Part shown: one piece after another, positions 1 to 64,000 of the stretch
Numbering within the stretch: the stretch's first letter is position 1
Layout of the letters: every line of letters starts with the position of its first letter
NCBI RefSeq assembly: GCF_036365525.1
Contig: NC_090395.1
Location: forward strand, 45,390,136-45,454,135
Reading direction: 5' to 3'
Origin: Heterodontus francisci
Lineage: Eukaryota
Length of the DNA: 64,000 bases
The notes under the pieces: model-generated
Seen by the model: only the letters and a program-made list of their open reading frames with translations
Database searches by the model: none
What the model was told of the DNA's origin: nothing
Made by a program: the position numbers and the translations under genes

Positions 1-313
1 CTTAACATTTTCAGCACTGGCATTCATGATCCTGCTGAAGCTGGGTGCAGTCCCAACAGTTGCCACCAATCCCAGTGGTACTGCTGGGACTGAGGAGCTG
101 TCGGCCCACTAATTGGCTGGCAGCTCCTGGATTGGCCAGCTGCTCCTGGAGGCGGGACTTCCTGCCTCAGAGGGGTGGAAATCCTGCCTGAGGCCAATTA
201 AGGACCTTGGCCAAGTAAAATCTTTGCATGGCTCCCAGGCTCGGCGGAGGCAGGCTCGCCCCTGACTTTTAAGCCGGTGGGGGGGGGCTCTGCCCCAACA
301 TAAAATTCCGGCC
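1..313 (+). mobile_element. GC-rich non-autonomous TIR element (Harbinger-type MITE, family A), right part
   Basis: Internal blocks (gcagtccc, ctgctgggact, gattggccagc, ggtggaaatcctgcct) match 31620-31790. Ends in cataaaattccggcc at 313. Confidence 0.7.
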
Positions 314-539
314 ACAATATACTAATCGTGTGGGAAAATGGTAAATGCAATATTGGTTTGGTAGCTTATCTTTTATAATTACTAAGTCACATTGTTGGGA
401 CCAAGTAGAGGGTGTATTTCTAAATACGTTATAGCTGGGAGTGCTTGATGTTGACTCTCGATGCCTGAAATAGTTCGCATTCAATTCACCAATACTATCC
501 TTCAGCAATGATGAAGACACAACAAAATCTTGTTCTTTT

Positions 540-1210
540 CTCACCTTTGCCAGTGGATGTCAATCATTATACTATGTTTTCCTGAGTGAGTCCTTATCCA
601 TTCTAATGTGAGAATTCTGTTATGTGACTTCTGAAAATCCAAGTAAACTACATTTGCTGGCTAGTCATAACTTATTCAGTCGTTTACTTTCTTAAAGAGT
701 TCCAGTATTAGTGGGATGCGACCTATTACTTCTAAAACCGACAGCAAAAATCAATGTTTTTTGGATGAAGTTCAGTCGTATTTTGTAAAACGCTTGAGCT
801 GTTTTTCCACTACCAATTTTAGAACGTTATGATTCTCTGATTTCTCTGATTAATATCTCACTCCTTCTTTGAACAGCAGAATTACATTTGCTTTCTTTCA
901 GTCCTCAAGTTACAGCCTCATATTTATGTAGTTCCAAAAATGTTTTATTGCGACCTCATAAATTTCTTCTCTTATTTTCTTGGAAGATTTTAGTGAGCAT
1001 TTTTTTCTGGTCCAGGTGACATATCGACATTAAATAGAGTTTCTTGATAATGCAGTCTGCTGACATGTATTACAACATGTTGAGGGATTAGTTCTGGAAT
1101 TTGCCTGCTGTCTTCAATATTTATCTGTGGGAAATTAATTGTTCTTTTACTTCTGAATCCTCAACTCTACTTCCATCCACTTTGACCTTTAAACTATCAA
1201 TTTTATAAAG
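540..1210 (-). mobile_element. Ancient, heavily decayed CR1-like RT remnant
   Basis: Minus strand retains ANVILLFKEG-like and NVVYLDFQK-like RT motifs. AT-rich with many disablements. Confidence 0.5.
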
Positions 1211-1212
1211 TC

Positions 1213-2866
1213 CTAGAGTCATAGGATTATACAGCACAGAAACAGGCCCATCGACCCATCGTGTCTGTGCTGGCCATCAAGCACCCAACTATTCTAATCC
1301 CATTTTCCAGCATTTGGCCCGTAACCTTGTATGCTATGGCATTTCAAGTGCTCATCTAAATGCTTCTTAAATATTGTGAGGGTTCCTGCCTCAACCACCT
1401 CTTTAGAGATTCCAGATTCCAACCCTCTCTGGGTGAAAAAATGTTTCCTCAAATCCCCTCTAAACCTCCTGTCCCTTACCTTAAATCTATGCCCCCGGTT
1501 ATTGACCCCTCCGCTAAGGGAAAAAGTTTCTTCCTGTCTAACCTATCAATGTCCCTCATAATTTTGTATAGTTCGATCATATCTCCCCTCAGCCTTCTCT
1601 GTTCTAAGGAAAACAACCCTAGCCTTTTCAGTCCCTCTTCATAGCTGAAATGCTCCAACCTAGGTAACATCCTGGTGAATCTCCTCTGCACCCTCTCCAG
1701 TGCAATCACATCCTTCCTATAGTGTGGTGCCCAGAACTGTACACAGTACTCCAGCTGTGGTCTAACTAGCATTTTATACAGCTCCATCATAACCTCCCTG
1801 CTCTTATATTTTGTGCCTCGGCTGATAAAGGCAAGTATCCCATATGCCCTCCTCACCACGTTATCTACCTACCTGTGCTGCTGCCTTTTTGATCTATGGA
1901 CAAGTACACCAAGGTCCCTCTGACCCTCTGTACTTCCTAGGGTCCTACCATCCATTGTATATTCCCTTGCCTTGTTAGTCCTCCCAAAAAGCATCACCTC
2001 ACACTTCTCAGGATTAAATTCCATTTGTCACAGCTCTGCCCATCTTACCAGCCCATCTATATCGTCCTGTAATCTAAGGCTTTCATCCTCACTATTTACG
2101 ACACCACCAATTTTCGTGTCATCTGCGAACTTACTGATCATACCTCCTATATTCATGTCTAAATCATTAATGTACACTACAAACAGCAAGGGTCCCAGCA
2201 CCGATCCCTGTGGTACACCACTGGTCACAGGCTTCCACTCGCAGAAACAACCCTCGACCATTACCCTCTGCCTCTTGCCACAAAGCCAATTTTGGATCCA
2301 AATTGTCAAATTGCCTGGATCCCATGGGCCCTTACCTTCTTAATCAATCTCTCTTGTGGGACCTTATCAAAAGCCTTACAGAAGTCCATGTCGACTACTT
2401 CAACTACTTTACCCTCATCTACACACCTCGTCACCGCCTCGAAAAATTTAATCAAGTTAGTTAGACACAATCTCCCCCTGACAAAGGCATGCTGACTAAC
2501 CCTGATTAATCCCTGCCTCTCCAAGTGGAGATTAATCCTGTCCCTCAGAATTTTTTCCAATAGTTTCCCAACTACTGATGTTAGACTCGCCGGCCTGTAA
2601 TTACCTGCTACCCTTCTTGAATAATGGTACCACATTCGCTGTCCTCCAATCCTTTGGTACCTCTCCTGTGGCCAGAGAGGATTTGAAAATGTGTGTCAGA
2701 GCCCCTGCAATCTCCTCTCTTGCCTCACATAACAGCCTGGGATACATCTCATCTGGTCCTGGGGATTTATCCACTTATAAGCCCACTAAAACAGCGAATA
2801 CTTCCTCCCTTTCAATGCTAATATGTTCAAGTATATCACAACACCTCCCTCCCTGATCTCTACACC
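1213..2866 (-). mobile_element. CR1-group LINE (HER1-like), 5'-truncated RT and 3' tail
   Basis: ORF pieces NYRPASLTSVVGKLLE, DFCKAFDKVP, SGVPQGSVLGPLLF, KFADDTK, LVRPQLEYCVQFW. The 3' tail resembles the HE1 SINE tail. Confidence 0.92.
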
Positions 2867-3989
2867 TATATTTATGTTTAAAACTCAAACCCAAACATTC
2901 TTTGAGACCTTTTTTGCTGTTGACTGTTCCAACTTTTTATTTCCCTCTTACTCTTTCCAATAATCCTTTTAGCTATCCTCAACCAATTTTTAATTTCCTC
3001 GCAGTTTTCACAGCATTTGCAATGAAGCCTGTCTCTCCTCAATTTCTTTTTGAGGACGTTTGTATTGTAAATTCAGATTTGATTTTGGGAGGAGTAAGTG
3101 AGAAATCAGCTGTCATATCTGATGTTCCAGGTAAGGTAACGATAGAATAATTTATGCAATATCCTAATGTAGTCTGTATGAGAGAACTAAAATGCATCTA
3201 ACTGATGTTATACTTCCACTTGGAACTTACAATGATTTATTGCTACTGCACAGCTATCATGATGTGCACTTTTACAGTTACCCCCGTCTTTACACGCCCA
3301 CCTATCATCCAGGTGAAAGTCAAGTATGTGGGACATCAGATATATTTCTGCTTTGCATCTTAATAATGCTAGTGAGTTCTGTGTTTCATTTGCAATATTA
3401 CAGTTGCAGAGATGCATCATAGTTTCAGTCTTCAGGAGAATGTGCCCTTCAACTACATAATGTGAATGATCTCTTTACGATCTTTGCTGTTTAAAACACC
3501 TTGTTTGTGATTTTTTAAAATTGCAGCGATTGGTTGTGAATTCAGAGCAAGTATTCTGTTATTAATGTCTTTCCAGTGGAAAATGAAACAAGGCTACCCA
3601 TGTTGATACTGTCCAGATTGCCCAGCTTTCACAGTGATGAAAGAGAAAAGATATGGCTTTCAGTCATTGGACTAGTTTTAAATGCAGGTCTTGGATATGA
3701 TAGAACCACGTGCTGAAGTACTGCACTATCCAGTTCCCCCCTCCTAATCCAGGTCCAGGATGTCAAATGTCTTGTTGATGGTGATGCCTAAGCATTGATG
3801 ATTTGTTGGAAAAGAATTATAATCATTTTATAAACTATTAAATTAGTATTTCTTTTCCTCAGTCCCCAGGGCAATTTTTATCAATATGCTTTCTCCTTCT
3901 AAAAGTCTGGACTTCTATGTGGCTACAATTACTGGTAATTTGTGATCAATCAGCATGAGATGTGTGGCTTCAGGACAGCAACTATTGTT

Positions 3990-4008
3990 TTCTCTCTCTC
4001 TCTCTCTC
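3990..4008. repeat. (CT)n microsatellite
   Basis: About 9 CT units seen directly. Confidence 0.8.
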
Positions 4009-4359
4009 GGAGAAGCACAAACCCGTTATTGTGCAATCTGATTGGGAAAAAGTGCAGGGCACACATGAAGTGCAATAAGTGAATATGCAATTTAAGTTTG
4101 GGACAATAATGTAATCATAGTGCCTTTCCACCCCACCACCCCCCCACCCCCCCAACTTAAAGATGATCTCAAATATTACCTATTTACTTTTCACCTTCTG
4201 GTTGGGCTCTATAATTCAGAATCAGATTTAGTTATGTCCTTTGTTAAGACCGACTGCTAACTGCACCCTACCACTGTGTAGGGGTATGGTTATGCAGTAG
4301 TTGCATTACTGGACTATTCCAGAGGCCTGAACTAATAATCCAGAGAATGCGAGTTCAAT

Positions 4360-4560
4360 GAGGACTGTGGAAGATTATGCTAGGAGCAGCACAAGGCATA
4401 CCTAAAATGAAGTGCCAACCTGGTGAAGCTACAACACAGGACTACATGCATGCTAACAGCAGAAGCAGCATGCTACAGACAAAATTGAACAATCCCTCAA
4501 CCAACAGAAACGGTCAAAGTTTTGCAGTCCTGCCACATCCAGTAGTGAATGGTGCAGGAC
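4360..4560 (+). mobile_element. Internal LINE fragment, probably the same family as 5480-6935, preceded by a tRNA-SINE head fragment at about 4285-4358
   Basis: YLKMKCQPGEATTQDYMHA-like tether region. The upstream ctggacta..ccagaggcc...gagttcaa resembles the SINE head at 60044. Confidence 0.5.
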
Positions 4561-4590
4561 ATGCAGGACGTGGTTTTAAGAACAGAACCA

Positions 4591-4730
4591 GAATCTGAAG
4601 AAGAGTCACATCCAGCTCAAAACAGTAACTCTGTTTCTCTCTCCACAGATGCGTCCAGACCTTCTGAGTATTTCCAGCACTTTCGGTTTTATTTCAGATT
4701 TCCAGCATCTGCAGTATTTTACTTTTATTA
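4591..4730 (+). mobile_element. Penelope-like terminal repeat fragment with a degenerate hammerhead motif
   Basis: ctgaaga-a-gagtc..agctc-aaaac followed by aactctgtttctctctccacagatgc...gagtatttccagcac...ttcagatttccagcatc, shared with the copies at 19039, 27546 and 60100. Confidence 0.7.
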
Positions 4731-4885
4731 TATTTGTGCTCCACTGCTGCAGAGCGTGGTGAGCCAAGGATATGGAAGGTATCGCTGGTCTCCCAGGATT
4801 CAACCCTTAATTTGAAGGGTACCGGCAAATAATGAGGCATGATAAACCACGACTGTTGCCAAGGAAGTAGGAATTCACATACATG

Positions 4886-7245
4886 GTGCTGAAGTTTTGT
4901 GTTGGGGGCAGGAAACAGAAGTCTGGACTGTTTCTGGGTCCTGAACCCATGCTGTGGGGTGGGGTGGGGGGGGTGGGGGGAACAGAATTAAGCCACAATT
5001 TTCATGGGGGCAACCCCTTAATTGGTGTGGAGACAGGTTTGGCAGCCAATTAGCATCTGCGGAAGCAGGAACGGAGGCAGGACAGATGAAGTGCGTGCCC
5101 GATTTAAACTCTGCACAGCAGCCATTACTGTGGCTGCTGTGTGAGTGATGAAGATTGCTGAGAAGATTGAAGAGAAGATTGCTGTTGAGCCTTAGCCTGG
5201 ATTGTTGTCTCCCATGGTGTCGCATGGGAGCCGGAATCATGGCACCCGGGGCAGGGCAGACCCTCGGTTCCCCGACAATTACCTTTACGTGATGCTGGAG
5301 GCCATGAGGGAGAGGAGGGAGATAATCTTCCTAGAGGGTGGCAGGAGGAGGCCACCCATTGAGACAAAGCATACCTCAGTTAAGATAGCAGCCACTGTCA
5401 GTGGCAGAATGTCATTAAACAATCCTGGATTCAATGCAAGAAAAGATTCAATGACCTAATATACTCTGGCAAGGTGAGTGCGTCCCTAGCCAAACTGCTC
5501 CAGTACAGCTACAACACTGGCATCTACCCAGCAATGTGGAATATTGCTCAGGTATGTTCAGTACACAAAAAGCAGGACAAGTCCAACCCAGCCAATTACA
5601 GCCCCATCAGTCTACTCTCAATCATCAGCAAAGTGATGGAAGGTGTTGTTGCCAGTGCTATCAAGACCCACTTGCTTAGCAATAACCTGCTCACTGACAC
5701 TCAGTTTGGGTTCTGCCAGGGCCACTCAGCTCCTGACCTCATTACAGACTTGGTACAAACATGGACAAAAGAGCAGAACTGAAGAGGTGAGGTGAGACTG
5801 ACTGCCCTTGACATCAAGGCAGCATTTGACCGAGCATGGCATCAAGGTGCCCTCGCAAAACTGAGGTCAATGGGAATCAGAAGGAAAACTCTCCACTGGT
5901 TGGAGTCATACCAAGCGCAAAGGAAGATGGTTGTGGTTGTTGGAGGTCAATCATCTGAGTTCCAGGACATCACTGCAGGGGTTCCTCAGGGTATTGTCCT
6001 AGGCCCAACCATCTTCAGCTGCTTCATCAATGACCGTCCTTTAATCATAAGGCCAGAAGTGGGGATGTTCGCTGATGATTGCACAATGTTCAGCACCATT
6101 TGTGACTCCTCACATACTGAAGCAGTCCGTTCAGAAATGCAGCAAGACCTGGACAATATCCAGGCTTGGGCTGATAAGTAGCAAGTAACATTTGCGCCAC
6201 ACAAGTGCTAGGCAATGACCATCTCCAACAAGAGAGAATCAAACCATCTCCCTTGACATTCAATGGCATTACAATTGCTGAATCCCCCACTATCAACATC
6301 CTGGGGGTTACCATTGACCAGAAAATGAACTGGAGTAGCCATATAAATACCATGGCTACAAGAGAATGTCAGAGGCTAGGAATCCTGCGGCGAGTAACTC
6401 ACTTCCTGACTCCCTAAAGCCTGCCCGCCATCTACAAGGCACAAGTCAGGAGTGTGATGCAATACTCTCCACTTGCCTGGATGACATCATCCAGGACAAA
6501 GCAGCCCGCTTGATTGGCACCCCATCCACAAACATTCACTCCCTCCACCACTGATGCACAGTGGCAGCAGTGTGTACCATCTACAAGAGGCACTGCAGCA
6601 ACGCACCAAGGCTCCTGAGACAGCACCTTCCAAACCCACGGCCTCTACCGCCTAGAAGGACAAGGGCAACAGATGCACTACTACCTGCAAGTTCCCCTCC
6701 AAGCCACACATCATCCTGACTTGGAACTATATCGCCGTTTCTTCACTGTCGCTGGGTCAAAATCCTGGAACTCCCTTCCTAACAGCACTGTAGATGTACC
6801 TACCCCACATGGACTGCAGCAGTTCAAGAAGGTAGCTCACCACCACCTTCACAAGGGCAATTAGGGATGGGCAATAAAGGCTGGTCTAGCCTGTGATGCC
6901 CACATTCCAGGAATGAATAAAAAATTTTAAAAAAACATCCAAGCCTTCAGACAGGCCTCTGGGTACTCACCCTCCAGCAGACGCACCACCTGAGGCCCCT
7001 CACAGGGCATGCTGCTCCTGAACACGGGGTGGGGGGGCGGGGGTATGTGCCCAGGCAGCTTACTCACCCCTCAGAATGGCTCAGAGCCACAGTGCTGCTG
7101 AGGACCTGCCACCACTGAAGCATGCAGCTTCTAATGAATAAAGGCAGATGCCATTGGCCACAAGGAAGAGCAGTGCCCTATCTTGCTCTCCTTTGTCCTT
7201 GCAGGAGAAAGGGGCACACAATGCCTGGGAAGGGGCACAAGTTTT
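4886..7245 (+). pseudogene. PIF/Harbinger transposon remnant with a spliced Myb/SANT-like gene (exon 1 about 5214-5473, exon 2 from 7205), interrupted by a LINE
   Basis: PRFPDNYLYVMLEAMRERREIIF..GRRRPPIETK...IAATVS, frameshift, then WIQCKKRFNDLIYSGK|gtgagt. Acceptor ctttgtccttgcag|EKGAHNAWEGAQ. TIR-like gtgctgaagtttt at 4886. Confidence 0.75.
5480..6935 (+). mobile_element. CR1/L2-group LINE (second family, tail aagggcaattagggatgggcaataaa), 5'-truncated
   Basis: ANYSPISLLSIISKVME, ALDIKAAFDRAWH, AGVPQGIVLGP, MFADDCT. Ends in gaatgaataaaaaa. Confidence 0.9.
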
Positions 7246-7249
7246 AAAC

Positions 7250-8700
7250 TCTCTTGGTGATCCTCAGACATGTTTGAATAATTGTATGAGGATCAGAAAA
7301 TGCTGCTCAAGCTTGTGGTCTACAACTGCACTTTCCTCTCAACATGTGTTTGGTGAGATTATTGCCAGTTTTACAGAAACCCTTGAACCTCCAGATAATT
7401 AAGGTTGTCACTTGAACATGTTTCACCATCAACCCTGTCTTCTTAATTATATTGCTTTGTCAAATGCAGATATTCTTTACTGTCTTGCTTTGTGTATCAA
7501 GATTTGTGAAAATTCTGCAAAGATGGGTTTAGATAAAATAAGGAGCTAGACACACAAAATTACTTCTGTATTCTATGTATGTCCCCAATTTTCTCCTCTC
7601 CTGAAGGTGTTGACTCCCTGCTACAGTATTGTTCTACTGGCACCAATTGCCCTCCAGTTCCTTGCTGAAGTGGCCTTTATTCCCAAGTGAGCATTGGCGG
7701 TGAGAGTCAGCAGGCTATTTGACTCTAGGGCCATTATAGCTGGACCCATTTCTCTCCTCACCAAACATCCAAACATATGCAAGGGTCAGTGGACAGTGAT
7801 TCCTCACCCCAACACTGATGCATTGAGACACTGCCATTAAATAACTCAGCAGAAACTGCACATTTATTTTCTATACCTTTGCTTATGTACTTCAACACTT
7901 TGGAATAGCTTATTGTTTACAACATCGATTTATTTATTGATATACCATGTTTGCTACTTTTAATACCAGTATTATATTCAATTTCTTTCAATATTAAATT
8001 CCATTTCAATTGTCCCATTGCAGTCTCAAAGCTCTTGCAATTTTATCCATTTTCTGTGACCATCTTGTTCCTATAAAATAATTTAGGCACTATACTTACA
8101 ATACCGTTGAGAAAATCATTACTAAATGATTTAAAAGCAGGAGTATCTGGAGTAAGAGATTTTGCTGACCAATTAAGATAAGCTTTAATTACAATGATCT
8201 GTTTCCTATTATCTAAAACAAAATTCATATATTTCTTCCTTCAACATATCTTTTAAAATATGTTCATTTTCTTTTAAGTTACTTTTCACTTATTTATTGA
8301 GGGATTGATATTAACCTTTCATTTCTGTGGGGCATAATTTATTCTACTGATTCTCCAATATATCCTTAATAGCAGTTCACCTTTGTTTGACATTTCCCCC
8401 TTTATTTTTTTTTCTCTTCCCATTTCAAGTCTTAAAGGTTATATTAATTTCAATACCTGTTGCTACCAGCTGCAGCATAATATCAAATCTGCTAACATTA
8501 TATTTGCTTAAGTGTTCCACAAACTATAAATGGGCGACCATTACTAAATACCAGTTCAGGTGTGGCTTGCCTTTTGTTTTGATTTTAACATGTTCCATTT
8601 AAAAGTATCGCTGATCTTTCAAGAAACCCTTTCCTCATGTGACTTTCACATTCGGGCATTAAAATCTCAAAAAATATGATTCACTTTTACACTAATATTG
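7250..8700 (-). mobile_element. Ancient decayed CR1-like remnant
   Basis: The minus strand retains weak MEFNIE-like and KYISKGIENK-like motifs typical of the CR1 ORF2 C-terminal half. Confidence 0.35.
7585..7860 (-). mobile_element. Old SINE, AmnSINE2-like
   Basis: ccaattttctcctctcctgaaggtgttgactc...aagtggcc...gcaggctatttgac...ctcctcaccaaacatcc...ggtcagtggacagtgat...aactcagcaga matches my recollection of the AmnSINE2 consensus in reverse. Confidence 0.55.
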
Positions 8701-8944
8701 TCTTATTTCATTTAAATTATGAAATGATCTTTCAAAATCCAAGATCAAGCTAATTCTCCTTTTAACTTTTTTCCTCCTGAATGTTTTTTCCTCTTTCTCT
8801 TCTGAGATTGCTGAATTTTGATGGGATATGGCTCCACAACTTCTAGCTATCCTCCAGTATCTAATCAAAGTGAATCCAAGCAGTAAAGCCTAGATTTTGT
8901 GATTGGGGAGTCAAGCCTAACAGAAGGACTGATAGTGCAATATT

Positions 8945-11900
8945 CAATGAGACAAAGATTCCATAATTAGGGAGACAGGCGCTTCTGTAACCATCATTGT
9001 GAGTTTCACATGATGTGTTGTCTCCATGGTGCCAGGATAAAGGACATCAAGGAAAGGGTGCAGAATCTTCTGCAGGGGGGAAGGGATTGAGTCAGAAGTT
9101 GTGATGCACGTCAATAGCAACAACATAGAAAGCACAGGTGTTAGGCTCCTGCAGTCAGACTTTCCGGACCGAGAGAGCAAGTTAAAAAGTAGAACCTCAA
9201 AGGTAGTAATCTCTGGAATATTTTCAATGTTACGTGCTAGCGAGAGTAGAAATAGGAAGGCGGGATCAATGCGTGGCTTGAGGCATGGTGCAGGAGGGAG
9301 GGCTTTAGATTCTTGGGAATTGGAACCAGTTCTGGGGCAGCAGGCACCTATTCAAAAGGGACAGGCTGAACCTCAACAGGACTGGGATACGCATCCTTGT
9401 GGGGAAGTTCACTCGTGGTTGGGGAGGGTTTAAACTAAAATGGCAGGGGGATGGGCACCAGCATATAGATGTAGAAAAGAGAAATAAGGTGCATAAAGGG
9501 GCAAGAGTGTTGGATAGTACTAGAGAAGGGAGTAGTACGATATTTTTTAGAAGCAGACTAAGAAGAATATCGAGTAATGCAAAGACAGGTTTAGAATGCA
9601 TGTGTGTAAACACACAAAGTATGATGAATAAGGCTGGTGAGCTACAAGCACAAATATCCATGTGGGAATATAATGTAGTGGCAGTAATGTAAATGTGGCA
9701 TAAAAATGGTGAGGACTGGGTGCTTAATATTCAACAATACAGTGTTCAGAACAGATAGGGAAGGGAAAAAGGAAGGTGGGATGGCAGAGCTGATTAGGGA
9801 AGACATTATATTGTTAGAAATAGAAGATGTCCTTAAGGGGCAGGGACAGAATGCATTTGGTTAGAGTAGAGAAGCAAAAAAGATATGATCACATTACTAG
9901 GTTATTCTATACGCCTCCGAAGCGTGAAAGAGAGATAGGGGAACAAATCTGCAGGGAAATCACAGAGATGTGCAAGAAGTATGGAGTGGTGATTTTGGGG
10001 GATTTTAATTATCCAAATATCGATTGGCATAATGTTAGACTAAAGGGTAAGGAGGGAGAAGAATTTCTGAAATGCGTTCAGAACAACTTCCTTAACCAGT
10101 ATGTTCTCAGTTCAACTAGGAAGAAGGCATTGCTGGATCTGGTGCTGGGTATGGAGGTGGGCCAAATGGACTGAGTGTCTGTGGGGGGACATTTGAGTAA
10201 AAGTGATCTTTGTAACATAAGGTTTAGTTTAGTAATGGAGAAGAGCAAGGAACAATCTAAAGTAGAACTTCGAAATTGGAAGAGGGATGAGAGGGATCTG
10301 GCCAAGGTAAAATGGAACCAAAGACTGACAGGAAAAACTGCAACAGAACAATGGGTGATCTTTAAGGAGGAGATGTTTCAGGTATAGGCTAAGTACATTA
10401 CAACAAGGAAGAAAGATAGGAGAACCAAAACCAGGGCTCGTTGGATGATGAGGGAGATAGTGAATATGATGAAACAAAAAAAGTGTATGATGCATGCCAG
10501 GTGAATTCTTCAAGCAAAAAACAGGCCAAATACAATAATTTGAGAGGGGAACTGAAGAGGAAAATAAGACTGGCAAAGAGAGAATAAGAGAATAGAATGG
10601 CAGTTAACATAAAAACCAAAAATCTTCTACTAGCATGTAAATAGTGAGTAGTAAGAGGCAGGGTGAGGCCTAAGAGGGCCAAAGAAGATAATATATGCTT
10701 AGAGGTGCAGGACAAGGCTAGAATACTTAATTAGTACTTTGTATTGGTGTTTATGAAGGAAAAGGATGCTGACAAAATATTGGTAAAAGGGGAGATGGCA
10801 GAGGTAATGTATTGGGTGAAAATTGATAGGCAAGATGTACTAGAAAGGCTGGCTATGCTTAGAGTGGATTAGTCACTGGTCTGGATGGCTTGGATCTCAG
10901 GTTGCTCAGGGAAGTGGGGGTGCAGACAGCAGAAGGGCTTGCCATAATCTTCCACATATCCCTAGATATGAGGGAGGTGCCACAGGATTGGAGAGTGGCA
11001 AATGTGACAGTCTTGTTCACGAAAGAGTGTAAGGACATTCCTAGTAATTCCAGGCCAGTCAATGTAACATCAATGGTGGGTAAGGTTTTAGAAACAATAA
11101 TCAAGGAAAGAATTAACAGGCACTTGGAGAGGTTTGAGTTAATTAAGGAGAGCCGGCACAGATTGGTAAAAGGCAGATCACGTTTGACTAATCTAACTGA
11201 ACATTTTGATGAAGCAACAGAGAATGCTGATGAAAAGAAAGCAATAGATATTGTCTATATGGATTTTAAATTTTAAGAAAGTGGTTGACAAAGACCCACA
11301 TAAAGGCTGGTTAACAAAATTGAGGCTTATGAAATAGGAGGGGCAATGTCAGCTTGGATAAAAAAAATTGGCTCAAGGACTGAAAACAGCGAGTCATGGT
11401 AAATGGTTGCTTTTCAGACTGGAAGATGGTAGACAGTGGTGTTCCCCAAGATTCAGTGTGAGAACCTCTACTTTTTTGATATATATAAATGATTTGGATA
11501 TTGGAATACAGATTAAAATTTCAAAATTTACTGATGATACCAAATTTGGTGGTGTGGCAAACCCTGAGGATGATACCAATCGACTGCAAACATAGATAGG
11601 TTAACAGGATTGGCAGACATGTGGCATATGAAATGTATTACAGCGAAGTGTGAGGTGATACATTTTGGCAGAAGGAACAGGGAGAGGCAATTTAGGCTTA
11701 ATGGCACAGTTCTAAACAGTGTGCAGGGACAGAGGAATCTCGGGGTTCATGTGCGTAGATCTTTGAAACTGGCAGGACATACTGAGAAAGTAATGAGCAA
11801 AGCATATGGGATCTTGGGCTTCATAAATAGAGGTAATGAGTACAAAAGCATTTATGCTGAACCTTTATAAAGCTCTGGTTAGGCCACAGCTAGAGTATTG

Positions 11901-12786
11901 CGTCCAGTTCTGGTCACCACACTTTATGAAGGATATGAGGGTCCTTGAGAGGATGCAGAAGGAATTTAGCAGAATGGTTCCAGGGATGAGGGATTTCAGC
12001 TATATTAGTTTGGAGGTGTGTTGTTCTCCATGGAGTGAAGGAGGTTGAGGGGAGATTTGGTAGAAGTTTAGTTTAGTTTAGTTTAGAGATACAGCACTGA
12101 AACAGGCCCTTCGGCCCACCGAGTCTGTGCCGACCATCAACCACCCATTTATACTAATCCTACACTAACTCCATATTCCTACCACATCCCCACCTGTCCC
12201 TATATTTCCCTACCACCTACCTATACTAGGGGCAATTGCTAATGGCCAATTTACCTATCAACCTGCAAGTCTTTGGCATGTGGGAGGAAACCGGAGCACT
12301 CGGAGGAAACCCACGCAGACACAGGGCGAACCTGCAAACTCCACACAGGCAGGACCCAGAATTGAACCCGGGTCGCTGGAGCTGTGAGGCTGCGGTGCTA
12401 ACCACTGCGCCACTGTGCCGCAGTGTACAAGATTATGACAGGTTTAGATAAGGTAGGCAAAGAGCTGTTCCCATTAGGTAATGATACAAGGACTAGGGGA
12501 TACAGATTTAAAGTTTTGGGCAAGAGATGCAGGAGGGATGTGAGAAATAACTTTTTTACGTAGTGAGTGGTAATGGCCTGGATCTCAATGACAATGAGGT
12601 TGGTGGAAGCGGAGGTGATCAATGATTTAAAAAGGAAACTGGATGGGCACTTGAAGGAAATAAACTTACAGGGCTATGGGGATAGAGTGAGGAAATGGGA
12701 CTGACTGGATTGCTCTACAGAGAGTTGGCATGGACCCAATGGGCCAAATAGCCTCCTTCAGTGTTGTTAGGACTCTATGACTCTAA
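8945..12786 (+). mobile_element. Near-full-length decayed CR1 LINE (ORF1 esterase remnant, APE endonuclease, RT, 3' tail)
   Basis: SKLKSRTSKVVISG (ORF1), CMCVNTQSMMNKAGELQAQ and ILGDFNYPNIDW (EN), KFTDDTK (RT), gactctatgactct tail. Confidence 0.9.
12068..12421 (-). mobile_element. HE1-like V-SINE nested in CR1
   Basis: tRNA-like head ggcacagtggcgcagtggttagc...gggttcaattc, V-domain tgtggagtttgca..ttc..cctgtgtctgcgtgggtttcctcc, (TAAAC)n tail. Confidence 0.92.
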
Positions 12787-14264
12787 GTAGAGCACAACAC
12801 ATTTTGCACTTGATCGTAATAACTTCTGGGATCAGCCTCATTATAATATTTTGGATGTACACCAGATATCAGAAACATCTGATATTCAGAGGGATGAAGG
12901 TATGAAGAAATAGTATGCAAGTGCAGTATTTAAAGGTCTTCAATCGTCAGGCCAGGTGTCATCATTCCCATTCTTACTGAAGCAAAGCAAACGTTTGGGA
13001 AGTTTGCAGGAGAGCAGGGAGCTCTCAAAATCTAGATAGAACAGTGGAAGTGCCAGTGGAGATAGTAAGGCACAGAGCACTGCCTGACATTAGGTACAGT
13101 TACTGAGAGAAAATAGGAGGTAGCCAGAGTAGTGAATGTCAATTCAAGTACTCCAATACTGCCAGGCAGTGCACAAATAAGTTGAATGACTTTATCAGGT
13201 CAGGCAAGTTAAGGACAGCCAGACACACCTTCACTCACATTGACCTTCCCCCTTACATTGTGTTAAAATACTTTGATTGCTTACCATTAATGCCCCTGAA
13301 TGAAAAGAACGAACTTACATTTATACGTTCTTTTTGTACTCTTTTCAAGCATAAGTCAATCTCTAATGCAAGACACAACTGGTGATCTCACCAAACCTCC
13401 AACCTCCAATCTCCCAGATCAGTTCAAGCACTGAAATCATGTGCTCTGCAGTCTCAATGACGTGTTCAATTATTTCTCTGGTTCATGATGGGATTGGTGC
13501 TCAGTTCGTACCTTGGGATATCAGACAGCTCTCGTGATTCATGACTACAGTGGGTAGTTTTGATCTCCCAGAAGCTACCCCGGGTCAAAGAACGGTGGCC
13601 ATAGTCTGTGGGCACTGTGGCAAATCCCAGGGGAGTAAACATGCATATGCATAATTTAGTACTGCTACTCACAAATGAGCTGTAAGTTGAGAAGGTGGAA
13701 TCCTTTGATGTTAATGCACTTAGTCACATTGTACAAAGAAATCTGAAGTTTCATGTGATGCAATCTAGCATTCTTTGGATGTTTGGGAATTCTGGCACTC
13801 TGCAAAATTCCACTGCTCTGTCATGCCATTGTCATTTGTCTATGGGAATGAAGATGGAATTGCTTGTCTAGCAAAACAATGCAATCTTAACTTTCTTAGC
13901 CCACCTGTACATAACTGATTGGCAAATGTTAGGAATGTACCTAGTGGCAGTTTGGAATGGTCATGTACTGTGAATACTTCGGGTATTTATGTCTTTCACA
14001 GCCACTGACACTTGTGCCCATAGTGGAGTTGAGCTTTGGGTCCACTTATAGCATACAGCAGAAATCCCTGATAAAGCATAGCCTTGACAGATAATAGTTC
14101 TCTGACAAATGTAGCCAACTGTGCCTCTGCCTATATATTGTGGCGTGTCTCTTATTTCTCTCCCATCTCCTCCCATGTCTCTGAGCTAATCTTGTCCATG
14201 CGATTAAGTTTTGTACCTTCAACCCCATGTGTATTAAATTCCTGACTGTAAACAGCCTAGCATT

Positions 14265-14619
14265 TATTTATTTATTTTTATTTAGAGATACAGCACTGAA
14301 ACAGGCCCTTTGGCCCACCGAGTCTGTGCCGACCATCAACCACTAATTTATACTAATCCTACACTAACCCCATATTCCTACCACATCCCCACCTGTCCCT
14401 ATATTCCCCTACCACCTACCTACACTAGGGGCAATTTATAATGGCCAATTTACCTATAAACCTGCAAGTCTTTGGCTGTGGGAGGAAACCAGAGCACCCG
14501 GCGAAAACCCACGCAGACACAGGGAGAACTTGCAAACTCCACACAGGCAGTACCCAGAATTGAACCCGGGTCGCTGGAGCTGTGAGGTTGCGGTGCTAAC
14601 CACTGCGCCACTGTGCCGC
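14265..14619 (-). mobile_element. HE1-like V-SINE
   Basis: Near-identical to 12068-12421. Possible gcatt TSD at 14260-14264 and 14618-14622. Confidence 0.92.
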
Positions 14620-17600
14620 ATTAAGCATGATAACTTTTCTTTCATATGAATTACAACTGCAAAAACTGGCGCTCTACATTTTTGCCTTTCAGCTTTGGGT
14701 CAATTACTGTGTCTTTCAGTCCTGTATTGAAAACTTGATTCTTTTTGCGTCTCTTTGTCTGTTTATGCTTTCTCAACCAAGGCAAGAGCCAGGACATTGA
14801 CTTCCTCTTCATTGTAATTCAGTAATGTACCTGTCAATAGAACCAGCTATATCTTTCTTCCCTCTTGGGATGTGAGTTTAATGAGGACAACTGCTGCTAC
14901 TGTCAAGATGAATGGTGGCCATCCTAAGTAATGGTCTGGAATGAAACAATTGATTCTCATTGAATCAGTACTGATTTCACAAACTGGCCCATCTGGCTTT
15001 TATACATATATTCAATGCCTTTGGCCTTTCTTTTCCAACCTGTGTGAGTTAATATTGACTTAAAATTCAATCTTTAAACATAACTCAATCCCTTTCTGTG
15101 AATAAAATAATGACTGAAAATGCCAAAATGTCACAATCTGTTCTACTGTTATTAAGCAGACCTAACGGATGATGTAATAATGTAATACATTTAAGTTACT
15201 CTGTGCCTATGCAGATTTAGACTGTCAATTAATACTTTACTGTAATCCTCAAAACTACCTTGTGATGATATCAATTGAGTTATCATAGATATTGCTAAAT
15301 CAAGTAATGCTGTTTAATGCAACGCTAGGTACAACTTTATTTTTGGTGACTTTGGCTAATAAGCATTAACTATACTTCACTCAGACATGTACTATGTTCC
15401 TGTTATAATTGATTTCCTTGGGTAATTATTGATATAGTTTGGTCTGATTGTATGACAGTCCAACAAATTTAGGCATCTTATAAATCTCTGAGAAAAACTA
15501 GATGATGATTCATCTCATATTCTTTGATTAATTTAGATCACATATTGAAATGCCCAATACAACAATTCCTGCATATTGTGCAGAATTTAGGATTCATCAA
15601 AGGCAACATTCCAAGAATCATGACCAAGAATATTCCTTTTTGGAAAATTACAAACCAGCCAAGTGGCTTCAGCAAATGATCACCAATTTTCCTCTGTGTT
15701 TTCCTCTCCCAGGAAATTTGCATGGGTGGTAGAGGGAGCAGGTGGTTGCTGATGGGAGTCAGGTTGTGAATAAGTTATACTATGACAGTATGGGACAGGC
15801 TTGATGGTCTTTTCCTACCCCTCATTTTTGTGAGTTTGTAATTGTTTAGTCTCTACATATCCTTTGTAATGGTATGACTCATTTCTTCCAATCCTTCTTG
15901 GGAGTCTTACACAAATCAGTTAAGTTAGAAAAGTGAAACTCTGTAAACCTGTTTATTTTGTGCCTAACCCATGATATTTAATGAAACCACTGTGAAGGCT
16001 CACTATGCACAAAAAGTAACTGAAACAACAAGCAAAACATTTGACAGTAAAGTAGCACGTATTTTCTTCAAGGACATCTGTAGGCAATATGCTTCTAGTT
16101 ATAAAAATGTTTGGTTATGAAATAGATAAAGGAGGAATAGAAAATTCAGTTGACCAAAATAGATAGGATGCATTTCAGACAAAGACACTGTTTATGTATG
16201 TAGGTTGACCAAATTGTATGTTACTTCACTTTTCTTTTCAATAACATAGTTTGGAACAAGCAGTTAGTTGATTTCCCTAGAGAACCTCCTTTACTGTTAT
16301 CACCAATCATCAAAAGAAATTCTGAAAGAATTCAGGATGAAAATTATAGCATTCACACATCCAAACTGACACATGCTCAAGTGGCCAGGTGAGTAAAATC
16401 CATTCTGACAAACACTCTCTTTTGTAGAATTGATTTGTTCTCCTAGTGAATGTCTTGTAACTTTATGTAAGTCGAATTTAACCCTATTAGTGTCAGATCT
16501 CATTGTAAAGGATAACATTTGGCAATGATAGCTCCTAGAATGAAGCTGCCTTCTGCTCCAGGTAAAGAGATGTGCACTCAGTTATACAGGACTTATAATG
16601 TAATACTTTAATCTAATTATTCTGGTTGAGATGTACATATACATATCTACACAAAAAAAGCATTTTGCTGAGTATGGAGCTCTTGAATTGATATGCATTG
16701 CTTGTAAGAATACTATCATATCTTTGCATTGTATGTTAGTGTTATCTTACTGTTTGTTAAGATGCAACTTACAATGGGATAACCTGAAAAGTGACTTGTA
16801 ATCCTAGCAGTACTTAATTTTATTTTTAGTTCTTAAAATCCCCACATATATATTTGGCATATCATCTATCGGGATAATCTACGCACATTATATAAAGCAG
16901 ATCGGAAATATATATTAAATCACAGAAAATAATCAGCTCACAAGAGTTTCTTTTGAAACTGTAGCTTTTTTATGTCTGTATCTAATTTGCTACAAATAGA
17001 CCAGTTGCTCCTGCTTTGCCATTGCAACCTGGCAAAAGTGAGGTGGAAAGCCTGATTCACAAAGCCTCAACTTCATCAATTTTACCTGCACACTCTCCAT
17101 GGCTTTCTGTGCAGGTATTGGTCCCACTGCTAAATTTATGGGCCATTTTTTTTTTAGACTTCCTGGACAGTTAACTAGAACTTGCTCAAACATCTGTTGA
17201 AGGACCTCATCAAGAAGTTGGTGACGGATGAGCCAGGCATTGACTGAGGATTCATCAGTGGTCCTTGTAGCCACCAACTCCAAGTAGCCCAAGAAGCTAG
17301 TGATAGGCTGGTGCCAGTTATACCTCTTAGATTTGAAGGTTTGAGTGAGATTCAGCAAGCCAATGAGAACTCTTTTAATTTATAATCCACTGGATCTTGA
17401 GGCCTCCTGACTGCTGTTCTCCATTTTCCTCCCCAGTTTTCTGGCCAAGGTTTCAAGGGAGTCGAACCGAGCCTTGTTTAAAACCTTGTATGGCTGCAGT
17501 GGAGCCTGGATAGGTACTCAGGCTAGAGAAATCAGCTCCAGTTACTACAGCCTACACATCAGAAGACATGCGCAATTGTGCTTACACAGAAATTAGCTCT

Positions 17601-18984
17601 CCAGCTGGTAATTTTTAAACATTTTCAAATGCGGGCTTATAGATTTCAGACTCTCAGACTATTAAAAAGACTCTGTTTAAGTTTATAAAATATCCAGCTT
17701 CTGCAACAATCCACCTGAGCATTCTTGAAACCAGTTTCACTCTGGACCCAATTTATATCACAAACATTAAAAAACCAAAGAGTTGAGAAACCATTTCTTT
17801 GGTCCAATGCACCAAAGTTTTAAATCCTGTATTGACTCCCTACCTATACCATCACGTTTGCTTTGATGTGAGGCCTAGGCCTTGTGCAGAACAAAAAGGA
17901 AATCACCACAAGATGACTAAAATTACAGTAAAATGATTATTTTATTTTCTGCCAAGTGGGCTAGGAGCTGGGAGTATTTGACTGGCATCCACTGTTATAA
18001 ATGCTGTCATCTTTCTTCAAGCATGTAGGGAAGCAATAGCTGCTATGTTCAAACAGATCCATTTGATGAATGAAAGCATGGTGTTTAAAATGAGAATACA
18101 GGATTGGAATTATCAGTGCCTTGGTTCTTGTAGTACAGTTTCTCACCCTATGAAGTGTTACTAGTTCATTTATAAAAGGAAATGTCTAGCATGAAAGGAA
18201 ATATTCAACATGAATTAAAGTCATGTGCAAGTTGATGGTCACATTGTGCTTGATCAGTTTTGTTTATGCTTGATTGTGCAGTCAGTGGTGGTAGACAGAT
18301 TGGTGATCACTTTAAAAACTAGGGTGTGCTGATATCCATTTTAGACTTGGCAATATAATTGTGGGTAAACATTTACTACTACAAGCCTCTGACAGATGCC
18401 CATCAATCCTGTGCCAAAGGAAGAATCTGATGATCGGATACAATAGCAATCAAATTATATGAACAGAAAATAAAATGAAGAACAAATAGATTACGCCCAG
18501 TTCTAATATACGAAACAACATTAATGAAGTCTAATTTGGAAAATTATACATCAGAATTATCAAAAAATTCACTTGATTCAGAAGTTCATACACTGAAGAG
18601 TAAATGAAGATGAAAACTTTCTAATTGTATGCTTGTGTTAGTAGAATGACCCTTTTTTTTTAAAAAAAAGGAGAAACCTAGGAGAAAGACAATGTGTCAC
18701 ACACCCACCAAGATTGAAAAGAGCAGGCAAGAAGGCAAGTAGTAACTGGATGATGCCAAGATTGTTTTGAAGGCGGCTGCACTTTATAGGAGGAAAGAAA
18801 GGCTAATAATATTCTCACCACAATGCACTGATGAGTATGTATCAATATTAACATTCTCATTCAAATGAATATGGGAAGTAATGATGCCATTATTCTAAGT
18901 GTGGAGCATCACAATAGCAAAACTGGACACACAGAGTTTCAAAATGCAGTTATGATTTTAACCATAAGAAAGGTCATTTTTTTT

Positions 18985-19140
18985 TTACATTTCCTGCCTT
19001 ACACTTGCTTAAAACCTATTACATTTCTAACTTTTCCCAGTTCTGATGAAAGGTCATCAACCTGAAGCTTTAACTCTATTTCTCTCTCCACAGATACTGC
19101 CTGATGTGCTAAGTATTTCCACCATTTTTCTTTTTTCATT
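18985..19140 (+). mobile_element. Penelope-like terminal repeat fragment with a degenerate hammerhead motif (19039-19075)
   Basis: agtt-ctgatga-a-aggtc-atc-aacct-gaag-cttt-aact followed by the ctctctccacagat...gtatttcc block. Confidence 0.72.
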
Positions 19141-19944
19141 TTGTATACAATAAGGTTGGAGGTCGTTAGCAGATTTTTCATGGTTATGGTCACAACAAAA
19201 GATTGTTAGTTCTGCAAAAATAATCTCCGCGTGATTAAGGCCCAAGTGGATTTAAACATATGTGAATATACATTGGCTAATAACAGTACTTTTTATGCAA
19301 CTGTTCGACAGATTAATTTAAATGATAAGCAGTGTATTAAATCCTGTTCCCTCCACAAAGTCTAGTTCAAGCTGATAAGACTTTATCTTTTGCGGGTCGC
19401 TGTTGCAATGAAAGGACTTCTAACTGTCCCTGAGAAGCTGTAATTTTTGGACCCTTATATTATTCATCTAGTTAGGGCTGTACCTTTGCATAACAGTATT
19501 CCACCAAGTTGATGGAGCACTTGAAGTGTTTACCCTACTTCTAATCTTTACATCCACAAATTTTATTCTACAAGCTTTGTTTTTTTGTACTGTAGTGGAT
19601 AGGCTAACTTTAATCTCTTACTGGGGTATGAGGAACCTTAGCAACTAGTCCTTTATCTAGGTATGGGCCATTTCTTGATCTGGGTATTTATCATTCCATG
19701 TCTGAGAGTTTCCAAATTGTCTTTCCCCCATGCACAGAAACGAGATTCAGTTCACATTCCTCCACATTCACCCTCTGGCTAAGAAGCTAAAGCAAAGCAT
19801 GCTGGGATACTTTGACCATTTAAGCTACTTTAAAATATCCTAACAGAGGACATGCTCTCTTGATCTAAAATGTAACAAATCTCTTGTAACTTCACATGTG
19901 CTCTGTTACAAATACACCTTCTCAGAATCAAGATCAGAGACGTT

Positions 19945-20662
19945 GGGCTGAAATTTACCAGCTCCCAAGTGGCGGAAAAGCAGGCGGGACGGCCAGTAAA
20001 ATAGTGGGGAGCTGCATCATGATGACTCTCCGTTGCCGTCCCACTGCTGGGGAGGTTTCCCAGTTGTGGGCTACGAGGCAGATCAGCTGCCCTTTCCACA
20101 GAGCTGGGCAGTCAATTTACATAATTAAGGGCCCAATTAAGGACCGTTGTACAGAGTGTCTGGCATTTTGCCAACAGCTGAGCGATACCTTTCCCGCCAC
20201 CACCCCCCCCCCCCCCCACCATCCACAGCCGTGTGGCCACCAACTTCATGGAAACAGCCTCTCTATGGCAGGTTGGTGTGGGTATCAGAGCCAAAGGCTC
20301 CATGACCCAAAGGTGGGGGCCGCAGGCAGAGAAGGCAGCCTCCGCAGCCCCAGTGATCCCCTGGAGGGTTTTGCCCTGCTACCAGTATGACCTATCGCCC
20401 TTGGCCATCCTGAATTTTAATTTTTAGTTAACCTGTCCGAGGCTGCCTCCATTTTGAGTTACCCCCAAGGTCTCAGACCTGCCTCAGCATTGCTGAAGCT
20501 TCAGAGCTGCCACCCATCTGATTGGCCAGCAACATCAGGAGCTGATTAGGAGGCTGCCTCTGGTAAAATCGCTGAGCTGGTAGCTCTGCCAGCAAGTGCA
20601 ATCCTGGGGCCCGCTTCTCGCCCTGGCATTGGGGTCCCGAGGCCAATCGTAAAATTCAGCCC
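19945..20662. mobile_element. Harbinger-type MITE
   Basis: TIRs gggctgaaatttac / gtaaaattcagccc (13/14 match). Flanks gtt / att. Confidence 0.85.
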
Positions 20663-22569
20663 ATTATTTTCATATTATAAGTGTTTTTGAAAATTGCCCA
20701 TTACCTTTTTGCATCAGGCATGTATTTTCCTCCAATTTAAAACACTGGAACTGAGCACAAGGAAGACGAATAATCGTGTTGTGTGGCTTTTCAGCTCACC
20801 CACACTTTAAACAAAGACCATGAGGGGAAATCTGACATTATTTATTTCCTTTGAATTCAGCATATAATTTTAGTATTCATACAACCAAGACCATAAATGT
20901 TTCATATTGTTACATCCAATTATGCCCCATGGGAATCCTACGAAAGATTCTTCTAATTAACAAAATATTGAAAAGGCAGCCCAAAATGCAAATGTTGTCC
21001 TTTATTTAATTTGAATATCAAATAAGAATAAAATATCCATAAACTAGAGAATATATGATTTGGGAATTTGATGACTGAAACACTTTTCCTAGATGTCAAA
21101 TCGTGACCAAAGTGTATTCTTTTGCAAATCATTTCACAGATATAATTTGTGACATTGTTAGCTCATTCTTAGCAATATAATTTACTGTCAAATAACATAT
21201 ACAGGGGATAATGTGGTTCAAATTGTACAAATTTCATATAGCTCCTAAATATTACAAGAAAGATTTGACTCCAGTTTTATTTTTGACAGCAAGAATATTG
21301 TTATTAAATAATTAGCATGAAACTATCTACATTGATTTATCTTAGTTTAATTTGCCATATCCTGCTGAAGCTGGAGTTAAACATTTCTAACACACAGAGA
21401 TATATGAAAAGATGGGCAAGTTAAGACTGTTAATTGTATATTAATTGTTCAGTTGTATATAGATAGTGGGCAGTAACTGGGGATTTACTTGTGCCCCCAT
21501 GAATAGATACAGACCAAAACTGTGGTGGTTGGGTTAGGAGGTGTATGTTTGTAATGTGTAACTTTGTAAATAAATACTTTCAAAGTGTGTAAAGATTGAC
21601 TCTTGTTCTATTCTTCACCACTGGCTTTCTGAATGAATAACAAAGACCAGTTGGTCCATTACATTCATGTAACCCTATAGATGCTGTGTGTACATTATAG
21701 GTCTACATGTTAATTGTCTGTAAAATGAAAAAAGAAAATGCATATACAAATTACTTAACAAAGCTTTATAGACTTGATATGAATCAAGAATTAATGACAT
21801 GGCTAAACATCATGACACCCAGTGTTCCCACCCAGCAGCAACCATGTCATTTCCTGTCAACGACAAAAAGACTAATTGAGGGGTGAAAATCTGGTACATT
21901 CCTCTTCGATCTCCTACAGTGATCTGGACAGTTTCAGGAGATCACAGTGACCATGGGTTACATACCCAAACTCCCATCCACATTTTATGCAGTGATGTTA
22001 ACTACAGCATGGAATTTGTCCAGCTTCATTTTAAGTTGTTGGAGTGAATGCACACTGATCACACAAGCTTTTGATGCCTATCTGTGTAAAAAAAAAAGCC
22101 TCCTGTATCTAACCTAGCTCTATGCTTGTATAACTTATATGAGATTAATGTCAGGCCAGTGCCTCACCAGGAGCAGTGGTTTGGAGCAGGCTATGAGGAA
22201 TCAGCTTGGTTGGTAATCACAGCTCCTGAGGAATCAGAGAGCACTGCTGCTTCTCCTGGCTCCACAGGGACATATTTTAAAGACAATAAATTTAAACATA
22301 CCTTTCACTGGCAGCCTCTGAGGCAGTTGAAAAATTTTAAGCAGGGCACGCCCAATGCCTGCTCCACTCACCAGTAACTAGTTTCACCAAAAGACCTTAA
22401 TAAGTGTTAAAGCCCTAACTTACATATATAAATGGCCGAGGATGCATGAAAAAAAAATCTATAATTCATTTAGCAGCAGGGCAATGCCTTTGCAGATTGG
22501 TTGCAGGTTGTCCCTCAGCTAAATTAGTATGCTTTTCAATTCACTTTGAACTGCACTGTTAAATTCCCA

Positions 22570-25030
22570 ATTGTCTAGCCTTTTGCACTCCGTTCACCAT
22601 GACATTTCTCCAGTTACTGATCTGCTCAACCACACCCTCACCTCTTATCTTCGACACCCTAGTCTCCATTAAAACATAACCCTTTCCCTGTTCCCTCAGT
22701 ACAGCCCTCATCTCCACTCCCTGAAGTCCAAGGGATGCAGACGTGAATGGATATGATGGACAACTGGTTTAGCCATCCACCATCATTTCTGGCTGGACCA
22801 CATAAAGCACCATCGAGTCCTGCTCTCGTCTGCTAAAACTGCTCACCATTCCAGGATCATCCTGGAATGCAAAGATAACCCTGGCTTCTTTTCTCTACTG
22901 CAAGCCATTTCCTTAAACCCCTCTCCCCTGTCTCCTCCTCACCTCCAATGACAAGTGCAACAAGCTCATGGATTCCTTTGTCACCAAGATTGAGACCTTC
23001 CGATCAGCTGCCTCTGTTGTTACTTCCCTTCTTTCTCTGAGCCCACCAGGTCAAACCACCTCTAAAGCTTCCCCCGTCTTGGCCCTGAGCTTGTATCTTT
23101 CTCTAGTTTCTCTGTTATCTCTCCTCATGCCCTCTTTGACCTCATCTTGTCCATGAGACTCACCTCCTTTTCTCTCGTCCCTGTTCCCACTAAAATACTG
23201 ACCACCAAATTCTCCTCCTCGTCTCCATGTTAACTGATATTGTTTGCAGTTTGCTCTCCTCTGGTTCAGTCCCTCTCTCCTTCAAATCTGCCATTATCAC
23301 CACTCTCCTCAAAAAACCATCCCTTGACCCCACCATCTTGCAAACTACCAATGCAACTCCAACCTCCCTTTCCTCTCCAAAGTCCTTGAACGAGTTGTCA
23401 CCTCCTCTCAAATCCATGCCCATCTTTCCCAAAACTCATGTTTAAATCAATTCAATCAGGTTCCATCCCAGCTCTTATCAAAGTCACAAATAATATCTTA
23501 TGTGACTGTGACAAAGGCAAATTATTTCTCCTCATCGTTCTCAGCCTGCCTGCAGCCTTTGACATAGTTGCTCCTCCTCCAAAGCCTCTCCACCATCGTC
23601 CAGTTGAGTGGGACTGCAGTAGCCTGATTCTATTCTTATCAATTTAATTGTGGCCAGAGAATCACCATCAATGGCTTCTCTTCCCATTCCCACACAATTA
23701 CCTCTGCTGTCTCCCAAAGTTCAATCCTTAGCCCCCTCCTATTTCTCATCTACATGTTGCCTCTCACCAACATCATCCAAAAACACATCAGTTTCCATGA
23801 GTACGCTGATGACACAGATGACACAAAACTTGGAAGTATTGTGAACTGTGAGGAGGACAGTGAAAGACTTCAAGAGGACATAGACAGGCTGGTGGAATGG
23901 GGGGATACATGGCAGGTGCAATTTAATGCAGAGGAGTGTCAAGTGATATGTTTTGGGAGAAAGAATGAGGAGAGGCAATGTAAAATAAAGGATACAATTC
24001 CAAAGAGGGTGCAGGAGCAGAAGGATCTGGGGGTACATATGCACAAATTGTTGAAAGTGGCAGGGCAGGTTGAAAAAGTGGTTAATAAGGAATATAGGAT
24101 CCTGGACTTTATAAATAGAGTCACAGAGTACAAACGCAAGGAACTTATGGCGAACATTTATAAAACACTGGCTCGGCCTCACCTGGGGTATAGTGTCCAG
24201 TTCTGGGTACCACACTTTAGGAAGGGATGCGAAGACATTATAGAGGGTGCAGAAAAGATTTATGAGAGTGTTTCCAGGGATGAGGGACTTCAGTTCTGAG
24301 GATAGATTGGAGCAGCTAGGGCTGCTCCCTTTAGAGAAGAGAAGGTTGAGAGGAGATTTGATAGATATGTTCATAATCATGTCAGTTCTGGACAGCGTAA
24401 ATAGGGAGAAAGTGTTCCCATTGGTGGAAGGGGCAGGAACCAGAACACTCCAATCTAAGGTGAATGCAAAAGACCCAATGGCGACATGAGGAAAAACTTT
24501 TTTACGCAGCAAGTTGTTTGGATTTAGAATGCACTGCCTGAGAGTGTAGTGGAGGCAGATTCAATCAGGGTTTTAAAAAGGGAATTAGATAATTATCTGA
24601 ACAGAAAAAATTGGAAGGGCTATGGGGAAAAGGTGGAGGAACAGGACTCACTGTGTGTACCTCTTGCAGAGAGGAGGCATGGACGTGACAGGTTGAATGG
24701 CCTCCTTATCCGCTGTAACCATTCTATGATTCTATGATACCCAGTTCTACCTCACCACCACCTCTCTTGACCCCTCACTGTCTCTAAATGGTTAGACTGC
24801 TTATCTGACATCCAGTACTGGATTAGCAGAAATTTCCTCCAATTAAATATCGGGAAAACTGAAGCCATTGTCTTCAGTCCCCATCACAAACACTGCTCCC
24901 TTACCACTGATTCCATCCCACTCTCTGGCAACTGTCTGAAGCTGAACCATACTGTTCACAACTGAGATGAACTTTCAACCACATATTCATGCCGTCACTA
25001 AGATTGCTTATTTCCACCTCCATAACAGCT
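22570..25030 (+). mobile_element. L2 LINE split by a CR1 insertion
   Basis: VPLSFKSAIITTLLKKPSLDP, ALIKVTNNILCDCDKG..AAFD, HEYADDT. Resumes after 24740 as cagttctacctcaccacc..., then DIQYWISRNFLQLNIGKTE. Confidence 0.85.
23816..24733 (+). mobile_element. 5'-truncated CR1 LINE nested in L2
   Basis: DDTKLGSIVNCEEDSERLQEDIDRLVEW...ARPHLGYSVQFW, (attctatg)n tail, atgacac/atgatac TSD. Confidence 0.9.
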
Positions 25031-25766
25031 CGTTTCTGAATTTTCACTTTCCCAACAAGTGCGCAACATTCAACTTTTATTTTGGAGTGGATGAGAAGAA
25101 AGCAGTCTACACTGACCAAGAATTCTTCTCATAATTAAAACTGAGTAGAACTGAGGACACGTTTTGCAGTAAGTTACAGAAAAAGGCAGATCCCGTTGTT
25201 ACAAAAGTGATTCTCTGTTCCATATGTACACCAAAAATAATCAGTAATTTTATCCAGTAAATAGGTAAGTCATACAAACCAGGAAGGTCTTGGGTTCAGC
25301 CCTCATCTGTCCTGTGTCAGCTGATTTGCTCTTCAATCTGCCATTCAAGCACTTACCCACTGACTAAGCTGGCCTCCTTGTGCCTACCTTGATTTGGATC
25401 TGTACGAGAGACTAAAATGAGGCCAATTATACCTCTCTTGACCAACTTGACATAGAGACCAGTAATTTATTTTGGGGTTCTCATAATCTGCTGCTGAAAC
25501 TGAAGATCAGCAGTAACTCCAGAGGAATTATGTGAACTGCCATTTATGCTGTTTCTTTAAGATTTATGCTGATCTTCCACTGAACTAATAGAGGGAGATT
25601 GAGGAACATACCTAGAAATTCTACTCCAAAGTCTGTTGGAGTAACTTGCATTTTAGTTAAAATTTGAAGGTGCTAAAATTGACCTTGCTGCTTGTGAATT
25701 AAGGAGGGAAGATCTGTTATGGATGCTGTTCTTAATTATTATCCAATGACCTGGTTGGAAAAGCAA

Positions 25767-26480
25767 GGCCAGAATTTTATGACCCCACCCTAACCCCCCA
25801 ACCTCCCTCCACCCCACAACACCCCCTCCACCCCCAATTTCCGGAGTGGACAGGGAGGCTGGGAGGAGGCGTAAAATTGGTTGGTTGGTGGGGTGTGCTG
25901 TGCCCGTCAAGTATTCATCCCCGCTGGTATTTTACCAGTGGCAGTGCAAGTGGCAGGTAACCCTCCCACCCTTAGGCCAATTGATGTCCTTAATTTGTCA
26001 ATTAATGGCCACCTATGGGCCTCTTTCTGCTGCCAATGGTATTTGACCAGCGGCAAAAGTGCACTCCAGTACCTAGGGAGACTTCCCAGTAAAACCTGGT
26101 GGCCTCTTAGCAGGCTGGGGTGCACCCTCTTGATCGGGCACCCTGTGCCCCATGGAGGGACACCCCCCACCCCGCTCCCCCACCCCCCCACCCCAGTGAC
26201 CTGGGCCGCTCCTGCTAGAACATAACTCTGCCCTCTCAATCGACGTTCCCCCCCTCCCCCCTCCATCTGCTAGCTGGTTAGCCCTGAAGTGCCCTGACCC
26301 CACTTAACTTTTTCTCTAGCTCCATCGCTGACTGGGTCCAGCACCTGCTGAGGCAGAGCATACTACCTCAAAAGGGTGAAAGCCACGACTGCAGGCAGTT
26401 AATTGTCTGACCCACACACAACTCGGTCGTGGTTTTCCAGCTTCTGGGCAGGGCCATTGTCTCCTCATGAAATTCCAGCC
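25767..26480 (+). mobile_element. Harbinger-type MITE (family A-related)
   Basis: TIRs ggccagaattttat / atgaaattccagcc. Flanks caa / cat. Internal similarity to 31149-31887. Confidence 0.75.
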
Positions 26481-27545
26481 CATGTGTGTGATATTGGATG
26501 AGGACTCAATAGCTCAGCTGGTCGACTAACTTACCAATATTTGAGCAGTGTACAGAGTGCAATCAGAAGTTGCTGCTGCAACAAATTAATCCCTTGAAGA
26601 GGCAAGGAGGAAGAAAGAAAAGTTTTTTTTTAAATCGCTCCTGGACAAGAGCTACTTAAGCATTTTCAACTAGACCAAAGACTGAGAAAAGTAGTAGAGA
26701 CTCTTCAGAGGAGTAAACCAGGAGATCACTGATATTACAGATCAAATAGTCGCTGATCAATAATGTGGAAAGATCAATGTGACTATGACCCATGATAATT
26801 TACAACTCAGAAAGCTAACCACGGGTGAATTGCATTAATATATTACCTTTCTTGCAGAAGTTTTCACAATTTTACTTCCAAACTTATTAACTATTTACCA
26901 CATTATCTGCATGTTTTGCAATACAAATGTGTTTCTCAAGGATTAAGTGACAGTGGTAATGCATCACACTGGCATTAACAGTGGGCTCCACTATCAGCTT
27001 GTCATCACTTCGCAGAGTAAGGAGATTTATTAAACCATTCTAAAGAATTACTAAATTAAATTGGCTTCAGTCATCACATGTGAGAAGATGGTTTCACCAT
27101 TGTGCACTAATTGCTATTGGTGAACTACAGCACTCAGCAAGGTAGCGGCCGAAAACAGAATTGAGGTGATTACTCAAAGACATCAATGGCCCCAGAAAAT
27201 TAATGAAGGTGATTCTTATTTTTATTTCTAACTATTTTTTCTCTGTTTTTTCCCCTCTTGAGATTTTACTTTGCTGTGAAGTATTCTATGTGAGATGTGA
27301 AAATGAAATGGGAATGTTGCTTGTAACTAACCAGTAAGTGATGTAACAACAGATGTAGGAAGGCATACGTGAGTTATGCACTTCCAGACAGTTATTTCAA
27401 CAATGCTAGGGAGATCATTTGGAGTGAATTTGAGCATTGTTTGCTTTCATAGAGACAAGGCTTTTTTATGCTTATTCAGAGTATAGAAAGTAGTTGGACA
27501 ATGATCACCACGAGACCCTAAATTGGGGGGAAGCTGAAGAGCAAT

Positions 27546-27650
27546 GGTTCCGATGAAAGGTCACAGACCTGAAACGTCAACTCTACTTACTTCTCTCTCC
27601 ACAGATGCTGCCTGACCTGCTGAGTATTTCCAGCACTTTTATTTTTATTT
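27546..27650 (+). mobile_element. Penelope-like terminal repeat fragment with a hammerhead motif (27546-27582)
   Basis: ggtt-ccgatga-a-aggtc-aca-gacct-gaaa-cgtc-aact followed by the conserved ctctctccacagatgctgcctgacctgctgagtatttccagca block. Confidence 0.75.
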
Positions 27651-27814
27651 AATATTATTTATTATTGAAGATCAATGGATTGGCTGCTTTGTGGGCAAAC
27701 TTCAAATTGCTCGTTAAATCCCTGGATGCACCCATTAATCTTGCCTTTTCCTCCAGTGGAAAAGTGATTCAATTTAACTCATCCACTCCAAATTTGCTAA
27801 TGACACAGACAGAG

Positions 27815-28240
27815 GTGAGATTGTAAACAGTGTAGTTGGAAGTTTAAAATTACAGAGATATTGATATATTAAGTGAATAGGAAAAACTGTGGCAAATGGA
27901 TTTCAATGTAGACAAATGTGAGGTCACCCACTTAGGACCTAAAAAGGATTGAACAGGGTACTTTATAAATGATGAAAAGCACAAAACAGTTGGGCTCCAA
28001 GGAAGCATGGGATCTAGGTATATAGATCATTGAAATGTTGTGAACAGGTACAGAAAATAATCAAACAGGCTAATGGAATTCTGGCCTTTATATCTGTAAG
28101 ACTGGAATACAAGGAGGTAGAAGTCATGCTTCAACTATGCCAAGCTCTGGTTAGAACACAGCTGGAGTACTGTGAGTAGTTCTGGGCTACACATCCTTGG
28201 GAGGGAGTGCTACATAGAATGATACTGGCACTCCAAGGGC
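27815..28240 (+). mobile_element. Older CR1 fragment that resumes at about 29818-29852
   Basis: WQMDFNVDKCEV-like and LVRTQLEYC-like motifs. The continuation aaactagggttgtattccctggaattta follows the nested copy. Confidence 0.7.
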
Positions 28241-29817
28241 TAAGGCACAAGGAGAGTACTTAAAGTGGATAAGGACCAGGACCAGATGAAATGCATCCAA
28301 GGATACTGAGGGAAGTGAGAGTGGAAATCGCAGAGGCACTGGCCATAAATTTTCAGTCTTCCTTAGACTCTGGGGTGGTGTCAAAGGACTGGAGAACTGC
28401 AAATGTTACACCCTTGTTCAAAAAAGGGTGTAAAGATAAACCCAGCAATTATAGGCCAGTCAGTTTAACTTCGGTGGTGGGAAAACTTCTAGAAAAAAAT
28501 AATTCAGGACAAAATCAATAGTCACATGGATAAATGCAAGATAATTAAGGAAAGCCAGCATGGATTTCTTAAGGGAAAATCATGTTCAACTAACTTGCTG
28601 GAGTTTTTTGAGGAGGTAACAGAGAGGGTTGATGAGGGCAATGCTGTTGATGTGGTGTACATGGACTTTCATGATACAGTGCCACACAACAGGCTTGTGA
28701 GCAAACTTGTAGCTCATGGAATAAAAAGGACAGTAGCAACATGGATACGAAATTGGCTGAGTGACAGGAAACAAACAGTAGTGGTTAATGGGTGTTTTTC
28801 GGGCTGGAGGAAGGTTTGTAGTGGAGTTCCCCAGGGATCACTGTTGGAACCCTTGCTTTTCTTGATATATATTAATGACCTAGAACTTGGTGTACAGGGC
28901 ACAATTTCAAAGTTTGCAGATGATATAAAACTTGGAAGCATTGTGAACTGTGAGAAGGATAATGTAGAACTTCAAAAGGACACAGACAAGTTGGTGGAAT
29001 GGGCAGACAGGTGGCAGATGATGTTCAATGCAGCAAAATATGAAATGATTCGTTTTGGTAGGAAGAACATGGAGAGAAAATATAAAATAAAGGGTACAAT
29101 TCTAAAGGGGGTGCAGGAGCAGAGGAAGCTGGATGTATACGTGCATAAGTCATTGAAGGTGGTAGGACAGGTTGAAAGAGTGGTCAATAAAGCATACAGT
29201 GTTCTGGGCTTTATTAATAGGGGCATAGAGTACAAGAGCAAGAAAGTTATGTTGAACTTGTACAGGACACTAGTTCAGCCTCAGCTGGAGTATTGCATCC
29301 AGTTCTCGGTGCCGCACTTGATGAAAGGGCATTGGAGAGAGTACAGAAAAGAGTCACGAGAATGGTTCCAGGAACGAGGAATTTCAGTTATGAAGATAGA
29401 TTGGAGAAGTTAGGACTGTTTTCCTTGAAGAGAAGGCTGAGAGGTAATTTGATGAGGCATTCAAAATCATGAGGGGTCTGGACAGAGTAGACAGAGAGAA
29501 ACTGTTCCCACTCCTGAAAGGATTGAGAACCAGAGGGCGCAGATTTAAAGTACTTGGTAAGGGAAGCAAAAGTGACATGAGGAAAAACTTTTTCACGCAG
29601 AGAGTGGTTAAGGTCTGGAATACGCTGCCTGAGAATGTGGTGGAGGCAGGTTCAATTGAAGCATTCAAAAGGGAATTAGACAATTATATGCAAAGGAAGA
29701 ATGCGTGGGGTTATGGGGAGAAGGCAGGGGAATGGAACTAAGGGAATTGCCCTTTCGGAGAGCCAGTGCGGACACGATGAACCGAATGGCCTCCTTCTGC
29801 ACTGTAACGATTCTGTG
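28241..29817 (+). mobile_element. CR1 LINE RT and 3' tail, nested in an older CR1
   Basis: 295-aa ORF with QHGFLKGKSCSTNLLEFF, GVPQGSLLEPLLF and KFADDIKL. Tail ctgtaacgattctgtga. Confidence 0.93.
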
Positions 29818-29852
29818 AGGTTAAACAAACTAGGGTTGTATTCCCTGGAATT

Positions 29853-30675
29853 TATTGTTCATCCTTAATTGCCCTTGAGAAGCTGGTGGTGAGTCGCTTT
29901 CTTGAATCGCTGCAGTCCATGTGGTATAGGTACACCCACAGTGCTGCTAGGGAGAGAGTTCCAGGATTTTGATCCAGCAAAAGGAAAGGAATGGTGATAT
30001 TGTTCCACGTCAGGATGATGAGTGACCTGGAGGGGAACTTGCAGCTGGTGATGCTCCAATGCGTCTGCTGCCCTTGTCCTTCTAGGTGGTAGAGATTGCG
30101 GGTGAGAAGGTGCTGTCGAAGGAGTCTTGGCGAGTTGCTGCAGTACATCTTGTATGTGGCACTGCTGCTACTGTGCACCAGTGGTGGAGGGAGTGAATGT
30201 TTAAGGTGATGGATGGTGTGGTGATCACGCAGGCTGCTTTGTCTTGGATGGTATCGAGCTTCTTGACTGTTGTTGGAACTGCAATCATCCAGGCAAGTGG
30301 TGACTATTCTATCACATTCCTGATTTGTGCCTTGTAGATGCTGGACAGGTTTTGGGGAGTCAGGAGGTCGTTACTCGCTGAGAATTCACAGCCTCTGACC
30401 TGCTCTTGTAGCCACAGTATTTATATGGTTGATCCAGTTAAGTTTCTGGTCAATGGTAACCCCCAGGATGTTGATGGTGGGGGATTCAGTGATGGAGATG
30501 ATCATTGCCTGGCACTTGTGTGGCATGAATGTTACTTGCCACTTATCAGCCCAAGCCTGAATGTTGTCCGGGTCTTGCTGCACGCGGGCAAGGACTGCTT
30601 CAGTATCTGAGGGGTTGCGAATGGTACTGAACATTACACAATCATCAGCGAACATCCCCACTTCTGACCTTATGC
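29853..30675 (-). mobile_element. LINE of the 5480-6935 family, 3' part
   Basis: MFADDCVMFSTIRN, ITESPTINILGVTIDQKLNW, HHQLLKGN tail. Confidence 0.88.
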
Positions 30676-31148
30676 AGATTCATTATAGTATATTTTGTAG
30701 CTATTATATTACTACATTATAAAATAAAGTATGCAAATCCTGTGGAATTTGTCAAGATTTAAAGATAAAAGAATTTCACAAGAATAATTGTATGCTGTGC
30801 TATTTTAAGTTTTAAATAATGTAATTGGACTTACCGAGTCTACTTTATTTTTGCTACTGTTGTACATATAAAGATTTTCAAAAGCCTGTAATTATTCACT
30901 GTTCATTTCATTGATTTTTAAAAAAATTTCTCCCAATTTCCATCTGTGACACTTGATCATTCGGACTGAGATTAATATTTTTCAGGCAACCTTACTATCT
31001 AGTTCAGTTTATCATTCACTCTAACAATTGATTTTTAATAGCTTGTCTTTAGACTAGCCAGGTCAGGATTGAACATTTATATGAAGGTCAGTTTACCTGA
31101 AGTTACCAAGATGGCGAATCCAACTTCTGATCAATTAGTTGAGAAATA

Positions 31149-31887
31149 GGCTGGAATTTTACGCCACCCAGCGAGCCGGATGGTAGCGAGGGGTGGGGGG
31201 GTGGTGTAAAATTGAGTGGGAGGCTTCGGGAGGCCTTCCCACCTGCTCCTGCCTCCGCCCCACTTTACGTGGGCTGGGGGGGCGGTGGGGGTGGCTACAA
31301 ATGGGCTGACCACCCCAGGCCAATCAAGGCCCTTAAGTGGCCACTTAACGGCCACTTAAGGGCCTTCGCCAGCCTCCATGGGGATTTTACCCATGGCAAG
31401 CGGGTGTCCGGGAAACATGAAAGGCTGCCCAGTGAAAGCTGGCGGCCTCTCAGCACCCCGGGGGTTGGGCCCTGACAAACAGGCATAGGGTGCATGATTG
31501 AGAGTTGTCCCTGCTTCCCCAACCACCCCCAGGGCTTGAGACGCACCCTTCCTCCCACATGACCACGCGACCGATCAGCCCGGCGAGGCAACCCTAATTT
31601 ATTGTAGTGCTGGCTCTGGCTCCATGTCCTCGGCTGGGCTGCAGTCCCAACAGTGGCCACCACATCCGGTGGCGCTGCTGGGACTAAGAGCTGCCAGCCC
31701 GATGATTTGCCTGCAGCTCAATGAGGCAGAACTTCCTTCATCAAGCGGGTGGAAGTCCCGCTTCGGAACAATTAAAGCCTGGGGACCCATGAAATGCAGG
31801 ACGGATCCCCATCCGGGCGGAAGCGGGTTCGCCACCGATTTTTACGTCGGTGGCCAGCTCCCGTCTGCCCGACGTAAAATCCAGCCC
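31149..31887 (+). mobile_element. Harbinger-type MITE family A, full length
   Basis: TIRs ggctggaattttacg / cgtaaaatccagccc. Exact ATA TSD at 31146-31148 and 31888-31890. Confidence 0.88.
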
Positions 31888-32232
31888 ATACAGTTGATTC
31901 CTTGTGGATAAATACAGAATGAGTATATAGAGGAGTGAAAGTATATCAGTGATTTCTGAGTGAGATACAGAAAATCTTTCATCCGTAGAAACATGTCATG
32001 ATGCTTTTTTTGTAATTATTTTTAAGGCTGTCATGACTGCTGCAAGTACATCTGTGCAACTCATATCCAAGGTCAGCTGTTATATGTCATTGTGAAACTG
32101 ACAATCAGTGAATCTGCCCCATTTGAGGAAAGCCATATTGCTGTGCCTACAACATAGAGGCCAGCAGTCAGTGCCCACCAGCAATGCCAATCATTCTCGA
32201 TAGTGCACAGGAACATAAGAACGTAGAAACAT

Positions 32233-32586
32233 GGGGCGGCACAGTGGCGCAGTGGTTAGCACTGCAGCCTCACAGCTCCAGCGACCCGGGTTCAATTCTG
32301 GGGACTGCCTGTGTGGAGTTTGCAAGTTCTCCCTGTGTCTGCGTGGGTTTCCTCCGGGTGCTCCGGTTTCCTCCCACAAGCCAAAGACTTGCAGGTTGAT
32401 AGGTAAATTGGCCATTATAAATTGCCCCTAGTATAGGTAGGTGGTAGGGAAATATAGGGACAGGTGGGGAAGTGGTAGGAATATGGGATTAGTGTAGGAT
32501 TAGCATAAATGGGTGGTTGATGGTCGGCACAGACTCGGTGGGCCGAAGGGCCTGTTTCAGTGCTGTATCTCTAAACTAAACTAAAC
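32233..32586 (+). mobile_element. HE1-like V-SINE inserted in a minus-strand CR1 3' tail (about 32210-32760)
   Basis: Complete head, V-domain and (TAAAC)n tail. The flanks gaacataagaac... and aggccattcaagccctcaag...gatcatggc are CR1-tail-like. Confidence 0.92.
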
Positions 32587-32844
32587 AGGAAAGGCCATTC
32601 AAGCCCTCAAGCCCATTCTAGCTTTCAGTTAGATCATGGCCAATATGTATCTTAACTCCATCTACCCACCGTGGTTTCGTAAACCTTAATACTATTGCCT
32701 AACAAAAATCTATCAATCCTAGTTTCGAATTTTTCAGTTGATCTAACTTTAACAGCTTTTCAAGTGTGTAGTTCTTCTAATTTTATTTTCCGTTCTAATG
32801 CCACTTGTGATCTACTTATTCATGCCATTTGCCAAAGAAAATGC

Positions 32845-33090
32845 CCAATCCCACGGTTGCATTTGAAGAAGGGCAGGGGTTTCTGGGCAACTTAATATCC
32901 CTCAACCAATACTTAAAACAGATGATCTGGTCAATAAGTTAATTGCCACTTGTGGGAACTTGATGTGTGCAAACTGCCTGCCACTTTGCTTACAACAGTG
33001 ATTACACTTCAAAAGTAATTCATTGGCTGTGAAGCATTTTGGGATACCCTGAGTGTCTGAAAGGTACTATCTAAATGCAACTTATTTCTT
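32845..33090 (+). mobile_element. Deu-domain SINE (SacSINE1/AmnSINE1-like), decayed
   Basis: tttgaagaagggcagggg...tatccctcaacca...acagatgatctggtca...tacaacagtgattacacttcaaaagtaattcattggctgtgaagcattttggga. Confidence 0.78.
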
Positions 33091-33455
33091 GCTTATTCTT
33101 TCTATAATTCTCAATTAGTGAAATAATGAGTGTTATGCAAGTTACTTATTAAATAGTTCATTTCAGGCACAAGTATGTAAGACAGTATGCATTTACTGTC
33201 TTAATGCCATATTTTAATTGTATGCTATTTATACTTTGGGTTTATCAAGATGAAGTATATCATTAGTAAAGATTTTTTTTCACCTTTTTGCACTAGTTTC
33301 ATTGTGGGGGCTGTTATGTATTCGCTGGCTTCCTGGATATTTTATATATTTGATTTATCTCAGAGCGATGTAGAGATGACACTAGTTTTAAGTCAACAAC
33401 AGGTTTATTTACAGTACTTTAAAATATTGCAGCACTTGCAAGATTTCTACACATT

Positions 33456-34596
33456 GAGTCGAATTTTATGTTGGTGGCAGGGGGTCGCGACATCAGGGGA
33501 AACCGACGCCGAGATCCTCACATCACCTCTTGTACGAATCAGGCACTTAACTGGACAGGAGTGGGCCTTCCGTAGGATTTAGGACCCAGTCCCGGGAAGT
33601 CCTGACCTATCAGAGGCTGGCAGCTGCAGTGCCACCACGGAGGCAGTAGTTGCTGCTGCAGCTGCAGTGACCAGACACCCAGTAGCGGGGCAGGAACAAG
33701 GCTTAAGGTAGGTCAGGGCGGGAGGGGTCTCGCGGGGTGGGGGTCATGGAGAGGGAAAGGGGGTCAACAGCAAGGGCAGTGGGTGGCCTTCAGTGGGACC
33801 CCTCCTTCTTGATGCCGGGTCCCTCGTTCAGGCACCCATCCAATAACATTCACTCGTTACACCAGCGATGCACAGTGGCAGCAGTGTGTACCATCTACAA
33901 GATACACTGCAGCAATGCACCAAGGCTCCTTAGACAGCAAGTTCCAAACCCGCGACCTCTACCAACTAGAAGGACAAGGGCAGCAAATACATGGGAACAC
34001 CATCACCTGCAAGTTCCCCTCCATGCAACACACCATCCTGACTTGGAACTATATCACCATTCCTTCACTGTCGCTGGGTCAAAATCCTGGAACTCCCTTC
34101 CTAACAGCACTGTGAGTGTACCTACCCCACATGGACTGCAGAGGTTCAAGAAGGCAGCTCACCACCACCTTCTCAAGGGCAATTAGGGATGGGCAATAAG
34201 TGCTGGCCTGGCCAGTGACGCCCATATCCCATGAATGAATTTTTAAAAAGTGTCTTTGAATGAGGGAACCCCCCGCCCCCACCCCCTACAGCCGGGAAGC
34301 AGCCTGCATGGTTTTTGCTACCGTGGTTCCCATGCCTGCTGAACATGTAATTGCGGCTACGATGGGAAGAGGCCCTTAATTAGGGATTAATTACTCAGTT
34401 AAGGGCCTCAATTGGCGGTGGGGCAGAAAGGCCGATCACAAGTCTTCCCGCCCCAGACTAAATTGCTGTGGAGGCAGGATGGTGGCATGGTTCCTCCCCC
34501 ACCACCTCCACCTCACCTCACCTCACCACCATCCCACCTGATTTTATGCTCACTCCGCCTCCAAACCCGCCGTGGAGGAGAGCATAAATTACACCC
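33456..34596. mobile_element. Harbinger-type MITE inside the Gypsy LTR, with a nested LINE 3' end
   Basis: Termini gagtcgaattttatg / cataaattacaccc. Exact ATT TSD at 33453-33455 and 34597-34599. Confidence 0.75.
33828..34250 (+). mobile_element. 3' end of the 5480-family LINE
   Basis: Near-identical to 6515-6925 (NIHSLH..CTVAAVCTIYK, tail aagggcaattagggatggg). Confidence 0.9.
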
Positions 34597-34657
34597 ATTG
34601 TCTCTACTAGAACTCAGGTCTCTTTATCCGGAACCTTCTCAATGGTTTCCATTCACT

Positions 34658-35417
34658 AGGCTGAATTTTATCAGCTTGCCGCACATCTCGGCAGCCGCTT
34701 TGAAGTTGGCGGTCTTCAGACACTGAAGTGCAAATATTGCGGGGGCTCATTTAAATGGAGGGGGCACAGCGGCTGCCTCCGATGACGTAGAGGGGGTGGC
34801 CGCTCCGTCCCCGGCAATGGTGTCGGGTGCCACCGTGCAGGCACTGGCGCCATTTTTAAAGGGCTTCAAGCCCTTAGGAACAAATTACATTTTTAAAGTC
34901 AAATTATCGTGCATTTTCATTTAAAAAATAATTAAAAGCAGGAGGCCCTTTCCCAACATCCCACCAATGTTTTTTTTGGTAAATATATAGACAATTTACT
35001 TTATTCCCAACCCGAACTTCCCCCCGCTAACCTCGTCACTTTTGCCATTCAACCTCTTCCCACCATCTCCACAGCCAATAAAAAGTGTTTTTCCTGCTCC
35101 CACCCACCTCTCAACCTGAAAATTAAACAGTTCACCCCTCCCCACCAGTGTCTTGCCTTGAATCCCCAAACAGGGACACAAGATGGCCGCCCGGTTTAGA
35201 TAATTTGTTAACCATGTATTGGCATTAAGTATCAGATGTTAATGAAGGCCCCACCACTGAGCGGTGGGGGGACCATACTGAGGCCTCGCCACCGCCGGTA
35301 AAATGCAGCGAGGTCTTCTCGGCATCGGGGGTCATGGTGGGCTGCTCCTGCAAGTATTTTATGGGTCCCCCACCCCGCCACAACTCCCGACATCAAAGGG
35401 ATGGTAAAATTCAGCCC
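34658..35417 (-). mobile_element. Harbinger-type MITE family B
   Basis: TIRs aggctgaattttatc / ggtaaaattcagccc. Flanks act / att. Reverse-complement homolog of 51737-52480. Confidence 0.82.
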
Positions 35418-38400
35418 ATTAACTCTCAAGCTCCACCCACAGGCTTAAGCAATTAAGCACAGTGAACATTGATCAGTGAACAGACTAACACAAACAAACA
35501 CAGATCAATTAAGCCATTAAACACTACATCTTTTCCCCCTTTTGACTAAAGACATTGTTTTGAATTAAAGCATGCTGAACAACAAACATATATACATCGC
35601 CATTTCTTAGTGTCCAACTTATCTGTTTTCTCTAAATACAGAAATAGGCTTTGAGATATGAAAGGTCTCTTAGGTCTGCAACTAGATTTAAGAATTTGAG
35701 GTTGTGATCCTGTGTGATCAACTTGATGAGGTGGATGATCAACATCACTCATAGGAAAAGAAAATGTATCCTCATAACTACTAATCTCAAAATAACCTGA
35801 TCTGTTCGCTATCAAACGTTTTGCATTCCACTTGGTGTTACCATCCAACAGATAAGCATTGGTACTGAGTAACTGCTAGATCTCTTTGGATCTGATACCG
35901 ATGAAGCCAGTTTGGAGTCGTGGTTTGGCCGTTTGATTTTAACCCAATCTCTAACTTTAAATTGTGGTTCCCTTGCGCCTGTGCATTTGTCAAAATATGC
36001 TTTTACTTTACTTTGCGATTTCATCTTCTTTCACTCTGACATTCTCATTAACTGGTAATGATCGCTTAAGAATGGTCAGTGGCATGCGAAAATTACAACC
36101 TTCATAAGTTGGGCTGGTGTCTTTCCAGTCAGAGAGTGTGGGGTAGATGGATATGCGTGGAGGAGGATGTGAATGGATTATTCGAATCTTTTCCCCACCG
36201 ACATACTAGCTTTCAGATTTTCCTTTATCACCCTGTTGAATTGTTCAATGCCATCATTCAATTATTGGTTGCAGCGTGATGTCAGATGGTGATGAATTCT
36301 GTAACTTGCTAGGAACTCTGTGACCTGACAGGAAACAAACTGTGATCCTTTGTCTGTAGTGATAGTCTCCGGCAAACCCCATTTTGTAAACAACTTGCCA
36401 GAATGTCAATGACTGAAGTGGTTGTAATGGAATTTGTTGTCGCAAATTCCAATCATTTGCTAGGTAGATCATGAGCAACAATCAAAAAAATGTTGATTTC
36501 TAGGAGCTGCTTGCACTTTTCCAAAAATATCAACTTGGATTTGTTACCATGGTTTTATTGGCCCTGGGTTGGTTGTAGAGGCGTGGGACACACTTTAACA
36601 GCTTTTTCACTGAGCGCACAAGCTACACAGTCCCAAATAAACTCTTCTATACAACAATCTATTGCCGGTCACCAGACTGCTTCACGGGATCATTGTTTCA
36701 TCTTAGCAACACCTGAATGTCCTTCATGGGCAAGATGCAATACATGTTGCTGTAGGGCCTTGGGATAACTGCTTGAGTTCCGTGTGCAATACAGTTATCA
36801 CTAAACAATGTAACTTCATTGTGTACTCTGTAATACGGGCTCAATTCTTCCCCTATATCATGAGGCCACTCTGTTTTTAGGTACTCATTTACTTGCTGCA
36901 GTATTCTGTCTGCTGCTGACTCAGCCTCCAATTCCTCTCATGTAATAAGATTCATAGTCATGTGCGAAATCACTGCGATCACGTAATCTTCAATGTCACA
37001 AGTTGCTTCGCTATCTAACATTGTCTTTAGTAGTATTATGGCTAAGCATATCAGCTACTCAATTGGTTGAACCTTCAAGATACGCAATCTCGAAGTCATA
37101 CTGATGAAGACGACTGGACCATCTATAGAAACATAGAGGTTGATGACCTGATCCTTATGTAGCTAACAATGTAGTCAATGCTTGGTGATTGGTGTGGAGA
37201 GTGAACTTTCTACCATAAAGATACATGTGCCAATGTTTACGTGCATGGATGCAAGCTAGTGCTTTCCACTCTCCAGTAGAGGATTTGCGTTCAGTTTCTG
37301 ACAACGGACATGAAGCGTAAGCAATTGGTCATTCGCTTCCTTCAGTGGACTGTGCAAGTGCAGCTCCAATTGCATGTCCTGGTGCATCTGTTGTGATGTA
37401 TGTTTCTGCATGTGGGCTGAAATATGCGAGGACCAGCAGAGATGTTCGCTTCACCTTTAAGGTTTCAAACACTGATTGCTGTGCGATTGTCCATTCCCAC
37501 TGAGCATCTTTGCACAGTAGCTTCTGAACAAGCTCCATGATCTCTGTGTATTTAGGAATGAATTTATGATAAAAGTTGGTAGTATCTAGGAACGATGCCA
37601 ACTCTTTCACATTAGATGGTGTTGGAAGCGCATGAATGGCTTTGATATTGTCGTGTGTAGGCTTTACTCCAGCTGCTGTCACTCTCTAACCTAGAAAGTT
37701 CATTTCGGATGCCATGAATGTGCATTTGTTCTTGTTGAGTGTCGAACTGCTGCTGATAATCGTTGATCATGTTCAGCTTTGTCCCTTACATGGACAATGA
37801 CATCATCAGTAGGTTGAGCATCCCCTCAACATTCGTCAAGACTGAAGAAACAATCTTCTGGAATGCGCTAAGTGCTGAACTTAACCCATAGGGCATTCTG
37901 TGGTATTGAGTAACAAAAGCTGTAAGATATTGGATATGTTCTTGTAGAGTATCTGAAAATAGCTCCGTCGCATATCAAGCTTTGTGAAGACTGTGGAGTC
38001 ATGAAATGATGCTGACAGCTCTTGGATTGGAATAAGTGGATATTTGTCTGGTATGATAGCTTTGTTGACTGCCTTAGATCAACAGTCTAAGTTCACCATT
38101 TTCTCATCATGCAATGACTAGATTTGATATCCACGGCGATGAGCCAATTCGCTCAGTCATTTCAGCTGCTGTGACACTTCGGCATGGATTGCAAATGGCA
38201 ACTGTCTCAAATTTTGTGAAGCTGGTTGAATTGGTGTCAACACAAGGAGCAGGACAGTACCCCTAGATCTCCCTGCGGTCTCCTTGTCCATAATTCTTGC
38301 ACTGAAGCTGGTTTGGCAAGCTGTGGTTGCAACCCTGAGTCTAAGGGTGCATGTGTGTGTAACCTCTTCAAATCTAATATGGTAGATTCGATTTGGATAT

Positions 38401-38419
38401 ATGATTGAACTTCATTGAA

Positions 38420-39013
38420 CACCTCATTGAGGCAGGAAGTCCTGCCTAATGGAGCTGCCAGCCAATCAGCGGGCTGGCAGCCATTAGTCCCAGCAGCGTC
38501 ACTAGGAGCGGTGGCCACTGTTGTGATTACACCCAGCCAACGGAAGAAGATGAAGGACGGCCCCGGGAAAAAGGTAAGTTTTTAGGACCTCGCCAGGGAC
38601 AATCGGTCAGGCCCTGGTGAAGCAAGGGGGCTTGGTTATGGGTTCAGGGGGAGTGTTGTGCGTTGGGGGTAGTTGGGGCTTTGGGGGCAGCCCTTGCTGG
38701 GGCATAGGGTGCCCAATCAGGCGAGCCCTCACAATAAGGCCACCTAGTTTTATCAGGCGGGCTTTTTGAGGCCTCAGCCACCCACCCGCCAAGGGTAAAG
38801 TACCTGTGGCGGCAGGCGGAGGCCCTTAAGTGCCAGTTAATTGGCCACTTAAGGGTCTTGATTGGCCTGGGGTGAGAGGGTGGCTGTTTTTCACCGTTGA
38901 CGCCCCGGGTAAATTGGCAACAGGGGTGGGAGGGGGTCGAGAACAGGCCCCCGCCTCACACTTAATTTTGCGCCCCCACCCCGCTTGTTTGGAGGAGGCG
39001 TCAAATTCCAGCC
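38420..39013 (-). mobile_element. Harbinger-type MITE family A, truncated
   Basis: Terminus gtcaaattccagcc at 39013. Reverse complement of the 31149 element (ggccacttaaggg.cttgattggcctgggg). Confidence 0.8.
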
Positions 39014-39120
39014 ATAGTGTACTTAAAGGTCTTCAATGAATAGCTGAACATTTGATTGCTTAACAACTGAAATTGTATATTGCTAACTCTAACTTCTCAG
39101 AGTCAATTGTTTTTATGCAT

Positions 39121-39890
39121 ACAACAACAACTTGTATTCATATCGACCTTTTAACAAAGTAAAGCATTCCAAGATGCTTCACAGGAGTGTTATCAAACAA
39201 AATCTGACACCAAGTCACATAAGGATTTATTAAGGCAGATGAGCAAAAGTAGTAGGTTTTAAGGAGCATCTTAAAGAAAGAAATAGGTAGAGACGCATTG
39301 AGGTTTAGGGAGAGAATTTCAGAGCTTAGGGCCTTAGCAACTGAAGGTACAGCTGCCAATGGGGAGGGATTAAAATTAGGGATGTGCAAGAGACCAGAAT
39401 TAGAGGAACGCAGATATCTGAGTGTTGTAGGGCTGGAGGATGTTACTGAGATAGAGAGAGTCGAGACCATAGACAGATTTGAAAGCAACAATGAGAATTT
39501 TTAAATCAAGGCACTGGTTAACCGGGAGCCAATATAGGTCAGTGAGCACAGGGGAGATGGGCGAATGGCACTTGTTGCAAGTTAGGATACGAGCAGCAGA
39601 ATTTTGGATGACCTCAAGTTTAGAATGTGGGAGGCTGGCTTGTAATTTGTTAGAATTATCAGGTCTAGAGGTAACAGGCATGGATGAGGGATTCAGCAAC
39701 AGTTGAGCTGAGGCAGGGGCACAGTTAGGCAATGTTATGGAGGTGGAAATAGGCCGTCATAGTGATGGCACAAATATGTAGTCGAAAGTTCATCTCAGGG
39801 TCCAAGGTTGCGAACAGTCTGGCTCAGCCGCAGACATTTGCCAGAGAGAGGGATCGAGTCAGTGGCTAGGGAATGGAGTTTGTGGCAGTA
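39121..39890 (-). mobile_element. L2 LINE 3' end
   Basis: KLEVIQNSAARILT..HSPISPVLTDLYWLPV, (gtt)n-type tail. Confidence 0.85.
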
Positions 39891-40689
39891 CATATATATC
39901 TATGAGTGCATATCTAAAGTGATAAACTTTTCAAAACAATTCAGTGTCTGCTTCAGATAGGAAAAACAGCACAAAAATAAGAATTATTCAGTATCCGATA
40001 TCAGAATCTATTTTATTCATGAAGTAAATAATTGATTTTTGGCCTAAGGGAGGTTTATATTATCTATTTTAGTAAACTGCAGATTTTGAGAGGACTGGCA
40101 TATTAACCAGTGTTTTTGCGACATAAAGCCTTATCTTTATAGTTGACTGGTAGAGCTGGTATATTTATTTTGTTTTTTTTAAAAAATGTAATCACCTTTC
40201 CTAAATTTGTTATCTCGTACCAATCCTCAGAAATAAAGGTGGTAGGAAATCTGATTCTTGTCCTCTGTTAAGGCTGTTCCTCAGTTGATCTCTAGGAGAT
40301 GCGAGAGTGTGGACCAGGATGAATTGTGGATTTGTCTTTCCTGTGGGAGGTGATGGCACTCACTTGTCATCTTTCACAAACTTGCAACTTAACTGGTATG
40401 CAGTATTGCTAGTAGGAAAATGTTCCACTTTTTAGCACTGCCATCCTTCACTTTTACACTCATTTAAATTCGCCAAGAAAAAATAAATTTAAAAAATAGT
40501 TGTTAAGACTAGAACAATTAAAACTAATCTGCTGCATTCTCCTTTCCTGCCTTTCAACTGTTTTTTTTTCCTTAAACATTCTCTCCATCTTCACATTGAT
40601 TGTAAAATTTTAAAGCATAGACAGAAAGACAGTTTAAACACTGTTATGTCATTTGCTACATGCTTGCTCCCAACTGAATGCCAACCCAA

Positions 40690-41260
40690 TAACGCATTGC
40701 TTTTATAAAGTGCTTTTAATATAGAAAAATGTCCCATGCCTCGTGGATTCATAATCAGATGTTGAACCAAAGAAGGAAATATTAAGTGCTGTAATTTGGT
40801 CAAAGAAGTGGGTTTTAAGGAGAACCTTAAGGAGAAGATGGAAGTGGAGAGGCAGGGGGAATTAGGCAAAGAATTCCAGAGTGCGAGGCCTGGATGACCA
40901 GAAAGAAGCATGAAATCATTGGTGAGAGTATGGATCTTGCAGAGGGAGCCAAAGATGATGGCTAACACTGTTCTAAACTTGGGCTTCTGTCTTCCCAGTA
41001 TTTGACTGGAGGACATTACAGCTCATCCAAGATTGAATATTGGATAAACAGTCCAACAACACAGGGGACATGTAAGGATTGAGAGAGAAGGTGGAAAAAC
41101 AGGGCTGGGTGGCTTCATGTACATCTGGAGGCAGATCTCATGTCTTTGATGATATCACCAAATAAACAGCATGCAAATGAGGAAGAGTAGGAGGAAAAGG
41201 ATGATTATTTGATGGACTCCAAGGTAATGGTGCAGGGGTGGGAAGAGAACCCAGTTCTTT
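40690..41260 (-). mobile_element. Decayed L2 remnant
   Basis: LWNSLP motif and an L2-like 3' end (gcattgcttttataaagtgcttttaat). Confidence 0.55.
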
Positions 41261-41714
41261 TTAGAGATACTCAATTCAGACATAGCTGTGTGACATTCAA
41301 AGTTTTAGAGAATTTCTACCCAAATTACATTCTATAATTCTGCACGAGACACTTGAGAGGGTGGTACAATTATTCAAAAAGTCATCATGCACTTAATGCT
41401 GGAAATTAATGGAATAAAAAATCTTTACTTGGATATATTTTGTGTTAATGGTTGATTTGCCATTGTGCAAAATGGAACTGCAGTTAATGTGAATAACTGA
41501 GTTGCAGAGCAGTGCACAGTCTAGGGGTGAAGGAATCGTATTAGTTAAATTTACCGGAGGTTGGAAGCATAACTTACTGAAAGAAAGACCATTTAAAAAG
41601 GTTTACTTTTTACTAAAAGTATTCTCTCATCTATATTAGAAAATAAAAGTTCATAAAAACTACCTTTGAAACATAGAATCTCTGTCTGGAGCCCAGTTAT
41701 AAACAGCCTTAAAC

Positions 41715-42695
41715 GTTGGGAAGAGCAAAATCATTACCTTTGGGCCCTGCCACAAACTTAGTTCTCTCACCACCAATTCTATTCCCCTCGCTGGCCATCA
41801 TCTCATGATAAACCACACTATTTGAAACCTTGGTGTCCTACTTGACCATGAGTTGAGCTTCTGAGCCCAATTCCTCTCCATCACAAAGACCGCCTACATC
41901 CACCACCGTAACATCTTCCGTCGCCACCCCTGGCTCAGTTTTTGTTAGCTCCAGAATCAACCATTCCAATTCTCTCTTGGCTGCCCTCCCATCCTCTGCC
42001 CTGCATAAACTTGAATTCTTCCAATATTTTGCTGCCCATATCCTAATCTGCACGGCAACTGCCATTTAGCTCAGTTGGCTAGATAGCTAGCGATTGGTTT
42101 AGAAGAATATCAACAGCATTGTTTCAATTCCTGTTCTGGTCTGAGGAAGGCAACAGGAAACAACCTCATTACCCTCTTCCCTCGTCATGCTCATCTCTCC
42201 TGCGTGGAGAAAATGAACAGATGATCTGCCCTTGGGTAGACCACTATGACAGCATCCTAAACTGCACCAACATCTGTTTACCCATCACCACAGTTCTGAC
42301 CTAAATTGGTTTTCTGTTGACCAACACCACCATTTTAAAATTCTTATTCTTGCTTTAAGTGGCCTCATCCCTCCCTATCTCTATAAACTCCCCACGCCCA
42401 TCCAGCTCTACAACTTCCAAGAACTTTGCCTTCCTCCAGATTTGGTTTCTTGTACAGCCCTCACTCCCTTTACACCATCATTTTCAGCTGTCCTTTGACC
42501 TCTTTTCTCCAACTTTATTTCTTATTTTAAGAACCTCCCGAAAAATCTACCTCTTGGACCAAGCTTTTAGTCACACCCAATCACCCACCGCCCCCCAAAT
42601 ATCTCCTACTTTGGCTCAATTGTCTGCCTGATTGGACTCTTGTGAAATGCCTTGTGATATTCTCCTGTGTGAAAGATGTTATAAAAAGATGTGGT
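41715..42695 (+). mobile_element. Decayed L2 3' part with a nested tRNA-SINE fragment (about 42065-42265)
   Basis: aaaccttggtgtcctacttgac...ccatcacaaagaccgcctac... is L2-like. The nested piece is tagctcagttggctaga...gtttcaattcc. Confidence 0.6.
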
Positions 42696-43038
42696 TGTTG
42701 CCTGATCCTGAGGGTTGGGCAGCTCTGGATCAGCTACCAGGCTGGTCCTGTGATGTCACCTTTGGAAGACTCCCTGCGTGTGAGGTCATACAGCAGTCTC
42801 ACTGCAGGAGACAGCTTAACCTGAAGTGGGTCTCTTCAGATAAAGATACAGGGAGTTATTTTGGCAAAAGAATGAAACAGGCACGAAATGGGTGCTGTGC
42901 TAATAAGGCACCTATTTGAAAGTCTGGTTTTTGCACACAAATTTGGTCCTAGTTACTGATTATCATAATTTGAAATTACCTGAAGATGCTAAAACAGACA
43001 CCTGAAAGTTTAGCACTCATGTGCTGATTAGACACAAT

Positions 43039-43740
43039 GACCAGAATTTTACACCACCCCAGCGAGCTAGATGGTGAGGGTGTGGCGTAAAATTGAGTGG
43101 GAGGCTCTGGGAGGCCTTCCTGACCTGCTCCCGCCTCCGCCCCATTTTACGTAGGGGCGGGGGGGGGGGGGGGGGGCGAAAAACGGGCTGCCGGCCCCAG
43201 ACCAATCAAGGCCCTCAAGTGGCCTTCGCCTGTCTCCACGAGGATTTTACCTTTGTCAAGCAGGCGTCCTGGAGGCGTGAAAGGCTGCGCGGTGAAACCG
43301 GGCGGCCTCTCAGTGCACCGAGGGGGTGGGGGGTGCCTGACAATCGGGCACAGGGTGCCCGATTGAGGGCCGTCCCCACTTCCCCAACCACCCCTAGGAC
43401 CCAAGACGTCCCCCTTCTCCCCAAACGGCCACCCTTGCCTCGCTGAGGCCCGGCCAATTACACCCAGTGAGGCAAACCAAACATACCTCCACTCCTGGCT
43501 CCATGTCCTCGGCTGAGCTGCGGTCGCAGTAGTGGCCATCGCTCCCGGTGGTGCTGCTGGGACTAAGAGCTGCCGGCCTGATGATTGGCTGGCAGCTCAT
43601 TGAGGTGGGGCTTCCTCCCTCAAGCGGGTGGAAGTCCCGCCTCAGAACAGTTAAAGCCCGGGGACCCGTAAAATGCGGGACGGATCCCTGGGCTAGGTGG
43701 AAAAGAGCTCGCCGCCAACTTTTACGTCGGTGGCCAGCCC
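43039..43740 (+). mobile_element. Harbinger-type MITE family A with a subterminal deletion
   Basis: Colinear with 31149-31887. Left end gaccagaattttac, right end ggccagccc. Flanks aat / aac. Confidence 0.85.
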
Positions 43741-44487
43741 AACATGAGGCAGTATATGTGGGCTCCACCCAGCCACTGAAGGTGTGGAGTGTGCTGGCTA
43801 ACACACAGCAGGTTTCAGGATGGCTCAGGGACTGAGTGAGAGGGTGCACAGGTTCTTAGAGGAGGTCCAGAGGAGAAGGAGGGATATCCTTTACCTGCAG
43901 AGGGAAGGAGTCCACCTCACACTCCTGTCCCTCTCCCCTGCAGCAGATGGAGCTGTTCTGCCTGGTCCCATGCCCCCCTCCCATTCCTCCGGCAGAACAA
44001 GGGGGAACTCTCGCAAGATGCCCATGACCAAGCACTCCCTTTCTCCTAGTGACTCCCATATGGCATCTCATAAGGGACAGAGTGCAGCGCAGTTCAAGTG
44101 CTGTCAACTAAAATGCTGTGCAATCTCCTTAATGAGCACCAGCAGGCAATTCAAGTGGCAATCAACTCCTTAATGATTATTCAGGCAGCCATTCTTAGGC
44201 AAGCTTCAATTCCTTTACCAAGATGGCATCTTACATTAAAAGCAGATCAAATTGGCATTGCAGCTGAGACCCATCTTAGGCACCTCGAAGGCTTTTTAGT
44301 GCCTAAATTATTGAGAGAGAATAGCCTTCACAATTTTTAAAAATAAATGTCAAGGCTAATTTTCTGAAGTTTTTTTTAAACATAAAATCAAGGAATATTT
44401 TGACTAAAAAGTGGTTCCTCTAGATTTTGCTCCCTAGTCAACATTGGGAAAAATTAAAGCAATTTTAGAATAATAATGTTAAGAATA

Positions 44488-44807
44488 AGGGGTGACGCAG
44501 TGGTTAGCATCGCAGCTTCACAGCTCCAGGGACCCGGGTTCGATTCTGGGTACTGCCTGTGCGGAGTTTGCAAGTTCTCCCTGTGTCTGCGTGGGTTTTC
44601 TCCGGGTGCTCCGGTTTCCTCCCACATCCAAAGACTTGCAGATGATAGGTAAATTGGCTGTTATAAATTGCCCATAGTGTAGGTAGGTGATAAGGAGTAT
44701 GGGATTACTGTAGGGTTAGTATAAATGGGTGGTTGTTGGTCGGCACAGACTCGGTGGGCCGAAGGGCCTGTTTCAGTGCTGTATCTCTAAATAAAAATAA
44801 AAATAAA
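44488..44807 (+). mobile_element. HE1-like V-SINE, short variant
   Basis: Head, V-domain and tail present. Lacks about 30 bp of the purine-rich internal segment. Confidence 0.9.
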
Positions 44808-46892
44808 TGTGCAGTATGAAGTAGTAGTTCAGTGTTAGTGTCCTGTGAGCATTCCCACAACCTCCACTGGGAGTTAAGATAAATAAATCTCTCCAGAAAA
44901 AAATAAATTAATGTCACCCAGTGAAATAAATGTATCCATCCATCAGGTTAAATATATCTCTACACATCCCCATCATCTGAGATGAAGGAACGTCTGTCTG
45001 CCTTTCAATCAGGTAAAATAAATCTTGTCATTTCTTAAGTACTTAAAAAAAACTGTCTCCACACCAGATAAAATTGATAAATCTCTGTCCCCAAATTGGC
45101 TAAAATAAGAACTCTCCACCATCCCTATGCAGGTAAATTAAAGAAATCTTTCTTCATCCCCATTGAAATAAGTGAGTACAAATTCAAGAATGAAAATTAT
45201 ATTATTTGGAAATAAGCTCTCTTTTTTTTTAATCAGCGAGATGTGAAAACCCATCACTATTCTTAAAGGCGAACCAAGCTACTGAGAAATCCATCCCACC
45301 AATTTCTGTTTCCCTGGTTTGGAATGCACATTCGTTCTCCATAGGGACACGCCTCTAATTCCATAGCACTTAAACACAATGTTAGCAACCACCAAGGTTT
45401 GAGGATCCTCAAGTGTGTTTAGGGAACTCCTGAAGTTTAACCAACTAAACCACAAACTGGCAATGGCAGGATAAATTGCTAGTCCAGCTAGGATCAGCCA
45501 ACTAAATTTGGACATTGGGTTGCAGCACTTACTGGAGCCATTTGGAAAGAATTTGAAGCTGCAAATCTTTGGTCTTTACATAATTCCTGGTTTTTATTCT
45601 TAAACTGGTAGTGCCATTAACCTAACACGTGATCATGACAACTGAGGTAACAAAAGGACTATAGAGTCAGTATGTTCCACAGAACCTCAGCAGATCTGCA
45701 GACTGTGGTAGCCATCATGTTAATGGTCAACATTTTGGGATGGGGCATTGGTGACATGACTATAGAAATTATTTTTTTTTAATTCAAAAACTTAGGCAAT
45801 GTATGGGTAAGCATCATCCCTTGAAAGTTGTTTCGACATTTTTTTTAAGTACCTTCATTTCCATGGCTCCTTTGTGAAGCTTTGTACAGAGCCCATTGCT
45901 GCAACAATGTGTGGAAGGTATAAAATTGGCTTGACACAAGGCAGGAGAAACTTCATCATCACATTCATACAGAAACACTAGGGCCAATGTGACTGCCTCT
46001 TTAAAAATCAATTAGGCCCAGGTTTTATGTTTACATATGTATATTTTTTAGATTTGTTTGCAAAGATAATGACATTTTAGATGTTAACTTAAGATTGATT
46101 AAGATAACTTAATATAAATAGTAGAATGTGAATTAGAGTCAGAAATAAGGTTTTCTTTAGATCCACCATAGATCTATACAATGAAGAAAATCACTGGCCC
46201 CTGTAATAAATAATTTTTCAAGAGACTAAGACATGACATCAACAATAAATCCTAATCTCTCTTCCTTTGGCTTGGAAATCAATTTCTTTCATGCCTGGAT
46301 ATTTTTTGTATCTTAAATGGACTATATAAATACAATTTATTGTTGCTATTCTAGTCAAGAGGGAAATAGGCATAGACTGAAGTGCTTAAAATATAAAAAG
46401 TGCAAGTAAACTATAGCAACAAGGCTAATTCAAAGATTTGAAAACTCCCTCTATCTGTCCAAATACTAATTTTGAGAGTCCAGGAAAGATGTGGCCAGTA
46501 GCCCATCTATTTTTTGTTCTGAATAATTCAAGACATTATGGTGATGTGATTGGTTGGATGTGTTGTCAATCTCTCTTGTTCCAATTTTGTTTCTTCCTCT
46601 GTTGGAGAAACAAAATTGCCATTGATTTACATTTCCTTGATTGGATAAGAAGCCATGAAAATACAGGTAATGAAGATGGAAAGCAATTGGAACAAGGCCA
46701 ACTAGTCAATGGAAATAGTAACAAACTCCAAAACACATGAGGGGAACTAATGTCTGTGTGTTAACAAATAGCTTAAACTGATTTGAAAAGTAAAACCAGC
46801 CCAAACATATATGGATGCTTTGTAATACTCACTCATGAGTGATAATTATTACTGTTTATTTAAGGTGGTGAAACAATAATTCCATATACAAT

Positions 46893-47200
46893 AAAGACTT
46901 GCATTTACATGGAGCCTTTCATGACCTCAGAATGTCTCAAAATGCTTTACAGCCAGTCAGCTTTTTAAAAGTTAGTCACTGTTGTATGTCAGAAATGTGG
47001 CAGCCAATTTTCCCACAGCAAGATCCCACAAACAGCATTGTAATAATGATCAGTTAATTTGTTTTAATTATGTTGATTGAGGGATAAATATTGATCAGGA
47101 CACCGGGAGCACTCTCCTGCGTCAGCCTGGATTTTGGCATCTCCAGAGCAAGATTTGAATTCACGACTTTCTGATCCAGAGGCAAGTGTGCTGCCAATCA
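46893..47200 (-). mobile_element. Deu-domain SINE
   Basis: gacttgcattta...gctttacagcca...gtcactgttgta...ggcagccaatt...gttgattgagggataaatattg..caggacacc, then a tRNA-like head remnant. Confidence 0.8.
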
Positions 47201-48183
47201 TGGCTGGTATCATGTCACACAGCGTAAAATTGAAACCTGTGAATTAATCACTAGCTCTTTATAAAATTGGAACCTTAAAACCTGTAGGTTTAGCTGTATT
47301 ATCTCTACTTAATGTCCTACTGGTCAATGACAATGATGGCTGAGGTCCTGATAAGGAGGTGAATGTAGAAACTATCCCGAGCATATTCTTTCAATGTGGT
47401 CCCTACTGTCTCATCTGTATCATTTCTTTCACATGGAAACAAGGACCAAAATGAATCAACCCTGGCAGACAGAGATAACCTCTGGATAAAAAGATGCTGG
47501 TATACTGCAAATGAACAGCAAGCAATTTAAAATGACAATGGATATGATAGAGGCAGGTCCGTTGAGTATTTATTACAGGAGGACTGCAAAGATTTATGAG
47601 CTCTGCCTCCTTTGATGGCCTTTCAGAGCATAAGGAGCAATCCAATAGCAATGTCTACATCTTCAAGGCAATCTATCTTTTCAGGCATTCTAAGCATCAC
47701 AGCACAGTCCTAGAGAGCTCTCATTTTTCAGTGTGCATGTAAAGGCCATGCATAATGTGATACAATTATAATCTGCTTGCTTCTTTTACTATACGTTTGT
47801 AGAGGTATAATTTTAGTATGAAAATGAAGTACCATATGGAGAATAGACAGATTTGCCATCACCCCTTGCTTGGCCCAGTCCCAAGGGAGAAAAATATCAG
47901 CTGTTACATTATGAGCCTCTTCTGTCCATTTCTCTATTTGGCCCACACCATGTGCACCCTTGTGTTTGTCATGCCTAATTTTCTCAGCCAAGTGGAGTAT
48001 GGAGGAGAACTGTGTCCTTGCAAAATGCCCCAGGCAATTCAACTTCCTTGTGTTTCTTTCTCCATCTATTTTTCATTGAAATAACTTAATTTGCATTGCC
48101 ATTACTTCCTACAGTTAACAATTCCCAACATGAGTAAAACAGCAGTGAAGACAGCCTAACTCAGCAGATTTTCCAACAATTGC

Positions 48184-48440
48184 TTTCCATTAGGCACTCT
48201 ATAACCTTCCAGACTCAACATTGAGTTCAACAATTTCAGACCGTAATTTCTGCTCCCAGTTTGTTTCCTTTATCTTTGCAGGTTTTGATTTTAGTCTCAT
48301 TTTCTAATGGTTTTTGCTTTCGGAGAACAGCTGTTCCTCAGTCTGCCATTCACAGCTCCTCTAGACACATCTTTTGTTTCTTCATTAGTCCCATTATCAT
48401 TCCCTTTGGCCCTGCACCACCAACTCTTTTGCTGTGCAAA
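48184..48440 (+). mobile_element. Penelope-like element fragment: GIY-YIG endonuclease C-terminus and adjoining 3' region
   Basis: 48184-48246 reads FPLGTL*PSRLNIEFNNFRP*, resembling the LGTLxPxGLN ending of Penelope ORFs. A pyrimidine-rich 3' region follows. Confidence 0.65.
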
Positions 48441-49027
48441 TACAAGCATTGCTTTCTTATTTAATTACCAGATGTGTTTATTTTAAAATTCAGATCCATG
48501 ATTTTTAGCTTCTCTTTTTGCAGAGGCATTACACAAACTGTGCTGCTACATCACTGAACCTATCATCAATTGCATCAGTCAAGTGGCACTTTAACTACTT
48601 GAGATGGATGGAATTAGCATTATTATAGATGTGTTGTGATTGGCCAGCATTTGTATTTAGTGCTAATGAAGTGACAGGATTGATACCTATTAAAACCGAC
48701 AAAGAAAGGGTAATTAACTATTTCTCTATAAAGAATAAGAATAACATGTGACATTTTCTTTGTACTATTTGTTGTATAAGGATAACTCAAAGCATTTTTT
48801 AAATTAAAAATTGGTGGATGGCAAGCAGGAGGGGAAAAAGGAGAAAAGAGAGAGCGATGGTCTAGGAGGCCAAAGGCACAGTTGAAATGAAGGGTTTTGA
48901 GGAGGACTTTGAAAGCAGAGAGGGAAGTTGTCAGTCTGAGGGAACTAGAGAAGGAGTCCTGGAAGGTAGAGTACAACAGAGGATGTAGGAGGAATAGCCT
49001 GGTGTTGGAGGAGCAGTTTGACCCTGT

Positions 49028-49952
49028 GAACATTACATATGAAACAGGAACAGGAGTAAACTACATGGCCCCTTGCGCCTGCTCCACCATTCAGTATGAT
49101 CATGGCTGCTCTTCTACCTCAACTCCACTTTCCTGTCCACTCCCCATATCCTTTGGTTCCCTGAGAGAGCAGGGGCCAGATTTTCAAAGAATCGTGGAGT
49201 TGGGACCTATTGCACCATTTCAAAACTGTGGTCCCAGAAATTGCCTCAGGATCCTGAATCCTCCAAGACAGTTTTGAATTTTCAAAGTGCTGGCAGGGGA
49301 AGGGAATGGGGAATACACACACCACCAATTAATGATCCATTAAGCTCCTTTAGGAGCTTGTGAAGGGGTTAGGGAATTCGGGAAGGCAATTTTTAAAACA
49401 GATTTCAGTGATCATGACCAGTCTGGTGCTCGTTAGTGCACAGCTGTCAGGGTCGCCACAGGGCAAAAGCAAGTGTGTTTCCATGTGTGGTGAGATTAAA
49501 TTTAAGGGGGCCAACTAGCACTGGTCAAACGCTGCACCTCCACTTGGCGTGCATGGCTACTTCCCGCCATTGTTACTGACCTGGCGCTTTCATGAGCTGC
49601 CTACTCTGGACAGCAAGGCAGCTGCTGCCTGCCTTTGCTGCTGGCACCAGGCATGCAGTTCCTGCCTCCTGGGGGTGCTCGGCACCTCTAACTGGGGGCT
49701 GAGCATGCCTCTTGCCCAATTAGGGCATTAGCATTCAAAGATTTCGTCACAAGAGCAACACAGCTGAAGTGTGGGTTTGGGACCTGGAATTCATCAGGGT
49801 GTCGGGTTCCCAATCCCACTTTGAAAATCTAGCCCCAGAAATCTGTCTATCTGAATATACTTAACGAAAGAGCATCTACAACCCTACAGGTTAGCAAATT
49901 CCAAACATTCACAACCTTCTGAGTGAAGAATTCTCTCCGCATCTCAATCCTT
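49028..49952 (-). mobile_element. CR1 3' tail split by a MITE, within an older L2-like remnant (about 48870-50330)
   Basis: caggagta...cctgctccaccattcagtatgatcatggctg...ccccatatcc [insert] aaatctgtctatct...aattccaaacattcacaacc..gagtgaagaa. Confidence 0.7.
49173..49835. mobile_element. Harbinger-type MITE (family C) with a CAG TSD
   Basis: TIRs gggccagattttcaaag / ctttgaaaatctagccc (16/17 match). CAG is duplicated at 49170-49172 and 49836-49838. Confidence 0.88.
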
Positions 49953-51736
49953 AAAAAATGTCCTAAAAGTGAAGACTTGAGGCTGAAGGAAATCACTAAA
50001 GTGGAGTAGGATGAGGTCACGGAGGGACTGAAAATTTTGGACTCAACTCACTGAGGCATGGGGAACCACTGGAGTTTCCAGAGATTTGGTGATAGCTGAG
50101 TGGGTGTGCCATTTTGAATGAGTTGTAAATTTTTGATTACTGCAACCCACTTGGAGAGCACTAGAGAAATTCAGCCTTGGGGTATTGAAGGCTTGGACTG
50201 GGTAGTGGGGAGAAGTAGAGGTATTAGAGCTGATAATATTGCAGAGGTGGAAGAATGCTGTACTGATAACAGTGCAGATTGGAGAAGAAGCTGAACCTGT
50301 GGTTGAGCAGTATGCTGAAGTTTTTTTTGTGCCGGCAAATGGGGGTTTCTTAGTGCATCAGTGAGGAAAATTAGCCTTATAGAATTTATAATCTGTATTT
50401 ATGTATAGAATTCAAGTGCGGGATTAAAAAAAAGTGGTTTGTATCGGTAAGTTATGAAAGAAATGGATAATGAATTGGAAGATGTTAGGTTGTCTCATTG
50501 ACATTATTTTAAGAAATATCCTCCTGCTCCTTGCTGATAGAGTAGGTGAATCAGTCTTACAGTTACTAATGACAGATCGTTTAAGGACACAACACAGAAA
50601 CAAATGCCCAATTATTCCATTTTCCTCTCATACACAAGTTTTAAGTTCAAACTGTAATTCATTTTAAAAGAGACAGGTTTGACCAAGACTATTGTGCCTC
50701 CAATTGCAGATTATGAATAACCAGTGCCATGGAGGATCGAACTGTCTTCACAACGCCTGAGCAATTACCACACAGTGAAGATATTGTGAAAACAGATACA
50801 GGGTAGGAAATATATTTACCATTGAAGCTGCACTGTGCAATTTTTCAATACAATTAATAAAAATGGTTCAGCTAAATTACCTTTATATTACCTAACCACT
50901 CACAAACATAAATAAGCAAGTTGAATAGAAATTATTGGTAATTTTTTGGATACCCTTCAGCATTGTCAGATATCGTAAAACATCAGTGGATTACAGATTG
51001 CAGGATACCCCTGAATTCTAGGATAAAGAGAACCCTAAAACTTGAAATGAAACTGTCAATGTATACTAATGCTGTGTTAAAATGTTTTTGTAATTCATTT
51101 TATGTCACCTGCAATCTATGTGATATTATTTCTGAATTCATATCAAGCCATAATAAACATCACACTCTACAGAATTCAGCACAAAGATAAATATTGCTTA
51201 TCTACTATAGAGGCACTTTCTACAAGTAATAAGTATCAATTCACATTTGTTTTACATTTCTGAATTGATACTTAAAGCTGAACCGATGTTAGCAGTATCT
51301 AAAGTGAATAACAATGATCAGATGTTGAGGATATTCAAGTTGGGACAATTTTGTTGAATTAAATCGAGATACATTTCCAACACGGTGCTTCTGTTGGGAG
51401 TCTCACTAGTTGACAGCACATACCAGAAATTCTGGCACACTCTATGTATTTCAATTTTCTGACCATTTGAATGAATGATCAGAAAATTATCTAGTGTTTC
51501 TTTTACCTGCTCCCGGAAGTGTAAAGTAGCAAAATTACTCCGAATGACTTGTTTTTAGGCTTTGTGCTTAAAAAGGCAAGAGGTAAGATTGCTAGTCAAT
51601 GCTGGTCTGTTTTGAGTTTGGCTCCCAACAACAAATTCTGTTGATACATTCCCAGCTGAGCTTTAGAAATACAAACAGTTCTACAGAACCAGTCCGACCT
51701 ATTTTCCACACTTTCCATTTTGTGATCCTTTGCTAT

Positions 51737-52480
51737 GGGGTGACTTTTACCGACCCCCCGAAAATGCCTCCAGGAGAGGCCCACCACGGGCCTGGACACC
51801 AGGAAGGCCCCACCCCATATTACTGGCGGTGCCAAGGCCTCATGGCGGCACCCCTCACCGCTCGGCGATGGAAGCAGTATTTAAATATGTTAATCAATTA
51901 ATTAATGGCCTACCTGCTCCCATCAGCTATCCCGCTGTCTTATTCCATCTGGTTGCCCATATTCTTGCCTCTTCGGATCTCCGACCAGAGATCCAATGCC
52001 AGACACTGAGGGGGAGGGGGAGGGGGAGGAGGTACCTTTTCAGGGTGGAAGACGGTGGGGGGGGGGGGGGCGTGCACAGGGAGCAGGATGAAACTATTCT
52101 GATTGGTCTAGGGGGTGGTGGGAAGGTTCAAAGTTTATAAACTTTGGTGGGGGAGAGGTCAGGACCGAAAAATAATTTTCTTTTGCGGGGGTGCGAGGGC
52201 AAGTAATCATTTGTTTTTTTCATTGTCGGGGTAGGAGAGGGTATCGAAACAGTTATTAAGTTTTTCATTTTTAATTCACACTCCTTATAACTTTAAAAAT
52301 TTTAATGAATTGGAAGGGCTTGAAACCCTTTAAAAATGGTACCGGCACCTGCACGGTGGCAGTGGACGCCATTGCTGGGGATGGAGTGCCCGCCCCCTCC
52401 CACATCATCGGGGTGGGGGATTGGCAGTCCACCCCAGCTATGTAAATAAGCCACCATGCTAAACATCGCGGAAGCTCCGC
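51737..52480 (+). mobile_element. Harbinger-type MITE family B, right end lost at a CR1 junction
   Basis: Left terminus ggggtgacttttacc. Homologous to the reverse complement of 34658-35417. Confidence 0.75.
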
Positions 52481-53470
52481 GGAGTGAGTATGAAGATAAA
52501 GCAGACTTTGTAGTTAAGGAGGAGGAATGTGAAGTATTGGATGTGATAAACATAGGGAGAGAGGAAGTATTAAGGGGATTAGCATCCTTGAAAGTAGATA
52601 AATCACCATGGCCGGATGAATGTACCCCAGGCTGTTAAAAGGAGCCAGGAAGGAAATAGCAGATAGTCTGACCATCATTTACTAAAACTCACTGGATACA
52701 GGTGTGGTGCCAAAGGATTGGACGTCTGCTGAAATTGTACCTTTGTCTAAAAAGGGACCGAGGGATAGACTGAATAATTACAGGCCAGTCAGTCTAACCT
52801 CAGTAGTGGGCAAATTATTGGGATCAATTCTGACAGCGAGAATAAACTGTCACTCAGAAAGGCACAGATTAATCAAAAACAGTCAGCACGAATTTGTTAA
52901 GGGAAGGTTGTGTCTGACTAACTTGATTGATTTTTTTGAGGAAGTAACAAGGAGGATTGATAAGGATAGTGCAGTTGATGTGTTCTACATGGATTTTAGC
53001 AAGGCTTTCAACAAGGTCCCTCGTGGCAGACTGGTTAAAAAATAAAAACCCATGGGATCCAGGGGAATGTAGCAAGATGGATACAAAATTGGCTCAGTGG
53101 CAGTAAATAAAGAATTATTGTTGACGGGTGTTTTTGCGACTGGAAGGCTGTTTTCAGTGGTGTTCCGCAGGGCTCAGTACTAGGTCCCCTGCTTTTTGTG
53201 GTATATATTAACGATTTGGATGTAAATGTAGGGGAATGATCAAGAAATTTTCAGACGACACAAAAATTGGCCACATAGTTGATAGTGAGGAGGATAGCTG
53301 TAGACTGCAGGAAGATATCAATGGACTGGTGGGCAGAAAAGTGGCAAATGGAATTTAACCCACAGAAGTGTGAGGTGATGAATTTGGGGAGGTCAAACAA
53401 GATAAAGGAATACCCAATAAATGGGAGATACTGATGGGTGTGAGGAACCTTGCAGATCCCTCAAGGTAGC

Positions 53471-55296
53471 AGGATTAGTATAAATGGGTGGTTGATGGAA
53501 GGACAGCATTACCCCTGAAATAATCAAGAGTGCCAAGCCTGCTATACTCTCAGCACTACATGAACTGCTATGCCTGTGCTGGGACGAGGGAGCAGTACCC
53601 CAGGACATGCGCGATGCCAACATCATCACCCTCTATAAAAACAAAGGTGACCGCGGTGACTGCAACAACTACCGTGGAATCTCCCTGCTCAGCATAGTGG
53701 GGAAAGTCTTTGCTCGAGTCGCTCTGAACAGGCTCCAGAAGCTGGCCGAGCGCGTCTACCCTGAGGCACAGTGTGGCTTTCGTGCAGAGAGATCGACTAT
53801 TGACATGCTGTTCTCCCTTCGTCAGATACAGGAGAAATGCCGTGAACAACAGATGCCCCTCTACATTGCTTTCATTGATCTCACCAAAGCCTTTGACCTC
53901 GTCAGCAGACGTGGTCTCTTCAGACTACTAGAAAAGATCGGATGTCCACCAAAGCTACTAAGTATCATCACCTCATTCCATGACAATATGAAAGGCACAA
54001 TTCAACATGGTGGCTCCTCATCAGAGCCCTTTCCTATCCTGAGTGGTGTGAAACAGGGCTGTGTTCTCGCACCCACACTTTTTGGGATTTTCTTCTCCCT
54101 GCTGCTTTCACATGCGTTCAAATCCTCTGAAGAAGGAATTTTCCTCCACACAAGATCAGGGGGCAGGTTGTTCAACCTTGCCCGTCTAAGAGCGAAGTCC
54201 AAAGTACGGAAAGTCCTCATCAGAGAACTCCTCTTTGCTGACGATGCTGCTTTAACATCTCACACTGAAGAATGCCTGCAGAGTCTCATCGACAGGTTTG
54301 CGTCTGCCTGCAATGAATTTGGCCTAACCATCAGCCTCAAGAAAACGAACATCATGGGGCAGGATGTCAGAAATGCTCCATCCATCAATATTGGCGACCA
54401 CGCTCTGGAAGTGGTTCAAGAGTTCACCTACCTAGGCTCAACTATCACCAGTAACCTGTCTCTAGATGCAGAAATCAACAAGCGCATGGGTAAGGCTTCC
54501 ACTGCTATGTTCAGACTGGCCAAGAGAGTGTGGGAAAATGGCGCACTGACACGGAACACAAAAGTCCGAGTGTATCAGGCCTGTGTCCTCAGTACCTTGC
54601 TCTACGGCAGCGAGGCCTGGACAACGTATGCCAGCCAAGAGCGACGTCTCAATTCATTCCATCTTCGCTGCCTTCGGAGAATACTTGGCATCAGGTGGCA
54701 GGACTATATCTCCAACACAGAAGTCCTTGAAGCGGCCAACATCCCCAGCTTATACACACTACTGAGTCAGCGGCGCTTGAGATGGCTTGGCCATGTGAGC
54801 CACATGGAAGATGGCAGGATCCCCAAAGACACATTGTACAGCGAGCTCGCCACTGGTATCAGACCCACCGGCCGTCCATGTCTCCATTATAAAGACGTCT
54901 GCAAACGCGACATGAAATCGTGTGACATTGATCACAAGTCGTGGGAGTCAGTTGCCAGCATTCGCCAGAGCTGGCGGGCAGCCATAAAGACAGGGCTAAA
55001 TTGTGGCGAGTCGAAGAGACTTAGTAGTTGGCAGGAAAAAAGACAGAGGCGCAAGGGGAGAGCCAACTGTGCAACAGCCCCAACAAACAAATTTCTCTGC
55101 AGCACCTGTGGAAGAGCCTGTCACTCTAGAATTGGCCTTTATAGCCACTCCAGGCGCTGCTTCACAAACCACTGACCACCTCCAGGCGCGTATCCATTGT
55201 CTCTCGAGATAAGGAGGCCCAAAAGAAGATGGTCGGCACAGACTCGGTGGGCCGAAGGGCCTGTTTCAGTGCTGTATCTCTAAACTAAAACTAAAC
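53471..55296 (+). mobile_element. 5'-truncated HE1 SINE tail (53471-53498 plus 55228-55296) split by an RTE insertion
   Basis: aggattagtataaatgggtggttgatgg ... gatggtcggcacagactcggtgggccgaagggcctgtttcagtgctgtatctctaaactaaaac rejoins into the HE1 3' end. Confidence 0.88.
53499..55227 (+). mobile_element. Young RTE-clade LINE, 5'-truncated, with an open RT frame 53499-55175
   Basis: CNNYRGISLLSIVGKVFA, PEAQCGFR, FIDLTKAFD, GVKQGCVLAPTLF, LLFADDAAL, LLYGSEAW, RLRWLGHV and a C-terminal CSTCGRACHSRIGLYSH. No stops. Short 3' UTR ending aaaagaa. gatgg TSD. Confidence 0.95.
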
Positions 55297-56843
55297 TCGA
55301 AGTGGTTAAGAAGGCATATGGTATCCTTTATTAGTCGATGCATAAATTATAAGAGTAGGGAGGTTATGCTGGAACTATATAAAACATTAGTTATGCCACA
55401 ACTTGAGTACTGTGTGCAGTTCTGGTCACCTCATTACAGAAAGGATATACTTGCATTAGAGAGGGTACAGAAGAGATTTATGAGGGTGTCGCCAGGACTG
55501 GAAAATTACAGCTATGAGGAAAGATTGAATAGAGAGTTGTTTTCCTTGGAACAGAGGAGGCCAAGGGGAGACCTGATTGAGACTTACAAAATGGTGAGGG
55601 GCCTGGATAGAATTTTCCTTAGCAAAGGGGTCAGTGACTAGGGGGCATAGATTTAAAGTGATTGGGAGAAGGATTTGAGGAGAAATGAGGAAAACACTTT
55701 TCACCCAGAGGGTGGTGAGGGTCTGGAACTCACTGCCTGAAAGGGTGGTGGAGGCAGAAAACCTCATCTCATTTAAAAGATGCCTGGATGTGCCCCTGAG
55801 ATGCTTTAACCTGCAGGGCTACAGACCAAATGCTGCAAAGTGGGATTAGTGGCTCTTTTTTCTTTCAGCTGCCAAAGGCACAATGGGCCTCTTTCTGTGC
55901 CGTAAACGTTCAATGATTCTATGATAGCCATTATTTTATTATTTGGTTTTATAGCTGATGCATTTATCTTCCCGTCAAGTTCTGATCGCTTAAATTCTTT
56001 CAGTAACATTAAATTCCCTGCCACAGAAATTCCTCGATAACCAACATTAATAAAGTTAAGTGGTACCTCCTTACAGCCTTGTCAGAATGCATACTGCCAG
56101 TTTTTCTTTTAAAAGGTGCCGTACACTTTGTATTTGTAAACAGTCTGCAGCCAGTATTCATAATCCACCATCAACGAAGCAAACATCATCTTTCAATCTT
56201 TTTCTGCTGTGGTCCTCAAATCACCCACAAGGCACATGCATCAGTACTGACACCAAAGGCAATCCTTTTCAGAAATATAGCAAATGAATTTGCACAGTCA
56301 CACTCAATACCTGCTTCATTTTGCTCTTCTAGTCTTATTTGAGAGTAAGAACTAGATCTCTGTTTCAGTCCAGAGCCAATGAGTACAGCAGAAATGAGCA
56401 AGAAATACCAACAGTCAAATAGTTAATTTCCTTCACAAAAAGTAATCAGATTGATTGACACGTGCTTTTTGACCAAATACTTTGAGAGCTCCATAAAATG
56501 GAAGTCAATTTGGTTTCACCAGGAATTTTTAAAGTTATGATAACCGGATAAAGATGATAGGGAAGATTTTCCTGGATCTGGTACGGGTGCATTGGATTAT
56601 CTGGACACAGTGGAAATTAGAAGATTGGGCTAGTCAGAACACATGCTTGCAAAGGAAGCTGCACTATTTCCTGATAGTCACTACCCCCAGGAAAGTCTCC
56701 ACTATTATGGTTCTTTGCAGCCTCGCAATCTTTCAAAATCATCATATCGCTAATTATTTTACATAAATCTCATCATTCACGAATCAGACACAGCTCTTGT
56801 CCTTCTGGCATAATGTAAAGTTTTGCATAGGTGTATTACTTAC

Positions 56844-57779
56844 TTTTTCTGCAGACTGTGCAGTCCCAAAAAATATTGGAATGAAGGCTAACCAGACAAT
56901 GCAGGTGGTGTACATGGTAAATCCAATAGGTTTGGCCTCATTGAAGGTCTCTGGAACCCCTCTGGTTTTGATGGCATACACGGTGCATGTGACCATGAGA
57001 AGCATGCTGTATCCAAGCAAACAGATGAGAGACAGATCAGAAATATCACATTTGAGAATTCCACGAGCAAGCTGAGGATTGGCAGTCTTTTGGTCATCAT
57101 AATCTATGTAGGAATGGGGTGGGTCAGCAATAAACCAGATACAGACTCCCAGCAGTTGCACAGAGATAAAACTGAATGTTATCATGAGCTGAGAGGCTGG
57201 ACTAATAAACCTGGGGGCACTGACTGATTTCTTGCCTTGCTCGAATATCCGATATATCCTGTTGGTCTTGGTGAGCAGGGCTGCGTAGCTGATACTCATA
57301 CCCAATCCAAGAAAAATGCGTCGCATGGAGCAGACGGCGACATCGGGCTCTGCTATCATAAGGAAGGTAATAGCATAACAGAGGAAAATTCCTGTGAGAA
57401 GCACATAACTTAATTCTCGTCCAGATGCTTTCACTATTGGTGTGTCATTGTAGCGTATGAATGTTATGACAACAAACAATGTAGCAATGATACCAATAAT
57501 TGCAAAGAATACAGGCGCAACAGCCCAAGGGGAATACCATTCCAGTTTGACAATGGGAATTGGGCGACATCCAGTGTGGTTCTCATTGGGTCGCATGTCA
57601 AAGTGGCAGATCTTGCAGTTGTACTTATCCACCTGGTACTGGTAGCCGTCACAGAGTTCACAGTGCCAACAACAAGGAATGCCCTTCACAATTTTTTTTC
57701 TCTCTCCAGGTTTGCATGGGAGGCTGCAAATTGAAACTGGGATTTGCTGGGATCCTGATGGCCATTGCATTGTATGAAT
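56844..57779 (-). CDS. GRM4: Metabotropic glutamate receptor 4 (group III mGluR) internal coding exon: cysteine-rich domain and TM1-TM6
   Basis: Translation [29 protein letters not shown]...CCWHCE...[17 protein letters not shown]...[16 protein letters not shown]...[51 protein letters not shown]...FGTAQSAEK. The motifs [24 protein letters not shown] and [10 protein letters not shown] favour GRM4 over GRM6/7/8 as I recall them. Acceptor ttctttcacattttcag|ATT at 57780/57779; donor AAA|gtaagt at 56844/56843. Length 936 bp, phase 0-0. Confidence 0.93.
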
Positions 57780-60099
57780 CTGAAAATGTGAAAGAAGTGA
57801 ATTAGTGTTAAAATGTCTGGTTACGAACTAAAAGGTAATCACAGCGAATCTGAATTACATTTAAAGTCATTAGTTCTGTTATTGATGATAATGATATGAT
57901 ACAGTTTAGAACTTGTAATCCTCTTCTCACTGAATTCATAATATCAGCCATCTGGCTATGGAGAAGCACTGAAAGAAAGCCAGGCTTTCGCACAGAGAAG
58001 AATGGAAATGCAAGGGGAAAATCATTCCCAGACCATCTTTACATAGTTCTACCAATGGTGTCTGAAGCTGCATTAGTAAAACACTAAGAACAAGTGCCCG
58101 TGGGCTAGCTCAGACACTAGTTCTATGTAGTGCGGAGACTCCCAGCTGGGAGAAAGAAGGAGTGCATCTGTATCTAGTTAAATGTCTTGTGCCTAGCTTG
58201 CATCCACAACAACACTAGATGTTACAATTCAATGTGTAACACTTTGTTACAAATGCAAAGCAATGTTAAAGAAAAGTTAAAATGCTGATCACTGACGCTG
58301 AAATTTATAATTGCCTTCTGATTGAATTCAACATTTTATAAACAGCTATAATTACCTGAAGCTGTCTAAGAGCTTTAAAGGGGTAAGCCAGGTTAGCAGC
58401 TATATATCACTACTGCACTCTAGACTACCATATGAGTACACAGGAGAGCTTTAAGATAAGAGAATTATTCTTGAGATTGTGTTTACTTGATAATCCCTGA
58501 ATGATTGTGAGTACAATGTGGTAAAAATTCAAACAGATCAGGGGACTCCCAGGTTCAATTCCTATTGCTGAGTTTGCCTCTTTTAACTGTGGAAGCATTC
58601 GGAGCAGAACAATTGGTTTCAATTACTCTGATCTATAGACCATAGATCTAAGAATGTGCAGGTGGAGCATTTTATGGATAGTGTCCCGGACATCCAGGTG
58701 GGCCCCACTACCATCACATGGTCATCCTATCTCTCAAGGGTACCAGTGTCCACCTTACATTGGAATCCTCTGTAGGCTCTGGGCACAATGACTCTAATGT
58801 TTCAATTCCCTAACCCGATCCTACCTCACCATGTGCCAATGATCTGGTAAGGGGCAGGCAGCGGTTCAGTCCCCACAAGGCTAACAGGAACATTTGGGAG
58901 TTTGTGGAAAGCATTGCATTTCGGGACAACCATATCTGCAATAGGTGGCTGCAGCTTGAGCAACTCAGAGTTGCTGAGCTGGAATCAGAGCTGCAGACAT
59001 GTGGGGCATTAAGGATGGGGAGAGTTACCAGAAGGCAGTACACCCCTTAGGTTAAGTAGAACTTCAGAATTGGTCAATGATCAGGGACAGGAGGGTGTGT
59101 CTGCGTGTCAGGCAGGTATGGAGATCTAGCATGTAGTGATGGAGGAACCTTGGCCCTTGACTTTGACCAACAGGTATGAGGTAGTTGCTACATGTGTGGA
59201 TGAAAACAAGGATTGCAGGGTGGGTGGGCAAACTGACCATGGTGCAGGATGCCATGCAAGTGTGGGAAATGGACAGGAATGTAGTAGTGATAGGGAACAG
59301 TATAGTCAGTGGGATAGATACTGTTCTCTGCAGCTGTGACTGGGATTTCCAGTTGTGTTGCCTGCCTGGTGCAAGGGTTAAAGACATCTCATGGCTGGAG
59401 ATGAACTTGGAGTGGGAGAGTGGTAGGAACCAAAGATATAGGTAGAACTAGGAATGACATTCTACTGAGAGAGTTTGAGGAGTTAGGGGCCAAATTAAAA
59501 TGTAGAACCTCTAAGGCATTAATCTCTGGATTGTTACCTGAGCCATGCGGTAATTGGCATAGGGTCATGCAGATAAAGGAATTAAATGTATGGCTCAAAG
59601 AGTGGTGTGGGAAGAAGGGGATTTGATTCATGGAGCACTGGCACCAGTACAGGGAAAGAGGGAGCTGTTTCATTGGGATCAGCTAAGATGGGCACTGGGA
59701 TTAGTGTCCTGAAGAATCATATAACTAGGCCTGTGGATAGAGCTTTAAACGAAAAGGGGAGGGGGAGGGGATCAGGTGAAGGGGGATTTAGAAATCTAAA
59801 TCAAAAGTCAAAGCAATAGAGCAATTTCAGAAAAGACAAGCAGAGCAGAACAGGAAGGGACGGAGAACTTAATGGGAATAGTGCATCAGCAAATAAGGTC
59901 CATACAAAGAATAGTAGTAAAAAACAAAAACTAGAGGCTCTTTATCTGAATGTACAATGCAATCACAATAAGATAGATAATCTAGCAGCACAAATCGAGA
60001 TAAGTGGTTTAGATCTAATTGCCATTACAGAGACAACGTTACATTGTGGTAATGTCACTGGACTAATAATGCAAGAGGCCCAGGCTAATGTCCTGGGGA

Positions 60100-60268
60100 A
60101 TAAAAACAGGAAGTGCTGGAAATAATTAGCAGGTCTGGCAGCATATGTGGAAAGAGAAGCAGAGTTAACGTTTCAGGTCAGTGACCTTTCATCAGATCTG
60201 CTGAGTATTTTCAGCACTTTCTGTTTTTATTTCAGATTTCCAGCATCCACAGTATTTTGCATTTATTT
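60100..60268 (-). mobile_element. Penelope-like inverted terminal insertion with a 14-bp TSD
   Basis: Inverted arms at about 60100-60132 and 60198-60230. TSD taatgtcctgggga (60086-60099) / taatgccctgggga (60269-60282). Confidence 0.8.
60163..60199 (-). ncRNA. Minimal type I hammerhead ribozyme motif (Penelope-associated), putative
   Basis: The minus strand reads agau-CUGAUGA-A-agguc-acu-gaccu-GAAA-CG-UU-aacu. Both core boxes are intact, stem II is a perfect 5 bp, and stem III is a loopless palindromic ACGU. Confidence 0.65.
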
Positions 60269-63200
60269 TAATGCCCTGGGGATATGGGTTCAAATCCCAC
60301 CTTGGCAGCTGGTGGAATTTAAATTCAATGAATTAATTAAAAAAAAATCTGGATTTGAAAGCTAGTCTCAGTAATGTTGCCATGAAACTATGTTTGATTG
60401 TCATAAAATTCCATCTGGTTCATTCATGTCCTTTAAGGAAGGAAATCTTCCGTACTTACCTGGTCTGGCCTACATGTAATTCCAGACCCACAGCAATGTG
60501 ACTGACTCTTAACTGCACTCTGAAATGGCCTAGCGAGCCATTCAGTTCAAGGGCAATTAGGGATTGGCAACAAATGTTGGCCTTGCCAGCGATGCCCACA
60601 TCCCATGAAAAGAAAAGAAAACAAGGTGGTCAAAGTTGAGAAATAAATATTCCAGGGTACAGAACATTTCGAAAAGACAGACTGAATGGGAAAGGAGGAG
60701 GAGTAGCCCTCATAGTAAAGCATGACGTAAGGACAATAGTGAGAAATGATCTTGGCTCAGAAGATCAGGAAGTAGAATCAATATGGGTGGAGATTAGGAA
60801 TAAAAAGGGTCATAAAATGCTGCTGGGAGTAGTTTATAGCCTCCTATAGTATAGTAGTTGGACTAAACATGAAGCAAGAATAATTGGAGCTTGGAACAAA
60901 GGTAATGTATTAATTGTAGGGGACTTTAATCTTCATGTAGACTGGACAAATCAAATTGGCAAAGATAGTCTGGAAAATTAATTTGCAGAATACTTTCATG
61001 ACCGTTTCCTAGAACAATATGTTGTGGAACCAACTAGAGGGAAAGCTATTTTAGATTTTCTATTGTGCAATGAGGAAAGTTTACTTAGTAATCTCATTGT
61101 AAAAGATGCTCTGGGAAAAATTGTTCATAATACAATTGAATTCATATTAAGTTTGAAAGCAACATACCCCGATCCCAGACAAGAATTCTGAACTTATACA
61201 AAGCCAATTACATATGTATGAGGGGAGAGCTGGCCAAGGTTGATTGGGTAAATAGACTAAAAGATATGAAGGTAAATAAACAGTTGGAAACATTTAAAGA
61301 AACAATTCAAAAAGCTCAATAATAAAATCCATTAAAAAACAAAAACTCAGCAAGAAAGATCCATCTGCGGCTTACGAGGGAAGTTATGGACTGTATTAGA
61401 TTTAAAAAAGAGGCTTATAATGTTGTAAAAAATAGTCGAAAGCCTGAATATTGGGAATGTTTTAGACACCAGCAAAGTTGGTAAAAAGGGAAAACATAGA
61501 ATATGGGTGTAAATTAGCCAAGAATATAAAAACAGATTGTAAGAGCTTTTACAGGTATATTAAAAAGAGGAGACTAGCTAAAATAAACATTGGCCCCTTA
61601 GAGGCAGAGACAGGAGAAATTATCGTGGGGAATGAGGAAATGGCAGACATGTTGAACAAATTGTTTGTGTGTCTTCACAATAGAAGATACAAATTACATT
61701 ACAGAAATAGAGGGTAACCAAGGGCCTAATAAGAGTGAGGAACTCAAGGTCATTAATATCATCAGGGAAAAAGTATTGGAGGAAACTTAAGGGACTAAAA
61801 GCCAACAAATCCCCCTGATGACCTACCTCCTTGGGTTCCAAATGAGGTAGCTGCAGAGATAGTGGATGCACTGGTTATGATTTTGAAAATTTCGCTGGAT
61901 TCTAGAATGGTCCCAGTGGATTGGAAGTTAGCAAATGTAGCGCCATTATTTTAAGAAAGGAGGGACAGAGAAAACAGGGAACTACAGGCCAGTAAGCCTG
62001 ACATCAGGAAAATGCTGAAATCTAGTATTAAGGAAGTCTTAACAATGCACTTAGAAAATCGTAGTATGATTAGAACAAGTCAACATAGTTTACAGAAGGG
62101 AATGGTGTTTGACAAATTTTTTTAGAGTTTTTTAAGGATGCAACTAGTAGTGTAGATAAAGTGGAACCAGTAGATGTAGTATACGTGAATTTCCAAAATG
62201 CATCAATAAGGTGCCATACAAAAGGCTAATATGCAAGAAAAGGACTCATGGAGTTGAGGTTAATATATTAGCATGGATATAGGATTGGCTAATGGACAGG
62301 AAGCAGAGAGTACGGATAAACAGGTCATTTTCAAGTTGGCAGGTTGCAACTAATGGAGTGCCGCAAGGATCAGTGCTGGGGCCTCAGCTATTCACAATCT
62401 ATATTAATGACTTAGACAAAGACATTGAGCGTAATGTATCTAAGGTTGTTAATGATACAAAGCTAGGTGGGAATGTAAGCTGTAAGGAGGACACAAAAAG
62501 ATATAGACAGGTTAAGCGAATGGGCAACAAGGTGGCAGATGGAGTATGGAGTATAATGTGGAGAAGTGTGAGGTTATTCTCTTTGGTAGTAGAATATTTT
62601 CAAAAGGCGTGAAACTTTTAAACATTGATGTTCAGGTGTGCTCATACAAGGAACACAGAAAGTTAGCATGCAGGTACAACAAGCAATTCGGAAGGCAAAT
62701 GACATGTTGGCCTTCATTGCAAGAGGATTAGAGTCCAAGAATAAGGAAGTCTTGCTGCAATTGTACAGGGATTTTGTGAGACCACACCTGGAATACTGCG
62801 AGCAGTTTTGGTCTTCACATTTAAGGAAGGATATACTTGCATTGGAGTGAAGGTTTACTAGATTGCTTCCTGAGATGACAGGCTGAGCAAATTGGACCTA
62901 TAATCTCTGCAATTTAGAAGAATGAAAGTTGATCACATTGAAAGATACAAGATTCTGAAGGGGTTTGACAGGGTAGACACTGAGAGATTGCTTCCTCTGG
63001 CTGGGGAATCTAGAACATGGGGCACAGCCTCAGGATAAGGGGACAATCATTTAGATCTGAGATGAGGAGAAACTTCTTCGCTCAAAGGGTTGTGAATCTT
63101 TAGAATTTTCTACTCCAGAGGGGTTGTGGATGCTTCATCATTGAGTATAGCGAAGGCTGAGATAGAAAGGTTTTTGGTCTTTCAGGAAATCAAGGGATAT

Positions 63201-63833
63201 GGGGAGTGGGCAGGAACGTGAAGTTGAGGTAGAAGATCAACCATGATTGTATTGTATGGTGGAGCAGGCTCAAAGGGCTGTATGGTCTACTCCTGCTCCT
63301 ATTTCTCATGTTTTTATTAATCTTTGGCACCCTTGGCTATATTCCGTCTGTTCCTGTTGTAGTTATGCCAGGAGTTTACCTGGATAGCCATATTTTTGGC
63401 CGCATTGTATCCTATATTTGATGGCATGGTTCAGTGAGCATTGCCGAAATACATGGCGACTAATGTTAAGGTGAGGACAGAATATCTCATCAAAATCCCG
63501 ACAGAGTTACATAGCAGGCTCATACACAAGGAATGTCTAGTTTGACAAGGTGCTTAAGGGATGCCACTCTGGAGGAAGAAAAGTTGAAGTAAACATGTTA
63601 AAAGAAAAACAATGTTTGGATTACTTAACTTGTCCTTCAAAACTCAAACTGTTACACCTGATCAGAATTTAAATATTTAATACTACATAACCGTTTTAGA
63701 AAGGTTTTCAGCCTTTATAAAGGTTGCATGGTTGGTGGGGAAGAAATTACAAGAACCAAAGAGGAGAAAGCCCAATCTAGAGGCATGAAACAGGAGCTGT
63801 AGGAAAGGGGCATCCTGATTAGTGGCTGTCAAC

Positions 63834-63980
63834 ATGGATATGCTAAATGAGGTGGGTGTAAGGAGGATTGCTCTGTTTGGAACTCCAGAGCAGTGCAGCA
63901 GTTCAGCAGGAGGTGGCAGCCAGGTTCATCATGGTCTACAGAACCTGCAGGACCTGGGAACAGCTATGGGAGAAGATGGA
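63834..63980 (+). pseudogene. Myb/SANT-like transposon gene remnant
   Basis: MLNEVGVRRIALFG, frameshift, then QEVAARF...CRTWEQLWEKM. This is the same helix pattern as 5214-5473. Confidence 0.45.
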
Positions 63981-63982
63981 AT

Positions 63983-64000
63983 GGCACAGTGGTGCAGTGG
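63983..64000 (+). mobile_element. Start of another HE1-like SINE at the window edge
   Basis: ggcacagtggtgcagtgg matches the SINE head. Confidence 0.6.

Follow-up and report, generated by a model that had tools for sequence, protein, structure and literature searches.

Genomic context

The window, which is the whole stretch of 64,000 nucleotides of Heterodontus francisci DNA that was analysed, carries on its minus strand a 936-bp exon of GRM4 (57779-56844) bounded by AG/GT and encoding the cysteine-rich and transmembrane domains. This exon scores 613 bits with mGluR4 against 580 with mGluR8 and 572 with mGluR7, and mGluR4 is also the best match of the first coding exon, which is found on that strand 840 kb further upstream. 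These two exons delimit more than 840 kb of the gene (C25:45.45-46.29 Mb), and a motif search found five exon-like stretches in between. The nearest upstream donor gives the intron that precedes the 936-bp exon a length of about 29.1 kb. As this donor is 29 kb away, the motif described below falls within an intron, in sense orientation, 2,384 nt ahead of the intron's 3' end, in agreement with the initial annotation, which had placed it in the GRM4 sense about 2.4 kb upstream of the 936-bp exon. A motif search of the window revealed no GRM4 exons 3' of the 936-bp one, and the three plus-strand copies of the same family are therefore only presumed to be intronic. A gene-level survey covered 464 kb, namely the window and 400 kb upstream of it, about half of GRM4.

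Two observations concern other parts of the genome and of the window. Dense clusters holding dozens of PF01094 family-C receptor-like exons are present at C11:108.0-111.0 Mb and 115.7-116.0 Mb, and we take these to be probably vomeronasal type 2-like genes. In the window, positions 53496-55175 of the plus strand contain an uninterrupted LINE reverse transcriptase (RT) frame of 559 amino acids (PF00078, E 2e-33); this LINE is likely to be young, given the 93-97% identical pieces in locus L091.

The hammerhead motif

The minus strand from 60199 to 60163 reads, in successive segments, AGAT, CTGATGA, A, AGGTC, ACT, GACCT, GAAA, CG, TT and AACT, which is a minimal type I hammerhead motif. Both core boxes (CUGAUGA and GAAA) and the UH triplet GUU are in place in this GRM4-intron copy, with C3 at 60195 and the predicted cut between 60167 and 60166. 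Stem II has five base pairs (60187-60183/60179-60175, pairing probability 0.94-1.0) with one extra nucleotide (A) ahead of 10.1, and the palindromic ACGU at the 15-16 positions would permit a dimer. Stem I is four positions long and three of them pair, the exception being an A.A mismatch at 2.2/1.2 (A60197 against A60165). The two boxes, the perfect stem II, the GUU, the ACGU and the single stem I mismatch had all been reported in the initial annotation and are read directly from the minus strand. Two features depart from the minimal hammerheads (min-HHR) of Penelope-like elements (PLEs): the pair closing stem II is A10.1-U11.1 in place of G10.1-C11.1, and stem I falls short of 4-5 bp, this stem being intact in the family.

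The motif passes a hammerhead descriptor. The Rfam scan had no match at the gathering threshold and the hammerhead model was not among the 11 matches obtained at E<=10. Moreover, the bare core pattern was found three times in the 64-kb window against 2.28 expected, which is chance level. With Rfam silent and the bare core no more frequent than chance, the reality of the motif rests on the evidence from its family.

Structure of the insertion

The motif is contained in a 169-bp insertion (60100-60268) in which two portions of a single terminal repeat are arranged head to head. The direct arm (60099..60200, minus strand) is the 3' part of a Penelope-like pseudo-LTR (pLTR), with 89% identity to the pLTR of the ORF-bearing copy L075, and begins at the hammerhead's 5' edge, finishing at a short 3' end that has no tail. 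The inverted arm (60193..60268, plus strand) is joined to it head to head and comprises the final ~75 nt of that pLTR, among them a tail of ~35 nt. The 39-nt arms of the insertion are 87% complementary and differ at five sites. The resulting imperfect 39-bp inverted repeat (60099-60231) folds strongly on both strands (z of -6.4 for the minus and -9.0 for the plus strand), and in the pre-mRNA it is possible that it forms a double-stranded editing substrate.

The insertion is flanked by direct repeats of 14 nt on the plus strand (60086..60099 and 60269..60282), the right one with one mismatch, and it splits a host interspersed repeat (60045..60620, plus strand, approximate boundaries) that is presumably a SINE. 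A BLAST search of the 464 kb with the right flank gave 29 matches, one of them across the empty site: this other copy of the host repeat holds the 14-nt stretch only once, so the 14-nt repeats are a true target-site duplication (TSD). The host repeat in turn splits a decayed LINE endonuclease-domain fragment (59931..60972, plus strand), which we assume to be CR1-like. Its translation matches PF03372 in three pieces that follow the order of the profile (2-41, 63-106 and 136-159), each of them weakly (E 0.09, 0.16 and 0.02). An automatic TSD search on 37 short copies of the family returned lengths of 6-19 nt, of which values below about 10 may be due to chance. The arm junction of the focal copy, with its mismatched A, occurs six times in the genome, and for this reason the fragment was ruled out as an amplifying MITE or subfamily.

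The Penelope-like family

In the 6.0-Gb genome the pattern CTGANGAA-N13-GAAACGTTAAC, which has a CUGA core, finds 33,528 matches and its reversed control none, so that the full motif is not a product of chance. The same pattern with CCRA (CC(G/A)A core) has 48,173 matches, also with 0 in the reversed control, and among 100 of these matches listed 97 were CCGA and three CCAA. The exact version of the focal motif with a perfect stem I is present in 1,312 copies (reversed control 0). The most abundant subfamily, more numerous than the CUGA form, has a CCGAAGA core (U4C, A7) and a stem II closed by G10.1-C11.1. CpG decay of CCGA was rejected as the sole source of the CUGA cores, since CCAA would be its mirror product and is as rare as stated. 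The U4C change gives lower activity in vitro and yet is tolerated in a viroid (PMC3088659).

Upstream of the motif the longer copies have as much as 1.5 kb in common, and this sequence reaches into one ORF. In relatives L075 and L091 this single ORF, encoding an RT and, C-terminally, a GIY-YIG endonuclease, is placed upstream of the pLTR, and it is absent from the focal fragment. The stretch L091:6103-7521 is the open 3' part of the parent ORF, 472 aa long and 5'-truncated, and matches the RT (PF00078, E 4.6e-6) and GIY-YIG (PF01541, E 1.9e-3) profiles, in both cases below the curated cut-offs. The motif is thus the pseudo-LTR hammerhead of a Penelope-like element, and the earlier description of it as a minimal type I, Penelope-type hammerhead of dimeric architecture is supported by this RT and GIY-YIG parent. 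In addition, a Cys-x-Asn-x3-Cys-x2-Cys stretch was spotted by eye in the linker between the RT and the endonuclease of the L091 translation. This by-eye motif would suggest a Neptune type.

Copies of the family in GRM4

Four family copies are present in the window, and only that at 60099-60269 has its hammerhead on the minus strand, so the claim that it is the sole copy in the pre-mRNA sense holds within the window. The other three are on the plus strand, antisense to GRM4. The copy at 27547..27656 has a CCGAUGA core and a GUC triplet, and both its stem I and its stem II are intact; at 19002..19135 the GAAA box is broken, and at 4594..4729 stem II and the GAAA region are degraded. The focal copy is also the only sense copy of its intron, the next one being 41 kb away, beyond an exon and with a broken palindrome.

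In the 464 kb surveyed there are 31 pLTR pieces, 28 of which lie in the 406 kb of the gene that precede the 936-bp exon. These split evenly, with 14 in the sense and 14 in the antisense direction, and several are halves of a single insertion. Thirteen motifs pass the descriptor (six sense and seven antisense), and in two of the sense ones the helices are perfect and the core is CCGA (C25:45,709,254 and 45,771,439). They belong to two young head-to-head insertions in GRM4 introns, C25:45,709,119-45,709,845 and 45,771,341-45,772,315, which have 94-96% identity to L075 and carry a perfect-helix CCGA hammerhead on both strands. These two insertions are better candidates for activity than the focal copy. 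The density of core-intact copies is 13.6 per Mb, and an 840-kb gene is expected to hold a sense copy with a CUGA core with P about 0.90. The special significance that had been attached to the sense position in GRM4 is therefore not supported, given this density, the even distribution between strands and the better sense copies in the same gene; a sense hammerhead is what one expects of a large gene, and GRM4 is most likely unaffected.

Decay, selection and covariation

Ninety copies were sampled from the first 100 listed of the 33,951 matches to a 35-mer downstream of the ribozyme, a few entries being the two arms of one insertion. By a rough pattern, about 47 of them have the tail and 43 do not. 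Sixty-five reached the core, and after five were dropped for indels the 60 that remained in register were scored with subfamily-diagnostic columns excluded. Mismatches amount to 19/600 in the core, 16/480 in stem II and 17/600 downstream. The copies decay neutrally, and any selection must therefore have acted on the source elements. Among the 68 copies that reach C3 the boxes are kept in 49 and all helices in 17; an intact core is ordinary in the family.

Covariation was assessed at the helix pairs. A two-sided change was seen at one of nine, 10.1-11.1, a count that 54 of 500 shuffles also reached, and at none in stem I. In 143 gapless copies, a sample partly chosen by pattern, the 10.1-11.1 pair is A-U in 64, G-U in 55, G-C in 22 and A-C in two, with CGTT present in 113; among 42 distinct rows (of 49) the figures are 17 A-U, 17 G-U, seven G-C and one other. 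The covariation is weak and reflects the subfamilies. Compared with its subfamily majority, the focal copy differs at 1/33 ribozyme sites (a loop base) and at 4/48 downstream, which leans toward conservation of the focal hammerhead on too few sites for a test.

Predicted folding and activity

According to ViennaRNA, stem I of the focal copy forms with P<=0.001 in contexts of 43 to 401 nt, and the hammerhead-like fold is 8.2-12.0 kcal/mol above the minimum free energy. In its context the inverted repeat is predicted to pair with the 5' strand of the hammerhead and with C3-U4-G5. Four family copies with perfect stems gave stem I probabilities of 0.04-0.57 at 43 nt and of 0.001-0.27 at 190 nt, and among the five copies folded the focal one is predicted to form the weakest stem I. 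These values come from a program that ignores tertiary contacts and proteins and that is harsh on intact family members in longer context too. The predicted homodimer of the focal copy pairs through stem II and not through stem III.

The initial annotation had considered the monomer probably slow or inactive, and our predictions support probable inactivity. Stem III needs a second hammerhead and there is none in the 29-kb intron. Moreover, stem I is predicted to be unformed, with the 39-bp inverted repeat competing for the 5' strand and for C3-U4-G5. In the literature, a single min-HHR is described as giving no detectable cleavage and dimers or trimers low activity (PMC4209133). The PLE hammerhead of the anole was cut only with its protein, cleavage was dispensable for insertion, and the RNA-seq reported contained no reads ending at the cut site (PMC11167929). 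For Xenopus retrozymes one of nine dimers cleaved and eight did not, in a study whose survey took in one chondrichthyan genome (bioRxiv 10.64898/2026.07.22.740005).

Origin and likely fate of the GRM4 copy

We estimate at about 0.88 the probability that the motif is a Penelope-like pLTR hammerhead left behind as a 169-bp head-to-head fragment, and that it is an inert passenger of a pre-mRNA which stays uncut, the inactivity being argued from the predicted folds and from related ribozymes. The motif belongs with the Penelope min-HHR family despite its A10.1-U11.1 pair and its incomplete stem I. The insertion could have arisen as follows. The protein of the element would nick the target, and copying of the RNA would begin at two points, so that one cDNA includes the 35-nt tail and the other lacks it. 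The direct cDNA would extend as far as the ribozyme's 5' edge, and fold-back or microhomology would join the two cDNA pieces. A fold-back join is the likely source of the mismatched A in stem I.

A passenger could still be conditionally active. Low-level cutting, without a selected function, would take place once the protein of the element, or a family transcript paired through ACGU, completed the fold in trans. The core and the palindrome of the focal copy are intact, more than 80,000 core-bearing matches are potential partners and the anole ribozyme is protein-assisted (PMC11167929). Nevertheless we consider this improbable, as stem I is mismatched and predicted to be sequestered, the predicted homodimer does not use stem III, sense copies are not depleted in GRM4 and the anole reads described in the same report do not end at the cut site. 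Domestication as an intronic ribozyme tuning the splicing or RNA level of GRM4, in the manner of the amniote RECK and C10orf118 hammerheads, is more improbable again. Intronic hammerheads derived from repeats do provide a precedent (PMC6155905, PMC3088659), and the orientation, the intact core and the distance of 2.4 kb from the 3' splice site would suit such a role. However, a sense copy is expected in a gene of this size, better ones are found in the same gene, the architecture is minimal rather than canonical, and the motif lies in a third-tier nested insertion whose TSD is still recognisable. There are no signs of domestication of the GRM4 hammerhead.

That the letters match the hammerhead boxes by chance has next to no probability. 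The frequency of the bare core in the window, the silence of Rfam and the weak covariation of the family could be read in that way. A chance origin is refuted by copy numbers in the tens of thousands, against none in the reversed controls, and by the RT and GIY-YIG parent, in whose terminal repeat such motifs have been described (PMC4209133). The passenger fragment of a Penelope-like element thus accounts best for the locus.

Where the copies begin

The 5' ends of the copies bear on the state of the RNA that was copied. Counted from C3, 37 of the 90 sampled copies start at -8..+2 (25 of them at -4..-1), nine at -60..-9 and 19 at +3..+45, and the remaining 25 extend further upstream. There is no enrichment at the cut site (+29), with only two of the 90 copies starting at +27..+31, and so the DNA holds no record of cleavage in vivo. 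Across the genome, 101,862 matches extend to -2, 43,837 to -10 and 34,346 to -18. The step from -10 to -18 is 0.78, as a decay of 3% per base gives, and the step of 0.43 from -2 to -10 implies that about 45% of the copies stop there. Among 24 long copies scored (three more had no core), TATAA or TAAAA is found at -33 in 16, and YCAGTT directly precedes C3 in 18. Considering the known consensus and spacing of the TATA box and the initiator, this arrangement fits such a promoter with a start at the first base of stem I.

We propose tentatively, and at slightly less than even odds, that transcription starts at that base from a promoter with a TATA-like element at -33 and YCAGTT at -6..-1 from C3, and that reverse transcription, initiated downstream at about 100 or 135 nt, ends by running off the uncleaved 5' end. 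The strong-stop-like cDNAs, SINE-sized, would then insert and would make up about 45% of roughly 100,000 copies, the focal one included. If true, the genome itself records that the ribozyme was uncut on the RNA that was copied. Starts at the 5' edge of the ribozyme agree with in vitro work in which uncleaved RNA is the template, and the family offers a very large natural set of copies for asking what the Penelope hammerhead does.

The pile-up of starts could also be due to splicing, with the AG ahead of stem I serving as 3' splice site, as the intron of the D. virilis Penelope ends at helix I (PMC4209133; PMC2377424). Against this, the one candidate donor that was searched has 24 matches with spacers that are all different, nearly all of which retain the G before TT, and no population of spliced copies joining this donor to the AG was found. 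Run-off of an uncleaved transcript remains our proposal. TATA/Inr-like motifs in pLTRs have already been noted for rotifers (PMC3846280). The literature listings searched contained no report of the start pile-up or of a GRM4 hammerhead, and the supplements of PMC4209133 and bioRxiv 10.64898/2026.07.22.740005 may list related motifs.

Comparison with known systems

The amniote RECK and C10orf118 hammerheads resemble the focal copy in being type I motifs in introns. They are canonical and conserved across species, whereas the focal motif is of the minimal kind, has tens of thousands of counterparts in its genome and bears no mark of selection. Animal non-LTR retrozymes share with it the type I hammerhead, the origin from PLEs and the non-coding nature, but they are described as tandem repeats with at least two hammerheads (bioRxiv 10.64898/2026.07.22.740005) and the focal copy is a single inverted fragment. 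No tandem repeats were found at 57-64 kb; the absence of tandem units there and the distance of 41 kb to the next sense copy rule out a non-LTR retrozyme.

The metazoan PLE min-HHR, as described in PMC4209133, are alike in most respects. They are of type I with a short stem I and an extra nucleotide between 9 and 10.1, they have no loop 3 and a palindromic 15.2-16.2, and they occur mainly as single copies from truncated elements, in thousands per genome. The differences from the same description are that stem II has 5 bp here against 7-8 in the min-HHR of S. mansoni, that 10.1-11.1 is A-U in the focal copy against the conserved G-C, that the copy number is >80,000 against about 4,000-9,000 in coelacanth and Xenopus, and that the commonest subfamily here has the CCGA (U4C) core.

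Poseidon PAc of Anolis (PMC11167929) also has two 3' ends a tail apart and a hammerhead in the pLTR, and the lack of a pile-up at the cut site in the copies studied here is in line with its uncleaved template. The PAc ORF starts inside the ribozyme (PMC11167929), while here the fifth codon of the frame opened by the ATG of CUGAUGA is a stop, and the CCGAAGA subfamily does not have that ATG. Unlike the EN+ Neptune-type PLEs, the focal copy has no ORF. The family otherwise agrees with those elements as they are described in bioRxiv 10.1101/2021.04.23.441226 and PMC3846280, in having an RT followed by a C-terminal GIY-YIG, a candidate cysteine motif in the linker, a pLTR with TATA/Inr-like motifs, and insertions with an inverted 5'-truncated copy, a tail of 30-40 bp at one end, a palindromic head-to-head junction and a TSD.
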